Numbered from the whole stretch's first letter, positions 1 through 62,943 are shown. The stretch: DNA of 62,943 nt, filler included, from Reclinomonas americana ATCC 50394 (GCA_048213135.1; 15 parts of 15 records of this genome joined end to end with filler, not necessarily neighbours in it); one strand, 5' to 3'. The notes: a model not told the origin generated them from the letters alone. A program made the numbers and translations.

Positions 1-309
1 ATACAAAAGCGCACTCTCTCTCTCTCATTCTCACACACACACTCTCCCACACACTCACGCAGTGTGTAAAGACACACTCGCCACGCGCTCTCTCTGGCCG
101 CATTCAATGCATCCTTCGCCTCTCTCTCCCCAACTGCACACACACATAAAAAAAAACGCAACTGATTTGTTGATTCCGGGAGTAAAAAAGAAGGGGGGTA
201 ACGAGTAGCAAGTAGCAGAAGAAGCGAAGTGAGCGGAGTGAGCAAGTGAGTCTCTCTCTCTCTCTCTCCCGAGTAAATAAAAGTGAAATTTCAAATCGAC
301 TTTTATCAC

Positions 310-1660
310 ATGGATCCCAGCGGTGGCGGTGGCCCTTCTCTGGGCATGCACGAGCGACGCACTGATCGTCGCTTTGAGCCGTATGGCGGCGGTCGCGCAG
401 GTGAGCTGCACATTCGCGCGCGTGTGTGTGTGTACACAAAGAAGTGAGCGACATTTCCACTTACTTGTGTTTCCCGCCCTCGCCCTCGCACGGAAGGCGG
501 TGCAGGTGGCGACTATCCCGGCGCACGGTCTGCTTGTGTGCATGTCTCTCTCTCGCTTTCTTCTTCTCGATGATCATGTTTGTTTGCTTGTGTAGTAACG
601 ATGCTCCTGCATATGGTGGCGGTGCTCCTCCTCGCGCCTCTGGATTCAGCAGTGGTGGTGGAAGCGGTGGCGGCGGTGGCGGTGGTGGTGGTGGCTACGA
701 TGGTGGACGTGGAGGAGTTGCGTTTTCTGTGCAACATGGAAGTTGTCGCTCGTGGCCAAAGTGCATTCGCATTTGCAGTTTGGTGGTGGCGGCGGCGGCG
801 GTGGCGGTGGCTTTGGTGGCGGCTTTGGCGGTGGTGGCAATCGTCAGGTGCAGTGCTCTTTTTTGGTTGTCGACAACCGCGAGCGACGATCTCACGGTGT
901 TTGTTGATAGCAGAATCGCGATGAGATTCCGCCGTCACGCACGCTGTGGATTGGCTCGCTGCCGGCGCCTGTGGACGATGCTGAAGTGCGCGCCATGTTT
1001 GAGCACTTTGGGCAAGTTGCGTCGCGTGTGTGTGGATCAGTGGGGCCATCACACGATTGACACCCGGGTGCAGGTGGAGAAGATGAATATTCTGCACGAC
1101 CGCAACTATGGCTTTGTGACCATGGTGCGCATGGAGGATGCTGTGCAGGCGCGTGACGCGCTTGATCGATCGGATCTCAACGGACGGCGCGTCATTGTCA
1201 ACTTTGGCACTGGTGAGTGGCAGTCTGTGTTTTGAGCAGTGTTTGTTGGCCCGAAAGATATATAGAATGGTCAGCGGTGTCTCGTATTGCGTTGTCGGTG
1301 GACGATGATGCCTCATGACGGTCATTCGTGATGTTGTTGACGATGATGTTGTTGTTGATGATGGTGGTGGTGACGGGCGACATGAGTGATGAGATTTGAT
1401 GATTGATCGTGATATTCTTGTTCATCCACGTAGAATCACAACGAGATCGCCCGCGCCAGAGCGACAGGTTAGTCGCGAATGAGCCATGCATATTCTTCAT
1501 GATGAATCCCTGCACCGAGTGGCGACGTGTATCATTCAATCTTCTTTTCGATGCCGTTGCCGGATGACTGACATGCATTTTCTCTCTCCCTCCCCTTCCC
1601 TCTTCTCCCACCTACCCTGATCCACCATCCGTGATGTTTCTGATCCGTCCACGATCGTGC

Positions 1661-1693
<33 letters not shown>

Positions 1694-3323
1694 CTGTCGA
1701 TGTTGATGCTACTGTGCTTGGAATGAGCAGCGGTTTTGGTGGTGGTGATGGCGGTGGTCGTGCTCCGGTTCATCCAATCATGCTCTCTTTTTGTCGATGT
1801 TGGCCTTATTGTTGCTCACTGTTCGGTTGCTCTGTGTGCAGCGTGAGGAGCAGCAGCCGTCGACCACCCTCTGGGTCGGCAGCCTCGATCCGCAGACCAC
1901 CGAGCAAGACTTGCATTCGCTCTTCTCGACCTGCGGTCAGGTGCGTGAGCGCGTCGCGTGCACTCATGCTGGTATCCCGCTCACGTTGCGTTGCAGGTGG
2001 ATCGCGTGTCGGTGCTGTCGGACCGCCGTTTTGGATTTGTGACGTTTGTCCGCATTGAGGACGCGATCCAGGCCAAGAGCCGACTGCACGACACTGTGGT
2101 GCATGGCTCGTCGATTGTGGTCAAGTTTGGCACTCGCCGTGAGGGCGGCGGTGGTGGTGGTGGCTTCGGCGGCCGACCCGGCGGTGGTGCTGGCTACGGA
2201 GGTGGCGGTGGTGGTGGCGGCGGATACCCGCCTGCGTCGGCTGCGCCAGCCTCTCGTGACCGCGACTACGACCGCGATTACCGCGAAGGTGGTGGTCGTT
2301 CGTCGCCGCGCTACGACCGCGGTGCTCCTTCTGGTGGTGGCGGAAGTGGCTTTAGCGAGCGCCGTGACGATCGATCGGAGCGTCCGCGGTACGATCGGGA
2401 TGCGTACCCTGCGGCCGGATCTGGCGGTCGTGAAGGTTTGTGGAGTTGTCCTCCTTTTTTAATATTTTCTCCTTTGTTCTGTTTGCTGAGTGCGTCACCA
2501 TTCAGGAAGCGGCTTTGACAGCCGTGCGCCCGCCGGCTACAATCGCGGCGGTTTTGACGACCGTGGCGCCGGTGGCTACGACCAGCGTGCGGCAGGCCAG
2601 TCTCGCCAACCCGATCCGTACGCTGGTGGCGCCGCTGCGCCACAGGGCGCAAGTGCCGGCGCTGCCTACGGACGGCCGGCAGCAGCGGTGAGAACGTGCT
2701 GCTGCTGTTGATAATGAGAGGGAAGAGAGAGATTCTAACCAGGTCGCCGCTGCAGGCGGGCGGTTACCCTCAGGCGGGTGCTCCTTACGCGGGCGGACAG
2801 CCTGGTGGCTACCCGCAGCAGCCGCAGCAGCAGGCACAGCAACCGCAGCAACAACAATGGGCTGGAGCACCACCGGCTGCCGCTGCGGCGTCGGGTCTGC
2901 CGCCGGGTTGGGTCGAATTCGAAGATCCGCAGCAGCGACGCAAGTACTACGTCAACACGGCCACCAACGCCAGCCAGTGGACCCGCCCTGAGGCGGCACC
3001 GGCGGCGGCTGCCGCTGCGTACCCGCATCCGCAGCAGCAGCAGCAGCAGCAGCATCCCATGGCGGCAATGCAGCAGCAGCAACAGCAACAGCAGCGACCT
3101 GCAGCCGCCATGCAGCAAGCGCCAGTGCAGCAGCCGCAAGCGGCTCGTGGACCTGCTGTTGCGTCACTGTCTTTTGTTGCATGAGTGGGGAGGAGAGTCT
3201 AACATTCGAGAGGTTTCGCAGCCACTGCCCGCCGGCTGGGAGGAGCACAAAGATCCCACCTCCAATCACGTTTACTGGTACAATCCGCGAACGGGCCAGA
3301 GCACATGGGATCGCCCGCAATAA
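310..3323 (+). CDS. Multi-exon RNA-binding protein with two RRM domains, Gly/RGG- and Gln-rich linkers and two C-terminal WW domains
   Basis: Spliced RRM1 reads TLWIGSL...NYGFVTM...VIVNFG and RRM2 reads TLWVGSL...RFGFVTF...IVVKFG. WW domains: LPPGWVEFEDPQQRRKYYVNTATNASQWTRP and LPAGWEEHKDPTSNHVYWYNPRTGQSTWDRPQ*. The GT-AG introns checked across the RRM and WW exons keep the frame. Confidence 0.85.
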
Positions 3324-3939
3324 TTCCGCCACTGTACATCTATTCCCCTGTGAACTGCACGCCGAGTCGCGTACTAGTTTATTCGTGAATATTAAAAAGG
3401 TCCTGATTCGAAGGGGAAGGGGGGGGGGGGGGGATAAGGCTCATCAGAGGCGACGACACTCCGAGCTTTAAACAATTGCAATATGACAGTGAAAGAGAAG
3501 AAAGACAGAGACGCAACATGAGTTTGGGCTTACTCGTTGGAAATGAGCCATGGGTGGCCTTTGAGTCGTACCATCGCGCCATAGGTGTGCTGGAATGAGC
3601 TGAGGGTTGTACTTGTACTTGTATCGGGCAGCGTGATCTTTTTCTGATCAAGTTCGTTCATGGGCCGCTCTGTGGGACACCACCTGCTGCTGACGTCGAC
3701 TGCCTTTGTGTAATATTAATGAACGACCTAGGTCCGACTTTATTTGATCATGATCATGATGATGCGCCGACGCCGGAGGAGAGATCATGTTGACCAGTAC
3801 CATGATGCCATGAGGTGGGGGGGGGGGGGGGGGGGTGTCTCCTCCTCCGTCGTCGTGTCGTCGCGACGCGGCATAATATTATATACGTACGAACGAACGT
3901 AACGTAACGTTACGTCGTACGTACGTAACGTAACTAACG

Positions 3940-4039
3940 NNNNNNNNNNNNNNNNNNNNNNNNNNNNNNNNNNNNNNNNNNNNTTAATTAATTAANNNNN
4001 NNNNNNNNNNNNNNNNNNNNNNNNNNNNNNNNNNNNNNN
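3940..4039. other. Artificial contig/scaffold linker (N-run, TTAATTAATTAA, N-run); repeated at about 10230, 14493, 17942, 26042, 30850, 32349, 36874, 38177, 39348, 48576, 50594, 58115 and 59315
   Basis: Identical ~100-bp structure with stops in all six frames. The DBP9, Ntn-hydrolase, MIOS and phosphatase genes continue across such linkers, so at least some mark ordered scaffold gaps. Confidence 0.97.
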
Positions 4040-5118
4040 TACGTACCGTTACGTTACCCGTACGTACGTACGTACGTACGTACGTACGACGTACGTACGT
4101 ACGTAGTTAGTAGTAGTAGTAGGTACGAGCGAGGGGGGGGGGGAGGTGTCTCCCTTCCTCCCTCGGGATTGTCGACGTCCAGGGCGCATGACAAATTGCA
4201 ATTGTCAACGAGACGAACTTAACTGACTTCCGAGAACTACAGTAACAGAATGGCTGATCATGACATTGTGCTCGTGTCACCGACGGGCAAAAAGTATCAC
4301 AATAGGCGGCATGCACCAATGAACTCAGTGGAACGAGTGACGCGTCGAGAGGCAGAGGTTGACCACGGGTTGACTCCATGTGTTACATGCTTCAAAGCGG
4401 TGCGGTGAAAAAGAGGGTCTCCACCACTGCCTCATGTCTGACACAACAACTCACCATATTAGTATGACGCTGCCGCTGTTGCACGAGCGAGCTGGCGTAT
4501 CCAGGCGAGATTCATCACTGAACATTGGGTGGTGGGTGCCTGCCTCGTCGTTTCACCAGTCTGTTGCAGACTGCTCCTCCCTCAACTCCCAGCTCGGAAC
4601 TGCTGGCGGAACTGGTCGCTGCGATGACTGTATGTGCCACTCACTGTTCGCTCACCCGTTCATGTTGCCTGAGAATCTCATTGCTGCGACAGGGGATGAA
4701 TGTTGTGCCTCAGCAAGAGCACCCAGCCACCGCAGCCAGCTCACAGCTGTGCGATGATAGTGCATCTCGACCTGCCGCGCCAGGCGTACTTCCGGTTTGT
4801 CATTGCGCTGCTCCTGCGCATGTGCTCCACATCTGTTTTCATGCCCGCAAAGCAGCGACCGTACAACTCTCGGGCGTCGTCCCCGCCACGCCAGCAAGGA
4901 GTTGCCCCGTTACGACCAAGCCTGCCTGAGCGTGAGCTCTCGCAGTAGGCGAATCCGCAGCAGCGGCCTGTTCCAGCCGTGCAGACGGCGCCACCGCGGC
5001 CTCCGTCAGTTGTGGACAGCGAACGATCCGGTGCTGCCAGGAAGCCAGCGAGCGGGTTCCTTTGTTAACCTAGGTGTCTGAATGTACATGTACCGATGTC
5101 GAAGAGGTTCTACGTATA

Positions 5119-8100
5119 CTACACTTTCAATCCCGACGTGCAATCCCCGCTGGTGGCACACGCCGTCGCCGTCGACGTTGCCACCACGCCACTCTTTGGT
5201 ACACACTGACCGGTGGATGTGACGTAGGTCCATGAGCCGCAGGCAGTGAGACCAGAGCAGTAGATGGAACAAGCCTGCGGCCCGGACATGGAGCTGATGG
5301 CCCACGTGAGGTCGCCACCTGGTCGATCTGCAGACAACAACCACCGCACGTCAGTAGAAGAAATGCAAAGGGCAATATGTATTGCTGGCACTGGGTTGTC
5401 TCACCAGTGCTCCTCTCGAAGGCAGGGCTGTCATACCCAACAGCACTCGTCTTCGTTCCAGACAACAAGCAGAAGCGCGTTCCGCAGAGGTTGCTTGTCT
5501 CAGCGTTTGCCGCCGATGCAGGCACATCGCTCTGTGCATATGCATACCATTCAATATTGAGTGGAGGCAACGTAACCATTACGCAGAGCTGTACATGTGG
5601 CGCCTTGCATACCTTGAGAATGCAAACTCCAACGCCCTGCGTGTTGGACGCCGCTTGCGCGTTGAGGAATGTCCAGGAGCGACATGCCGGATGCAAGTCA
5701 CACTGTCGGCAACATGCAGATTCGTGGATCGTCGCGTGGACGGCCAGCGGTGTGCCGCCCGGGCGGTCAAGTCGTTCAAACGAGCACACTTCGAGCGCAG
5801 CTGGTAGCCCGCCCCCCCACGACAACGGTGAGCAGAGTGGATCGATGACGACGAACGCGAAAACACAATCCGACTCACGGGTGATGTTACCCTCCTGCAC
5901 ATATGCTGCACCACAGGGCAATGACTGCAAAATCGCTGCAGGAACAAGCTGTCAAGTGGGGCAAACGCTCTTGCTGCAGACGCAAAGCACCAATCACTCA
6001 CTGTCCGTCAGCACCAATCGCTTGGTGAACGACAAGGCCGGTGTCCCACTGTCCGTCACTTGCACGTACACCTCGAGTCGAGACCACGCCGGCGGGGCAG
6101 AGACCAGTCGCAGTTGATTGCCACCGCTGATGCTGAACAGGCCGCCATGTGCCCCTCCAACAATGGCGAACGTAGCCGTCTGTCCTGTATTCAGATCCAC
6201 GCTGCTCAGCGTGGAAACAGTGACAGGAACGGCAGCGCTGCTGTCGTACGTCGACGACGATTGCACAATGTCACTGGGGGCCACAGAGCCTGCGACGGAT
6301 TTCAACAAGTCAGAGTTGGTAATTGCAACGTGGCCTCTTCGGGTCACCGGCCCATGAACACGTAAGCAACCGCAGCACGCACCCACAGCAAATGAGCCCA
6401 CTGCCGCGTAGCCGGAAGTCGGCGACCATCGCACACACAGCTCATATGTGCCAGTGGCGGCGGACGCCGCTCCCACCGTCAGCACAATCTGAGTCGGGCT
6501 GGTGAACGAGCTGGAGATGCTGGTATTGGCGACGGCAGTCGGAGGGCTAGTTGCCCCACACTTGGGCGTGGACAGCACGAACGCAGCGGCATCGCCAGAC
6601 ACATTCTGCATGTTTGAACCATTCACCGTGATGGCCTGTCCAGCAGCCGCGTTGACAAAGGTGGCCGACAGAGAGCTGATGGACGGAGCTGCGATGGTTA
6701 TGTTGACAATTTGAGTAATGGAACCACACATATATATAAATACACAGTAATCGCAAACTAAAAAGCTTGATGACACTAAGTACTGCACACACACCAACAA
6801 TGTTGAACGTTTGGTCAAACGACAAGCCGCCAACGTCAGTGGTGCGCACAATCACTGTCAATGTTGTTGTCACGCCAGCAGTGGCAAACTGCAGCTGATC
6901 GTTACTGCCGCCTCCGATTGTCACCTGTGCTTGATTGGCTCCGCCGGCAATTGTGTACGTGAACGTTGTCTGCCCGGCATCTGGATCGGTGGTGGACAGC
7001 GTGCCAATCGCCTGTCCCACCGTACTGGCCGGAGCGTACCAGCTGCTTGACAAGGCCACTCCGGTTGGCGCTTGATTGGTGGCTGAAGCAAAGACGAAGG
7101 CATTTGATGAGCCACATAGTATACGTCGGCCGTAGCAAGACAGGGTGGGCGACTCGTACCCGTGACGGTGAGTGTCTGGTCAAACGACAGACCACCGACA
7201 TCGGTGGTGCGCACAATGACCACCAGATTCGAGGTAAGACCAGCCGTGGCGATGCGAAGTTCATTGCCACCAGCAATGGAGAAAGCAGCAGCGTTGGCGC
7301 CACCGTTGATCGAGAATGTGAAGCTTGTCTGGCCAGCATCGGGGTCCGTGGCGTTGAGGGTGCCGATCAGCTGGTTGACCGTGCTCGGATAGGAGTAGGT
7401 ACTGCTGCTCACGCTGACGGCTGTCGGCGCCTGATTGGACGCTGCGTGCAGAACAAGCATTTCACAGCCGGTGAGTGAGCGCAATAATGACATTCACGGT
7501 TGCAAACTGCAGAGTCTGCGAAAGAAGAAAACAAGACGACGAGTGACGATCGCGACGAGCCAAGGCTCACGCACCAAAAGTGAACGTCTTCTCGAAAAAC
7601 AGCGCCCCACTGTCAGTGCTGCGAATGGTGACAACCAGGGGATCCGAGTTCACGCCGGCGTTGGCGATGAGCAGCGTGGCAGAGCTGACGTTGAACGAGG
7701 ACATGTTGGCTCCGCCGACCACCGTATAGGTGTACGTTTGTCCACTGTTCTGGTCCAGTGTGGTCATGGTGCAAACCGTCTGATTGGCCGTGGACGGCGC
7801 ATTGTACGACGTGGCGGCACAGGTGATATCGTAGGGAGTGAAGTTGGAACCGGCTACGAAGGACTGAGTCGTTCCCACCACCGTGGATGGAACGGAGCTC
7901 GTCGCCACGGGGGCGTAGTAGTAGGTCGCACCGGATACCAATCCAGACAGCGACCCAGTGATGTCTGTGGAGGTCGAGCCAGTGGTGGTGGCGGGGCTGG
8001 CATTGACAGTCCATGGGCCGATGTTGACCTTGCGGATGACGTGGGTGGTCGCGTCCGCAAACACAACCGTGCCGGTAGAGCTGTCAAACACCATGCTTGT

Positions 8101-9927
8101 CTGCGGTGGGGGGGGGGGGGGAGAAGGTGAGGCGAGAGACCAATTCTGATGAGAGGCGGCCGGCCGCAGCGCAACAACGACGGTGATGCGACCGCTCCCG
8201 ATCGCTGGTCCATCAGTAGTACCCGAGCTTCCGGCGGCTCCGGCAAACCTTGTGACCAGCGGGTTGGTTGCGGGAACGGTGACCATGCGAATGAGTCTGT
8301 TGAAAGATGTCTGCAAGACGGCCGGTCACCAAAACAAACGCGTGGACGAAGCAGTTCTTCTCGAGACACTACTCACGTCCCCTACAAACATGACGTTGAG
8401 AGAGGCACAGTACATGAGAGCTGTGGGCTGGTAGAAAGTGGCGTTGGTTCCTGCGCAAACAAAGCAAGCGTTAGAACAGTCGAACTACTGTAGTAGCCTT
8501 TGGGGTTATCGTTGAGCCTCGCTTTGCTTTGCTTTCTACATATACACATGTACATCCTTGGTGGTGCCTCACCATATCCATTTGCCGCTCCGGAGCCCCC
8601 AACTGTCGATCCAGCCCAGAAAGCGACGTTCATGGTTGTCATGTCAATTTGCTTGATGCTGTGGACTGCTCTGTCGGCTGGATCCGGAACGAGAATGATC
8701 ATAAGTCAGATCTGCGCATCGTGGCGACTGATGTGCACAATACTCACCGACGTAGAGATAGTTGCCGACCAGCGCCGCACCCGACGGACTGTTGAAACGA
8801 GCGGTACTCAAGCAAGGGCCGCTCGCGTTGCCTGACATTCCAGGTGTGCCGCAGATGGTGGTAACAACTCCCGCATAAGTGACCTGCAAGACACGGCACC
8901 ATCTCCAGAGTTGGGCACAGTGACTGCTGCATGTCCAGGGACGACCGAGCGCTGCTGCCTCACCTGCCGAATGGTCTTGCCGGATACATCACAGATAAAG
9001 ATGCGCGAGTTGGCGGCGTCCAGCTCGCCTCCCACTATGCTGGTACCAAACCTCGCCGAGGTGCCTGTGTTGTCGGACGTTCCAGTCATTCCACCCGATC
9101 CAGCCAACGTCGAGACGACAGCGGCGGACGTGATGGTGCGCAGAGTGTAGCCGTTTTGCTTTAAAGAAGGTCCCCACAAAGGTGAGTCCCAGTGTGTTCA
9201 TGAGATTCAACAACAGCTGAATGTGTTATACCGTAAACACATAGATGATGTCAGTGGAGCGGTCGATGCGCAGCCAAATCGGCCTGTGAGTAGTGCAAGC
9301 AACGATGTGAGGCATGCGCAGCTGATCGAGAGGATCTCTTGGAAGGCAACTCAACTTATTGAATGTGGCGCCGGCTGCAGTGCCGTCGCCATTTCCGCTG
9401 ACGCCCGCAACTCCAGCAAAGGTGGAAATGACGCCGGCGGCGGCGGTCACTTTGCGGATTGTGTGGCTCCTGTCGGTGAAGAAAAGCACAAGATAATGAG
9501 CGACAACGCCGCGTTTGCATTACAACGAGGCATTTGGAATCCCTGGCTCGCTGTTTGGACTCACCCGCTGTCTGCGACAAAGAAGTCACCAGCAGAATTC
9601 ATGTCTATACCCTGTACAATGCAGGCGCCCGATGTACATATACGAGTCAGATCATGCTCACGACAACACCATTAGAAAGACGACAGCGTACCGCGGGAGC
9701 GTTGAGGGACGGGGAGCTATTGCCCAGGGTATTGACCGTGCCCACCCATGTGGAGATTGCCGAGACGGTACTGGTGCCTAATGTCACAGACGGGAAGATC
9801 GTGAACTGGACAGTGTTGGTGGTGCCGCCGGAGACGCCGTTCGGATTCACCGTGCCGTTCACAGTGGCGGTACCCGTGCCGACGGGCACATTTGTTACCA
9901 TGCCAGTGGTGACCGTTTGCTGGGCGA
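5119..9927 (-). CDS. Large secreted/cell-surface protein (5' incomplete): NHL repeats, 3-4 bacterial-type cadherin-like repeats, Ig-like segment, two PAN/apple domains
   Basis: NHL-like: FFTDRSHTIRKVTAAAGVISTFAGVAGVSGNGDGTAAGATFN and ARFNSPSGAALVGNYLYV. Cadherin-like: NQAPTAVSVS...IGTLNATDPDAGQTSFTFSI...IVRTTDVGGLSFDQTLTV. PAN-like: DRPGG...SACCRQCDLHPACRSWTF...CILK and DRPGGDL...QACSIYCSGLTACGSWTY...QCVPKS. Confidence 0.75.
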
Positions 9928-9953
9928 CTGAACAAGTTTTGTGAGTTCGAATG

Positions 9954-9955
<2 letters not shown>

Positions 9956-10037
<82 letters not shown>

Positions 10038-10157
10038 CGACTTCGCAAATAAAGAGAGAGAATATATATTAATGCGTGTGTGTGTGCACATGTGTGTTGT
10101 GTGTGTGTGTGTGTGTGTTGTGTGTTGTGTGTGAGTGTGAGTTGCGTGTGAGTGTGT

Positions 10158-10229
<72 letters not shown>
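9956..10229. repeat. Compound microsatellite (CA)n/(CAA)n/(GT)n at a contig end
   Basis: Directly visible. Similar (GA)n/(CA)n tracts abut most gaps (about 25970-26041, 36974-37068, 38277-38346). Confidence 0.95.
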
Positions 10230-11469
10230 NNNNNNNNNNNNNNNNNNNNNNNNNNNNNNNNNNNNNNNNNNNNTTAATTAATTAANNNNNNNNNNNNNNN
10301 NNNNNNNNNNNNNNNNNNNNNNNNNNNNNTTAATATAATAAAGAAGGGCACACAGACCGATATCGATCACGGCGAGAACCGATTCTTTGGTTGGTGAACA
10401 AATCGGATACGTCGAGCAGGGTATAATCAACTTTTCGGTCAGGATTTAGCAGCATTCGGGTAGGATTTACACCACTCAGCACTGCAATATGCACCACGCA
10501 TGCACAGAGAAAACACAGATGCCTCATCGCCACAGCGTCGCCCGCTCAGGATGGACCAGCAGCAGTGAGCAGAACCCACAGCAGTCACGTGCGGCCTCCA
10601 GCGCACGGCAATGGCAAGCATGCACGACTGTGTTGGTCGCACAGAAGACCACGGCAGCAGGCACAAGTCACCAAGCAAAGAGCCACGGTCGCGCCGCGTG
10701 ACACCGCGACAGCCACCGACAGGCGACGATAGCCACCAGCGCATCTGCGTCGTTCTCATCAGCAAACAGCACAACCGTGATGCAAGATGCAACTCCCACG
10801 ACGGACCTTAGCTCACAAGGACATGGTACACGCCGCAGGCACAAGGCGTCGCGTCAACGGCATGTGCAGTGCCCGCTTTGTACACGAGTCGACCTGCAAG
10901 GTGCTCCGAGTGAGTAAGCGAGCAATCGAGCTCGAGGGCAAGAACAGTTCGCATAAACTCACCAACAAGTCATCCGCAAAGCAGTTCGTGCTCTCGCGCT
11001 CGGCCGGCCACTGCACTGCGTGTAGACGGCCTCGAAAGCAACCCTGTTGCAAGAGCACGTGAGGGCAATGAAACATGACGAAAGATCAGTTGCACGCCCA
11101 CACCCAACTCCTGCTCACCATGGTCACCAACATGACATGCACACACACGCCGATGGCCATGCGCGTTTCGCGCCCAGAGTAGCGTCTGTGCATGCGATCG
11201 CGTGAGCACGTGGACACAGCAGTGCGGTTGGCCATGTATTGTTTCTCACCATTCTTCAACAATGCCACTCGCAAACATTCTATATGCAGCAGTCAGCAAC
11301 AGAGACGTGTGTGATAGAGCGCACATCTGCGCATGCATGTCATCGCCTCCTTCACAGAGGGCTTGTTTGCTCACCGTCAGTTGTGTCGCGGGTTTTTTTC
11401 CCGCGTCGACGGGACAAGTAAGCAAGTTGTCCACGGTTTGCGTTTCACTTCTCTTTCCCTGTGCGTGAC

Positions 11470-12372
11470 ATGACCACCACAGGCATCACGCCGTATGCAA
11501 CTCCCGCAGCGGCGGAGGACTCGTCGACGGTGATTCTCCCCACGTCGGAGTCGTTGATTGCTCCGACGGCAGACGTTGTCCCGAGCGCCCCCACGCAAAC
11601 AATCAGCGTTCCCGTCGCTCCCGCAGTCACTGCACCATTCGCGGTCCCCACGAGGTGTGTGTGTGTGGTGGGGGGGGGGGGGGGAGTGCGTGGCGTCGTT
11701 GATTCGATTTCACTGATCTGCCTCTGTGCACGCGACAGCTCGGCCACTGTCATCAGCGGCCAAGCGGTGTGGCCTCAGCCACCACCACCACCACTCCAGG
11801 CCCCGCCGCCTGCGTATCAGACTCATCAGCAGCACTTCGCCAGCGCTGGCCAGCAGTGGGTTGGTCAAGGCCATCCCAGCGGTTGGAATCAGTTGCAGTA
11901 TGCCGGTGGTGTGTCGGCGCCGACACAGTGGGTGGCGCAACCCACTGCAGTGAGCGGACCACCAAATCCCGCATTCGGATACGGACCTGCTGGAGGGTAC
12001 GGGCAGCAGGCACCGGCGCCGTCATGGGCATTCGGTACGACCGCACCGCAGCCGTTCGCACCACCGGGGCCGTCGCCACAGCTGGACTACGACACCATCA
12101 TGAGAGCTGTTGACCAGAGGTTTTGCGTCTTAGTCGACAAGAAGCTCGACGCCTTTGCCGCGATGCTGTCCTCGACCATCGAAGCCCGCTTGTCACAAGC
12201 GGAGCCTCGGGCGTCACAGTCTCCGCGCACTCCGTCCGAGGTCTCCGGCTCCCTGCAGATGCCAGCCACGCGCTTTGCGCTCAATGCTCAGTCGCCACAA
12301 GCGCTGGTCTCGGTCACGGTACGTGGATTTCAATGCTCTTGTGCCTCTTTTCTTCACTCTCGTGCTCATCAG
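11470..12372 (+). CDS. Pro/Gln/Ala-rich hypothetical coding fragment with a short helical segment; runs head-on into the transposase-like ORF
   Basis: Open frame MTTTGITPY...PQLDYDTIMRAVDQRFCVLVDKKLDAFAAMLSSTIEARL with plausible introns near 11654-11738 and 12319-12372. Confidence 0.45.
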
Positions 12373-13981
12373 CAAGTTGTGCTCCAGCCTGCGCAGCCTA
12401 CGGGCCTCTGTGCCTTGCAGCGCGTGTTCCAACACATCGGGCGGGTCCCGCATGTCGAGGTATTGTTGCGACTCAGCAATGAGTCGCGAGAGGTCTGGGT
12501 CGTGCATCCAGAGTCTGATGCAATTTTCCAGCGGGAGCCAAGGGTAACTGCCTTTGTCGGACCGCAGGGTCTTGGGCTGCATGCGCGTGTGTTAGTGCAG
12601 GGCAGCCACCGACTGGTGGGTGAGACAATTACGCACTCACGTTAAACAGAGGCTTGTAGTACTGGAGAAGATGTTTCTTCGGAGTCGAGATTGCCAACGG
12701 CAGTGAGGAACCGACCTTGCTGATAAGCGCACGCCACTCATCGGAGGCAAGTCCTTGGAGCTCAGCAAGCTTAACGAATAATAATGAGAGGAATGACACA
12801 ACGACGTCTACGCTAAAGCAAAACTGCACGCTGCGATTCACCTCCAATAGGCGACAGCACTGGTCTCTGTGCAACACGGCGTTCTCTCTCCAGGACACTC
12901 CTGTGAGCTGCATCCCCGGGGACATGTACATCGTTAAATGGGCGCAGTGTGTGGCTCCACAGAATGAAAAGCATAGCAGCGAGCACACCTTTTGGTTCAT
13001 CGCAACGCGCAAGCGGCGCATGTTGAGATGAAAGTCTTTGTCACCGTGTGAGCGGGCTGGGAACGGCAGCTGGGGAGCCGCACCGGCAACGGAGGCAACA
13101 AATGCAGAATTGCAGCGACGGGTAAGCTGTGCCGTAGGCATCTCCCACTCATGACCGGGGTCGGCCTGTTCGACCTCTGGGACGAGATGCACGCCAAAGT
13201 CGAGATTCATGTCTGCATTGGCCGGGTTCACGGGAGCATCGCCTGCTTCGTCCTCTGCATCTATTTCTTCCATCAAGACAGCGAGCATGTTGGCCTCGTC
13301 TGGAGGCGCACACAAGTGAGTCTTCTCTCACCAACAGCTGCGCAAGCAGCGAGCGAAGCGAGTGACATACCGTCGTCGAGATGCGGCATCTGTTCAACAT
13401 CTTCAGGGTTGAGAGCGCCTTCTCGCTCTCCGCCTGCTTCCTCGTTGAGTTCGCCGTCGTCTCGGCGATGGGGCGGAGGTGGCACCGCAGCTGTTGGCAC
13501 AGTGATCTCATGAGCGGGGTAATGAATGACAAACACGGACACAACTGATCAAAACACACGCACCGTCATCATCCTCATCGCCATCGACACGCATCATCGC
13601 AGGAGCGTGCACGACGTCGTTGTGAGGCGGGGGTGGACGAGGTGGCAGCGGAGGGGGGAGGAGGGCCGGCGGCGCGTGATTATGAAAAACGACAGGTTGT
13701 CGTCTCTGCCGCCTCGGCTCCAGGCCTTGTCCATGCGCCTTCCTCGTGTGATGCGCCCAAGCATCTGCGCCCACGACTTCGACGTCAAGACCGAGGTCGG
13801 CGCACACGGGGCACACGTGCAAACTGACGAGTTGCTGGTGCAGGCTGATGTGTTGTGCTGCTCGTGTGCGGATGGGTGTTGGTCGGAAGAAGCACTGGCC
13901 CACGCCCCTGAATGCGGGGTGCCCTTGGAAGCAATCGAGCGCGAGGGGGCAGGAGAAGCTGGTTGCCTTCTTGCCGCTCAT
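12370..13981 (-). pseudogene. N-terminal part of an EnSpm/CMC-like transposase (spliced, truncated before any DDE core)
   Basis: C2H2-like finger CPVC...AWAHHTRKAH, then SYPWLPLENCIRLWMHDPDLSRLIAES...RDPPDVLEHALQGTEARRL, which resembles the segment preceding the first catalytic Asp of CACTA-type transposases. No catalytic motif follows. Confidence 0.45.
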
Positions 13982-14159
13982 CAGGCAACAGAGGACTCAG
14001 AAAAAAAATCGATGAACTGGTCGATTTTTTTCTCTAAGTCAGAAATCTCATCAAAAACTCGAAATCCTGACCGAAAACGCAAATCCGTCGGTCATGATTT
14101 GGCTCTCGATTTCTGACGTGGATAATCACACGCAATTTCATCATTCATTCGTCACCTCC

Positions 14160-16680
14160 ATGCGCGCAATCATCTCTGCCATCGCCATCCTCGTGGTGTT
14201 GACAGCCACAGCTGCTGTGTGCAGCGCGCAGTCGTTCCCGCCAGATCCATCCACTCTCGGCAAGGTCAGCACAATCAGACACAAAGAAGAGAGAGACTGA
14301 GAGGCGCACACACGTTCATGCTCGGAAGAGAGCGCATCTGTGTGTGTGTGTGTGTGTGTGCGTGCGTGCGTGCTTGCGTGTGTGTGTGTGTTTGAGAGAG
14401 AGACAGAGTGTGTGCGCAGCGCCGGGGGTCAATATATGGTCGTTCTCACACCAAAAAAATCATAGATTATCCGCGGTGGCCAGTGGCACCTGNNNNNNNN
14501 NNNNNNNNNNNNNNNNNNNNNNNNNNNNNNNNNNNNTTAATTAATTAANNNNNNNNNNNNNNNNNNNNNNNNNNNNNNNNNNNNNNNNNNNNCCCCCCCC
14601 CTACCGCAACGCCACAGTGAGTAATCTCCTCAACGTGTTGTGTGTGGGCGCCAGCTGGAGCAATCGCTGCTGGAGGAGTTTTTGGACTGGCAGTGGTCGA
14701 CGTACTTGGCGCCGGCCACGCCTCCTGAGTTCCTTGAAGAGGTGCAGTGTGCCTGCATGTTTGTGTATGAGTCGCGGCCTGCTCACTGGCTTGTTCGTAC
14801 GTGTGTGCCAGCTGCGTGGCATGAAGGATGCGGGTGCGGCCATGAACCATCCGCAGCTGGACCGCATGTCGTCGCGCGTGGTGGTGCTGGCCAATGCGCC
14901 GAGCGACGGCGACGACTGGATCCCCGTGATTCTCGAGTTGCGTCTGCTGCAGCTGCTTTGCGCTACTGTGTGCGATTGCCGCTCACATGTTTCGGCGACA
15001 GTGAGTTTGAGGAGTGGCTGAAGAACCGCACCGACACCTCGGCGGCGGAGATGCTCGGTGGACTCGCCACGTGGAAGGCGCTCGGCAGGTTCCCCATTGA
15101 GGGTCACCACTGCAGCATGATGTCGTGGTGGGGCAAGCTGACCAAGGGCGGACAGCTGGTTTGTCGTCTCGTGGAACTCGGTCAGCGAATTCTCCGATCA
15201 CTAACGCACTGTGGTCTTGTGAAAAACACAGTTCAGCTCGCGCAATCTGGACTGGTCGAAGGTGCGTCCATTCCGTGGTCTCTCTATCTCTATCTTTCGT
15301 GCCATTCGCACTGACGACTGCATTGCAGGACACTGGCATCTCTGCGGTGCGACACGAATCCCCCCTTTGCTCGCACCGGTCGTTTTTTCTTGCTCATGCT
15401 GCTGATTTCTGCTGCGCAGTGGAAGTTGATCACGGTGTACCACCCGCCGGAGGCCGGACGCCATTCGTATGCCACATTCGGGTGCGTTGCCAGCTCCTGC
15501 CGACTTCGCAAAAGTGGTTTCTGACTCTCCCGTCGCGCAGCTGGGCCGGCTTTGTCGGAGCCATTGCCGGCATGAGCTCACAGGGACTCACTGTGCACGA
15601 AGCCAATCTCGGTCAGCACCTGCTCGCTGATTTCTCACTTTCTCTCCAGTCCGTGTTGCTCACCAATGTTCTCCAACAGAGGAGAGCATTGAGACCTTCC
15701 GTGCCATCCCGTGGGTGCTGCGCACGCGTCTGGTGATGGAGCTGGCTGCAAACCTCGACGAGGCACGCGACGTGTTCAGTTGCGCTGGAGCCTGCTGCTG
15801 CTGCTGCTGCTGAACCTCTTTTTCATCGCCAGCGTTGCTCATTCTGTGTCGCGCAGCCAAGCTCACCAACAACACGGTCGGCTTCAATTTCATGGTCACC
15901 TCGGCCTCGGATGCCGCCGCCGGCAAGTCCGCCGCCAACGCCTTCGAGACGCAGGCGTGGTACACGGCTGTGTTTGCCGACAATGACGAGCGCGAGATCA
16001 CGTTTCGTTGTCACGTGTATCATGTCACCGACGACGAGATGATGTTGCTCACGTGCTCTTCCCTTCGCCAGCGCCACCTACGAAGACGTGCATGGTGTCA
16101 CCCGCCCGCTGGGCAAGCCGTTCCCGAACGCCCTCTACCGCACCAACCACGGTGTGCATGTATGCGAATTTAAATGTTGTCAATGATGCCTGCTCACCGC
16201 TGCATGTCTCGCAGGCTACGATCCGATCATTCGCAAGTCGTACCAGTGGCCGATTTCGTGGCACGCCACACAGGACAGCATCTACCGCTACTTCCTCATT
16301 GCCAATTCGACGGAGGCGTACGTGGAGTCCAAGGGCGCCAAGGTCATTGGCCCCGACGAGGCCGTGACCATCACATCGCTGGCCGCCCCAAAGGGCGACA
16401 ACTTCTTTGTGTGCGACAACACCAATGGCGGCTTTACCGTGCTGAGCGTGGTCTACAGCCCGAGCGACTTGCACGTGTACGCGGCCTGGGAGAATGGCAC
16501 TGGCAGCGGCTGGCGCACTGCCGGGTTCGTCTCCGATCTGCGAGTTGCTTTCGTCTCCCTCTCCGTCCTCACTTACCTTGTCCACGCAGATGCACTGGCT
16601 ACGTGGCAATTGACCTGTCGTACTTCTTTGGTGACATGAGCGACTCGGCATCGCGGCTGCGCGGCAACAACGTCGAGTGA
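14160..16680 (+). CDS. Secreted Ntn hydrolase, peptidase C45/NAAA/acid-ceramidase-like (Dictyostelium dcd1-like)
   Basis: Signal peptide MRAIISAIAILVVLTATAAVCSA. Nucleophile motif HCSMMSWWG, then FSSRNLDW, WAGFVGAIAGMSSQGLTVHE and NTVGFNFMV. Spans the gap at 14493. Confidence 0.8.
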
Positions 16681-16737
16681 GGAGAAAAAAGTCCTGCAAT
16701 GAAGTGACAGGATTGGCTTGATTTCCGTCGTTGATTC

Positions 16738-17880
16738 ATGGCGTCATCATCGGCACCGCGACACTCCTCAGGCTCCGCAGGGGCCTTTATCGATGAGGGT
16801 GCCACGTTTGAGTCGCTGGGCCTCGATCGTCGTCTCCTGCTGGCCGTGCTCAATCTGGCCTACACAGTTGAGTATGACGCACACAGCGAGTGAGTGAGTG
16901 AGCAGGAAAGGGACTGCAGCTTGTGTATGGGTATGAGTAGAGCAGTGTGCGCATGTGGCGGAGAGGACACGACGCCGTCTGCAACACGAGGGCGCTCGTT
17001 TCGCTCGTGCACATTCACATCATCGCTCACTGACACGCACACACACTTGCCCAGAAACCCACTCTTGTGCAATCGTCGTGCATCCCGCTGGCTCTGCAAG
17101 GCAAGGTGAGAGGAATGTCAAGACAGTGAGTGGGCAAGAGAATAGCTGCTCACTCGTTCGTCATCATCTATTAGGATATTCTGGCCCGTGCACGCACGGG
17201 ATCGGGCAAGACTGCGGCCTACTGTCTCCCGTTGCTGCACAAGATCCTCACGGCCAAGAAGAGCGCAGCATATGAGCCGCGAATTGCGGCACTGGTGCTG
17301 GTGCCGACCAAGGAACTGGTCGAACAGGTCACAGACAACGTTGCCGAGCTGAAGCGCTACTGCGGCTCGTCGATCTCGGTGATTGGGGTGACCTCGGACG
17401 CGTCGCTGGCGCAGCAGAAGCCGCGATTGGCCGAGTTGCCGGATGTGCTGGTGGGAACACCGGGTCGCGTGCTGCAACATCTCGAAGAAGGGGTGCGGAA
17501 AATCATTCGTTGGAGCCAGAGGCTGTCTGTCGCTCACCATTCTCTCTCTCCTTCTCGTGCTCAGAACATTACGCTGTCGGAGTCACTGGAGACGCTGGTG
17601 CTGGACGAGGCCGACTTGCTGCTGTCGATGGGTCACAATGCAGATGTGCGAGCAATCACTGAGCGGATACCGCGGACGTGCCAGACGCTGCTCATGTCTG
17701 CGACCATGAACGAGGACGTGGAGGAGCTGCGACGCCTCGTGCTGCACAATCCGGTGACGGTGAAGTTGGAGGATGCTGACGATGACACGGCCGGCTCACT
17801 CTACCAATATGTATTACCGTGAGTCAAGTCGTCGTCATTCATCGTCTGCTGGTTGTCGACCCGGTAGGTGGGCTCACACA

Positions 17881-17914
<34 letters not shown>

Positions 17915-19231
17915 GTCGACGACGACGAACTACTCTACTCTNNNNNNNNNNNNNNNNNNNNNNNNNNNNNNNNNNNNNNNNNNNNTTAATTAATTAANNN
18001 NNNNNNNNNNNNNNNNNNNNNNNNNNNNNNNNNNNNNNNNNTTTATCAACGATCTCGATCGGTGTTATCGTGTCAAGCTGTTCCTGCAGCGGTTCGGCTT
18101 GCACGCAGCTGTGTTGAATTCGGAGCTGCCGGCCAACTCTCGGTGAGTGGGGGGTTGTACTTACCGTGTTCACCGCCACCCACTCAAGGTCTCACGCTCC
18201 ACTCCCCGCAGCATGCACATTGTGCAGCAGTTCAACAAGGGTCTCTTCCCGTACCTGCTGGCCACCGACGAGTTCTGCTTCGAGGATGCATCGACACGGA
18301 AAACGGGCGCCTCCAAGAAGAAGAAGTCGAAGAAGGCGCAGGAGGCTGACACCGAGTACGGCGTCTCACGCGGTGTCGACTTTAAGGACATCCAGACGGT
18401 GCTGAACTTTGACATTCCACCGACCCCGAAAGCCTACACCCACCGAATCGGGCGAACGGCGCGTGCGGGAGCGAGTGGAACGGCATTGACACTGGTCGAC
18501 ATGAGGCGAGAGGAGAAGCTGTTTGCGGAAATTGTGCACACGCAGACTGGTGAGTCGCGGCGAGGCGTCGGTGGTGGTTCGTGGAGTGCGCTGACCGACT
18601 CGGGGTGTGCAGAGCGTGGTCACGAGGTGCAAATGTTTGAGGTCAATGTCGACGACGTGGAAGCGTTCCGGTATCGCGCCAGGACCGTGCTCAGCGGCAT
18701 CACGAAGAATGCGACGACGAACGCGCGTGCACAGGAGCTGAAGATTGAGATTTTGAACTCGCAAAAGCTGCAAGATCACTTCCGCGAGAACCCCGAAGAT
18801 ATGGAGGCGCTGAAGCACGACTCGCAGCTGCAGGCGCATTTGGTGACGGTGCGCTTCTCTGTCGTTGTCGTCTATTTCTTGTTTTCGCACTCGGTATCTG
18901 ACTCTACCTTGCGCGTCTGCAGCCCGACTTGAAACACGTGCCGACATATCTGCAACCGAAATCGCTAAAGCCGTCACCCCTGGAGAGTGCAATTGCCGAT
19001 TCCTTCATGGGCAAGAAGAAGTTCCAGTACAAGCGACAACGTGAGGAGAACGGCAAGTTTACCAAGAACAAGGTTGGTGCTGTGCGCTTCCTGCCCACTG
19101 TCTCTTCGTTATGCCGACTGACATGGTCTGCTCTCTGGCGCGCGCGCACACGCACACAGAGACGAAAGATCGCACCAAAGGATCCGCTGCAGACACCGGC
19201 AGAGAGGAGAGCGACTGCTCGCAAACGCTGA
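16738..19231 (+). CDS. DBP9: DEAD-box RNA helicase DBP9/DDX56
   Basis: Q-motif FESLGLD...[84 protein letters not shown] and a C-terminal DPL. These match the DBP9 subfamily. Spans a gap. Confidence 0.93.
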
Positions 19232-19290
19232 GGTCGAATGAACACATGATACAGGCGTCCCGTCGTGTCTTCTCGCTCCGCATTTTTGTT

Positions 19291-22200
19291 TCAGTCGCCA
19301 TCTCCGTCGTCCTCCACCGTGTGGATGCTCCAGGTGTCGGGTGGCGGCGCCGGTCCTGCACGTCGGTGCGGGTTGAAGGCCACCACCACACGAGGTGCGG
19401 CGATTTGAAAATCAGGCTGCTCGTCGCGCCGCAGCAAGCGCATGTTGGCCACGGCGGCGTCACGCACCGCTTTGGGATCGACCTCGCGCTGTGTACATAC
19501 GCATCGTGAGTCTACACCGCACGGGTGTGGGAACAAAAATGAGTGGATGGCATGCCTTTTCTCGCGGAATCGGTGCACGAATGACGGCGCCGGCCGTTCG
19601 CTTGCGTGTGTGTGCCTCGGCTGTGGTGAGCGTGTCGTAATCCAGCGCCGCTGTCTGGCGACTCGGCTGATACGAGGTGCTCCTTGTGTCGCGCGACACA
19701 CGAGGCAACGAGAAGCCGCCGCCCGACTCGGGTTTCAGGAACTGCAGAGCGGACTCGACGTTGTACTCGGGGGTGAATCGCGGCACTGGCAGATCGTGAT
19801 CGCCAGGTCGTCGTCGCTGACAGACAACAATGCAGGTGAGCCAAACAGGGAAGAATTGAACGGGAGAGAAGCAGCTTGCGCACCCCCTGATACTTGCTGA
19901 AATCGACATCCGGAACGCGCGGTCTCAACATGGCCGAGCTTGCGTTGAACTCGTCGTGCGCCATGCCAATCGGGCGAACCTTGTCATCCTCCGTGATGCG
20001 CCGGTTCGGTGTCAGGTCGCGTCCGTTGTACATGAGTGGCGCTGTGTTGAGGAAGTGAGCGCAGACAAGCAGCAGCGACTGACCGTCTCGCGATGCACAC
20101 ACCTTTGCTAAAGTCTGTGGCACGCGGCTGTGGCAGTGTTGCCGCCAGAGCTGCCTCGACATCCAACTCAACGGCGTCGTTCACCGGCGCCGGCGGGATC
20201 TTGGAGCGGCGGAGATCGGGGATATCACTGCGAGGCAGGTAGCCGCCTGTCGACAGCCAGCGAGAGGTGTGAGCGTGATTGGCGAAAAAGACGAGGACGC
20301 TGGCGCGCTCGCACCAATAACACGCGGATACAAGACTTCACGAGGAATGTCGTAAATGGCGCTGTTGAGTCGATCGGGGAGCGGTCGTTCCTCTCGGCGT
20401 CGTCGGGCCACCGGCTCTGGGCTGACGATGCGGTGGCCTGGAATCGTGCGCTCCACCAGCGAGTATTCCACATCGTAGCGTCTGTGCACAACGACGTCAG
20501 CAACGAACAGCCACAGTTGCGCAGATAGCGATGCAGACAAACCCTGGATCGAGGCCAGGTGGCGGAGGCGGGGCTGGTCGTGGTGGAAGCTCCAGTGAGT
20601 CATGCAAATGATCGGGGCGCATCACCACGAGACACTTGGCGCTCATGGTCGGGCGCAGATCGGATAGTGTGGGGCCAGTTGCCGCATACAACGCCGCCTC
20701 CAGGTCCTCATTTTGCAGCCGCCGGAATCGTGCGACCTCGCCCTCTGTCATGATCAATGGACGATGATGAGAGTGAACACTTGGAGCACCAACAGACAGC
20801 AACGTCGACAAACCAACAGTCGGCGGATGCAACACTGGCGCAAAGTCGTGCTTCGGACGCACCGGATCCAACGAAGGATTGTAGGTGCCCGGATCGAGTA
20901 CCTTTGGCTGACGGCCACGTCGACGTCTGGGCTCCGTGACCGTGGCTGAAGTTATTGGGGGTGAGTATAAAGGAGGGATGCTCCTCGCGAAAGAGTGTCC
21001 TCTCGCAACTGTCAAACACTGGTCCAGGCACATGCGGAAGCAGGGCCACGGACGGATCGTGCCACTGCGTGTCGGGAGAACGCCATAGTCTTTGCGCCTC
21101 TTCCAGACCTGTAGCAGGCGATCAGTGCCTGGAGCAGATGGAATAATCAGTCAGCTCACACGTACCGGTCACCACTGAGTCGTCCACTGTGAAGCGGCGA
21201 CCTGTGGTGCGATCGAACATGATGGCGGCCACGTGCGCACGAACAGCATCGTACTGCGGGTCGTAGAGACCAGGTCCAAGGCGATCGGGCGGCGCACTAT
21301 CGTCGACGACAGAGAAACGCTCCCCAGTGCCGAATGGCACGCCGCCACGAATGGTGCGCTGGTCGACAAACGTGTATGTTCCAGGGCCCTGCGACGACAG
21401 ATTGAAGAGTGTGAGCAGCAGCAGCCACAGCAGGCGAATGTTGACGCGCTGCGCGCAACTGGCACACGTGGTGGCGCCGACCAGGAGCGAAGCTGTGATG
21501 GAGAATGTGTGAGTGCGGTGCTGCATCGCAATGTGGCTCGGGGGAAGCACAAGTACCGGTGAGGGTGGCGGTGCAATGGTCGCCAGACGAGGCCGTGATT
21601 CGATAGCTCCATATGCACGATCGACATCCAGCAGCTGTGGCACACCGGCGGTGTGAGCGGATGGCAACGAGAATGCAGTGTTGCACGGCACGCTGCTCAC
21701 CAGTGGTTCCGGTTCTGCATCGTGCACTGGCCGACGAGGTGCGGCAATGACGGTGGGCGGTGCCATGATAGTAGTCGGGGCTCGCGGACGAACGGCATCG
21801 ACATTCGGGTGCAGTTCAAGCGAGCGGCGCCGCACATGTTCACGACGCCGGCGAGTTGTCGGTGTGCGCCCTGCATACCGACGAAAATCGACAACACCAG
21901 AGGGCGGTGGTCGCATAGGTGATGGAGACCGTGAAGATGGTGGCGGCGATGGTGGTGGCGGAGTGGATGCGCGCTGGGGACGGGCAAGTGAGTGAATCAC
22001 GAATGCATTCCACTTACTGCGCCACTGCGTTGCTCACCGATGCACTGGCTGGTCGCTGATACGCAAAGCGTACAGGTGCGCTCGCAAAGTCCACAGCCGC
22101 ACTGTGCTTTTGCACCACATCCCATCGTGGAGCGTACTGGCCAGGCCCGGGTGTTCCGTGGCGTGACGTCGAGGATGAAGACGAGGGAGAAGACGCTGAC

Positions 22201-23098
22201 GATGACGATGCCGACCTGCCACCCTCTCTGTGCTGGCGACGATGTCGACGGTGCGATCGATGCCGTCGTGGAGACGGCGACGAGGGAAACCTGAGTGAGT
22301 GTGAGTGTGCGAAGAACAAAAGATCGGATGGCAGTTTGCCATGTGTGTTGTTGACTGACCTCTCGGCACCTCGACCAAGATCGGGCACACCCACGGGCGC
22401 CGGTGGTGGCGGGCAGTAAAAGTCACGCGCATCGACGTGGCCGTCGTCGCCTCGACGCCGGCGTACCTCCTTCTTCACTGGCTGCATGACCACGGCAGAC
22501 GGATGCCGCGGCTTGACGGCATCCATGTTGGGCACATTCTCCTTTTCCGCACCCTTCGTGGCCCGCCCACGCGATAGCCGAGCTGGTAAACGAGGCAAGT
22601 GAGCGATCAACTGGCGCAGACAGCGACTGGGACAAAAGAACACCAACCACGCTTGGTCTTGCCGGTCTTGTCCACGATCGCAGCACCGACGACCGTCGAC
22701 GGCGCCTGTCGATGCTGCGTGACCTTGACAGGGTGCACCAGTGGTGCATCAAAGCGCGTAAACTCCACGCGCCCCTCCTCATCGCCACGCACGTGGCGAG
22801 CACGACGCGCCGAGTTGATCGCCGCCGCTTCCCGCCGACGACACCTGCAGCATTCTCCATCAATGACGATCGCTGACGATCGCACACGCTCACACACTCA
22901 CCGTTCCAGGCGACGCTCAGCGTCCTGCACAGCCGCGGCGAGGATCGAAGGGCCGCTGGGCGAGGTGGCGGTGGACGACGATCGCTCGCGATCGCCTCCA
23001 CCCTCGCTACCGTCGCCCCCCGTGTGCGCGTCGAGTTTGTCAATGGCGGCTTCGGCACGCGCAATCAGTGCCGCCAGTTCCAGCAGCCGCGACGACAT
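19291..23098 (-). CDS. SHIPPO/sperm-tail PG-rich repeat (ODF3/STPG-like) flagellar protein
   Basis: Repeated PGPGxY-type units across many exons: TPGPGQYAPRWDVVQKH, GPGTYTF, LGPGLYDPQYDAVR, LDPGTYNPSLDPVRPK, FTPEYNVE. The exact exon structure was not fully resolved. Confidence 0.7.
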
Positions 23099-23192
23099 GC
23101 GGAGAGCGCCCGCGCGCACGTGGAGTACGTAGAGAATGAAAGCGCGCAGGACTGCTGAGAGGACATCCGCACTCCTTTTTTTTATTCTCGTC

Positions 23193-24259
23193 ATGGCCGC
23201 AGTCACGTTGCGTTCGGGCCTGTCTCTCTCACACTATGTGTCCGTCTATGCTCATGCCACGTGCTCTTCGCAGCATTGAGTACACGGTGCTCAAGCCGGA
23301 GGATGTGGATGCGGCGGCTGAGTTGTCGGGTCGGTGCTTTGGCGAGAGCGAGCCTGTGACCACTGCGTGCGGTGAGACTGCGTGGCGACAAGTGAGCAGC
23401 ATGCTCACGTTCTCATGAGGACTGTGAGCAGATGTTTCCGGCGACTACATGATTGGCTACTGGCGACCTTTTGTGGAGATTTGCTGTGCGAATGATCTGT
23501 CGGTGGGTGCGTGGGCGGTGGATGCCAGCACTGGAGAGCGTACACTGGCCGGCTGCGCGCTCAACATGCCGTACAATACCCCGGACCCGCAGGGTGAGAT
23601 GCGCGTGGAAGCAAGAGAAAAGTTTCACGCTTTTTTCATTACAAATGCATGCATGCACGTGCGCAGCGTTCATCGATTACTACGAGGCCGACCCGCAGCC
23701 AGCGGGTTCGTCTCCGTGTCCTGTGTGCTTTGTTTTTTGCTTCGTCACGCCTGCATCTCGCTCATTCGTTGCATGCGGTCAGCCATTCACGCGTGCCTCG
23801 ACTTGCTGGATGAGAACTACCACAAAGTGCTCGACATTGATCCGGCCGAGGTGCTGCTGCTGCTGGTGTATGCCGTCGACAGCCGCTTCCGTGGACGAGT
23901 TGCGTACGGGTTGCCGTTTGTTGCTTCGGTCGCCTGTGCTAACGAGAACCGTCGCCAGGGCATCGCCAACGAGCTGACGACGCGGACGTTCCAGATTGGG
24001 CGTGAGCGTGGATTCAAGCGCGCCGTGTCGCACACCTCATCTGGTGCGTGTGGCCGTCACCAAGCGATCTCGTGTGCGTGCGCTCTCATGTGTATCTGTC
24101 GTGCACGCAGCGTACTCTCGCGCGGCCATTATGCGCGCCGGTGCCCGGGAGGTAACTGCTGTGGATTATGCTACATTCGAGTTCCAGGGTACCAAGCCAT
24201 TCGCTGGACTGCCGGCTCGCGGGCACACCCACTTCTGCGTGGTTGAAGCAGCTCTCTAA
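23193..24259 (+). CDS. GNAT-family N-acetyltransferase (arylalkylamine NAT-like)
   Basis: Spliced: IEYTVLKPEDVDAAAELSGRCFGESEP...LLVYAVDSRFRGR|GIANEL (motif A)...GFKRAVSHTSSAYSRAAIMRAG. All introns are GT-AG and in frame. Confidence 0.8.
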
Positions 24260-24530
24260 TCCGGTGTCACACACATCCTCTCCTGCAATGCAGTATCGTT
24301 TCCCCTTTTGCTCCTCCCTGTACACACTCGCACTCTGGCAGTCGGCTTACTTGCCTGTGGAGGGATATGAGATGAGAGTGTGCCCACATGCCACGCACGA
24401 AGAGTGTCCACGTACCGATGCTCTTGCGATTGCGCGCTCCATCAACAACACCCGGGCCCTTATGCGAGCCGCCCGATGACGACTGGCTGCTGTCTGCGCC
24501 GCCGTGGATAAACTCTGCAAAGCAATTCCC

Positions 24531-25842
24531 TCAGCATATGATCAATGTGAGTGCAGGCTTGCGTGCACGCAGTGGCGTACCGGCAAGGAATGTGGCCAGG
24601 AAAACACGCTCCAGCAGTTGGCGATACTCATCAATCTGCAGCACACCGTCGCCATTCGAGTCAACCTCTGCGTGCAACAATGAGTGCAAGAGGAAGAAAC
24701 GCATTTTCGCCGACAACGTACTCACTCTGCATGGCCCTCGCGACAACCTGCGCGACAGTGAGGTTATGAGAGCAATGGTACTCACGGTCTTGTGAGAAGC
24801 ATCGCACTCACCTCACGGGTGGGCGCTCGCAGCGAGATGGACGGGTTCTTGGCGCAAAAATCGGTAAAGCAAATCTGCAAGAACGTCTCCACCTCGTCGA
24901 CGTTCAACGAGCCGTCATGATTCTGCAGAGGCACGGCATGTCAGCGTCGTAAAGTGTCACATGTGGTGACGGCAGTGCACGCACCGCATCCACTCGGCGG
25001 AAAATCTGCACGAGTTGCTGCTGGAAATCGGGACTGTGCATGCGGTGGTGAGCGAGCGATCTGACAAAATGAAACGAACGCACGCCCCGCACCTCTCGAT
25101 GCGCGCCATGACATGGTGGACGCTCGACATGGCCAGCCTGCACACAGCAATCAAGTGAGCGACGCAATCGTGACAGACAACAGCAGATGACGCAATCGCA
25201 ATCGCGGCGCACTTGACAAGAGACAAGTCGCCGTGCTGCTGCTGCACGGCCTTGGTCAGCAGACGCTCGGCCTCCGCGATCGGATCGTCAGCCTTACAGC
25301 ACACACAGTCAGCGCACATGTCCACCACCAACAACAACCACCGAGAGCCAGTGCGCACCAGCAGCACCGAGTTGATAATCGTTCCCATGTCCAGTGATCC
25401 CTGTCGCTGATGACTCGGCGCACCTCCTGCGCATCTCTTCCGTGAGACATGCGATATGCCATTCTCTTATCCACTATACACACACACCAGTGCTACGCGT
25501 CGCCACTTGCGTTGCCTCCGAGCCACGTTTCGTCTCCAACTGCAACATGTGAGTGAGAAGAGTGCAAATTGGATGCTCTCTCTTCACACAAGAACAGCAG
25601 CACGCAACAGCTGCTGCCGGCGCAGGCTTGCCAGAGGACGACACCACAGAGACCACATATAACACCACCATGACACCCGCTGCAGAGAGAGATGAGAGAA
25701 AGAGAGGAAGGCGCGTGACACACACACAAAGGCAGCACAAACCAAACAGCGCCAGTGCAGTGAATGGGGCGAGCACGCCCGAGTAGCCCAGTGACGCACA
25801 CGCGCCAATCGCACTCCCCAGCAGTGTAAGCTTGCACAACAT
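24531..25842 (-). CDS. Membrane-anchored EF-hand protein
   Basis: Hydrophobic N-terminal exons and two EF loops, DA|NHDGSLNVDE and DSNGDGVLQIDE. Confidence 0.6.
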
Positions 25843-25968
25843 CTCAAAGGAGGGGGGCACGCGGTCAGAAAACAGTTCGCAAGCGACAACGGCACCCCAG
25901 CGCAACAATAAGCAGGGGTACGGTACCCCAAGAAAAAGGAATTTCAGGCAACCATCATGAACACCAAG

Positions 25969-26010
<42 letters not shown>

Positions 26011-26161
26011 TAGAAGAGAGAGAGAGGAGAGGAGAGGAGAGNNNNNNNNNNNNNNNNNNNNNNNNNNNNNNNNNNNNNNNNNNNNTTAATTAATTAANNN
26101 NNNNNNNNNNNNNNNNNNNNNNNNNNNNNNNNNNNNNNNNNAGTGGCACACAGAATGCGCG

Positions 26162-29100
26162 CTACAGTCCAAGACCAGCCAGTTCAAACTCGCTGCATAT
26201 GCGTTGCAGCAACGCAGGCAACAACTGGTTGACTACGTCGGCAGTGTCGGCCACGGCATGCGCAGGCAACTTGGACAAGTGCTGCAAATTAAAAATACAT
26301 AATATCTATGAGTGTCGACAGGTTGCCACAAAGTTGGCAGCTGCGTTGATTACCTCAAGCTCGGCTTGCGCGAGAGATTTGATGGCGCGGACTTCGTCGA
26401 CAATCGCGATCCTGGGATCCGGCCGCGAATGCGAATCGACAGCACTGACCCATACGCCAGCTGCAGGCAAGTCCTCGTCGACATCCATGGCTGTCGACTG
26501 CACGTGCTGGCGTTGTGATCGCAATCGCTTGTTCCATCGTTCAGTCTGGAGATCCAACCGTTCGTTAAGCCACTGCACGCGTTCCCTCGCAGTGGCGTTA
26601 GTTAATGCGCGTGGCCACACCAGCGTCGACATCACGCGTACGGCAGGTGCCGGAGGGGGTGGAGGTGGCGGCGAAGGCGATTGCGACCGATGGACCGGCC
26701 ACTGTGGTGCCGGCGGAGGTGGAGGTGGAGGTTGAACCGACGCTGACAGAGGTCGTGAACCCGAGCTCGAACAGAGAAGCGCAAGATCCACATCGGCAGG
26801 CGAAGGCGGCAGAGACGACAATATCAATGCGAGACGCATCTCCTCGAGCTCGTCGATGGACTCCCCATCGCCAGCAGAATCCACGTCGAGTGCTGCTGCT
26901 GATTGTGAGAGTGTCCGCATCCGCGCGATGACCGCTGCTTCTCTCGCCGCCTGTTCGCCAGTCTTTCCAACGACAATCGGCGCTGCCGCAGACGTTTGCC
27001 GCCGCTTCTTGTCGCCCTCGTCAGTGTGGGCGCTTGGGCGCTTGGCAGCGGCCTTGCGTTTCCTCTTGTTGCTCGAGGACTCCTGTCCGGTGCCCTGTCC
27101 TGCATCTGTGCCGTCGCCAGCGCCGTTGCCGGTCGCCGCCAGTTTCGCGGCGCGCGCTCGTGCCGATGCTCGCAGGTGAAGTGGCAGCATCGATGCCGCA
27201 GACTTGAAATCGCGCGGAATTCGCTTTCCGCGCAGCGGACATTTCGGGTTGTTGCAAGTCAGAAACTTGGATCCTCCAGGTGGCGTCGAATAAAACCATC
27301 CACACAGGCACGTACAGGTGCTGAATGCCTCGTCCACTCTCTGCAATGTCTCGTTGTAGTCCCGCAAGCCAAGGAGGCGTGCACGACGATTTGCATTGGC
27401 ATTCTATTAATAGAAATCCGACACAAACAAAGAAAGTGAGCGCAGCACACTTGCACAACTATGCACAGTGAGAAACGACTCACTCTTCTGTGCAGCCTGG
27501 CGCTGAACTTGCCGAATGCAAAGTGCTGCGTAAACCACGCGGTCTCCTTGCCTGTCCTGCGCCGCTTTTGCGTGACACGGCCTTGTGCGTCCACGTGCGT
27601 CGTCTTGCGTGCAATGATTCGCGGCACTTGCTTGTTGAAATGGGGGACGATACATCGGCTGAAACGATGCTCTCCCACGAGGCTGTGGCGAGAAAGAAAG
27701 CCAATTGCAAGACATATTAATAAGAAAAGCCGCCCACACAAACGTGCCGACACATACAAAGCACTCCGGACACAGCGCACGCAACAACTCGACAACAAAG
27801 TTGTGGAAACCATCACGATCTCGGGCAAGTTGCGCCCACAGAGACCGTCGTAGAGCAGCGAAGTGCTTGGCAATCGTTCGAGAGGCAAATTTTCCGAACT
27901 TTGCCTGTTGGCAGTGCAGCTGTTTCAGCCGTTTCCGATACTTTCTCATGTAGAGTCGGCAGAAGGCCTTCCCAATCTCAAGCACCTCCACCCCACGACC
28001 ATCTGCGAGCACGTAGAAAGCAAGAACGATCAGTCCGACAGCTACCACACACGACTGTGGTGCAGTGAAACACTCACCGCGACCAACGGTGAGGCAAGCG
28101 AATGCAAGTCGTATTCCAGGGTCGATCGCGATAATGGACTCGAACTCTGCCATGAGCTGGCACAGCAGGACCTCATAGTCGGCTCGTGCACGTGGACGCG
28201 TACGGCCGGCGTCCACTGCCGGCTTGCGCGTCCGTTGGCGAGGTTTCGCTGATGATGCTGAAGCTGCTGCAGGTGGCGCAGAACCTGCGGGAACACGGCC
28301 ACGATCTGTGACCTCGGCAGCCGTTGGAGCAGTAGCAGCAGTCGGAGCAGCAGTCGGAGCAGTCTTAGCAGAACGCGGCAGGTTTTTGCGGTACTCAGTC
28401 TCCACGTGCAGACCGTCCAGGGCCGAGAGATGCAGAGCAGCCAACTTGTGGCGAGCGTGGCGATTAGCCCACGCTCCACGCGCAGCCGCCTGCTGACTGG
28501 TGATGACGGAAACTGGTGTGCGCATTGCGTCGTCCCACGCCACTCCGGCGACGAGCACCTCCCCCAGGTAAGTCGCTCCGTCCAGATCTGCTTTTGCTAG
28601 CAAAGCGCGTAGCAGCAGCGCACGGACAAAGATATCGGCGTCCGCATCTGCGGGGTAGTAAACTGTATGTGAATGGCCACTGATAACCAGCGCATCACCG
28701 GCCGGCACACACTCACCTCGCTGTCGACAGTGAACAAGGCGCTCCAGACAATCGCGAGCGTGTGCGGACTTGCATTCGTCCTCGAGCCAGAGAATCATAT
28801 CCTCCCAGATTTCTCCAGAACGCAAGTCAAATGCCGCCGCCGCTCGGCCAACGCCATCCCCCGTGTACTTCACAAACCACCTTGGCGCGAACGCCGTTGT
28901 GTCGATGTGCATGCGGAGTCGCCCGCGCAAATCATTGGCTCGCCGTGGCTCAAGCAGGAATCGCTGAAGGCAAGCGAGTCGTCGGCATTCAATGGTTTGA
29001 ATGGCAATTAGCGCTGCAAAACAGGTGATTAACAGCGATTAGTTTGATCATTGAGGGTCGCTTGCAGTGGGCAAGATATATAACGCGCACCAACTTCAAG

Positions 29101-30849
29101 CCGGATGGAAGCAAGGCCAACTGCAGCGTCGTTACAATTGAACTTGATATCGATCTCGCTGCGCACGCTCTCCGGAGAAGATTCAAGCTCGTCATCGGAG
29201 CTGACAGCAACGACCAGGGACCGCAATCCAAGAAGCGCAATGCATCGAATCTGAGAGACACTCGCTGCGTGCGAAAACACAAAACTTAGCACAAGACGTA
29301 TTACACATCACTCCGCTTTCCTGTTGTCTCTTACGATCTTCTCTCCGCCATTTCGCACTCCATGTCTACTTCATCTTCCTCCGCTCTGCGTCTCTCCCCC
29401 CACCTCTTCCTGAGTCCCCAATACCGCTACCACTACGCTCACGTACCAGCAACAGCGTGGCGAACTTGCAGTGTGTTGGTCAAAGTCGTCATTGCTGTGA
29501 GTGCATTTCGAGCAGCGTCCTCCACCAGCCAACCAGCAGCGCGATAAAGTACATCGGCGTCTGCTCCTCCGACAAAGAGCGAGAGAACAGAGACATCACG
29601 ATCGTCGGTCAGCACGCTATGCGGCAGGTGGCGGTGCTCCAGATCCAGATCCTCCTCCGCCGTCATCTCCAGCACCTTGTGTCGTGCGTCAAACAGAAGA
29701 TGTCGCATCCTCGTCAGCCGACAGCCTGCAATAATCGCACGCAACGAGTCGTGCGCCACCGACGAGACAAACTCCGCAAGAGACAGAGACAGTGGGCAGC
29801 CTCGTAAGAACACGCTGTACATCGCCGCACGCGCTGACTTCGCATCCGTGCCGCTGGGTTCAGACGCGACAAAATGACTGAGCGCAAACGCAGACGCCTC
29901 GGTGGCAACACTCCAGAGTGTCTGGCCAGCTGCAGCGAAGAGGGCAGTCGACAATTGCCGCACATCATCACTCGCTACGAGTGTATCAACAACCAGCTTG
30001 TCCAGTACCGTGATTAGCAACTCGCGGCTTTTTTCTGTACATGTCATGTCGACCATCGATCAACAACGAGTCAGTGAACAGGGGAATAAATGACGAATCG
30101 CACACACACATACGCGCGCTGCGTACCCTCCTCGCCCTCGCGGCAACTGGGGCATTCCTTGGCGCACTCCAGCCGTTGAGTCAACGCAGTGACTTTACGC
30201 GTTCGGATCGCGGACTGTGCGTGCAGCATGCCGGCTGCGTCTTGGTAGACATTGGCCACGGCATCCAGCACTGCCGACGTCCATCGCAACCAAGCGGTGG
30301 TGAATGTGACGCCGGCTTGAGCGCGAGCAGATTCGTGAAGGAAGGTGCGCATTCTGTTTCTAACAGCGGTCCGAAACGCGACAAAGGCCTCGCCTATCCA
30401 TCGCACAGTCGAGTGTAAGAAAAATGGCTCTGCACAACTCACCAGCAAACAATTGCAACATACCACACTCAGTCGAATGCACGCCATCGATTCCGGTAGC
30501 CATGCTGGCGAACAGCAAAGAAGCGGCTACAACTTTTTCGAGTGCGTTGATGCAGCGAAGCGTGTCATCGCGGTGCTTCTGTGTCAACGGCGTGGTGACG
30601 ATCCGGTTGACAGCCGACGGCACGACATGCAGCGTCGCACACAGCAGCGTGTGTAGTGACCAGCTGTCGCCCTCGCTCTCCGCAGCACCGTGGCCAGCAA
30701 GCGCGTCGTCGAACCATGGGGCGTTGGTGCCCAGCCGCGCGTGCAACAGTCGGAGACCGTCGCAGAGTTGTTGTCGCAAATCGGTGCGTGCCGGCATGCA
30801 GGCTCCCGCAGGCACACCGGCAGCAGTTGGAGCTCGAGATGGTGGGAGC
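26162..30849 (-). CDS. Giant intron-containing Fanzor2/TnpB-like RuvC nuclease (5' incomplete, about 1,320 codons or more)
   Basis: Predicted exons 30849-30464, 30429-30127, 30034-29447, 29264-29091, 29013-28078, 28002-27786, 27682-27484, 27403-26354 and 26281-26162 join in one frame through GT-AG introns. Motifs: RuvC-I IIAIDPGIR, bridge region DGFHNF, CIVPHF, HFAFGKFSARL, RuvC-II VDEAFSTCTCLCG, GGSKFLTCNNPKC and RuvC-III RDFKSAASM. Confidence 0.85.
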
Positions 30850-31009
30850 NNNNNNNNNNNNNNNNNNNNNNNNNNNNNNNNNNNNNNNNNNNNTTAATTA
30901 ATTAANNNNNNNNNNNNNNNNNNNNNNNNNNNNNNNNNNNNNNNNNNNNGGCTGTGTGAGCCAGTGACCACGCGTGAGCAACAATATGGACGAATGAATG
31001 GCACCATAC

Positions 31010-32348
31010 AAACCTCGCGAGCGAGGCGTGTTCTTCTCCTTCTTCTTCGGCGCCTGCACCTGGCTCTCGACTAGTACTGGTGCAGCTGAAGTCGACTCGG
31101 CTGCTGGCACTTGCGTGCGCATCTCATTGGTGCCGACTGCAGGATCTACCTCGTCGACGTCGCCATCGGCCTCCCCCTCCTCACCGTCGTCGTCGTCGTC
31201 GTCGTCGTCGACACCACCAAGAGCAGCCGCCACGAGCTCGGCAACCACCACCTCCTCGTCGTCGTCGTCGCTGCTGTCATCCGCCTCGTCGATGACCACA
31301 GCGGCGACAGTCGGCATCGGCAAATTCGTCGAATTCGTCGTCGGCCGTCGAGTACAAGACCGCCAGGTCGGCGGTCGTATAGAGGTTGCCGATGCGGTCG
31401 CTCACCAACTGTGAGGCCAGTGTGTGCTTGACAACCAGGTCGACGAGTTCCTTGATGGATTTTTTCATCCACACTTTCCGCTTCTTGCCCTTGATCCGGT
31501 CCGCCTTGTTCACTACGGACGCCACAGCTTGACCAATGAGGTGCGCGATCGCTGTCACGGTCTCCTCACAGTCACGCCCGTATATCGGTACTGTGACAAT
31601 GTCAACACCGTCGGTGTGCATGTCGTCATCTGTGTGCGATTCACAATTATTCTTCAATCCGCAGTCATCGAAAAAGGACACTGGCAGTAAGGGAAGAGTT
31701 CAAACGAACCCATGGCAGTCGGGTCCTCGTCGCCGCCCTTGGCTGCATCCGCCGCTGCATCAGCATCGGCTGGAGCCTCGAGTTTGCATCGTGCCTTATT
31801 CAGCATGCTCAAGATCTTCCTCCAACAGCGCTCTAAACATGCCAATAGTATCAGCAACAACGCGTCACACGAGGAGGGCCGGCAGTGGGGAGGGTACTTG
31901 CGCAACTGAGTTCGATTCGACCAGAGTGGAAGGCGGAGTGCAGCTGGTGCAGGGAAGACTGGAATCGTTGCAAGACCTCGCCAGTCACCGCATCGGTCTC
32001 GATGAAGGCTGCGCAGCATGCGACAGTGAGGATGACACATTGGAAAAATGACACGAGTGGAGAGCAAATGGTTACGGCACCTTGTTGTAGGCGCTGCAAT
32101 CCTACAATGTCCGACAAAATTCGCTCCAATGCGACGCGGGTATCCCGGCAATGTTCAGTGAATTCTCGCACCAACACGTCATCGTCGCAGATGGCAGCAA
32201 ATAGTGGCATGTCGCGCAAACTCTCCTTGAACGGCTGGAAGTCTGCGGGAAAGAGACCAAAGGCAGCACCGAGGCATGCAGCATTCTTCGCAGCCCCCCA
32301 GAATGAATTCGCTGCACGTGAAAAAGTCAGACAACAATGACACACACT
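31010..32348 (-). CDS. Helical/acidic hypothetical coding segment; possibly upstream exons of the Fanzor-like gene
   Basis: Splices in frame (...GRIELK|RCWRK...PTAM|VSFFDDCG...) except for one frameshift near 31310. It ends in an intron donor pointing into the gap that directly precedes the first visible Fanzor exon on the same strand. Confidence 0.5.
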
Positions 32349-32448
32349 NNNNNNNNNNNNNNNNNNNNNNNNNNNNNNNNNNNNNNNNNNNNTTAATTAA
32401 TTAANNNNNNNNNNNNNNNNNNNNNNNNNNNNNNNNNNNNNNNNNNNN

Positions 32449-35400
32449 GCGTCGGGGCGGCGGGGGCAATCGGTGCGTCATCTGTGTGGTGGAAAAGAAC
32501 GGAGCAGGTGGATGAGACACTGATATTCAAAAGAAGCAGATGGTTCCCTTCTCCCTCTCTCACTACCACTCCCCTCTCCTCTCCTCTCCATTTCTTTCCC
32601 CTTTCCTTTCCGCCCTTTCACGCAACTGGTGTTGTGAGTGGTCTGAGTGATCGGGCCAGCAGCCATGGCCGAGTTGGTCGACGTGGCAGTGGCGTACACC
32701 TGGTACGTGTACGACGTGTTGGCTGTCAGCGTAGTGTCGGCAGTGTAAGCGGCGGTGGTTGCCCAGCCAGCCGGCAGGGTCACCGTGCCCACAGACACCG
32801 GGGTCGCGCTGCCCTGGCCGCGGAAGATCGTGAACACCGTCACGGCGTTGGAGCCAAAGTTCTGCGGCGGAATCGTCCACTGCAGGAAGATGTTGGTCAG
32901 GCCGTACTGCGTCACCACCAGGCTGGTCGGCGCGTTCGGCACCACACCGCTGGCAGCGCTAGCCGGAGTGGTGAAGTTGACCGACGAGCTGAACGCGCAC
33001 GTCACTGGGTTGGCGGTGGTGCCAGCCGGGTTGAAGGGCGACGTCGTGAAGGCAATCGAGAACTGGTTGCTGGCGCGCACGTGCACCTGTACGTTGACCG
33101 AGGTGCCAGCCGGCAGGCCGGTCACGTCAATGTAGTAGGTCGACAGGTTGTTGTTCCACGACGCCGCAGCGCCAGTGCCGTTGGTGGCCGGGATGGAGCT
33201 GGTGTCAATGGCGACAGCGGTGCCGGCAGTGGCAGCAGTCACCGAAGAGGCGCTGGTGGTGTTGTACATGTACGTCACACGGTAGTTGACGTTCGGAGTC
33301 GGAGTCGTCACGTTGCTCTGCGTGGCGCTCGAGGTGGCGGTGTTGGAGCCGCCGACGCTGATCGGGGTCGAGAAGTTGAGGCGCACGCCAGTCGAGAACA
33401 GGCGCGAGTACGCCACACCAGTGGGCGCAGCCGGCACTGCACCGTTGTTGTCGGTGGTGGCCTGGATGGAGCCGGCCGCCGAGGCAGTGGTGTTGCTGTT
33501 GACGGTGACGCGGATCTTGGTCGTGTACTGCGTGGCAGCCACAAAGTTGTTGGCGGTGCCGCTCACAGTGAAGCCGGTGATCTGCTGGTAGAAGCCAGAG
33601 GTGTACGAGAACAGGCCGTAGAACGAGGTGGCGATGTTGCCGTTGCCAGTCGCGCCGGTGGTGATGGCAGGCTGGTCAGTGCTGGCGTTGGTCACCGTGT
33701 AGGCGGCAGACGGCGCAGCGGTGGTGTCGCCAGTGCCAAAGGTGGCCGGGTAGTTGAAGGCGACGACAGAAGACGTCGAAGTGACCTGGTCCACAGAGCC
33801 AGTGTACGGGGCGCCCCGACTGTGTAGCCAGTCGGCGTGGCCGGTGCACCCAACGCCAGAGTCACAGTCACGGCGGTCGAGAAGGTCAGGTTGGCACCGT
33901 TGGCGCCTGGAGTGCCGCTGCCGTTGTTGTAAGCCGTCGAGATGGCGCAGCTGGTGCCAGTCAGGCCAGTGACCTTGACGAGCACGCGGTTGCGCGACAG
34001 ACCAGAGCTGCCGGCCGGGATGCCAAAGTCGGTCAGGTCGGCAATGCTGGTGACCACCGTCACCGCACCGGTGCCGCAGTCCGACTTGACGTACCACGAC
34101 GGAGCGCCAATCACACCCACATTGGCCGCCACACTCCCACTCCACCCACGTCGAGGTCGACGTGACGTAGCGCAGGTTGGACGACAGCGTCGGTGCCGCT
34201 GTCGACACCTTGGTGTTGTCAGAGCCGCTGGTGGCCAGAGTGCCGCTCCAGACCGCAGCCGAGCGGTTCACCAGCGACTCAGTCCACACGTTGATGGTGT
34301 AGCCTTGGTCAGTGGAGGCACTGGCGGCCGCAAGAGTGGCCAGAGTCACACCGCGTCACGTGACAGACGACGCGTCGGTAGCGGTCACAGTGGTGGGACC
34401 AGCGTCGCCGATGACGAACGCGCGCGCGGTAGGCGGTGGTGCCGGTGGCGAGGTTGGTCGTCTGCAGCACGGTGAGCGACGTGTTGATGTCCTGGAAGGT
34501 GCTGGCAGAGGCACCGGGGGTCTGCGACGAGAGACCGCCCTGGCCGACAAGGTCAGTCGGCAGCTGCAGCCAGATGGTGGCAGTGGTGCTGCCAATGTAG
34601 TAGATGGCGTTGGAGCCGGCAGTGGCGGCCGGACCGCGGGCTGTTTAGGAGGGAAGAGGGGAAGGGGAATGACGGTGAGCATGAAGGAAACAAAGAGAGA
34701 GAGAGAGAGAAAAGAGAACGATAATAAAAAGGTGCGCAACTGGTGCAGTCCAGAAGTTGACAATACCGCCAGCAGTCGGCGAGGCGGCGGCGGAAGCGTT
34801 GGTGCTGGCGGCGTTGAAGGCAACCTGCGGCCAGTATTGGCGGCCGGGGAGGAGGCCAGAGAGGGTGGCCTGCAAGCCGTCGAGGTGGGCAGTGGCGGGC
34901 TGGTTGCTGTTGGCCGTGGTGGTGAGGCCCCTCGCGACAGCGACACGCGCACGTTGGCAGTGCCAGTGGCCGTGAAGGTGTAGGCGCTGGCAGCCGACGA
35001 GGCGTTGACGTTGGCCTGGTTCGCGGTGTACGACGCACCACCGGCGGTCAGAGTGATGACGAACGTCAGCGAGGTGTCGGTGATGTCGACGACCGAGATC
35101 GCGTTGGCGGCGGCGAGGGCACCATGGTACCAGCATTGCTGCCGGCACCGGTGGGGACGACACCAGCACCGCTGGAGGCGACGACGTTGGCAGCGCAGCA
35201 GTGCAGCTGCACGGCAGTGCCACTGTTGATCAGAGTCCAGTTGACGCTGACAATGGCGGTGTCCGACGGAGCAGAGCGAACAGCCACAATAAACTTGGAA
35301 GCGCTGAGGACAGATTGCGTGGAGTTGCCGTCGACGAACACGAAGTCAGTGACAGCGCTAGCCACGCCGTTGTTACCGGCATTGGTGCCGGCAAAGATAC

Positions 35401-36873
35401 CGACGGAGAAGACACCACCAACCGACGTGCCAGTGGCGGCGGTCGCCACCACACCGCGCGCGTTGGGTGGGCGAGCCGACATTCAGCATCACAAAGTTGT
35501 TGCCGACAGTAACAAAGGCGTCCACGGTGGTGACGGCAGTACCAGAGCGGTTGTACCAGACGGCATTGGCGGGCGTAGTCACAGCAAGGGAAGTGACGAA
35601 CACGATGTTGGAGCTGACAGTTCCACTGGTGGCGTTCGTCGCCACAAGATTCACCGTACCGGCCGCAGTGGCATTGAAGTTCACAGTGCCAGTGAGGTCG
35701 CTCGCGCCCATCGACACGGTGCCGGCGGCACCAGCGACGTTGTTGGGGTTGCCGAACGTGTACGGAGTCGCACCAAAGCCACCGTTGCCGATGACCGTGG
35801 CGGCAGTCGTGTTGCCCAGGCAGTTGATGGTGGTGCCACCAGTCACCGACCAGCAAGCCACCAGAACCGGGGCAGTGCCGAGAGTCGGGTTGGCGGCGCG
35901 CGGCGTTGAGGGTGAGAGTCTGCTGAGAAGCAACGTCAAGGGCGGCAGTTCCGTCGCCGTTGGCGTTCTGAGCAGTCACGCGATGCGATACTTGGTGATG
36001 TTCGTCGCGGCCAGCTTGGAGATCAAGACGTCGACGTGGCCACCAGACACACGGCCAAATTTGCAAAGGTCGCGGTCGTGCCGGTCACCGGCGAGCCCGT
36101 CGGCGTCGAGAAAGCGTTGTACAGCATGCCGCCATTGTTAAACGCCGCAGTCTCCACCTTCCAGCCAGTCATGGCATCGCCAGTCAGCTGAGGAGAAGTC
36201 CACGAGATGAGGCCGCCAGCCGAGGCCGCAGCCACAACAGTCGGCTGTCCGACCTTGTTCGGGGACTGCTTGCCGTCCTGGGTGCTCACCGTGGCGGTCT
36301 GCGAGTAGGGGAGACACACAGAGAGGTGAGCAAGCTGCTTTACACAATGCAATACCACGGACGAAATGCAAAAAAAAGACGCAACAGAGCTCCACGGGCC
36401 AAAGCCCCACTGGCCCACAGCGCGTACGCGCACCACGTAGCCGGTGCTCGGCTGCAGGATGCTGGACGAGGAGGTGGCACCAGTGCCAGACACCACGCAC
36501 GTCTGCTGCGAGAACGGGCCACTCGTGAACGGCACAATCGTCGCATTGGCGTTGTTGCCGTTGGTGGTCTCAGTGTAGAAGGTCACCGGGGTCCAGGTGG
36601 TCAGCGAGCTGCCAGACGAGCTGCGGATCTGCACCTGGAAGAACGGATTCTGCACCTGGCCATGGTTGAAGTTGGCGACGTTGCCAGAGCCCGTGGTGCC
36701 AGTCTGGCCGAGCTTGATCGGCGGGAAGAACGACAGCACAAACGACGTGGCCGACGAGTAGCTGATGGCCAGGTTGGTCGGCTGGCGCGGGGTACCGCCG
36801 AGCGGCACCGTCACGACCTGCGACGAGGTGCGGACGCCCTCACCGTACGAGTTGACAGAGTGGGCCTGTTGGT
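32449..36873 (-). CDS. Very large Thr/Ala/Ser-rich extracellular protein with fibronectin type III repeats (both ends in gaps; several apparent frameshifts)
   Basis: FN3 patterns PRQPTNLAISYSSATSFVLSF...LQPSTGYVVRVRAVGQWGFGPWS and PNAPTSLVVTQYGLTNIFLQWTIP...YTADTTLTANTSYTYQVYA. Coding-like sequence throughout. Confidence 0.75.
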
Positions 36874-36975
36874 NNNNNNNNNNNNNNNNNNNNNNNNNNN
36901 NNNNNNNNNNNNNNNNNTTAATTAATTAANNNNNNNNNNNNNNNNNNNNNNNNNNNNNNNNNNNNNNNNNNNNAC

Positions 36976-37070
<95 letters not shown>

Positions 37071-37073
37071 CGA

Positions 37074-38176
37074 GGTTGCTGGAGCTGGCGCAGCGGCACC
37101 GGCACCGGCTGCTTGCTTGTTCTGAGTGCGTCGCCGTTTTTTCTGCGGCTCCGAGGGGTCATCCGAGTCGGAGCTGGAACTCGAATCGACATCGAGTGGT
37201 GCAGCGGCGGCAGCTGGCTCTGCGGTCAGGCGAGAATACACCAATTTGGGGGTGATGGTCGAGAGTGTCTTGTTTTTTTCTTTGCAACACTGCGTCACCA
37301 ACTCCACAAATGGATGCACCATCTTTTTGTAGTATTGAAAAAGTGAGGCACAATCGATTGCAGCGGACAAGACGCTGCACTTGCACAAACCATCATCAGC
37401 GAGTACGCCCATCGGGCTGCAATCTTGTCGTTGAACTGCAAAATGCGTGCCTTCTGATGCTGCGCTCTCATGAGATCCGTCACAGCCGAGATGGTCAATC
37501 GGTGCTCTGCCCCAAATAGCTCGCGTCGCCGCAGCACGACAGCCTCGAGTTCGACGACGAATGCCGCCAGTTGCGCCGCGCTCATCTGCGCCATGTGGCG
37601 CAACACAAAGTCGTCGCTGCCACCTGCGGAAATGAAAAGTGAGTTCCACAAATCTACATGCACATGTGCACACGTGGCGGATACTGTGTGGCCGAACCGT
37701 TCGCGCTCTCTGCGGCCGCGAGATGAATGCTCGCACTCCTCAGACCCGTCCGTGACTTGACGGCCATATGGTGGTCGGCGCCCAGCGTCTGCACAGCGAG
37801 CCTCTCCGCGTCTTTGAACAAGGCCACCGCTGTCTGCAAGTTGTAACGCCCGCCGATGTGCACCAGATGCTCGGCCACCGCGTACATAGTGTACAGCTGC
37901 ATCGCATCCGCATGATCGTCGCCAAGTGCTCGCCGCTGTTGCAGCAACACGTACATATCGAATCCGATGTTGACCGCTTCTTGTCGTCGACCGGAGGCGG
38001 GTAGCGCAGCGATCAAGCATAACATGGTGTGCCGTATCTCGATGTCGGCGACCTGCATGCGTTGCTGTTGCTCGAGCGTGTTGCGCAACGACAGCACGGC
38101 ATCCTCCCGCTGTTGTGACACGCCTGCTGCCTCTTGCTGCTGTTGTGGCACGACGCCGCCCTCTTGCTGCTGTTGT
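37074..38176 (-). CDS. TPR-repeat protein (kinesin-light-chain-like TPR type), partial
   Basis: Repeats RRALGDDHAD, QTLGADHHMA and RELFGAEHRLT, plus a basic tail QKKRRR. Confidence 0.55.
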
Positions 38177-38276
38177 NNNNNNNNNNNNNNNNNNNNNNNN
38201 NNNNNNNNNNNNNNNNNNNNTTAATTAATTAANNNNNNNNNNNNNNNNNNNNNNNNNNNNNNNNNNNNNNNNNNNN

Positions 38277-38347
<71 letters not shown>

Positions 38348-38487
38348 GAAACGAAATGAATGACAATAATGAGGCCATGCGTAGCGAGGAACTGGAGCGG
38401 TCGTGGAGAAGGGAGGAGAGGGAGCGGAGAGGATTTGCAGGGGAAAATTGGGAGGAACAGAAAATCGGAGGGGACAGTAGAACCGCA

Positions 38488-39225
38488 CCTGCTGTCGCTC
38501 GTCGGTGTTGACGTCGCACAGCATGACGACGCTGCTGAACAAGAAATCCATTGTGTTCTGCGTAAAAGACCAGAACAGCAGCTTCATCCTGACCACTTCG
38601 TAATCGGCGTCACGCAGGGTACGCAGATGAAGTGAGACACGGTACATCTATTACGATGCGTGTGAATAAACTGCGAGAGGGAGCGTCACATGTTGGAGGT
38701 GCAGTCACGCACCGTTTTAACTGAGCCGTCGGCACCATTGTCGTCATCGATGTCGACACTGTCGCTGGCGCCGGCATCTTCAGCAGCGGCTGTTGAAGCG
38801 GCAGCCTGCAGGAGCGTGCGCACATATGCTTCATCAATCAGTGTGTCCGAGAAAAAACAATGTTGCAAACCTTCTTGTTCGCGCGCTTCCGTTTCTTGCC
38901 AGCCACTGGGCCCTGCAGCTGCCCATCGGTCGTAGTAGCCGTTGCTCGAACGACTCGAACGCCGACTGAAGTTGGCGGCCCCCGCGGAAGTGGGACGCCG
39001 GAGCGTCCGGCGACTGATTGTGCATGCTCGCCAGCGGCGATCAATGTAGTTGCGATCGGCGCGGTTGAAACACCCGTGTCTTCGAGATACTGCTGACATA
39101 CCAGTGCCTCACCAGCACACAGAATTGCCTTGCTCTCCGCTTTCGTGATGGCATTGACTTCTTTGGCGCTTGATGAGGGGCGAATTGTAAAGACTGCCGC
39201 CGGCCCACTGCAGCGAGAAAGAGCG
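38488..39225 (-). CDS. Hypothetical protein fragment
   Basis: Three exon-like open segments with plausible splice sites and a basic KKRKRANKK stretch. No family recognised. Confidence 0.4.
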
Positions 39226-39277
39226 GAGGAAAAAATACAAGCGTGACCTTTGTGAGCCAGCAGACACGCGACGCACA

Positions 39278-39319
<42 letters not shown>

Positions 39320-39448
39320 GAGAACGCATACACACCAGGATTGTGCANNNNNNNNNNNNNNNNNNNNNNNNNNNNNNNNNNNNNNNNNNNNTTAATTAAT
39401 TAANNNNNNNNNNNNNNNNNNNNNNNNNNNNNNNNNNNNNNNNNNNNT

Positions 39449-40539
39449 GTGGATGTGGAGCAACAGCAACAGCAGCAGCAGCAGCAGCAGCAGCAAGAGC
39501 GCGCGATAGAGCGTGGCATTCAAGTGATGCAGCAGCGGCAGATGGAGGAGGAAGAGTTCCGCGAGGCGCAGCGATTGCATGAGGCGCTGATGGCGGCCGG
39601 ACTCATCTCCGAGGAGGATGCGTTGGAGGCGGAGCGTGGTGCGTGCCTGTGAGAGAGAGAGTGTGTGTGTACAGTGTGCTTATGTTAGGTGCAGCGTACT
39701 TGATGGCGAGCGCGGCGCCGGTGTTGGACTCGGTGTTGCGGGCGGCGCAGCTGGAGCGCGTCTCGGATCCGCTGCTCATCTGGCGTGCGCTGCGAGAACG
39801 TGTGCACAGTCGCTTGCATGTGAGCGAGGAGCGGGCGATGGTATGTAAAGGGCCTCTCTGCCTGCTGTGGATCGATGGTTGTTTACATGTCATTCGTTGC
39901 AGGTGGCATTGCAAGTGGACGAGGCCATGGTGCAGGAGGTGCCGGTCGGCCATCAGTTTGTGGTTGCGTTGCTCCTGTCTGCTCTTAGACCTGTTTGAGC
40001 TGGTTGCTCACCTTTCGACACAGGCTTGCAGCATGATGCAGGTGTTGTATTTGCTGTTGCTCGTGGTGCCGGTCATGCTGGACATGGACTTGCTGTCGAA
40101 CGACAGGATTGTGGCGGGGCTTGCGCTGCATGTTGTTGTTGCGTGTGTTCTCCCCACGACTGAGCACGTGTGTGCGTTTCACTCATGGAAGACGATCATG
40201 CAGTGCGCGCTGTTTTCGTTGCGGTGGAACTTGTTCCGTGACTCCTCCGTCGGCGGCTTGAATGCGGCGACGGCCGGTCCAAGCGATGCAAAAGTGCTGG
40301 CGGCACTCTGTCTCATCGCCAGTCTCTTTCTGTTTGTGGAGTGGACGGTGCTATGGTCGTCGTCTGCCGCGGCCAAGGTGCACCTCCTTGCTTGTTCATG
40401 TGCGACGGGAAGAAAATCTTAATCACCGCGTCTGCAGATGCTGCTCACGGCGGTCGCCGGTGCCGCCACCGTGATCGTCATCAGCTTCATGTACATGGTG
40501 ATGCTATCGTGTTGCAGACGTGGCTACAATCAACGATGA
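39449..40539 (+). CDS. Hypothetical multi-pass membrane protein with N-terminal polyQ/coiled coil
   Basis: Exons with polyQ followed by several hydrophobic stretches (VLYLLLLVVPVML, VLAALCLIASLFLFV, MLLTAVAGAATVIVISFMYMV). Confidence 0.5.
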
Positions 40540-40735
40540 GGATCGACCTGCATGCAAGAGGCCAGCGCCGATACATTTCGGCCTCCTCCCAATTAATGGC
40601 CGCGCTCGACCGAACAGAGGTCTCGCTACGGCGACACCAACTCTGCGCATCGCCTCTACCGGCGCGCGGCCCCACTGGACACGCACAAAGGCGTTCCACG
40701 GATCTCGGCCTGCCGCCTCACCACGCCTCAGTCGA

Positions 40736-42350
40736 CTACTGCTCGACATAAAACGGCACATTGTGTGTTCCGAGAATCACACCGTCGTCTCCGTTCTCGA
40801 AAAACACGCGCACATAGAGGCGGTAGGCTCCCACCCGCGATGGAGCAGTCACCTCCACGCTGCTTCCTGCCTCGTTCAGGGCACGAACGTCGCAGGGGAC
40901 AGCTGGTGGAGCTCGTTCGGCGTCGCCACCCTGCCGCGCATCGTCCGTCTCCTGCAGCACCTCCCAGTGGCACACAGCGTTGGCGCACCCGGGGACAGTG
41001 ACCGCGTGGCGTGATGCAGGAGCCACCCGCCGACCCATCAACGACTCTGCCACCATGCCATTCTCGGGCATGCCACACACGAAAGCCGGCGACGCAGACG
41101 GGCTCCACAAGGCGCGCAAGAGGGCGACACACTCGGTCGGCGTGTCGTCGACAAAGAGCGAAAAGTAGGTCGATGTGCGCTCCTGCTTCTGGCCCCAGTA
41201 GAAAGCGAAGCAGCCGCGACACTGCGGGCTCTGACGGGCCGCCTCAAAGGCACGACGCATCAGAGTTGCCTTGGCGGTCGACGAGGCTTCAAACGGCGCA
41301 CCCCAGCTCGTACAGGGGATCTCCCAGTGACCAGGTCCACCAAACTCTGTCAGCATCCACGGACCCTTGTAGCCCTGCGGAGAGGGAAAGGGCAACGGGT
41401 AAGTGGTGGGTTAGAGGGGGGGATGGACTTGGGGAATGCATTTCTCGACCTGGCGCTGCAAGTGTGCGGGAACCTCGGGGGCGGCGCCGTACGCGTTGAT
41501 GCCGAGAATGCCCACATCGGGGCACAGCCGCACAAAGTGATGGACGTTGTTCGTGCCGGCCAGCACCACCACAGTCGGATGATGTGGATCCACTCTGCCC
41601 GACAAGTCAGCAGGCTTGACTGTGAACATGCGTCGGCAGCACGCAACTTGGCGACCTCCCTCGCCAGACCATTCAAGACCGGAAACACGCGCTCCGGATC
41701 GCTCTCGAGCTCTGCATCACCAAAGAGGGAGAGAGTGAATCCCTCAAGATCAATGAAAAACGACGAAGGCGCTCAGCTCACCGACTTCATTGCCGATTCC
41801 CCAGGCGAGAATCGCGGGGTGGTCCTTGAGTCGCTCCACCTGCGCCTTCTTGTCACTCTCACGCACCATCGCCAACAACACCACAGACAACGAAACAGTG
41901 GCGACGACACTGCACAATTGCTTCTTGATCACGCGCCAGTTGTCACTGTCATCCGCCCGCTCCTCTCGCGCCTCTTCCACGGTGAGCTGTGCGTGGCCGT
42001 CGGCTGGATCGTATCGCTGCACCACTCCATGCCTGCCACCAAGTGAGAAGAGAGAGAGAGAAAGAGAGAGAAGAGACGCGCGCACCGTTCGTGGTGGATC
42101 CACAAGCCGACCAACATTCGCAGTCCCAGTCGCTGCGCCTCCTCCAGCACCTCAGGTGGATCGCCTGTGCCTCGCGTTGTCAGTGCATCACACATCGATG
42201 AGATCTCACCAAAAAAACGCACCTGCGCCCAGCTGCTCCACGCCCCACGTGCGCACCGCCTGTGCTCCCCATCGACTGGCCAACTCCAGATGCTGCACGC
42301 CGCCGACACCACACACAAACTCGCCTTCTCCCTCACAATGCATGAAAGAG
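40736..42350 (-). CDS. GH-A clan TIM-barrel glycoside hydrolase (GH2 TIM-barrel/GH158-like)
   Basis: GAQAVRTWG, GLRMLVGLWIHHE, LKDHPAILAWGIGNE (acid/base), VDPHHPT, LGINAYG and PWMLTEFGGPGHWE (nucleophile). Start codon uncertain. Confidence 0.75.
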
Positions 42351-42416
42351 CGTGTCCGCCTGCAAGTATGTCCTCTCTCCACAGCTCACGCTCATCGTAC
42401 GTAACTCACTGCAGAC

Positions 42417-43912
42417 ATGGCTGACTACGCACTGGTCTCTCGCACAGTTGAGTGCTCTCACTGCATGCATGCATCACTGTGTCGGCATGTGCCTTATTGC
42501 CTTCACACACACGCACACAGATCCGACTGCTGTGGAACACGTTCCCTCCTGCTGCAGCTGCATCGGGAGCCCCACTGGACCTCGAGAAGCACATGTATCA
42601 TGCGCCATCGGGACTGCATGTTGCGTGTGTGTTGACTGTGGTGGTGATTGACTGTGGTGATTGACTGTTTGTGTGCGTTGCAGAATGAGGGGGTGTGGCA
42701 CAACTCAGTCATGGCGGTGGTGTATGCGTACGCTGCGCAGCGTGCGCGTGCGCTGGGAGAGCAGGCCGAGTGCGACGAGTTCACGGAGGCCGGAATAAAG
42801 CTGTGCCGATCGCTGTGGGAGCATGCGATGGATGCGGAGGACGGGCTGCTGAAGCAGCGAGTGCACACGCCGTACTGGGATCACGATCCGGAGAAGAGTG
42901 TGTCCTCTCTCTCTCTATCTCTTCCTCCCTCGTGCAACGCTCATGGGCGCCAATTCGCAGTCGCCAAGATGTACAAGCCGCACTTTTGGGCTCCGTCCAG
43001 CGTCAAGAAGACGTCGTCGCAGTCCATGGCCGTGATCGCCTTTAGCTTCTGGCGCCATACTTTCGCTGACGAGTACCGCACGCTGACGGAGAACTTTGTT
43101 CGTCGGCTGTGGAACCCGGCCGAGAAGCAGTGGATCACCAGTCCCGGTCGTCACGACAATCGGTGTGCAATGGCTGCCCCTGTTGTATTTTCAAGAGACT
43201 TGCCGCTCATGTTGTGCTGCGTGAACCGCAGGGCTGTGGATCAGGCCTTGGCGTTGGTGGCCGTTCTGCGCATGATTCAGTGTCACGAAGACGGCGACGC
43301 ACACTCGGTCGAAGCACTGCGCGACATTGTGGAGGCATCGCGAGCGGCGCTGTTGGTGGCCTTTGGGTACGGCGAGCCCGACAAGCTGGTGCGTGCTGTG
43401 TGCGGACCCTACACTGCTGCTGCTGTTGGCTCACCGTGTGCTGGTCGCAGGCCGGAGCGCGTTTCTCGTGGCAAGAGACGTGGATATGTCTGGCGCTTCT
43501 CCTCAGCTCACCGGATCCGGCCAACGACGGTGTCGTCAGCTCCCTCATGCGCAACATGTACGAGACGTTTGCCGACGAGTCGGGCTTCCTCAAGGCTGAA
43601 CCAAAAACCAAGTTGGTGGCTGCCGACGGCTACCCTGTGCAAGCCTACTCCACCGACAACTCCATGTTTTTCCTGCTGGTGCGTGCCGCCAGCGATCTCG
43701 GTGTGCCACCACCAGTGCCACAGCTGGCCTTGGACGAGTTCTCTGCGACGTTTTCCCGCTACCAAGAGTGCATCCGCGGGCCCTCCGGCCTGCTGCAGAT
43801 TGGTGCGGGCGTGCCGCATGAGGGTCTGTACGCCAACACCGAGTTCTGCATGTCGCAAGTGCTGCACGTCGGTGATTTTGTTGGCGGCAGCACCACGACG
43901 AATGCAGCATAG
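42417..43912 (+). CDS. Hypothetical alpha-helical protein, possibly an (alpha/alpha)6 glycosidase-like fold
   Basis: Clean multi-exon structure with NEGVWHNSVMAV, RAVDQALAL, YSTDNSMF and LYANTEF. The fold assignment is a guess. Confidence 0.5.
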
Positions 43913-43999
43913 CCATAAATAAATGAATGCGACAATCGTGTTAGAAAAAAGTATGCTATGTAATGCGCTAGACCCCCGTTCCTCTTCACGACTATCGCA

Positions 44000-46900
44000 T
44001 CAGCGCTCCATGCAAGCACATTTGCATGCGGCCACCGGGCAGTACTTGTGCGACGAGAACCACTCAAACAGGTGCGCAGCGTATCCACCGTGCTTGCAGC
44101 CTTGGCACCACACGAACCATCGACCGCACGTGTCGTCGGCCAGAACCTGCTGTCCGAGTTGAGCTGTGTACCAGAGGAGAAAAAGTGAGAGACAAAACGA
44201 GGAGCGACTGTCGATAAGTTCACGCGCAACTGGTCGCCCGCTGATCACCGGCCGCCGACGAGATGGACTCGAGAGCGTATTTGTGCTCCTTGACCTCGCG
44301 GAACGAGGTTGGTGGGTGGCCTGTGTGTCAAGCGGGGAAATCGTGAATGATGTGTTTCCTACACTCCTCTCTGCCTCTCAACGCACCACCGTGTATGCCA
44401 GTGTAGTTGACGGCGTAGGCTGATGCGCCCCACGGCAGCAGTGTCACAGAGCAACGCGGCAGCGGCTTGCGACAGTTGGGACAGCTCGTCGGCTGCGTTT
44501 TTTTTAACAGTGAGATCACGGGCTCGGTGGACGTGGCAACACGAGAGACCAACACACGCACCCGTGGCTTGGACGAGGTGACATTGCGGGTGCGACTGAG
44601 ACGCATTTGTGTCTTGGCACTGGCAAATGGAGCAAAGCTCTGCTGGCAAAAGTTGCATCGGAGGAACACTTGCGGCGAGTCGCTGACCTCGGGGAACGCC
44701 GATGCACTGCGTGCCAGGAATGAGATGATACAAAGACATGTCGCGGACGAATTGCAAGCCATCCACTTGCCTTGCTCCCTCCTTGCCGCGCCCGCTGGTC
44801 ACCCATGGAAGTGCCTGGTGCGGCCTTATGTTCAGCACGGCACGCAGCTCAATGTCCAGCATCGCTCGCTCCTCCCACAAGCGCCATCCGTCCAGCAATT
44901 GGCGATAACTGTGGACGGAGAGAGAGAGAGAGAGAGAGAGAGCGAGTCAGGGCAAATTACACACAAAAAAGAGATGACTTTGAACGAAACATCTCCAGCC
45001 ACTGGAACGGCCGCGAGTCACCAGTGCGTCGCGACGGACTCGTGCACACGGCGGCGAGTGATGCCTGTGCACAAACATAACCGGTGAGGATGCCAGCACT
45101 CTCGGCGGTGCACAGCACACACACATGCACGCGACGGAACTGTCTGAATGTCGCCCGTGCGGTCAATGTGCTGTTGCAAGAGGTTGCAGGCCTCCTCCGA
45201 GTCGAGGCCGGTGATTAGCAGGCCTTCAAGATCACCCGACAGCACACACTCCTCTTGCAGTCGGCTCAAGAACGGAATCAGCTCGGCGTCGGGGAGGAAC
45301 TTGCAACTGAATGCCACCTTGTCCACGAGCGACAGATCCTGACCGTACAGCACCGCGCCGTACTCTCCAGGATCACTGCGGCGACATGATTAGAGAATTG
45401 AAGGCAAGAGCAACGTACAATGTGCGGGCGCACCTGATGAGGAAAGCGAGTGCGGCGCGCAATTGTCGGCTGCGAATGTTTGGTCGGAGCTCGCTGTACA
45501 TTTGTCGCCACATGGGCCGCGAGGCTTCGGCAAATCCACCGAGTGCGATGCCGAGGAACTTGTAGTGATTCTTGGGTTCTGCGGGGAGAAATGGAAGGGG
45601 AGTTAGTGAGGGGAGGGAATCAAGAAGAAGAAATGAACAAGGCGGATAATACCTTCGGGCATGTCGGTGTCATCGAGTTGCTGAAGCAACGAAACGGCGC
45701 GTGGCACATTCAAGTTGAAGAGGGCGTGTGAGACCTCGGACTCCAGCTCCTCGCTGCAACAGGCAGCAACAACGGGTGGGCGAGCAGACAGTGTGACATT
45801 GGAGAGAAAGAGTACAAACCCTGTGCGCAGCACTTGGGCGGGCGCAGCCGTGCCCGATCCTCCCACACCAGCCGTCGAGGACGATGCAGCGGCGGCAGCG
45901 GCGGCGGCAGCTGACGGTGTGCCGGTCGAGAAGGCATCAAGATCGCGCCAGCCGCAAATCTGGTGGCAGAGCACACGGCGTGGGTTCTCGTACGTGTCGG
46001 TCGACAGCAGTTGCTCGGTGGGTCGCGCAGATCGGATGCGATCCATGGGTGGCAAGTGGAATGGCAAGTCCTCTGCGAGTGCTGTCGTGTGAGAAAAGAA
46101 CACAATAATGTTATTCGTGAGAGCGTGAAAGAGTTGAACCTTGGCGACCAGTGAGAATCTTGAGCACTCCTGGGAAGTGCATGGGCGCGTCCTTCTTGAT
46201 GTTGTTCAGTGCATTCAATGCTCGCAACCCTGCGAAACGCTCGACATGAATCTCACCGCAGACGGCAACGTGCAAGCTCCAATTGTGTATATCACGCAAC
46301 TCTCTATCCAGCTCCACAAGAACAACAACTTTGGCTTGAGTGGGTGGTACGGCTCGTTGGCACAAATGTGGTAATTGTCGGCAGCCTGTCGTTGTGTGTG
46401 CGCGATGAGCGAATGAGGGTGTGAAATGAAGGCAGACAGTGCACACACACACACACCGACGGGCCGTAGCCGTGCGTGGCGCGCCACTTGATGACCTCGG
46501 AAATGTCGTCGCTGTGAAATCGACCACGACCGGCATGAGTGTGAGATGAAGAGAAGGAAAGGAAGCGAAATGGGGAAGGAAGGGGAAGGGGAAGGGTGAC
46601 GAGAGATGGAATACGAGAAGATGGAGGGGGAAAAGAGATAAGATTGTGGGCGCTCACCGGCCAGGATCCGCGGCGGCGCCGACCGAGTCCCATTGGCTGT
46701 GGTTGACCACTGACTGGTCAATGACAAACACCTCACGATTGCAGATGCTGCGACAGATATGTTAGGGAGCGCCGTTGAGGAGTAACAACAGTGTGAGAAC
46801 GCACGCTAGCGAGTTGTGGGGACCCCACTCCATGCACGTCGGCTCGTTCAGCTCGAGTAGCTCCACCATGCCCGTGCCGCTCACGGAAAGCATCACCCGC

Positions 46901-48997
46901 GGGACTGTGGGATGGAATGCAATATCGACTGGCGGTTCCTGGCAGTGCACGTCTATGGGAGAAGAGCACGTGAGCAAGCAGCACAGGTGAGCGGAATCGG
47001 TGACACCAAGTGAGCGACAGCAACTCTTGTAGTCCGAGTACTTGAACATGACAGGAACGTCGTACTGCGGACCAGCGGGACCGGCATCACTGGCGTGCCA
47101 CAACCGCACGTGCGCCTCGTTGCTGCGTGACCGAGGGTCAGAAAGGACGAGGGAGAGAGCAAGCACAGGAGAAATCGCGCTGAGCTGACCTGGCAATGGT
47201 GGCAAGCACATTGACACGATGCGGATCCCAGCGGAGTGCGGTGAGCGAGTTCTTGTGCGGGGTGTGGATGATGTAGACCTGCGTCGGAACGAACGCAACG
47301 TGTCAATCGAGGGGTGCACTGACAAAAACAGAGACTCTCAGTGGACGCAACAGGCTCGTGGTCCACCAAGCGACGCATGTCCCACAGTCGGATTTGGCCA
47401 TCCTCGGAAAACGTGGCCAAGCGGTTGCTGTTGAAGGGATCGAACTGCACGCCAAACACCGACTTGCTGTGCGCGTTGATGGAGACGCGCGCTTGCTTGC
47501 CTGCAAAAGCAGCACGTGGTTATCAGCATGCACCTATGTTGATTGTCTTGCATCACTGAGAGACTCAACTGTGCACGTCGTACACTCGCAGCCACTTCAT
47601 GCCAGTGCCGACGGCCATGGCCAGCGGCGTATCGGGAAGCCATGACACGGCCACCTATACAGAAGCAATGTCTAAGCAAAGAGGGGAGGGGAGGAGAAGC
47701 TGACGCCCAGCACGCACCGCGTTCTCGGCCACATTGTTCTCCCACACTGGGGCCGCTGCGTCGACAGTCTGCGCGGTCTTGATGACAAAGGAGCTCTTGG
47801 CCTTTTTTGCATCCGAGTGTGAGCTGCCGCTGAGACCGCTGCCCGAGGCGCCAGAGCTGCGTGACGAGTGAGCGTGATGAAGGGGGGTGAGGTGAGAGGA
47901 AGGAACGGAAACGAGCGAACCTGCCGCTAGGGCCGGAGGGCTTGGACGGCTTGCGAGTATCACGCTGGCCGAATGCCCGACTGCCGCTCATCTTGGCTGC
48001 ACCAGGGCGGTCAACCACACGTATATAAACGCATACATTAGCAAGTGCACAGGAACACGCACCAAAGACCGACGTGTTTGACGTCTCCAGCACGGTGACG
48101 GAAAAGTCGGAACGCGCCTTGTCGAATGCTGCGCGACGAGTGCGCATCAGCAGCGGTCACACAACGTGATGAACAGTGCAGCAACACTCACCTCCGGCCA
48201 GCAGCGTGGGATGAGCACGGTTCCAGGCCAGCGCATTACACGGTCGACTGTCTCGCGGTGCGTACTCTCGCACAATGCCCTCGCCCTTTTCGCGAACAAC
48301 AACGTGAGCTTTACGCGACGCGGAACAGTAGAACCACCACTCACCGGTCGAAGCAGTTGCACAGCGCCCGTGATGCCCGAGCCCACCGCCAGAATCGGCA
48401 TCTCGTGTGCACCCGCCGGGTAGCTCCACGCAATGCACTGCGGGGTGGGGACGTGAGACAAGCGCATGCATACGCGGTGAGATGAGCGCGCATGAACAAC
48501 GCAACTCGCGGTGCTTGCACATCAGTGCACACATCGACAAAGTCGAATGGAGCTGCACGAGCAAGACGAGTCAGANNNNNNNNNNNNNNNNNNNNNNNNN
48601 NNNNNNNNNNNNNNNNNNNTTAATTAATTAANNNNNNNNNNNNNNNNNNNNNNNNNNNNNNNNNNNNNNNNNNNNACACATGTGAATCAGCAAATCTCTT
48701 GCTCACTTGGGCACTCTCTCTCTCACACACACGCACACACACACGCACCTGCAGATGCGAGTTATAAAAGTGCACGTGCGCCGAGGCCACTGCCATGAGT
48801 GACGACGTAGCAGCCGTGGCTACACTGTCTGCACAAGGCGGAGCAAAGGCCGCGCGATAAGCTGCCGGTCCTCGTGCCACGGCCGCGGCCGCTGCGGCTG
48901 CTGCAGCCACGGAGGAACCGAGACCACCACTGCTGCTGCCGCCGTAGGCGCCAGAGCCGGTGCCGCCACCTGCGCTGGAGGAGCCCGAGCGTTCCAT
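44000..48997 (-). CDS. MIOS: GATOR2 complex subunit MIOS (Sea4): WD40, solenoid and C-terminal ZnF/RING
   Basis: GVQFDPFNSNRLATFSEDGQIRLWDMR, LSLVDKVAFSCKFL, GDLEGLLITGL, LLQQHIDRTGDIQT, LDGWRLWEERAMLDI, LRCNFC, SCPNCRKPLPRC and WFVWCQGCKHGG...WF...CPVAACKCAC. Spans the gap at 48576. Confidence 0.92.
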
Positions 48998-49625
48998 AAT
49001 GCGATGGCTGATTGAGTGACAAGTGAGTTGCAGGACATCGAAGTTGGCGAACAAGGCGGCTGTGCTGTGTCTTCCTGGGTAGCACGAATGCCTGTGCCTA
49101 TACAGTAAGTTCCTCGCGGACCCTGCAGTGCATCGCGTCTTCATGCAAAGGTCGCGAAGTTGTCAATTGCATGGTGAGCTCTTTTCATCGCTGCGGATCG
49201 ACATGGCGAGCAAGGCAGCTGTGCGTTTTCTATCCAGCTGCAGGTTTCATTGCTGGCTGTGCCTACACACCAAGCTCTTCGCATACCCGTCGTTGTGCAT
49301 CATGTCTTCGTGCAAATGTCGTGAAGTCGTATCCACCAAGCTCCACTCTTCCCGATCCTCTTCCCTGCTCATGCAAAACACGTATTATCTTTTCATTTCC
49401 CGAACACCACGGCTTCTTCCATCTGCTGTTGTGCCCTTTGACGATCCCTGCTGTGTACTCGCGCGACCGCTGGGCGATCGCTGCGGTGAGGTTGTCGTCG
49501 TGCTGGATCTTGCTGCTGCTGTTGCAGCTGCTGCTGCTTGTTTGTTTCCTCATTTTCGTTGTTGCTGTTGTTGCTATGCTCGTCCGCTGGGACTGGCGTT
49601 GTTGGCTTGGCACCGCCGCAGCGGC

Positions 49626-50570
49626 TCACAGGAGCCTGCAGACGCATTTTTCGGCCCGCTTCGCCGCGGACCCTGCCGACGACAGCGACGACGATGGTGA
49701 GGCGCGTACGAGCGGCAGTTTCTTCCGCGGACTCGTTCGACTCGGGCTGGCGCTCACAGGCTGCGCCGTCGTAGAAGAGGGTGACTCCGAGAGTGGCGTC
49801 GGAGCCGACACCTTTTTCTTCTGCCGTCTCCGCTGCTCCTTCTCCATGTCCCTGCGTGGCAGCCGTGAGCCTCGCGCGCACGCGTGGGACGAGAGAAAGG
49901 AAGCACGACTCACCTCAGCAGCGCCTCAAACGCCACATCCACATTGACACCGGTCTTGGCGCTGGCCTCGACACACACCACCGCCTGAATCGAGTCCGCA
50001 AACGCCCGCACCCGCTCCAGCGACAACAGCGGGCGACGCCCATGACCCGCCGCCTCCAACTCATCGCGCAGATCGACCTTGTTGAGCACGACAGCCACGC
50101 GTGGTGGCGCATCGGTCCACCCGCCAGTCGGACACACCACGTCGCGGAGCTGCAACCACGCATGCTGGCAGTCGTCCAGTGATCGCGGCTCATCGGCCGC
50201 ACACACCAGCACAAAGCCCTGACTCTCGCGCGCCCACTGCGGCAACAACGCCGCACGCAGCTCGCTCTGCCCGCCCGTGTCGATCACGCGCAATCGTGCC
50301 GGTCGCGAGGCTGTCGATGTGGGCGAGTGGTAGTCGTACTGATCCTCAATGGTGGTGTCAATGTCGCCGCTGTCCAGCCACACTCCGCGGACAAGTCGCA
50401 CCGCTGTGTGGAAGGTGGCGAGCGTGCATGAGCGAACAAGGGACAACACGCTCTCAGTGGGGTGGGAAGGTAAAGATGGGCGTACCGAGTGAAGACTTGC
50501 CGGTGCCGCCTGGTCCGAGGAGTGTGACGCGGGGTGTGGATGAGAGGGCCTCGGATTGGGCGCTGTTGAG
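49626..50570 (-). CDS. Divergent Ras-family small GTPase with long basic/Ser-rich tail and CaaX
   Basis: G1 GPGGTGKSSL, effector DTTIEDQY, G3 DTGGQ, G4 NKVD, G5 EASAK, C-terminus CVCRLL*. The start is near or inside the gap. Confidence 0.85.
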
Positions 50571-51052
50571 AGTGTTGTTGATCTGTGTGTTTTNNNNNNN
50601 NNNNNNNNNNNNNNNNNNNNNNNNNNNNNNNNNNNNNTTAATTAATTAANNNNNNNNNNNNNNNNNNNNNNNNNNNNNNNNNNNNNNNNNNNNGAGGAGT
50701 TGGGAGAGGCGACGGAGCCGCCGCGTTGTGACGGCTCTCGGAGGTGGACAATCAAAATCGAACATCAATTTCAGCGACGGATCCTCATCGCCAATTGCAA
50801 GCAAGCGGAGGATTTGGGGTTGCATGCCAATAGAATGAAGTATATGCAGCACGGAACGCATGCATTACCGATCTGGACCAGGAGAATTCCGAAGCAGATG
50901 CATGCACGGACAACTGATATTGCTGCTTGCTGTCCTCATCCGTCATTGAATTCTCATGGGATCATTAAAAACACAGCGTCACCTTTATTGCAGCGACAAG
51001 AAAACTACACACAAAAGTTGGGCGGGCACTCTATTGAGGTCTTCCTCTTCCT

Positions 51053-52896
51053 CTATGTCGACTCGGCGATGCATCCCACCGTCGTCCCATAACCGGTCTT
51101 CGCAGTGGCAGCGGCGTTGCTCCAGTTGCCTTGGATGACCAGATGGAACGGCTGCTTGGCGGCACTGAGGCAAGCAAGAGCAATAGTCAGTTTTTCAAGC
51201 ATGCAGCACGTGGCATAGAAGCATCAACAAGGGACTCACGGCAATGATGAATCGGAGAACGACTGCGCCTTGGAGCTGAACGTCCACGCGCACTTGTCGG
51301 CGTTCTCGTTACCCTTGGAGTCCCACCAGCCAGTGCCGTCAGGATCTGCAGGTGAAGATGTATGAGTTCCAAGTGCACGACAACACACTGCAGCCGACGC
51401 CGTCATTGCACTCACCAGTGAGGGCTTCCGAGAGCTCGTGGCCGATCAGTGAGATCATCTGCGGAGAGAGAGAGATGATAAATGGTGAGCACTGGACGGC
51501 GACGAGAAGCTCGGACCAACAAGAAAACGTACCGCACGGGCAGGCACAGTGGGCTGCCATTCGAAGGTGCCATCGGAGAGCTTGACCGCCGCGGGATCTG
51601 TACAAACACGCACGCGCAGGAGTCAGCCACCGTATTGTACCTCCAACGCATGTGCACACTCACAAGTTGGTGCCGGGCATCCAACAGTGCTGGGCGACGA
51701 GCCGACAAACGGGTAGTAGCCGACCATAATGTCCACACCGTTGCACGAGCCATTGCTGTGCCACGCGCAGTAGCCTATGATGACGGGTGAGTCGTGTGTA
51801 AGGGAAACATGGCCGTGCACCCGTCACATGCACTCACCAAGTGCTGTGCCGTCAGAGTCCACCGCCGGGTACGTATCGGCAAAGAAATGGTACATGGTGT
51901 TGGTGTCGGCCGTCAGTCCGTTGGCCGACAGCGACAAGCAGACCCACGTGACGAGCTCGCCCTCAGTCGGCGCGCGGGTCTTGGTGGTGGTGCTGTACTT
52001 GAGTGCCGACGGTGCGGGCACCGACGAGGCCAGCTTGAACGCGGTGGTGTCCCACTTGGTGTTGTAGGTGGACTGTCCGGTGATGAATGTCTTCGGGCTA
52101 GAGGTCGTAGGCTGCATGTAGTACCTGCAGTTGAAGGAGCCATGAGTCAACGTCTCTCACACAGGAGAGGGTGCCGCTGGTGGTGGTTACGCAACTCCTT
52201 CACCGTGTTGGCAAAGCCCGTCGATCCGTAGCTCCTGAAGAACTTTTGCACGCCATAGCGCATGCCGCCCAGCAGCGAGGTGTCGGTGACCGACGGCGCA
52301 GTGGTCGGCCACGACGGGCCCCACCAGATCGGCACGTTCGACTTGGTCGTCGAGGTAATCACTCGGCCCTTGTGATACGTCAGCTGGATCACCGTGGTGG
52401 TGGCCTTGCCGCCGCTTCCGGCATCCTTGTCGTGACCGCCCTTCTTGCCACCGTCATGATCGTCGCCATCATGGCCGTCGTGAGCGTCGTCGCCGTCCTT
52501 GGCGTTGGTCTGCTGCTGCTCACCGTGGTCGACCTCCAGAGCGGCCTTGGCCGCCGGTGTGCCACTGTCGTCCAAGTCGAGTCCGTTGATTTGTGTGGTG
52601 CGCAGCGGCGAGACGTGGCGGAGACCGGCGGTGGTCACCGGCACCTCCTCCAGATCGAGGGAGGCGAATTCAGCGACTGCGTTCGGGGGTCACCAGTGAG
52701 TGAGCGTCGAACAATGAAGAAAGTGCAGTCAAAACATCTGCAGTGGTCATGCACATGAGAAAGTAGAGACACGAGGGACAAGGATGAGAGAAGAAGAAGC
52801 ATGCATTGGAGTGTGGTATGTCCGTGGGCAGACAAAGGCAGAGGAAGAATTCACAATGCACACAGCGCGCAAATTGGTTGCATGGAACAAAGGAAG

Positions 52897-52932
<36 letters not shown>

Positions 52933-53044
52933 TGTGTGTGTGTTGCGAGACACGCCACTCACCTTTTTCCTCGTCGGCGTGCACCAACGCCGCCGCAATG
53001 AAGAGCACAAAGAGTGCGCAGAGCAGAGTGAGAGACACATTCAT
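51053..53044 (-). CDS. Secreted Phi-1/EXORDIUM-like protein
   Basis: Signal peptide MNVSLTLLCALFVLFIAAALVHA, then LTYHKGRVI, YCAWHS, GHELSEALT|DPDGTGWWDSKGNENADKCAW and VIQGNWSNAA...GC. Confidence 0.75.
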
Positions 53045-53562
53045 GGTGCAGTCTTATAGTAGAGTGGAACAGCGAGGGGGAAGAGAGAAAAGAGAGTGTT
53101 GTGTTGCTCTGGCTCACAGAGTCGGGTGCAAGAAAACAAACACGCCACTCCGCCAATAATTTGAATTTTGACCCTAGTCAATTTGAAGTAGTTGCGCAAC
53201 TGACTGCGGGCCCGGAGAGGCCCGAACAATTCTGCAAGAGGGGGTGAGGAGGAGGAGGAGGAAAAGGGCGACTGGTGGGTTAGCCACATATGCATGGTAT
53301 TGGGTGCTCAGGAGTACTAGTGCATTGCAATGCATGCGGCCACCCGATTCCGAATGCGGTGCAGATATCGATGTCCGACTTGCCACCAGACGCAACCGAA
53401 TGGCGTTGCAGGAATGCTCCAAGAGCTGCGTGGGTTTGCGGTGCAGCGTGAAGCACAATCGCGGGGCACGAGGCAGAGTTCGTGGCTTGGACGCAGCTGC
53501 GAGAGCAGAAAACAATGCTCCAGAGTTGCACGAATGCAACTCCTGGAAACGCAGAAGTGTGG

Positions 53563-56500
53563 TCGACAGCGATGCTCGACGGTTTCCACCGATAGCGTGT
53601 AGGTGCGCGGCACGCCGCTGTTGATGAATACCATGAGAAATCCCGGGTACAGTCATACATCACATTGATGGTATGTGAAATTGCAGTCAGTCACCGGGCA
53701 CAATTGTGCGCGCACAGATGATATGCCTGGCCCTTCCGCGGGAGAATGTGCTGCACTGGGCAAGGGACTTCACACCAACAACGTGCTAGAGCTTGTTTGC
53801 ACAACGATAATCAGACGACCTCGCACTCTGATCGTGCATGCTACAAACACAAGCGCCCCTTGGCGGTTTACCAAACACACACAAGTCTGTGGCGCGGGCA
53901 GAACAGCGAGCACCATCGACAACGAACGCCAAAATGCTGCCACTGCTCAGCTCATCACTCTCGCTTTCAAGAGTAAGCCTGCGACGAGATCATGTTGTCG
54001 CCGTCACCCATGCCTGCGTCAGTGACTGCAGGTGAGCGCGCCGGCGAATTAAACACACACGAGGGCACATACACACGAACCCTCAGTGACGACACCGTCG
54101 AGCGACACGCCGTCGACAGTGGTGTTGACAGTAGCCGGCTGCGACAGGGATGCGGAAGTGAGTTTTCATCACAGAAAGCAATGCCAAGACACGAAGCGGC
54201 GCTTCCGCAAGTTTTCTCTCTTCTTCTTCCACCTCCTCTCCCACGACAAGCAATACTCTGACTGCACTACCCGAACATCTTCCGTACTGCACACTCTCTC
54301 GCTCGAGGAAGTGATCACCAGATCGCTCCCTCTCTTACTCCTTCATCATCTCTCCCGTGACAGGCAACACCATAACTGGTCACGAGGACCTCTGTATCAG
54401 TCTCCGCATAGGGGAGAGACCAAGCAAGAGACACAAGAGACGAAGTGGTGCTCCGCAAGCTCCCCACGACAAGCAACACTCTCACAGCGCGTCATGAGAA
54501 CCTCAGCATCTGTTCTGCACGAGGGAGAAACCACCAGATTGCCAGGAGGCACATGTACAGTCCAGCTCTCTCTAGATGGAAAGTTGACAAGTCGTGATGT
54601 GGAGGGAGGAGGAGGAGTGTGGAGAGGAAGGGGAGAAAGGGATGTCAGAGAACTGGGCAACCTTGGGCGAATCGTGAACTGCGTTTGTTCTCCGTGATCT
54701 TTCTCTTCTTTCTCTCTCTCTGGACAAGCGTACTCACGAGAACCTCTGCGTCTGTTCATAACATTCCCTCGTGCGGGAGAAGACGAGCGGATAGCGAAGA
54801 GCTCTCTCTCTCTCTTATTCTTCTTCTCCCTTCTCTTTCTCATGAAGCTGTACTTCAGCGCTCTCACTGCACATCGCGCAAAGATCACCAAGTCATACCT
54901 GCTTCCTCCCTGCGTCCTTTTCCCCTCCCTCCCTTCCTCCCTCTCTCCCCACACTCACCGACACACCGCCCAGGTTCAGGTCGGTCGTCACAGCCTGCGA
55001 CAGAGGAGAGTCCCTGCACAAAGAACGAATGAGCGCGGGGAGTAGATTTGCGCGAGAAGAAGCAACATCCATCAACACGCAACGTGACAGACTTTCCGTT
55101 CTCCTCGCCCGTGAAGGTGGCTTGCGTCTGGCCCATGATGACGATTTATGAACCTGAACACAATGCGCGCATCAAGTCAGTGTCAAGGAGTGTGAGAAGG
55201 TACGCACAGACATACACACACACAAAGCGACGCTGCCTGCACGCAACAAAAACGAGTGAGTGCGAGAGTGCGTGGGAGAATTCTCACAGCGGACAAAGTC
55301 GACGTCGGACGAGTTCTTTACTGCTCACTCAGCTGCGGACAGCGATGCTCGACGACTCCCGGCGAGTAGCATGCAGATGCGTGGCACGTCGCTGGTGAAT
55401 ACCATGAGAAATCCCGGGTACAAGCATACATCGCATTGATGGTACGCGAAGTTGCACTCACGACGTCGACGCCAAGTCACTGGGCTCAATTGTTTGCACG
55501 CACAGATGATATACCTGGCCTTCCGCGAAGGAATGTGCTGCAATCGACAAGGGAATTCACCAACAAGGAGCTATAGTAGAGCTTGTTTGCACAACGATAA
55601 TCAGACGACCTCGCACACCCCTTATCCTGCATGCTACAAACACAAGCGCCCCTTGGCGGTTTACCAAACACACACAAGTCTGTGGCGCGGAGCAAAACAG
55701 CAAGCACCACTGACGATGAACGCCGAAAATGCTGTCACTGCCCACTCTCGCTCAATTGCAATTCGGCTTGAGTACGTAGGCATGCGTGCCTGCGCCAGTG
55801 ACTGCGGATGAGCGCGCCGGAAACACACGCGAAGGCACATACACACGAACCCTCAGTGGCGACACCGTCGAGCGACACGCCGTCGACAGTGGTGTCGACA
55901 GTCTCCGACTGCGACAGGGATGCGGGAGTGGGAAGCAAGGCCAAGAGACGAAGAGGTGCTTCCGCAAGTTTTCTCTCTTCTTCTCCCACCTCTCTCCCAC
56001 GACCAGCAATACTCTGACTGCACTACCCGAACATCTTCCGTGCTGCACACTCTCTCACACGAGGAAGCGATCACCAGATCGCCAAGCAAAAGACTCAAGC
56101 TCTCTCCTCTTTCTCCTTCATCCTCTCTCCCATGACAGGCAACACCATAACTGTACGTCACGAGGACCTCTGCATCAGGCTCCGCATAGGGGAGAGACCA
56201 AGCAAGAGACACAAGAGACGAAGTGGTGCTCTGCAAGCTCCCCACGACAAGCAACACTCTCACAGCGCGTCATGAGAACCTCAGCATCAGTTCTCCCCGA
56301 GGGAGAGACCACCAGATTGCCAGGAGGCACATGTACAGGCCAGCTCTCTCTAGATGGAAAGTTGACAAGTCGTGATGTGGAGGGAGGAGGAGGAGTGTGG
56401 AGAGGAAGGGGAGAAAGGGATGTCAGAGAACTGGGCAACCTTTGGTGTATCGTCAACTGCGTTTGATCTCCGTGATCTCTCTCTTCCTATCTTTCTCTCT

Positions 56501-56603
56501 CTCACTCTGGACAAGCAATACTCACAGCACACGAGAACCTCTGCATCTGTTCTTAACATTCCCTCGCGCGGGAGAAGACGAGCAGATTGCGAAGAGCTAC
56601 AAG

Positions 56604-56640
<37 letters not shown>

Positions 56641-57115
56641 ATGAAGCTGTACTTCAGCGCTCTCACTGTACATCGCGCGAAGATCACCAAACTATGATGG
56701 TCTCCTTCTTCTCCCTCCCTCCACCCTCCCTCTCTGCCCCTGTACTCACCGACAAACCGGAACCGACCAGGTCCAGGTCGGTCGTCACAGCCATCGACAG
56801 AGTAGAGTCCCTGCACACAAAAAGTACGAATGAGCACGGGGAGTGGATATGCGCGAGAAGGAAGCAACATCCATGAGCACGCAACGTGACAGACTTTCCG
56901 TTCTCCTTGCCCGTGAAGGTGTCTTGCATCTGGCCCATGATGAACCTGAACACAATGCACTCATCGAGTCAGTGTCAAGGGGTGTGGGATACACACACAC
57001 AAAGCGACGCTGCCTGCGCGCAACGAACGAAGGAAGTGCGAGAGTGAGCGCGTGTCATGTGAGAACTTTCTCATGATCACCAGTCAAAGGTGGACGTCGG
57101 AGTTCTTTCGCTGCT
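53563..57115. repeat. Head-to-tail tandem duplication of a ~1.77-kb unit (copy 1 about 53563-55337, copy 2 about 55338-57115), diverged with indels
   Basis: Collinear near-identical blocks, e.g. GAATACCATGAGAAATCCCGGGTACA at about 53626 and 55397, and GACACCGTCGAGCGACACGCCGTCGACAGTGGTGT at 54091 and 55861. Confidence 0.92.
55325..57000 (-). pseudogene. Degenerate intron-containing piggyBac-like transposase remnant (also present in copy 1)
   Basis: HIPSRKARYIICACKQ...RRRRECNFAYHQCDVCLYPGFLMVF resembles a decayed piggyBac C-terminal Cys-rich domain. Upstream KKRENLRKHLF resembles the R..KWWK.LF motif. Stops and frameshifts are present. Confidence 0.45.
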
Positions 57116-57591
57116 TCATTCCAGCGCGCTGTTGTTCTGACACTGTGCACTTTATGATGCGCGTGTTCGAATTCTCGAGCCCCAAGGCCCGATTTGAATA
57201 CGCGCGCGACGTCGACGTTTCGCTTCTCTTGCCTTCCTGCCTGCCTGCAGGTCTTGTCGGGTTTTGACCAACCTTGACCTCCCAGTTATCCTGCCTGGAG
57301 CCAAGTGTCAAAGTTGCAATGTCGAAAGCACGCAGTGATGAAATCGATATCGGTCAAGCGTCCAAGGATGACGGCACAGCTGCAGAGCCCGCAGAGTTGG
57401 CACAGACTAAGTTTGATACCAAGGCGCGCAGAAAGCCAGGAGGTCATCGTTTTCCAGCCCCCTCTTTTCTTGCTCACCACCTGTGATTATACTCAGACTA
57501 TCTCTTGCAATATTCCACCCTTTCCTTCTCCTCCACCCTTCGCCCTTCTTCTCCTCCCTTCTCCACCCTTCACCCTTCTTTTCACCCACAA

Positions 57592-58114
57592 TTACACTGC
57601 ATCCCTCTTGCACAACTGCTGCATGATCTTGGCGCGAATCTCGCCCTCGCGATCCGGCACCAACTGCGAACACATGCTCAGCGTCTCCAACACGTCCTCC
57701 AGCTGCACGCGCGCCGGTGGCGGCCTCTCGCCGCCGTCGCCGCGCAGCACATGATCCAGCGTCCCTTGCCTGGCGCGCGCCCAATTGGCACATGTCGTCA
57801 GCAGGTCCTTGAGGTAGGCGCGAATGGCGGCCGCCATGAGATCGGGACAGTCGTCTTCCATGCGCGTGAGGCCCTCGTCGGCCACAATGCCGTGCATGCG
57901 AGCGCGAATGGACGACACGTCGGGTGCATCGGTGCCGACCTTGGCTCGTCGCAACAGCGCCGTGATCTCATACGGTCCGTGATCCACGGCGTCCATGTCG
58001 CGCAGCGTGGTCGCCCCCGCCGCCGACGTCACCACACCTCGTGGACCCACCATTAGCGGCTCGCTGCCGATCGCGCCAGCACTCGAGTGGCTGGCAAACG
58101 CAGCCGCCACCGCA
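57592..58114 (-). CDS. SAGA Ada1/TADA1-like C-terminal histone-fold region (5' in gap)
   Basis: APDVSSIRARMHGIVADEGLTRMEDDCPDLMAAAIRAYLKDLLTTC...VQLEDVLETL fits the Ada1 histone-fold pattern. Confidence 0.65.
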
Positions 58115-58404
58115 NNNNNNNNNNNNNNNNNNNNNNNNNNNNNNNNNNNNNNNNNNNNTTAATTAATTAANNNNNNNNNNNNNNNNNNNNNNNNNNNNNN
58201 NNNNNNNNNNNNNNCGACTGGCAACGAAGAGTGGTTTTATCGACGTCGCAGGACTTTGTGATTGATGATTAACTCACTTGTCGCAGCAACGATCTCTCTG
58301 GCGTACTCACAGACACTCTTTTGCGCTGTTTCAATCGCTGGATCACCAGCGCTCGACAAGAGCAACAACTGCACAACGCGACGTCGAGACATAACGTCGC
58401 GCGA

Positions 58405-58796
58405 TCACTCATTCACTCGTCTCTCTCCTCCATTGTCTTCTCTTCTCCTCTTTGCCATGTTTGCCGGTTTCACAGGTCGCGATGCTGCTCTCCCCTCCAC
58501 AGTATGCCCTGTGTCACTGCTCACTGCTGTTGTTGTCGTAGTTGTTGTCGTTGTGACAGTGGTGGTGTTTGTCGACGGGCGTGGCAACGACGGGTCGTCC
58601 ATGCGCTGGCGATTGTTGACTACGCCACGGTAGAGGAACCACAGCTGGAACTGTGCGTGCGAGCGCGCGTGAGTGTGTGAGCGAGAGTGACACAGAGAAG
58701 ACGACGCAACGCCAATGAAGAGCCCAAAGGCCACCCACAAGCCCACATTCGACCGCGGGTTGTAGATGGTGCGCTGCAGCGGAGGCGAGCGCATTG
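58405..58796 (-). CDS. Small hypothetical single-pass membrane protein
   Basis: MRSPPLQRTIYNPRSNVGLWVAFGLFIG, probable intron, FQLWFLYRGVVNNRQRMDDP. The 3' end is uncertain. Confidence 0.35.
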
Positions 58797-58871
58797 CCTC
58801 CTTGCCTCCTCTCTCCAGCAACGACGGAGAGCACAACGACGGATGAACGGATTGTGTGAAAGATCGATCTC

Positions 58872-59203
58872 ATGAGCGAAGACGAGCGACCGCGCCTTCC
58901 ACCCGTCTTCGACCAACTGGCCGCCGGCTGCGGCGCCGCCACTGTCGGCTTCATCGCCGCACGCAGCGCATGGAAGGTGCGCAGACAACAAACAACAAAA
59001 ACGAGCAACGCATCTCAGTCTCTCACTGTCTCACACTGCAGCCTCCTCGCGCCACTGCCACGCGCCTCCTTCTCACCACCGGCGCCGGTATCTCAGGCGC
59101 TCTCCTCGGCGCCCTCGCCACTCCTCTGTTCCTCTCCGCCGCACAACACGCATTCTACACCTCCAAGTCCATCGCCTACAATCTGCTGAGACCAACCAAA
59201 TGA
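58872..59203 (+). CDS. Small hypothetical two-helix membrane protein
   Basis: Two exons joined by a GTGCG...TGCAG intron: MSEDERP...GAATVGFIAARSAWK|PPRATATRLLLTTGAGISGALLGALATPLF...K*. Confidence 0.45.
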
Positions 59204-59227
59204 ACGCACTCTTTCTACTATACTACA

Positions 59228-60817
59228 ATGACCACACGCGCAGGTCTACTCGTCGCAGTAGTAGCTGCACTGCTCCTCCTGGCCACGGCGGTGACGTCAG
59301 CAGTGGATGAGGGTNNNNNNNNNNNNNNNNNNNNNNNNNNNNNNNNNNNNNNNNNNNNTTAATTAATTAANNNNNNNNNNNNNNNNNNNNNNNNNNNNNN
59401 NNNNNNNNNNNNNNCCCGTCTTCCCCCCTCCCGTCTTCCCCCTTCGCTCTTCCCCCTTGCTCTTCCCCCTTGCTCTTCCCTCTTGCTCTTCCCCCTTTCG
59501 TCTTCCCCCTTCTCTTCCCCTCCTTCCTCCCTCCTTCCCCCTCTCCCTCCCCCCTCCTTTCCCCCCCTCCTTCCCCTCTCACACCTCTGTGCACGACTCA
59601 GTCTGTGGAAGATGCCGTCGGAGGACTCCGGCTCCGAGGCCAACATGTGGTGGAGCATCCAGTACCAGAACATCCACTACGTCGGCATCAGCACCGAGAC
59701 CGACTTCCCCAACGTGCGCCACTCTTTTCGCGCTGTGCGTTTTCCATTTCTCCTCTGTCATCTCACGTGAGTATCGCAGGCCCCGTACGCTCCCAAGTTT
59801 GGCGATCAGCTGGACTGGCTGGATCGGGATCTGGCCAAGGTGTGTGTGTGCGCGCGTGAAGAACAATAGTGTCTTGGCGACTTGTTGTGACGCGCGATGT
59901 ATTTGCGCATGTTCAGGCCAAGGCGAACCCGACGGTCGACTGGATCGTTGCGTGATAGCTTTCGCTTCCCTCCGCATCATTCCCTCCGTCTCTGACTCGG
60001 CCTTGCAGATTGTCGCCGGTCACCGGTACTGCCCCTCGTCGAACACGCCTCTCTCCTCTCTCCCACGTGTGTGACTGACTGCTTGTTCCACAACCAGGCC
60101 CATCTACTCCTCCCGCCAGGGTCTGGAGAAGGCCAATATTCCGCAGACGTACTGTGCCGACATTCAAAAGTCATTCGAGGCCCTGTTCCACAAGGTACGC
60201 TTCTCCGCTGAATCCCCCCCTACCCTTCGGTGTTTCTTGAATACTCACCACTGTGATGTAGTACGGCGTGGATCTCTATATGTGCGGTCACCTCCACTCG
60301 TACGAGCGCATGTGGCCGACGTACCAGAATGTCCCTGTTGCGTCTGCAGTTGCCATGCGTGTACGCTGCCACAATTCTTCTCTGCTCACGCTCTCGACAC
60401 AGGTCAAGAAGCTCGTCAATCCGGGTGCCACCGTGCACATCACCAACGGCGCCGCCGGCTGCGTGGAGGGCTACACGCGCCAGTGGGAGCCAGTTGCGTC
60501 ACAAAAAGAATACTCCACATTTTTTCTTTCTTCCCCGTTCCGCTCCTTCTCATTCTCCCCTTGCTCAGAAACCCGACTGGTCCGCCTACCGCGCCGACAG
60601 CGGTGAGCTGGCCGACAAGTCGCACCACGGCTTCGCACTGCTCGACGTGCCGCAGCGCAACAAGCTGCACTGGCGCTACTTTTTGTCCGAGGAAAACAAG
60701 GTCATTGACGAGTTCACGCTGGAGAAGGATCTCAGCCACAAGCAGCCGGTGCAGACGAGCAAGAACGACCGTCGTCGCCGCTTCCTCGTAGGCCCCGCGC
60801 AGGATCACGAGGAGTGA
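59228..60817 (+). CDS. Purple acid phosphatase (ACP7-like), secreted; middle exons lie in the gap
   Basis: Signal peptide, NMWWSIQYQNIHYVGISTETDF, QLDWLDRDLAK, WIIVAGHRPIY, YGVDLYMCGHLHSYER, VHITNGAAG and WSAYR. Confidence 0.9.
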
Positions 60818-60954
60818 GCATGCGAAAGAGAGTGACTTCAATTGATTTCAAAGGGGGGTTTGCCATGCGCGTGCGGGATCGCGAGCAACCACTCAATTTC
60901 ACTCGCAACGACTCCGAGAGAGCGCGACGCAATCACCACCCAACCGGGTTGACT

Positions 60955-62385
60955 ATGAAACGCCCACGTGTGCTGCAACGACGACGAGTGCCGCACTCCT
61001 CGTCATTAGTCTCATGCTCTGGCGATGACGATGTCGACCAAAGTGTCGTGTACTCGTCAGACGAGGCCATGATGACACACGTCGATGGTGAACTTGATGC
61101 TGATGGTGATGAGGAGGAGGAAGACGAAGACGACGAAGACTTGATGCGAATGGACGATGCAGGTTCTCTCTCTCTCTCTCTCTCTCTCTTTCTCACACAT
61201 GTGCGTGTAAGTGACGTTTCGCGATGCAGCTGGTGCCTCGTCCGCGTCACTGCCTGTTGCGTGTCGCGCACCGCCCACCAAGAGACCACATCTCAATCCA
61301 GATCCGTGGGAGTGGTGTGTGTGAAGCATGCAAGGTGGTTGTTTGTTGTCCGGTCGCTGATCTGGCATGTGTGCAGTGTGGCGCGATCGACGAGTGAGCC
61401 GTTTGCGTGGCCACCATCCACCTCGTTCGACCAGTCTACGAACCCGTTCGACCTGGTCGATCCCGAGTCGCTGTTTGTGTACTTTTCGCGATCGTCGCCC
61501 ACGCACATGGCACCCGAGGGCTTTTGTGCGCTCTTCAATGTGCTGCAGATGGATGTTGCGTGACACGAGGTTGGGAAGCAGGAGGAGGAGGAGGCAGGTG
61601 AACTGACTGCGCATGCGCGAACACAGCACGTCGGTGTGTATGTGCTGGCCAACGAGTGGAACCTGAGCGACTTTATGCACATTCGATACGACGAGTTCAT
61701 GAGTGGGATGGCCAAGTGGCGGTTCGTGTCTTGTCCTCGCCACCGCCGCTCTTTTCCTCCCGCATGACGCTGTGCTGCAGATGTTCGAATCTGGCACAGC
61801 TGCGGTTCGCGCTGGCCCGAGCGATTGACGAGGCCTTCTCCGACATGTGGTCGCACTTTGCCGTCTACCGCACCGCCTTCGCCTTTATGATCAGTGGCGA
61901 CGGGCGCAGCAGGCGGCAGTACGTGGCCACCGACATGGCGGCGGCGGCCCTGCGCGTGCTCCTGCCCAACAGACCATTCACCGTAGACTTCTGCGAGTTC
62001 CTCTGTACCGGTGTTCTGCAATGCGTTCCCAAGGACTTGTGGATTGTTGCGTCTCCCGAATCTCCGCTCTCCAGGTGCACGCTAGCTCACTCTGGCTACG
62101 TCGCAGAACTTCTGGCACCTGAGTCACTACGTGAGCAGCACGCTGGAGGACTACTACGAGAACCAATTCGGCTACGCCATCAACGAGTTCGTGGTGTGGC
62201 TGATGCACCGACGAGCGGGCTCGGGCGATCCCGACCATGTTGCTGAGTACATTCACTGCGAAGTGCTAGCACAGCCGCCCAAACCGCGCACCGTGTCAGC
62301 GGAACCGCCAGAACCGTGTCGCGTCAGTGCAGCATACTCGGCATGGCCACGAGCCGTCATGTCGAGTGGCGATGTGGAAATGTGA
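60955..62385 (+). CDS. Divergent DCN1-like (cullin-binding/PONY domain) protein
   Basis: MAPEGFCALFNVLQMD, VYVLANEW, IRYDEFMSGMAKW, VYRTAFAF, AAAALRVLL, FCEFL, VPKDLW and INEFVVW follow the DCN1 pattern. Confidence 0.7.
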
Positions 62386-62485
62386 CACAGGGGAGAAAGA
62401 AACGGAAAAATGAAATGCAAACCAACCAGCAAAGGTTGCAAGATTCACTTCAGCGTTGTGGGTGAGTGTGTGAGTACGCGCACTC

Positions 62486-62943
62486 ATGGCATCGCCACAG
62501 TCGCAGCTCGTGCGGTGAGTCGGAGGGCAGTTTGCACAACACTCTCCTCACACTCTCTCTCACACACACATGCAACACACAGTGAGCTCACGGGCTCACC
62601 CGCCTCCTTTGCGGAGTCTGCCAACTCTGGCGAGGTCGACGAAGAGCAACGCAAGTTCTTCACTGTCGCCGTGCGAGTTGCGTAAGAGAGCGCGCGTGTG
62701 TGTGTGTGTTGCATGCAAGTGTGCTCCTTTTCACACAACACTCACTCACATGCATGCATGCAGATTGCGCCGTCGGCACACTCGGAGGCCGCACGCTCCT
62801 ATGTGCAAGCACTGTCGCGCAAGGAGATTGGTGGCGACGACCTGCAAATGACTTTTGATCATGTTTTTGATGCCAAGGCCACACAGGTTGCCACTCACTC
62901 ACTTGTGATGATATTCCGATGCTCGTTGCACTCACACCGCCCG
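62486..62943 (+). CDS. Start of a kinesin motor-domain gene (runs off the window)
   Basis: Spliced FTVAVR|IAP...MTFDHVFDAKATQ matches the kinesin N-terminal VxVRxRP...FxFDxVF...xQ pattern. Confidence 0.7.

Follow-up and report, generated by a model that had tools for sequence, protein, structure and literature searches.

We consider it likely that the minus strand of a single 4.7-kb contig from Reclinomonas americana ATCC 50394 carries a genuine eukaryotic gene interrupted by introns, and that the centre of this gene encodes a protein of the TnpB superfamily that belongs, though highly divergent, to the Fanzor/pro-Fanzor branch. The contig (26142–30849) is one of 15 in the window, the whole stretch of 62,943 nucleotides that was analysed, in which contigs are separated by spacers of the form N44-TTAATTAATTAA-N44.

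Gene model and splicing

Removal of eight predicted GT–AG introns from the minus strand leaves 3,972 nt, corresponding to 1,323 codons and a TAG stop codon at 26164–26162. The frame is still open at the 5′ contig end, and the 3′ contig end lies only 20 nt past the stop. This exactly reproduces the eight introns, all GT–AG, and the stop-free frame of about 1,320 codons proposed in an earlier sequence-only reading, whose motifs and codon coordinates (D781, E959 and D999) were also all right. The model comprises the following features.

30464–30848, minus: exon 1, aa 1–128; open to the contig end; first Met M18 at 30797–30795; G1-rich (G at first codon position); no family match
30430–30463, minus: candidate intron 1, 34 nt, GTATGT...CAG; doubtful, very short; a 70-nt alternative spans 30463–30394
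30127–30429, minus: exon 2, aa 129–229
30035–30126, minus: candidate intron 2, 92 nt, GTACGC...CAG
29447–30034, minus: exon 3, aa 230–425; helical orphan with no recognisable relatives or family; AF2 pLDDT 41.8
29265–29446, minus: candidate intron 3, 182 nt, GTACGT...CAG
29091–29264, minus: exon 4, aa 426–483; unspliced frame ends at TAA 29031–29029
29014–29090, minus: candidate intron 4, 77 nt, GTGCGC...TTTTGCAG; predicted joint of the N-terminal and nuclease parts; TATATAT at 29082–29076
28078–29013, minus: exon 5, aa 484–795; M518 at 28912–28910; low-complexity Ala/Pro/Thr linker and an unrecognised region where WED/REC is expected; RuvC-I IIAIDPGIR, D781 at 28123–28121
28003–28077, minus: intron 5, 75 nt, GTGAGT...CAG; in frame, stop-free
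27786–28002, minus: exon 6, aa 796–867; helical segment ending in DGFHNFVVE; H862 on a column with His in 38/49 references
27683–27785, minus: intron 6, 103 nt; weak donor GTTGCG, acceptor with a good pyrimidine tract and CAG
27484–27682, minus: exon 7, aa 868–934; CIVPHF, P881 at 27645–27643 on the canonical RuvC-II Glu column; FGKFSARL
27404–27483, minus: intron 7, 80 nt, GTGAGT...TAG
26354–27403, minus: exon 8, aa 935–1284; ~75 aa of nuclease core, then a ~275-aa tail, in one open frame
27209–27331, minus: TNB/zinc-ribbon and RuvC-III, inside exon 8; E959 at 27331–27329, Cys966/Cys968 at 27310–27302 (CxC), Cys984/Cys989 at 27256–27239 (CxxxxC), R998–D999 at 27214–27209
26282–26353, minus: candidate intron 8, 72 nt, GTAATC...TTTGCAG; if retained, the protein stops at TAG 26308–26306
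26162–26281, minus: exon 9, aa 1285–1323 and the TAG stop 26164–26162

Stop-free GT–AG paths across the contig were found by dynamic programming, with introns of 30–200 nt allowed. The minus strand requires at least six introns and the plus strand at least ten; 11–15 were needed in 30/30 composition-matched shuffles, and crossing with ten or fewer was impossible in 8/8 further shuffles. All eight introns (GC 0.39–0.53) lie below all nine exons (0.53–0.63). The unspliced minus-strand ORFs of the gene run to 543, 365, 221 and 206 codons, the second of which takes in the tail. The frequency of G at the first codon position is 0.37–0.41 in exons 1–4 and 0.35–0.41 in exons 5 and 8, compared with 0.20–0.30 in four antisense ORFs. 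Exons 1–4 are coding, on the same strand as the nuclease exons.

The intron set has alternatives: candidate intron 1 competes with 31 frame-keeping ones and intron 6 with many. A frame change is required at intron 6, and its exact donor is uncertain. Because intron 5 keeps the frame and has no stop, its removal is not needed for the open frame; what supports it is its splice consensus, its GC dip and the fact that homologues have no insertion at this point. Predicted introns 5–7 lie inside the nuclease core, and their removal restores colinearity with homologues. Heavy intronisation had been presented as remarkable, which overstates the case, as published Fanzors reach ~9.6 introns per kb in the data of PMC10530073.

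The RuvC and zinc-ribbon core

An HMM was built from 49 viral TnpB/Fanzor2-type ORFs retrieved by a zinc-finger motif, with PF07282 above its cutoff in 21/21 of those tested. Positions 276–462 of this profile align colinearly, over exons 5–8, with aa 775–1005 of the spliced protein (21.0 bits, E 7.9e-9 for one target). The segment aa 740–1030 scores 27.2 bits, compared with 4.9 for the best of 2,000 shuffles and 0.8 for the reversed sequence, and the score builds up by exon (4.5 for exon 5, 3.2 for exon 7, 5.6 for exon 8, 16.3 for exons 5–7). When all 1,261 six-frame ORFs of the window were ranked, the top three HMM matches were the ORFs of exon 8, exons 5–6 and exon 7. Alignment of the spliced core with the viral profile by hhalign gave a probability of 96.3% (E 1.6e-9), with no confident alignment upstream of RuvC-I. 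In the ESM Atlas, 28 of 30 matches to the first 102 aa of exon 8 were PF07282 clusters (score 0.93).

The best NCBIfam match was NF040570 guided_TnpB (positions 337–383 of 389; 12.3 bits against a cutoff of 100). No contiguous exon translation reached the curated cutoffs of PF07282, PF01385, PF12323 or NF040570, and searches of Pfam (E ≤ 1), PHROG and PDB sequences with contiguous translations, as distinct from the spliced protein, returned nothing on any single exon. A phmmer search with aa 485–867 against 1.84e9 proteins gave 0 matches, and word-based homologue searches found no relative. AF2 models of contiguous, unspliced pieces were unusable (pLDDT 37.7 and 41.8). Judged by the alignments, aa 775–1006 can be assigned to the Fanzor/TnpB group with confidence; the nuclease core probably spans approximately aa 595 to 1010.

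The core has the split RuvC arrangement: RuvC-I contributes the DPG Asp781, Pro881 takes the place of the canonical Glu, Glu959 lies six residues ahead of the first zinc Cys, and RuvC-III has Arg998–Asp999. D781, E959 and D999 are all present and align with the invariant D/E/D columns in the viral references, which bears out the intact triad and the TnpB/Fanzor-type RuvC and zinc-ribbon core read previously from the sequence; the DPG, I-V-P-x-F and G-G-S-K-x-x-x-C patterns highlighted there agree with the viral consensus. The protein keeps 21/37 strongly conserved reference columns, among them D781, G783, R998 and D999 (49/49 each), P782 (41/49) and P881 (35/49), as well as C984 and C989. Six near-invariant non-catalytic residues are altered (K864F, R917W, K964C, N1001K, N1005S and I1006M). 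C966, C968, C984 and C989 occupy the four invariant Cys columns of the 49 references, with knuckles spaced CxC and CxxxxC instead of CxxC; CxxxxC is present in some references and CxC in none.

The TnpB/Fanzor motif set out by Bao and Jurka in 2013 (PMC3627910) consists of the RuvC-I Asp, 125–275 residues, [TS]-[TS]-x-x-Cys, a CxxC...CxxC finger, and RD 5–50 residues further on. Its first element is found here as D781, 180 residues and S962-T963-C964-T965-C966, and its RD element as R998–D999, 8 residues past C989. DPG combined with the alternative Glu (Ealt), described in PMC10711439 as occurring in <1% of TnpB homologues and called the Fanzor fingerprint, is represented by D781-P782-G783 and by E959, seven positions before C966, with P881 at the canonical column. 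The strict RegEx of Yoon 2023 in the same source, DPG-x(120,160)-E-x6-CxxC-x(12,18)-CxxC-x(4,8)-D, does not match, as there are 175 residues from DPG to E, knuckles of CxC and CxxxxC, and 9 residues before D; only the inter-knuckle gap of 15 residues fits its spacings. The protein may be an active, or recently active, metal-dependent RuvC nuclease acting through D781/E959/D999.

Extent and fate of the gene

The tail of ~320 aa after RuvC-III, ~275 aa of it in exon 8, is certainly translated with the nuclease; it belongs to the nuclease protein because it shares an exon with RuvC-III. It is of low complexity, with NLS-like basic patches KRKRK (27067–27053) and KKRR (27010–26999), a run of acidic residues, two poly-Pro tracts and a helical segment at its end, and a family search of the tail found none. 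The N-terminal part, exons 1–4, comprises ~480 aa and meets the nuclease at predicted intron 4. The chances appear even that exons 1–4 are spliced onto the nuclease, which would give a protein of at least 1,306–1,323 aa; if they are not joined, the protein would start at Met518 and measure ~806 aa. Of the "giant" nuclease proposed earlier, the tail is sound and exons 1–4 do encode protein on the nuclease strand, but no link between those exons and the nuclease was seen, and a start at Met518 would give an ordinary N-terminus. The importance attached to size was also overstated, since the Fanzor sequence table of PMC10530073 has entries exceeding 1,000 residues (1,036 and 1,686 among the rows listed). 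The "giant" and "domesticated" readings are unproven, as is the candidate new OMEGA subtype proposed earlier.

The strongest alternative, with a probability somewhat short of even, is that two adjacent genes are present: an unrelated upstream gene made of exons 1–4, perhaps continuing into the neighbouring contig (30950–32348) and ending at TAA 29031–29029, followed by a Fanzor-like gene of ~806 aa starting at Met518 (28912–28910). Such a start leaves 263 aa before RuvC-I, which is normal for Fanzor2, and RuvC-I of the viral references begins from HMM position 276. Exons 1–4 resemble nothing, TATATAT (29082–29076) lies ~165 nt upstream of the Met518 ATG, and further same-strand ORFs on the neighbouring contig suggest a long independent upstream gene; a 34-nt intron 1 is implausibly short beside the others (72–182 nt). 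Against this, the gap between the exon-4 stop and Met518 is only 117 nt, exon 5 reads open through the 34 codons that precede Met518, and codon-position composition is equal on either side. Intron 4, moreover, is typical (77 nt, GC 0.455, a strong pyrimidine-rich CAG acceptor) and joins the two parts in a stop-free frame.

Less well placed, and in our view unlikely, is a Fanzor-derived host gene with a changed role, in which the RuvC triad was kept, RNA-guided transposon homing was lost, and new N- and C-terminal modules serve targeting or regulation. In a tree of the query and the 49 references the query stands alone on a terminal branch of 2.25 (reference median 0.56, maximum 1.37). This length, the loss of several near-invariant non-catalytic residues, an unrecognisable WED/REC/HTH region, the long tail with NLS-like patches, full intronisation and the lack of visible transposon ends, transposase or extra copy in the 63-kb window would all suit such a gene. 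Against it, intron-rich Fanzors on transposons are documented in PMC10530073, and the known domesticated TnpB derivatives described in PMC13565253, the TldRs, are nuclease-dead whereas the triad here is intact.

The missing transposon features say little on 4.7 kb because the assembly is fragmented. No terminal or inverted repeats were seen on the contig, which has a 3′ flank of only 20 nt and an open 5′ end, and neither the contig nor the rest of the window yielded a second copy or a transposase. A serine recombinase (IS607 TnpA) was found neither on the contig nor among 138 ORFs of ≥140 aa elsewhere in the window. A structured-RNA scan gave no z below −2.6 in 114 scanning windows on the contig, and Rfam gave no match. 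By analogy with characterised Fanzors, the guide to DNA would be an RNA from the 3′ end of the locus; the contig runs only 20 nt past the stop and so does not include this predicted guide-RNA region.

It is improbable that the locus is a decaying transposon relic or pseudogene whose open frame is partly an artefact of freely chosen GT–AG "introns" that mask frameshifts. Other intron sets are possible, intron 1 has just 34 nt, the intron 6 donor is poor, zinc-knuckle spacing is non-canonical and conserved positions have changed, all as might be expected of a relic; yet the ORFs are already long before splicing, the real strand takes 6–8 introns compared with 11–15 in shuffles, and GC dips in every proposed intron. 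The catalytic triad and four Cys have also been kept on a branch of >2 substitutions per site, which points to purifying selection over a long period, with the reservation that such cases are the ones most readily detected. That the TnpB/Fanzor likeness is a chance mix of short motifs is scarcely credible: single exons have no significant match in curated libraries and a smaller 20-sequence profile gives the spliced protein only 13.2 bits, but the score of 27.2 bits where 2,000 shuffles reach no more than 4.9, the colinear alignment across four exons, the top ranking of the three core ORFs, the hhalign result and the independent language-model look-up that points to PF07282 bring this reading close to refuted already.

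Comparison with known systems

The Fanzor2 label given earlier holds in so far as the nearest relatives in the set are of Fanzor2/TnpB type; it is tentative, as HTH and IS607 recombinase were not found, the branch is long and solitary, and the compared set lacks Fanzor1. The closest pairwise matches (L023, L054, L015, L075 and L039; 432–469 aa) come from large viral contigs, with E values of 7e-6 to 7e-5 in this small set. The best PDB match of the viral reference profile is 9b0l (E 2.3e-86), cited by the paper on ApmFz2, in which the triad is D324/E467/D501 (PMC11832414). At E ≤ 10 this Fanzor2-type profile matched no PDB chain named Fanzor or SpuFz1; that a profile of this kind detects the query weakly favours the Fanzor2/TnpB side.

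With Fanzor2, such as the 520-aa mimivirus ApmFz2 (PDB 9b0l), the protein shares DPG in RuvC-I, a Pro/hydrophobic I-l-l-P-x-f at the canonical Glu site, the catalytic Glu six residues ahead of the zinc finger, G-S-K-x-F-x-C between the knuckles, RD in RuvC-III and, as in some reference members, a CxxxxC second knuckle. It differs in that HTH_OrfB_IS605 (PF12323) and a recognisable WED/REC were not found, the D-to-E spacing is 178 aa where ApmFz2 has 143, CxC forms the first knuckle, and the RD-x-N-x-A-x-N-I helix has substitutions at N1001, N1005 and I1006. The tail runs ~320 aa beyond RuvC-III, whereas references end 15–40 aa after it, and the query has a very long branch and eight predicted introns, with no serine recombinase found nearby. 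The pro-Fanzors or TnpB2 (IS607 TnpBs with DPG and alternative Glu) described in PMC10711439 have the same RuvC fingerprint, but are prokaryotic, intron-less proteins of 350–550 aa, and the strict RegEx does not match the query.

Fanzor1 proteins, such as SpuFz1 (638 aa) and the intron-containing Chlamydomonas CrFNuc, are likewise eukaryotic, may carry introns and have the DPG/Ealt fingerprint. They are reported to exceed TnpB in size and to carry insertions in REC, RuvC and ZF, some reaching ~800 aa (PMC10711439, PMC10530073, PMC10432273). The exact WED TDG motif of Fanzor1 was not found in the query, which has T-G-D-G at aa 534–537, and neither transposon ends nor a partner transposase were seen on the 4.7-kb contig. 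TldRs and Cas12, domesticated descendants of TnpB, differ in being prokaryotic and, for TldRs, in lacking the nuclease activity that the intact triad here would allow; a guide-RNA locus, moreover, is not visible in the query contig. According to PMC13565253, they nonetheless provide a precedent for leaving the transposon life style and gaining domains.

The minus-strand gene model and its surroundings

The gene model lies on a single contig (26142-30849; 4,708 nt), one of the 15 that make up the window, where linkers of the form N44-TTAATTAATTAA-N44 provide 14 spacers between 3940 and 59414. Eight GT-AG introns (34, 92, 182, 77, 75, 103, 80 and 72 nt) proposed in the sequence-only reading were all recovered in place in the rebuilt model, and the claimed open frame of about 1,320 codons held up: splicing yields 1,323 codons followed by TAG (26164-26162), with the 5′ contig end open. 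The peptides that had been quoted are all present, and the three catalytic codons lie exactly where they had been put.

Chance was assessed as the minimum number of GT-AG introns (30-200 nt) that permits a stop-free crossing of the contig. Six suffice on the minus strand (327-402 nt removed with 6-7 introns), whereas the plus strand requires ten and all 30 shuffles require 11-15; none of eight further shuffles could be crossed with ten or fewer. GC content is lower in the eight introns (0.39-0.53) than in the nine exons (0.53-0.63), and the frequency of G at the first codon position is 0.37-0.41 in exons 1-4, 0.41 in exon 5 and 0.35 in exon 8, compared with 0.20-0.30 in four antisense ORFs. 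The intron-path test, the intron GC dips and this codon-position signature thus establish a real multi-exon coding region on the minus strand. The precise introns are not unique, and alternatives exist: the 34-nt intron 1 has 31 frame-keeping alternatives, one of them of 70 nt, intron 5 is stop-free and in frame, and intron 6 has a poor donor (GTTGCG).

Features on the other contigs that bear on the assembly are as follows.

17175-17819, plus strand: DEAD-domain ORF, closing one contig
18147-18929, plus strand: Helicase_C ORF, opening the following contig
25969-26041: (GA)n microsatellite, about 38 copies, closing the next contig on the 3′ side of the gene

Because the DEAD-domain and Helicase_C ORFs flank one spacer on the same strand, the contigs of the window seem to be ordered and oriented as in a scaffold, and the same pair led us to reject the view that neighbouring contigs are unlinked. 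The microsatellite may well explain why the assembly breaks off past the stop codon. Other contigs encode ordinary eukaryotic domains (WW, PAN, WD40, SAGA-Tad1 and purple acid phosphatase C), and no transposase was found among 138 ORFs of at least 140 aa elsewhere in the window. Two gaps upstream of the gene, a 625-aa Thr/Ser/Ala-rich ORF without a Pfam family (32481-34355, minus strand) looks like a mucin-like or surface protein.

Relationship of the core to TnpB and Fanzor proteins

Pfam, PHROGs, PDB and NCBIfam were queried with contiguous single-exon translations rather than the spliced protein. Pfam gave nothing relevant on eight minus-strand exon ORFs or 14 plus-strand ORFs, PHROGs gave no matches on single exon ORFs, and among PDB sequences exon 8, queried as 365 aa and as 84 aa, drew low-complexity or chance matches only. 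The best NCBIfam match was a weak one to NF040570 (guided_TnpB; 12.3 bits against a cutoff of 100; profile positions 337-383 of 389). A phmmer search with a 408-aa query (model aa 485-867) found no matches among 1.84e9 representative proteins, and word-indexed homologue searches gave none, whether queried with the 543-aa ORF at near lengths, with the exon-3 ORF at longer lengths or with residues 1-110 of exon 8 at E<=10. Pattern matches were obtained in viral (two queries) and metagenome (one query) contigs, with no relative confirmed among them.

For comparison, reference sequences were sought in IMG/VR with a degenerate nucleotide pattern describing the zinc-finger motif; of the 122 loci obtained, the 49 with an ORF of at least 380 aa and the motif about 50-130 aa from the C-terminus were taken as references (20 from GVMAG-tagged contigs). 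PF07282 scored above cutoff in all 21 references tested, and PF01385 and/or PF12323 in most. Against the PDB, an alignment of 20 references (A1) matched 9b0l best (“TnpB-like protein L79”, 520 aa, E 2.3e-86), followed by TnpB and Cas12f chains; in its available text, the ApmFz2 structure paper carries the code 9b0l and describes a Fanzor2 of 520 aa (PMC11832414). The Fanzor2-type profile retrieved no PDB chain named Fanzor or SpuFz1 at E<=10.

The HMM built from all 49 references matched the full spliced protein with 21.0 bits (E 7.9e-9 for a single target) and aa 740-1030 with 27.2 bits, compared with 4.9 bits for the best of 2,000 shuffles and 0.8 for the reversed sequence. HMM positions 276-462 align with spliced aa 775-1005 in one colinear block over exons 5, 6, 7 and 8, scores are additive across these core exons, and the top three of 1,261 six-frame ORFs of the window were those carrying them. 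The hhalign probability was 96.3% (E 1.6e-9), with a confident alignment from RuvC-I onward only. Independently of the HMM, the first 102 aa of exon 8 recovered PF07282 clusters in 28 of 30 ESM Atlas matches (score 0.93); the smaller A1 profile reached only 13.2 bits against the spliced protein. The profile search suggested by the sequence-only reading had a divided outcome, with no significant match from curated Pfam and NCBIfam models on single exons and a positive one from the 49-reference HMM on the spliced protein. Judged by sequence, TnpB/Fanzor homology of the core is remote yet well supported, and as it extends over exons 5-8 it also backs the removal of introns 5-7. Scores over alternative splice sites range from 12 to 33 bits, and exact junctions are not separable by score.

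The consensus residue is kept at 21 of 37 strongly conserved reference columns and at 17 of the 29 not fixed by the search pattern. Conservation is seen at D781, P782, G783, R785, H862, P881, F927, L931, E959, C966, C968, G969, C984, C989, R998, D999 and A1003, and losses include K864F, R917W, Y961F, K964C, N1001K, N1005S and I1006M. P881 occupies the canonical RuvC-II Glu site, where 35 of the 49 references also have Pro. The zinc knuckles are spaced CxC (first) and CxxxxC (second), and the CxxxxC spacing is present in some references too.

Extent of the protein on either side of the core

RuvC-III and about 275 further codons share one 365-codon ORF, so that a C-terminal tail is certain to be fused to the core; exon 9 adds 39 codons to it if intron 8 is removed. 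The tail carries the patches KRKRK and KKRR, along with an acidic stretch and two poly-Pro runs, and ends in a helical segment; no Pfam family was found in it. Residues 1119-1133 (26807-26851, minus strand), an acidic stretch followed by L-A-L-I-L-S-S-L, presumably resemble a ubiquitin-interacting motif; Pfam gave no matches on this piece. Two repeats occur in the coding sequence.

26646-26671 and 26706-26731: direct repeat, corresponding to the two poly-proline runs of the tail
28314-28371: 9/12/21-nt tandem repeat, corresponding to an Ala/Pro/Thr linker just before RuvC-I

Exons 1-4 are coding and orphan. No likeness to WED, REC or HTH domains was detectable in aa 484-775 by phmmer or hhalign, ESM Atlas gave no usable match for exon 3 (recognition 1334), and single-sequence AF2 models of exon 3 (195 aa, pLDDT 41.8) and of the stretch from M518 through exon 6 (375 aa, pLDDT 37.7) were unusable. 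The chances that exons 1-4 and the nuclease form a single protein are roughly even. One gene is favoured by the short distance of only 117 nt from the exon-4 stop (29031-29029) to Met518, and by candidate intron 4, whose size is typical, whose GC content dips and whose acceptor is strong. Alternatively, exons 1-4 could belong to a separate upstream gene, with the nuclease starting at Met518 (28912-28910, exon 5; about 806 aa); such a start leaves 263 aa before RuvC-I, which is the norm of the references. A TATATAT element (29076-29082, minus strand) lies within candidate intron 4, some 165 nt before Met518, and might act as a promoter element should the nuclease gene have its own start. More same-strand ORFs occur on the neighbouring contig 30950-32348, upstream of the open 5′ end, as would be expected of a long separate upstream gene.

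31854-32348, minus strand: ORF
31280-31699, minus strand: ORF
30952-31401, minus strand: ORF in which a long Asp/Glu run is followed by a Lys-rich patch, with a donor-like GAG/GTTTGT just before the gap

The minus strand of this contig can be crossed with two introns, whereas six shuffles need at least 3-5, and its ORFs gave no Pfam matches. Either additional 5′ exons or a gene of its own could lie there.

Function, placement and known Fanzors

The RuvC triad and the four-Cys ribbon fall on matching reference columns and the open frame is maintained. By analogy with characterized Fanzors, as described in the available text of PMC10432273, PMC10530073 and PMC13565253, the triad would catalyze metal-dependent DNA cleavage at a target chosen by a transcript of the locus's 3′ end, and cleavage would serve transposon retention or homing. 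The contig stops 20 nt past the stop codon. An RNA-structure scan of the 4.7-kb contig gave a lowest z of -2.52 over 114 windows, which is not an outlier, and Rfam gave no matches over the whole window. No terminal inverted repeats were found on the contig, where repeats are short low-complexity families only, and there is no second gene copy in the 63-kb window.

The RuvC phylogeny that had been called for was built with the 49 viral references (FastTree; 187 columns, 50 sequences); there the query stands alone, on a terminal branch of 2.25 (median 0.56, maximum 1.37). A branch of this length, together with the loss of near-invariant residues, would be compatible with a role that has changed or been adopted by the host. 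The closest pairwise matches (L023, L054, L015, L075 and L039; 432-469 aa, on large viral contigs) are solo TnpB/Fanzor2-type genes that encode an HTH domain and lack a recombinase in their 2-kb flanks. Their neighbours are ordinary viral genes (kinase, ornithine decarboxylase, polysaccharide lyase). “Fanzor2-like” is only the better of two guesses as a label, since the comparison set holds no Fanzor1 sequences.

On these sequence comparisons, the locus is a genuine, highly divergent Fanzor-lineage nuclease gene, and its readings as a giant fusion, as domesticated or as a new subtype are hypotheses. We consider it unlikely that it encodes one protein exceeding 1,300 residues, with a catalytically intact, strongly remodelled Fanzor core (CxC/CxxxxC ribbon, unrecognizable WED/REC) joined to an N-terminal orphan module, largely helical and about 590 aa long, and to a 320-aa tail with NLS-like basic patches, from a host-resident, intron-saturated, single-copy gene that would be a eukaryotic counterpart of prokaryotic TnpB exaptations and a new OMEGA branch. 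To our knowledge, no RNA-guided DNA endonuclease other than the Fanzors is known in eukaryotes, and these enzymes matter both to genome editing and to the study of transposons. As this locus shows, members of the lineage can diverge beyond the reach of Pfam/NCBIfam thresholds and a billion-sequence phmmer search, yet keep the DPG/alternative-Glu triad, so surveys of intron-rich protist genomes that rely on ORFs or HMMs probably miss some of them. If the tail is truly part of the enzyme, and perhaps the N-terminal module as well, this could offer a clue to the regulation, localization or retargeting of such a nuclease by a eukaryotic host or transposon; if it proves to be a conserved, single-copy gene, it would be a candidate for the first domesticated Fanzor. 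In the accessible portions of the papers returned, a full-text literature search turned up neither a domesticated Fanzor nor a giant one with multiple domains.

The query follows the superfamily motif in the available text of Bao & Jurka (PMC3627910) except in CxxC spacing. According to the available text of Yoon et al. (PMC10711439), DPG with the alternative Glu is specific to Fanzors and pro-Fanzors and occurs in <1% of TnpB homologues; the query has both, but does not match the strict spacing RegEx of their fingerprint. The sequence-only reading stressed heavy intronization, but two introns per kb of CDS is ordinary because Fanzor genes reach about 9.6 per kb in the text of PMC10530073. Size alone, likewise stressed there, is not unprecedented: the main texts, as available, give about 500-800 aa for Fanzors (PMC10530073, PMC10711439), and the rows listed from the PMC10530073 sequence table include entries of 1,036 and 1,686 residues, which may be prediction artefacts. 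Within the first 400 characters of each entry of that Fanzor table, six motif words of the query returned only the generic AIDPGIR, four times. What is unusual is the combination of a core missed by standard models, non-canonical zinc knuckles, an unrecognizable N-terminal half and a long fused tail.

Follow-up and report, generated by a model that had tools for sequence, protein, structure and literature searches.

A long, loosely conserved C-terminal tail in a Fanzor-like nuclease family of Reclinomonas americana and a candidate guide locus at a repeated downstream terminus

Characterised Fanzors end just past the RuvC-III motif, and a short guide locus adjoins the gene. It has been reported that known Fanzors carry nuclear localisation signals (NLSs), which are predicted in about 60% of them and of which the N-terminal ones were tested, and that their guide RNA is derived from non-coding sequence 3′ of the gene, where the element has its right end (PMC10530073). 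The signature of the group is a DPG motif together with a Glu six residues before the zinc finger (10.1101/2023.08.09.552727). The Fanzor2 protein ApmFz2, or ApmFNuc (mimivirus L79, PDB 9b0l), has an N-terminal NLS in a disordered extension and ends 9 residues past the stretch matched here (511 of 520), and its conserved 3′ non-coding region reaches the element end with a 3′ RNA of about 200 nt (PMC10530073). The Fanzor1 gene CrFNuc of Chlamydomonas, borne on a Helitron2 element, is spliced; its guide RNA maps to the 3′ UTR, and extra copies of the RNA end occur without the gene (PMC10530073). In bacteria, the element end of the IStrons (IS607/IS605) combines the omega-RNA with the 3′ end of a group I intron that splices itself, and the uses of this end as guide scaffold and as splice site are mutually exclusive (10.1101/2023.11.20.567912; PMC13565253).

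Like ApmFz2, the gene studied here has a DPG motif in RuvC-I, a shifted Glu and the RD of RuvC-III, an NLS-like signal in a predicted disordered extension and, in its family, conservation of the 3′ non-coding region as far as the end of the element. Unlike ApmFz2, its predicted protein continues for 300-324 residues past RD, the basic signal is C-terminal, the 3′ region of its paralogues spans 0.35-2 kb with intron-like pieces, and no IS607 resolvase was found. With CrFNuc it has in common a gene that is apparently spliced and many termini that are not tied to a core; in contrast to CrFNuc, neither a Helitron helicase nor a consistent CTRR end was seen at the element, and no Fanzor1 structure appeared in 8 PDB matches to E 10. 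In the available part of PMC10530073, nothing is said of introns within the 3′ non-coding sequence of CrFNuc. A Helitron or Replitron identity of the element (PMC10288648) was considered. As in IStrons, the element end possibly serves as both scaffold and splice site, but the signals are spliceosomal (GT-R-AG donor, branch pentamer and AG) and splicing is read from DNA only. In the accessible portions of the literature, no account was found of a Fanzor that has a long tail at its C-terminus or a ubiquitin-binding motif, or whose guide region is spliced, and supplementary Fanzor tables may list long-tailed members.

The window, that is, the whole stretch of DNA that was analysed, comprises 62,943 nucleotides, filler included, of R. 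americana ATCC 50394 (GCA_048213135.1), in which 15 parts are joined end to end and need not be neighbours in the genome. Contig C3794, which occupies 26142-30849 of the window, carries the gene on its minus strand. Its minus-strand frame from 27403 to 26309 is open for 365 codons, and this single exon holds the RuvC-II Glu, a four-Cys zinc finger and the RuvC-III RD, followed by 300 stop-free codons, so that the tail measures 300 residues between RD and an in-frame TAG. No stop-free frame of that length arose in 2000 base shuffles, and the remaining five frames across the tail contain 2-6 stops. In a sequence-only reading made earlier, NLS-like, ubiquitin-interacting-motif (UIM)-like, weaker repeat, polyproline and helical modules had been described in the tail. 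All of them were located in this frame on the minus strand (Table 1); the UIM-like motif exists as well, but the position first given for it, 26815-26865, is 5 nt off. Runs of six or more Pro are found 11 times in the six frames of the window.

Table 1. Positions of the features discussed, in coordinates of the window
Feature	Position	Strand	Basis or remark
Locus-specific flank directly past the terminus, candidate guide region	25828..25851	-	flank varies between copies
Conserved terminus, candidate right end and omega-RNA scaffold, two 7-bp stems	25852..25947	-	repeated in genome
Branch-point-like pentamer	25864..25868	-	17 nt before end of C run
Contig joint: 44 N + six-frame stop linker + 44 N	26042..26141	.	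filler, not real distance
Predicted last exon, 39 codons + stop	26162..26281	-	
Predicted 72-nt intron with in-frame stop	26282..26353	-	splice score, GC
Two predicted helices, probable C-terminal helical bundle	26354..26593	-	AF2 helices 272-306 + 330-364
Tail exon, 285 codons, mostly low-complexity, predicted disordered	26354..27208	-	
Helical stretch	26522..26593	-	AF2 helix 272-306, pLDDT about 74
Possible in-frame 69-nt intron, rival	26573..26641	-	score 13.2, chance level; exon-like GC 0.62
Two P7 runs (26711-26731 and 26651-26671)	26651..26731	-	
Weaker UIM-like repeat	26765..26794	-	
UIM-like helix, acidic patch + M-x-x-A-L-x-x-S, ends in Pro-Pro	26810..26860	-	
Bipartite NLS-like basic clusters, KRKRK ... 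KR ... KKRR	26993..27070	-	
RuvC-III RD	27209..27214	-	invariant in 11/11 aligned cores
Four-Cys zinc finger (TNB)	27239..27310	-	alignment A1 + PF07282
RuvC-II Glu, Fanzor-type shifted, six residues before zinc-finger Cys	27329..27331	-	alignment of cores
RuvC-I DPG motif (catalytic Asp), upstream of tail	28115..28123	-	direct reading

First of all, the core points to a Fanzor-type RuvC nuclease with an intact triad. The DPG motif and the position of the intron that follows it are the same in paralogues, the RuvC-II Glu and the zinc-finger Cys correspond to E24 and C31 of the core alignment A1, and Glu, four Cys and RD are all kept in every one of 11 aligned cores. When the RuvC-II/III exon was used as the query, 17 core matches were obtained among 27 candidates in the 108-Mb genome. 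PF07282 (TnpB zinc-ribbon) gives the window core alone an E value of 0.013 and 16.1 bits, below the cut-off of 26.3. A profile of the core family finds ApmFz2 (9b0l) as its best match among solved structures (E 0.0013), so that the closest structure to the family is a Fanzor2, and it matches 37 database representatives, of which 6 were discarded as multi-stretch artefacts and 31 single-stretch matches were kept; of those scanned with PF07282, 13 of 14 passed, and an IS607 resolvase fusion is among the matches. The profile, on which any leaning to Fanzor2 over Fanzor1 would depend, spans 76 positions only. The order expected of a Fanzor, a zinc finger and then the RuvC-III Asp, with homology to TnpB, is thus present. 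Pfam has no match for the upstream exons, where the N-terminal WED/REC lobe of a Fanzor would be expected, a single-sequence PDB search returned no relative, word-indexed protein searches with the core alone and with alignment A1 against longer proteins gave no score, which says little, and the ESM Atlas yielded for the RuvC-I region unnamed clusters and one OrfB_IS605 row at 0.90 only and nothing usable for the tail.

Further upstream, the minus-strand frames at 29442-30848 and 29014-29358 are probably additional exons of the same gene: 29090-29014 and a stretch near 29334-29265 are strong candidates for introns, and two paralogues share the short IEPRR/LEPRR motif of these frames. A second copy of the gene on contig C8392 is 96% identical across 27407-30849. 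In the 430 codons of four nuclease exons, the two copies are set apart by 10 synonymous and 5 non-synonymous changes; in the frames further upstream there are 5 synonymous and 12 non-synonymous changes and one cluster of 7 changed codons, with no synonymous excess. A repeat with a sharp end of its own interrupts the C8392 copy: it sits at a TTAA of the intron that precedes the RuvC-II exon. This repeat (C8392, 1-1567, minus strand) has 12 genome matches, and its end, which starts with AGGGAC, adjoins TTAA in four copies and N in a fifth. It holds a frame of 307 residues in which a basic motif resembles an AT-hook and Pfam finds no match; TTAA and the purine start recall Kolobok elements. That C8392 is merely an allele of the window copy was proposed and is weakened by L072, in which the same terminus is followed by a different flank.

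As for the surroundings, the window at 18042-19230 (plus), 23190-24220 (plus) and 24250-25470 (minus) contains intron-rich host genes in which stop-free in-frame introns are common; by their motifs we take these neighbours to be the C-terminal half of a DEAD-box helicase, a GNAT-like acetyltransferase and an EF-hand-like protein. A 625-residue Thr/Ser/Ala-rich frame at 32449-34355 (minus) has a close relative in C40 (88% at the DNA level).

The 72-nt intron proposed at the 3′ end is the highest-scoring GT-AG pair of the tail, holds a stop and has a GC content of 0.39 against 0.63 in the tail exon, but its score of 13.7 lies inside the codon-shuffle background (14.4 +/- 2.6); the splice model, trained on 19 introns hand-picked from the window, cannot separate it from this background. 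It could be supposed instead that much of the tail is untranslated, being made up of hidden in-frame introns or of 3′ UTR read through by chance. In-frame stop-free introns are common in the neighbouring genes, and the 69-nt candidate reaches much the same score as the 72-nt intron that was accepted; its donor and acceptor resemble those of the curated intron 24580-24515, and its use would shorten the helical motif by its first 7 residues. Yet the open frame has no equal among the shuffles, no GT-AG pair of the tail reaches the curated-intron median (13.7 vs 20.2), and paralogue C5 has a tail to which the proximal 107 residues of this one can be aligned (score 77, p 0.001), which makes an untranslated tail very unlikely.

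Positive evidence for translation comes from the paralogues. Those that seemed short run on past an intron into a further exon with polyproline and basic clusters; when 9 paralogue tails were gone through one exon at a time, runs of four or more Pro were found in 7 and basic NLS-like clusters in 6, 3 being without them. Because both features recur in paralogue tails, the tail is a family trait. The paralogues without a tail that would have told against the sequence-only reading did not turn up; quite the opposite was found for the tail as a whole, though for the UIM this comparison went against the reading. Among near-identical paralogue copies, each of the 12 indels in tail exons has a length divisible by three, and past the stop this holds for 3 of 24 (Fisher p 4e-7; the tally, made by hand, excludes gaps at the ends, four indels beyond an N run and one in the tail intron, any indel upstream of the core, and the L016 pair); 6 of the 12 come from subfamily L058-L062, which is tied in through downstream DNA alone and whose contigs do not hold the core. 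Since tail indels between near-identical copies keep the frame, the tail is probably translated. No second copy of the window tail was found in the assembly, and its constraint is therefore borrowed from the paralogues. Another frequent difference between near-identical copies (L008-L016, L054-L062) is the duplication of short palindromes, by 4 or 6 nt; the 6-nt ones survive in coding exons, the 4-nt ones outside only.

The tail is a real, loosely conserved extension of a Fanzor-like family. It was also true, as supposed, that TnpB and Fanzor proteins usually end soon after RuvC-III and that this gene does not: in the 31 single-stretch database matches the residues after the core have a median of 20 and a maximum of 108, many of these matches being fragments or unspliced frames in which eukaryotic tail lengths may be understated. 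Apart from the proximal tail shared with C5, the paralogue most similar also in the RuvC-I exon, tail sequences of the family are unalignable. The predicted last exon does not resemble the C-ends of paralogues. The window copy, C5, L003 and L009 have helical C-ends; those of L003 and L009 are alike (p 0.005), and homology of the window C-end with C5, L003 or L009 is not significant (p 0.11-0.95). An AF2 model of the 365-residue frame (pLDDT 51) has no Foldseek match at E<=0.001. The C5 C-end is modelled as three helices (pLDDT 64), its best structural match (Z 10.8, rmsd 3.4, 93 aligned) is a generic bundle, and no BAG or GAT domain is among the best 50 matches listed. In C5, a frameshift lies just before the RuvC-III RD (5730-5745, minus strand).

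A classical bipartite NLS consists of two basic clusters with a linker of 10-12 residues. The basic clusters in the window tail are spaced by 9 or 14 residues, and the monopartite pattern K-K/R-x-K/R is met three times. Two basic clusters of four or more were given by only 2 of 5000 tail shuffles, and together with the paralogue count, from which a basic cluster in the L002 tail was dropped as lying in another frame, this bears out the NLS-like signal of the sequence-only reading. As NLSs are reported in known Fanzors, such a signal is to be expected here and only its place is unusual; like tails of its relatives in the genome, the tail probably carries a nuclear import signal.

The claim that the nuclease had gained a ubiquitin- or chromatin-reading module did not hold up in the same way. 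It supposes that the tail contains a functional, perhaps tandem, UIM by which the nuclease would read ubiquitylated chromatin or repair sites. In its favour, the motif has an acidic patch followed by the core hydrophobic-x-x-Ala-Leu-x-x-Ser, of which hydrophobic-x-x-Ala-x-x-x-Ser is found in host UIMs too; AF2 predicts a helix at 183-196; and host UIMs likewise sit in Pro-rich, low-complexity stretches. On a matrix built from seven host UIM matches the motif scores 10.9 bits, rank 4 of 86,669 windows, where host UIMs that were left out score 18.9-31.7 bits in six of seven cases and 11.9 in the seventh; the score is equalled by 30 of 2000 full shuffles (p 0.015) but also by 102 of 2000 local-block shuffles (p 0.05). 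A UIM-type regular expression, written after the motif had been seen, was matched by 44 of 5000 tail shuffles and in none of the 9 paralogue tails. In the Pfam scan (PF02809 and PF23625), pieces of 365, 290, 45, 33 and 30 residues gave no UIM or UIM_2 match at E<=10, whereas both of two host UIMs cut to 30 residues were detected (E<0.001, 19.5 and 20.5 bits). Only 18 candidates of the genome were scored, 15 of them UIM matches, and the window motif is not one of them. The UIM consensus has an acidic residue at Ser+3 (PMC5409130); the window motif has Pro there and its helix is broken by Pro-Pro, although several host UIM matches are also without an acidic Ser+3. The weaker repeat is outside the five best host-matrix windows and has no Pfam match, and a predicted complex of the peptide with the genome's own ubiquitin scored 0.02, which, lacking folded controls, speaks neither for nor against binding. 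A ubiquitin reader is accordingly unlikely, and the UIM-like helix is probably no more than a borderline resemblance, confined to the window copy.

Past the stop, the contig of the gene breaks off, and its probable continuation is seen in paralogues, in which the equivalent stretch consists of 0.35-2 kb of conserved non-coding DNA. There, common non-coding segments are parted by GT/GC-AG intron-like pieces at matching positions, the distance from stop to terminus is 0.35 kb in C9557, 1.66 kb in C444 and about 1.9 kb in C6892, and the region ends sharply in either of two related termini. None of the inner segments was found in the window. On the far side of the joint, on the strand of the gene, 25852-25945 matches the C444 terminus with 72% identity over 94 nt (E 3.6e-8). 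Contig numbers match real order elsewhere, as C8812/C8813 and C5049/C5050 each continue one element, so physical linkage of gene and terminus across the joint is plausible.

This terminus of about 100 nt occurs about 20 times in the genome: there are 11 DNA matches, and a pattern gave 22 matches against 0 in the control, one of which (L108) is unrelated and was dropped. Of 12 copies that were aligned, 11 show a sharp boundary. As RNA, the terminus folds with a z of -2.9 (1 of 200 shuffles as good) into two 7-bp stems in which 97.9% of the positions pair, though 0 of 14 pairs changed on both sides. The flanks differ between copies, even in the 97% identical L072. The terminus lies on the same contig and strand as the core and downstream of it in C444, C40 and C9557, which are unbroken there, and follows the core across a joint in C5513/C5514; around termini, a core was met in only 1 of 28 further loci scanned. 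Rfam has no match for the terminus and nothing credible otherwise. At about 1480-2340, L069 (C579) and L070 (C187) carry distal non-coding segments and the terminus with no Fanzor core within about 20 kb upstream (partly N), and are possibly non-autonomous or internally deleted elements. In L104, L107 and L109-L112 the C runs before the flank are longer by 3-19 C, perhaps through slippage or tailing.

Of three places suggested for the guide, the tail itself was tried and rejected, for comparison of the tail with segments A, B and C gives z<=1.3 and no profile match under E 3. Supply in trans is also disfavoured, and the guide locus is most likely downstream, in and beyond the gap. The terminus fits a right end with an omega-RNA scaffold as in known Fanzors, and the flank past it is a candidate guide region.

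The terminus might, on the other hand, be a DNA-level transposon end only, the guide being lost or supplied in trans and the gene a passenger on its way to decay or domestication. The lack of covariation and the inverted 7-bp repeats, which fit protein-binding sites, agree with that, the four G4-T-R-C repeats of the terminus could be transposase sites at the DNA level only, shuffles of the inner segment C, conserved as it is, fold as well as the segment itself (z -1.4, -0.05 and -0.7), and broken copies exist (C8392 interrupted, C5 frameshifted). Against it, the triad is invariant in all 11 aligned cores, the nuclease exons show a synonymous excess, and segments B and C outscore RuvC exon DNA between subfamilies (114 and 106 vs 54, L010/L008), which leaves this reading quite unlikely. 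A search of the window, and of about 100 kb (some of it N) upstream of other copies, brought up neither a left end nor an inverted terminal repeat; no target duplication or transposase was found either.

The element end also has features of an intron end. A branch-type pentamer stands at -17 in 19 of 21 termini and varies among three host branch forms, AG follows the C run after 0-3 nt in 12 of 21 (background 0.22, p 5e-4, where some copies may be alleles), and a strong donor lies 151-203 nt upstream in 11 of 21, most others being cut by contig ends; in the window copy, the first AG is 7 nt away. Shared descent accounts for part of these signals, and the AG after the terminus could be a target-site preference instead. 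A doubtful possibility is that the elements are a spliceosomal counterpart of IStrons, in which a Fanzor with a tail of 300 residues in eukaryotic style would have its guide made from a multi-exon non-coding 3′ transcript and the scaffold placed in its terminal spliceosomal intron. The last ~200 nt, scaffold included, would then be an intron whose 3′ splice site is the end of the element itself, and splicing there would cut the scaffold from the guide or release it in a lariat. With scaffold and guide separated in this way, the amount of active nuclease would be governed by splicing in the host. Should the terminus indeed work as a splice site, a guide RNA controlled by the spliceosome would be a novelty.

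In summary, the preferred reading, to which we give a probability of about 0.6, is that a family of mobile elements carries a Fanzor-type RuvC nuclease whose gene is rich in introns, that the tail extends this nuclease at its C-terminus, and that RNA from the 3′ end of the transcript guides it. The element family would have many diverged members in the genome. Its tail would be translated and evolve freely as a disordered Pro-rich linker that keeps its frame, usually bears a basic nuclear-import signal and, in some members, ends in a helical bundle; nuclear import and flexible tethering would be its most likely jobs. The guide RNA would lie not in the tail but at the far end of a long non-coding 3′ transcript, which may cross the contig joint, reach the terminus at 25852 and then take in about 15-20 nt of flank, as in known Fanzors, and the nuclease would bind this RNA and use it for cleavage.

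Long frame-constrained tails and an element end up to 2 kb away, behind intron-like segments, would show how far an OMEGA nuclease can be adapted to an intron-rich host. So distant an end would also account for guide loci being overlooked when a eukaryotic assembly is fragmented, and the located terminus opens the guide, the TAM and the activity of this family to direct testing.
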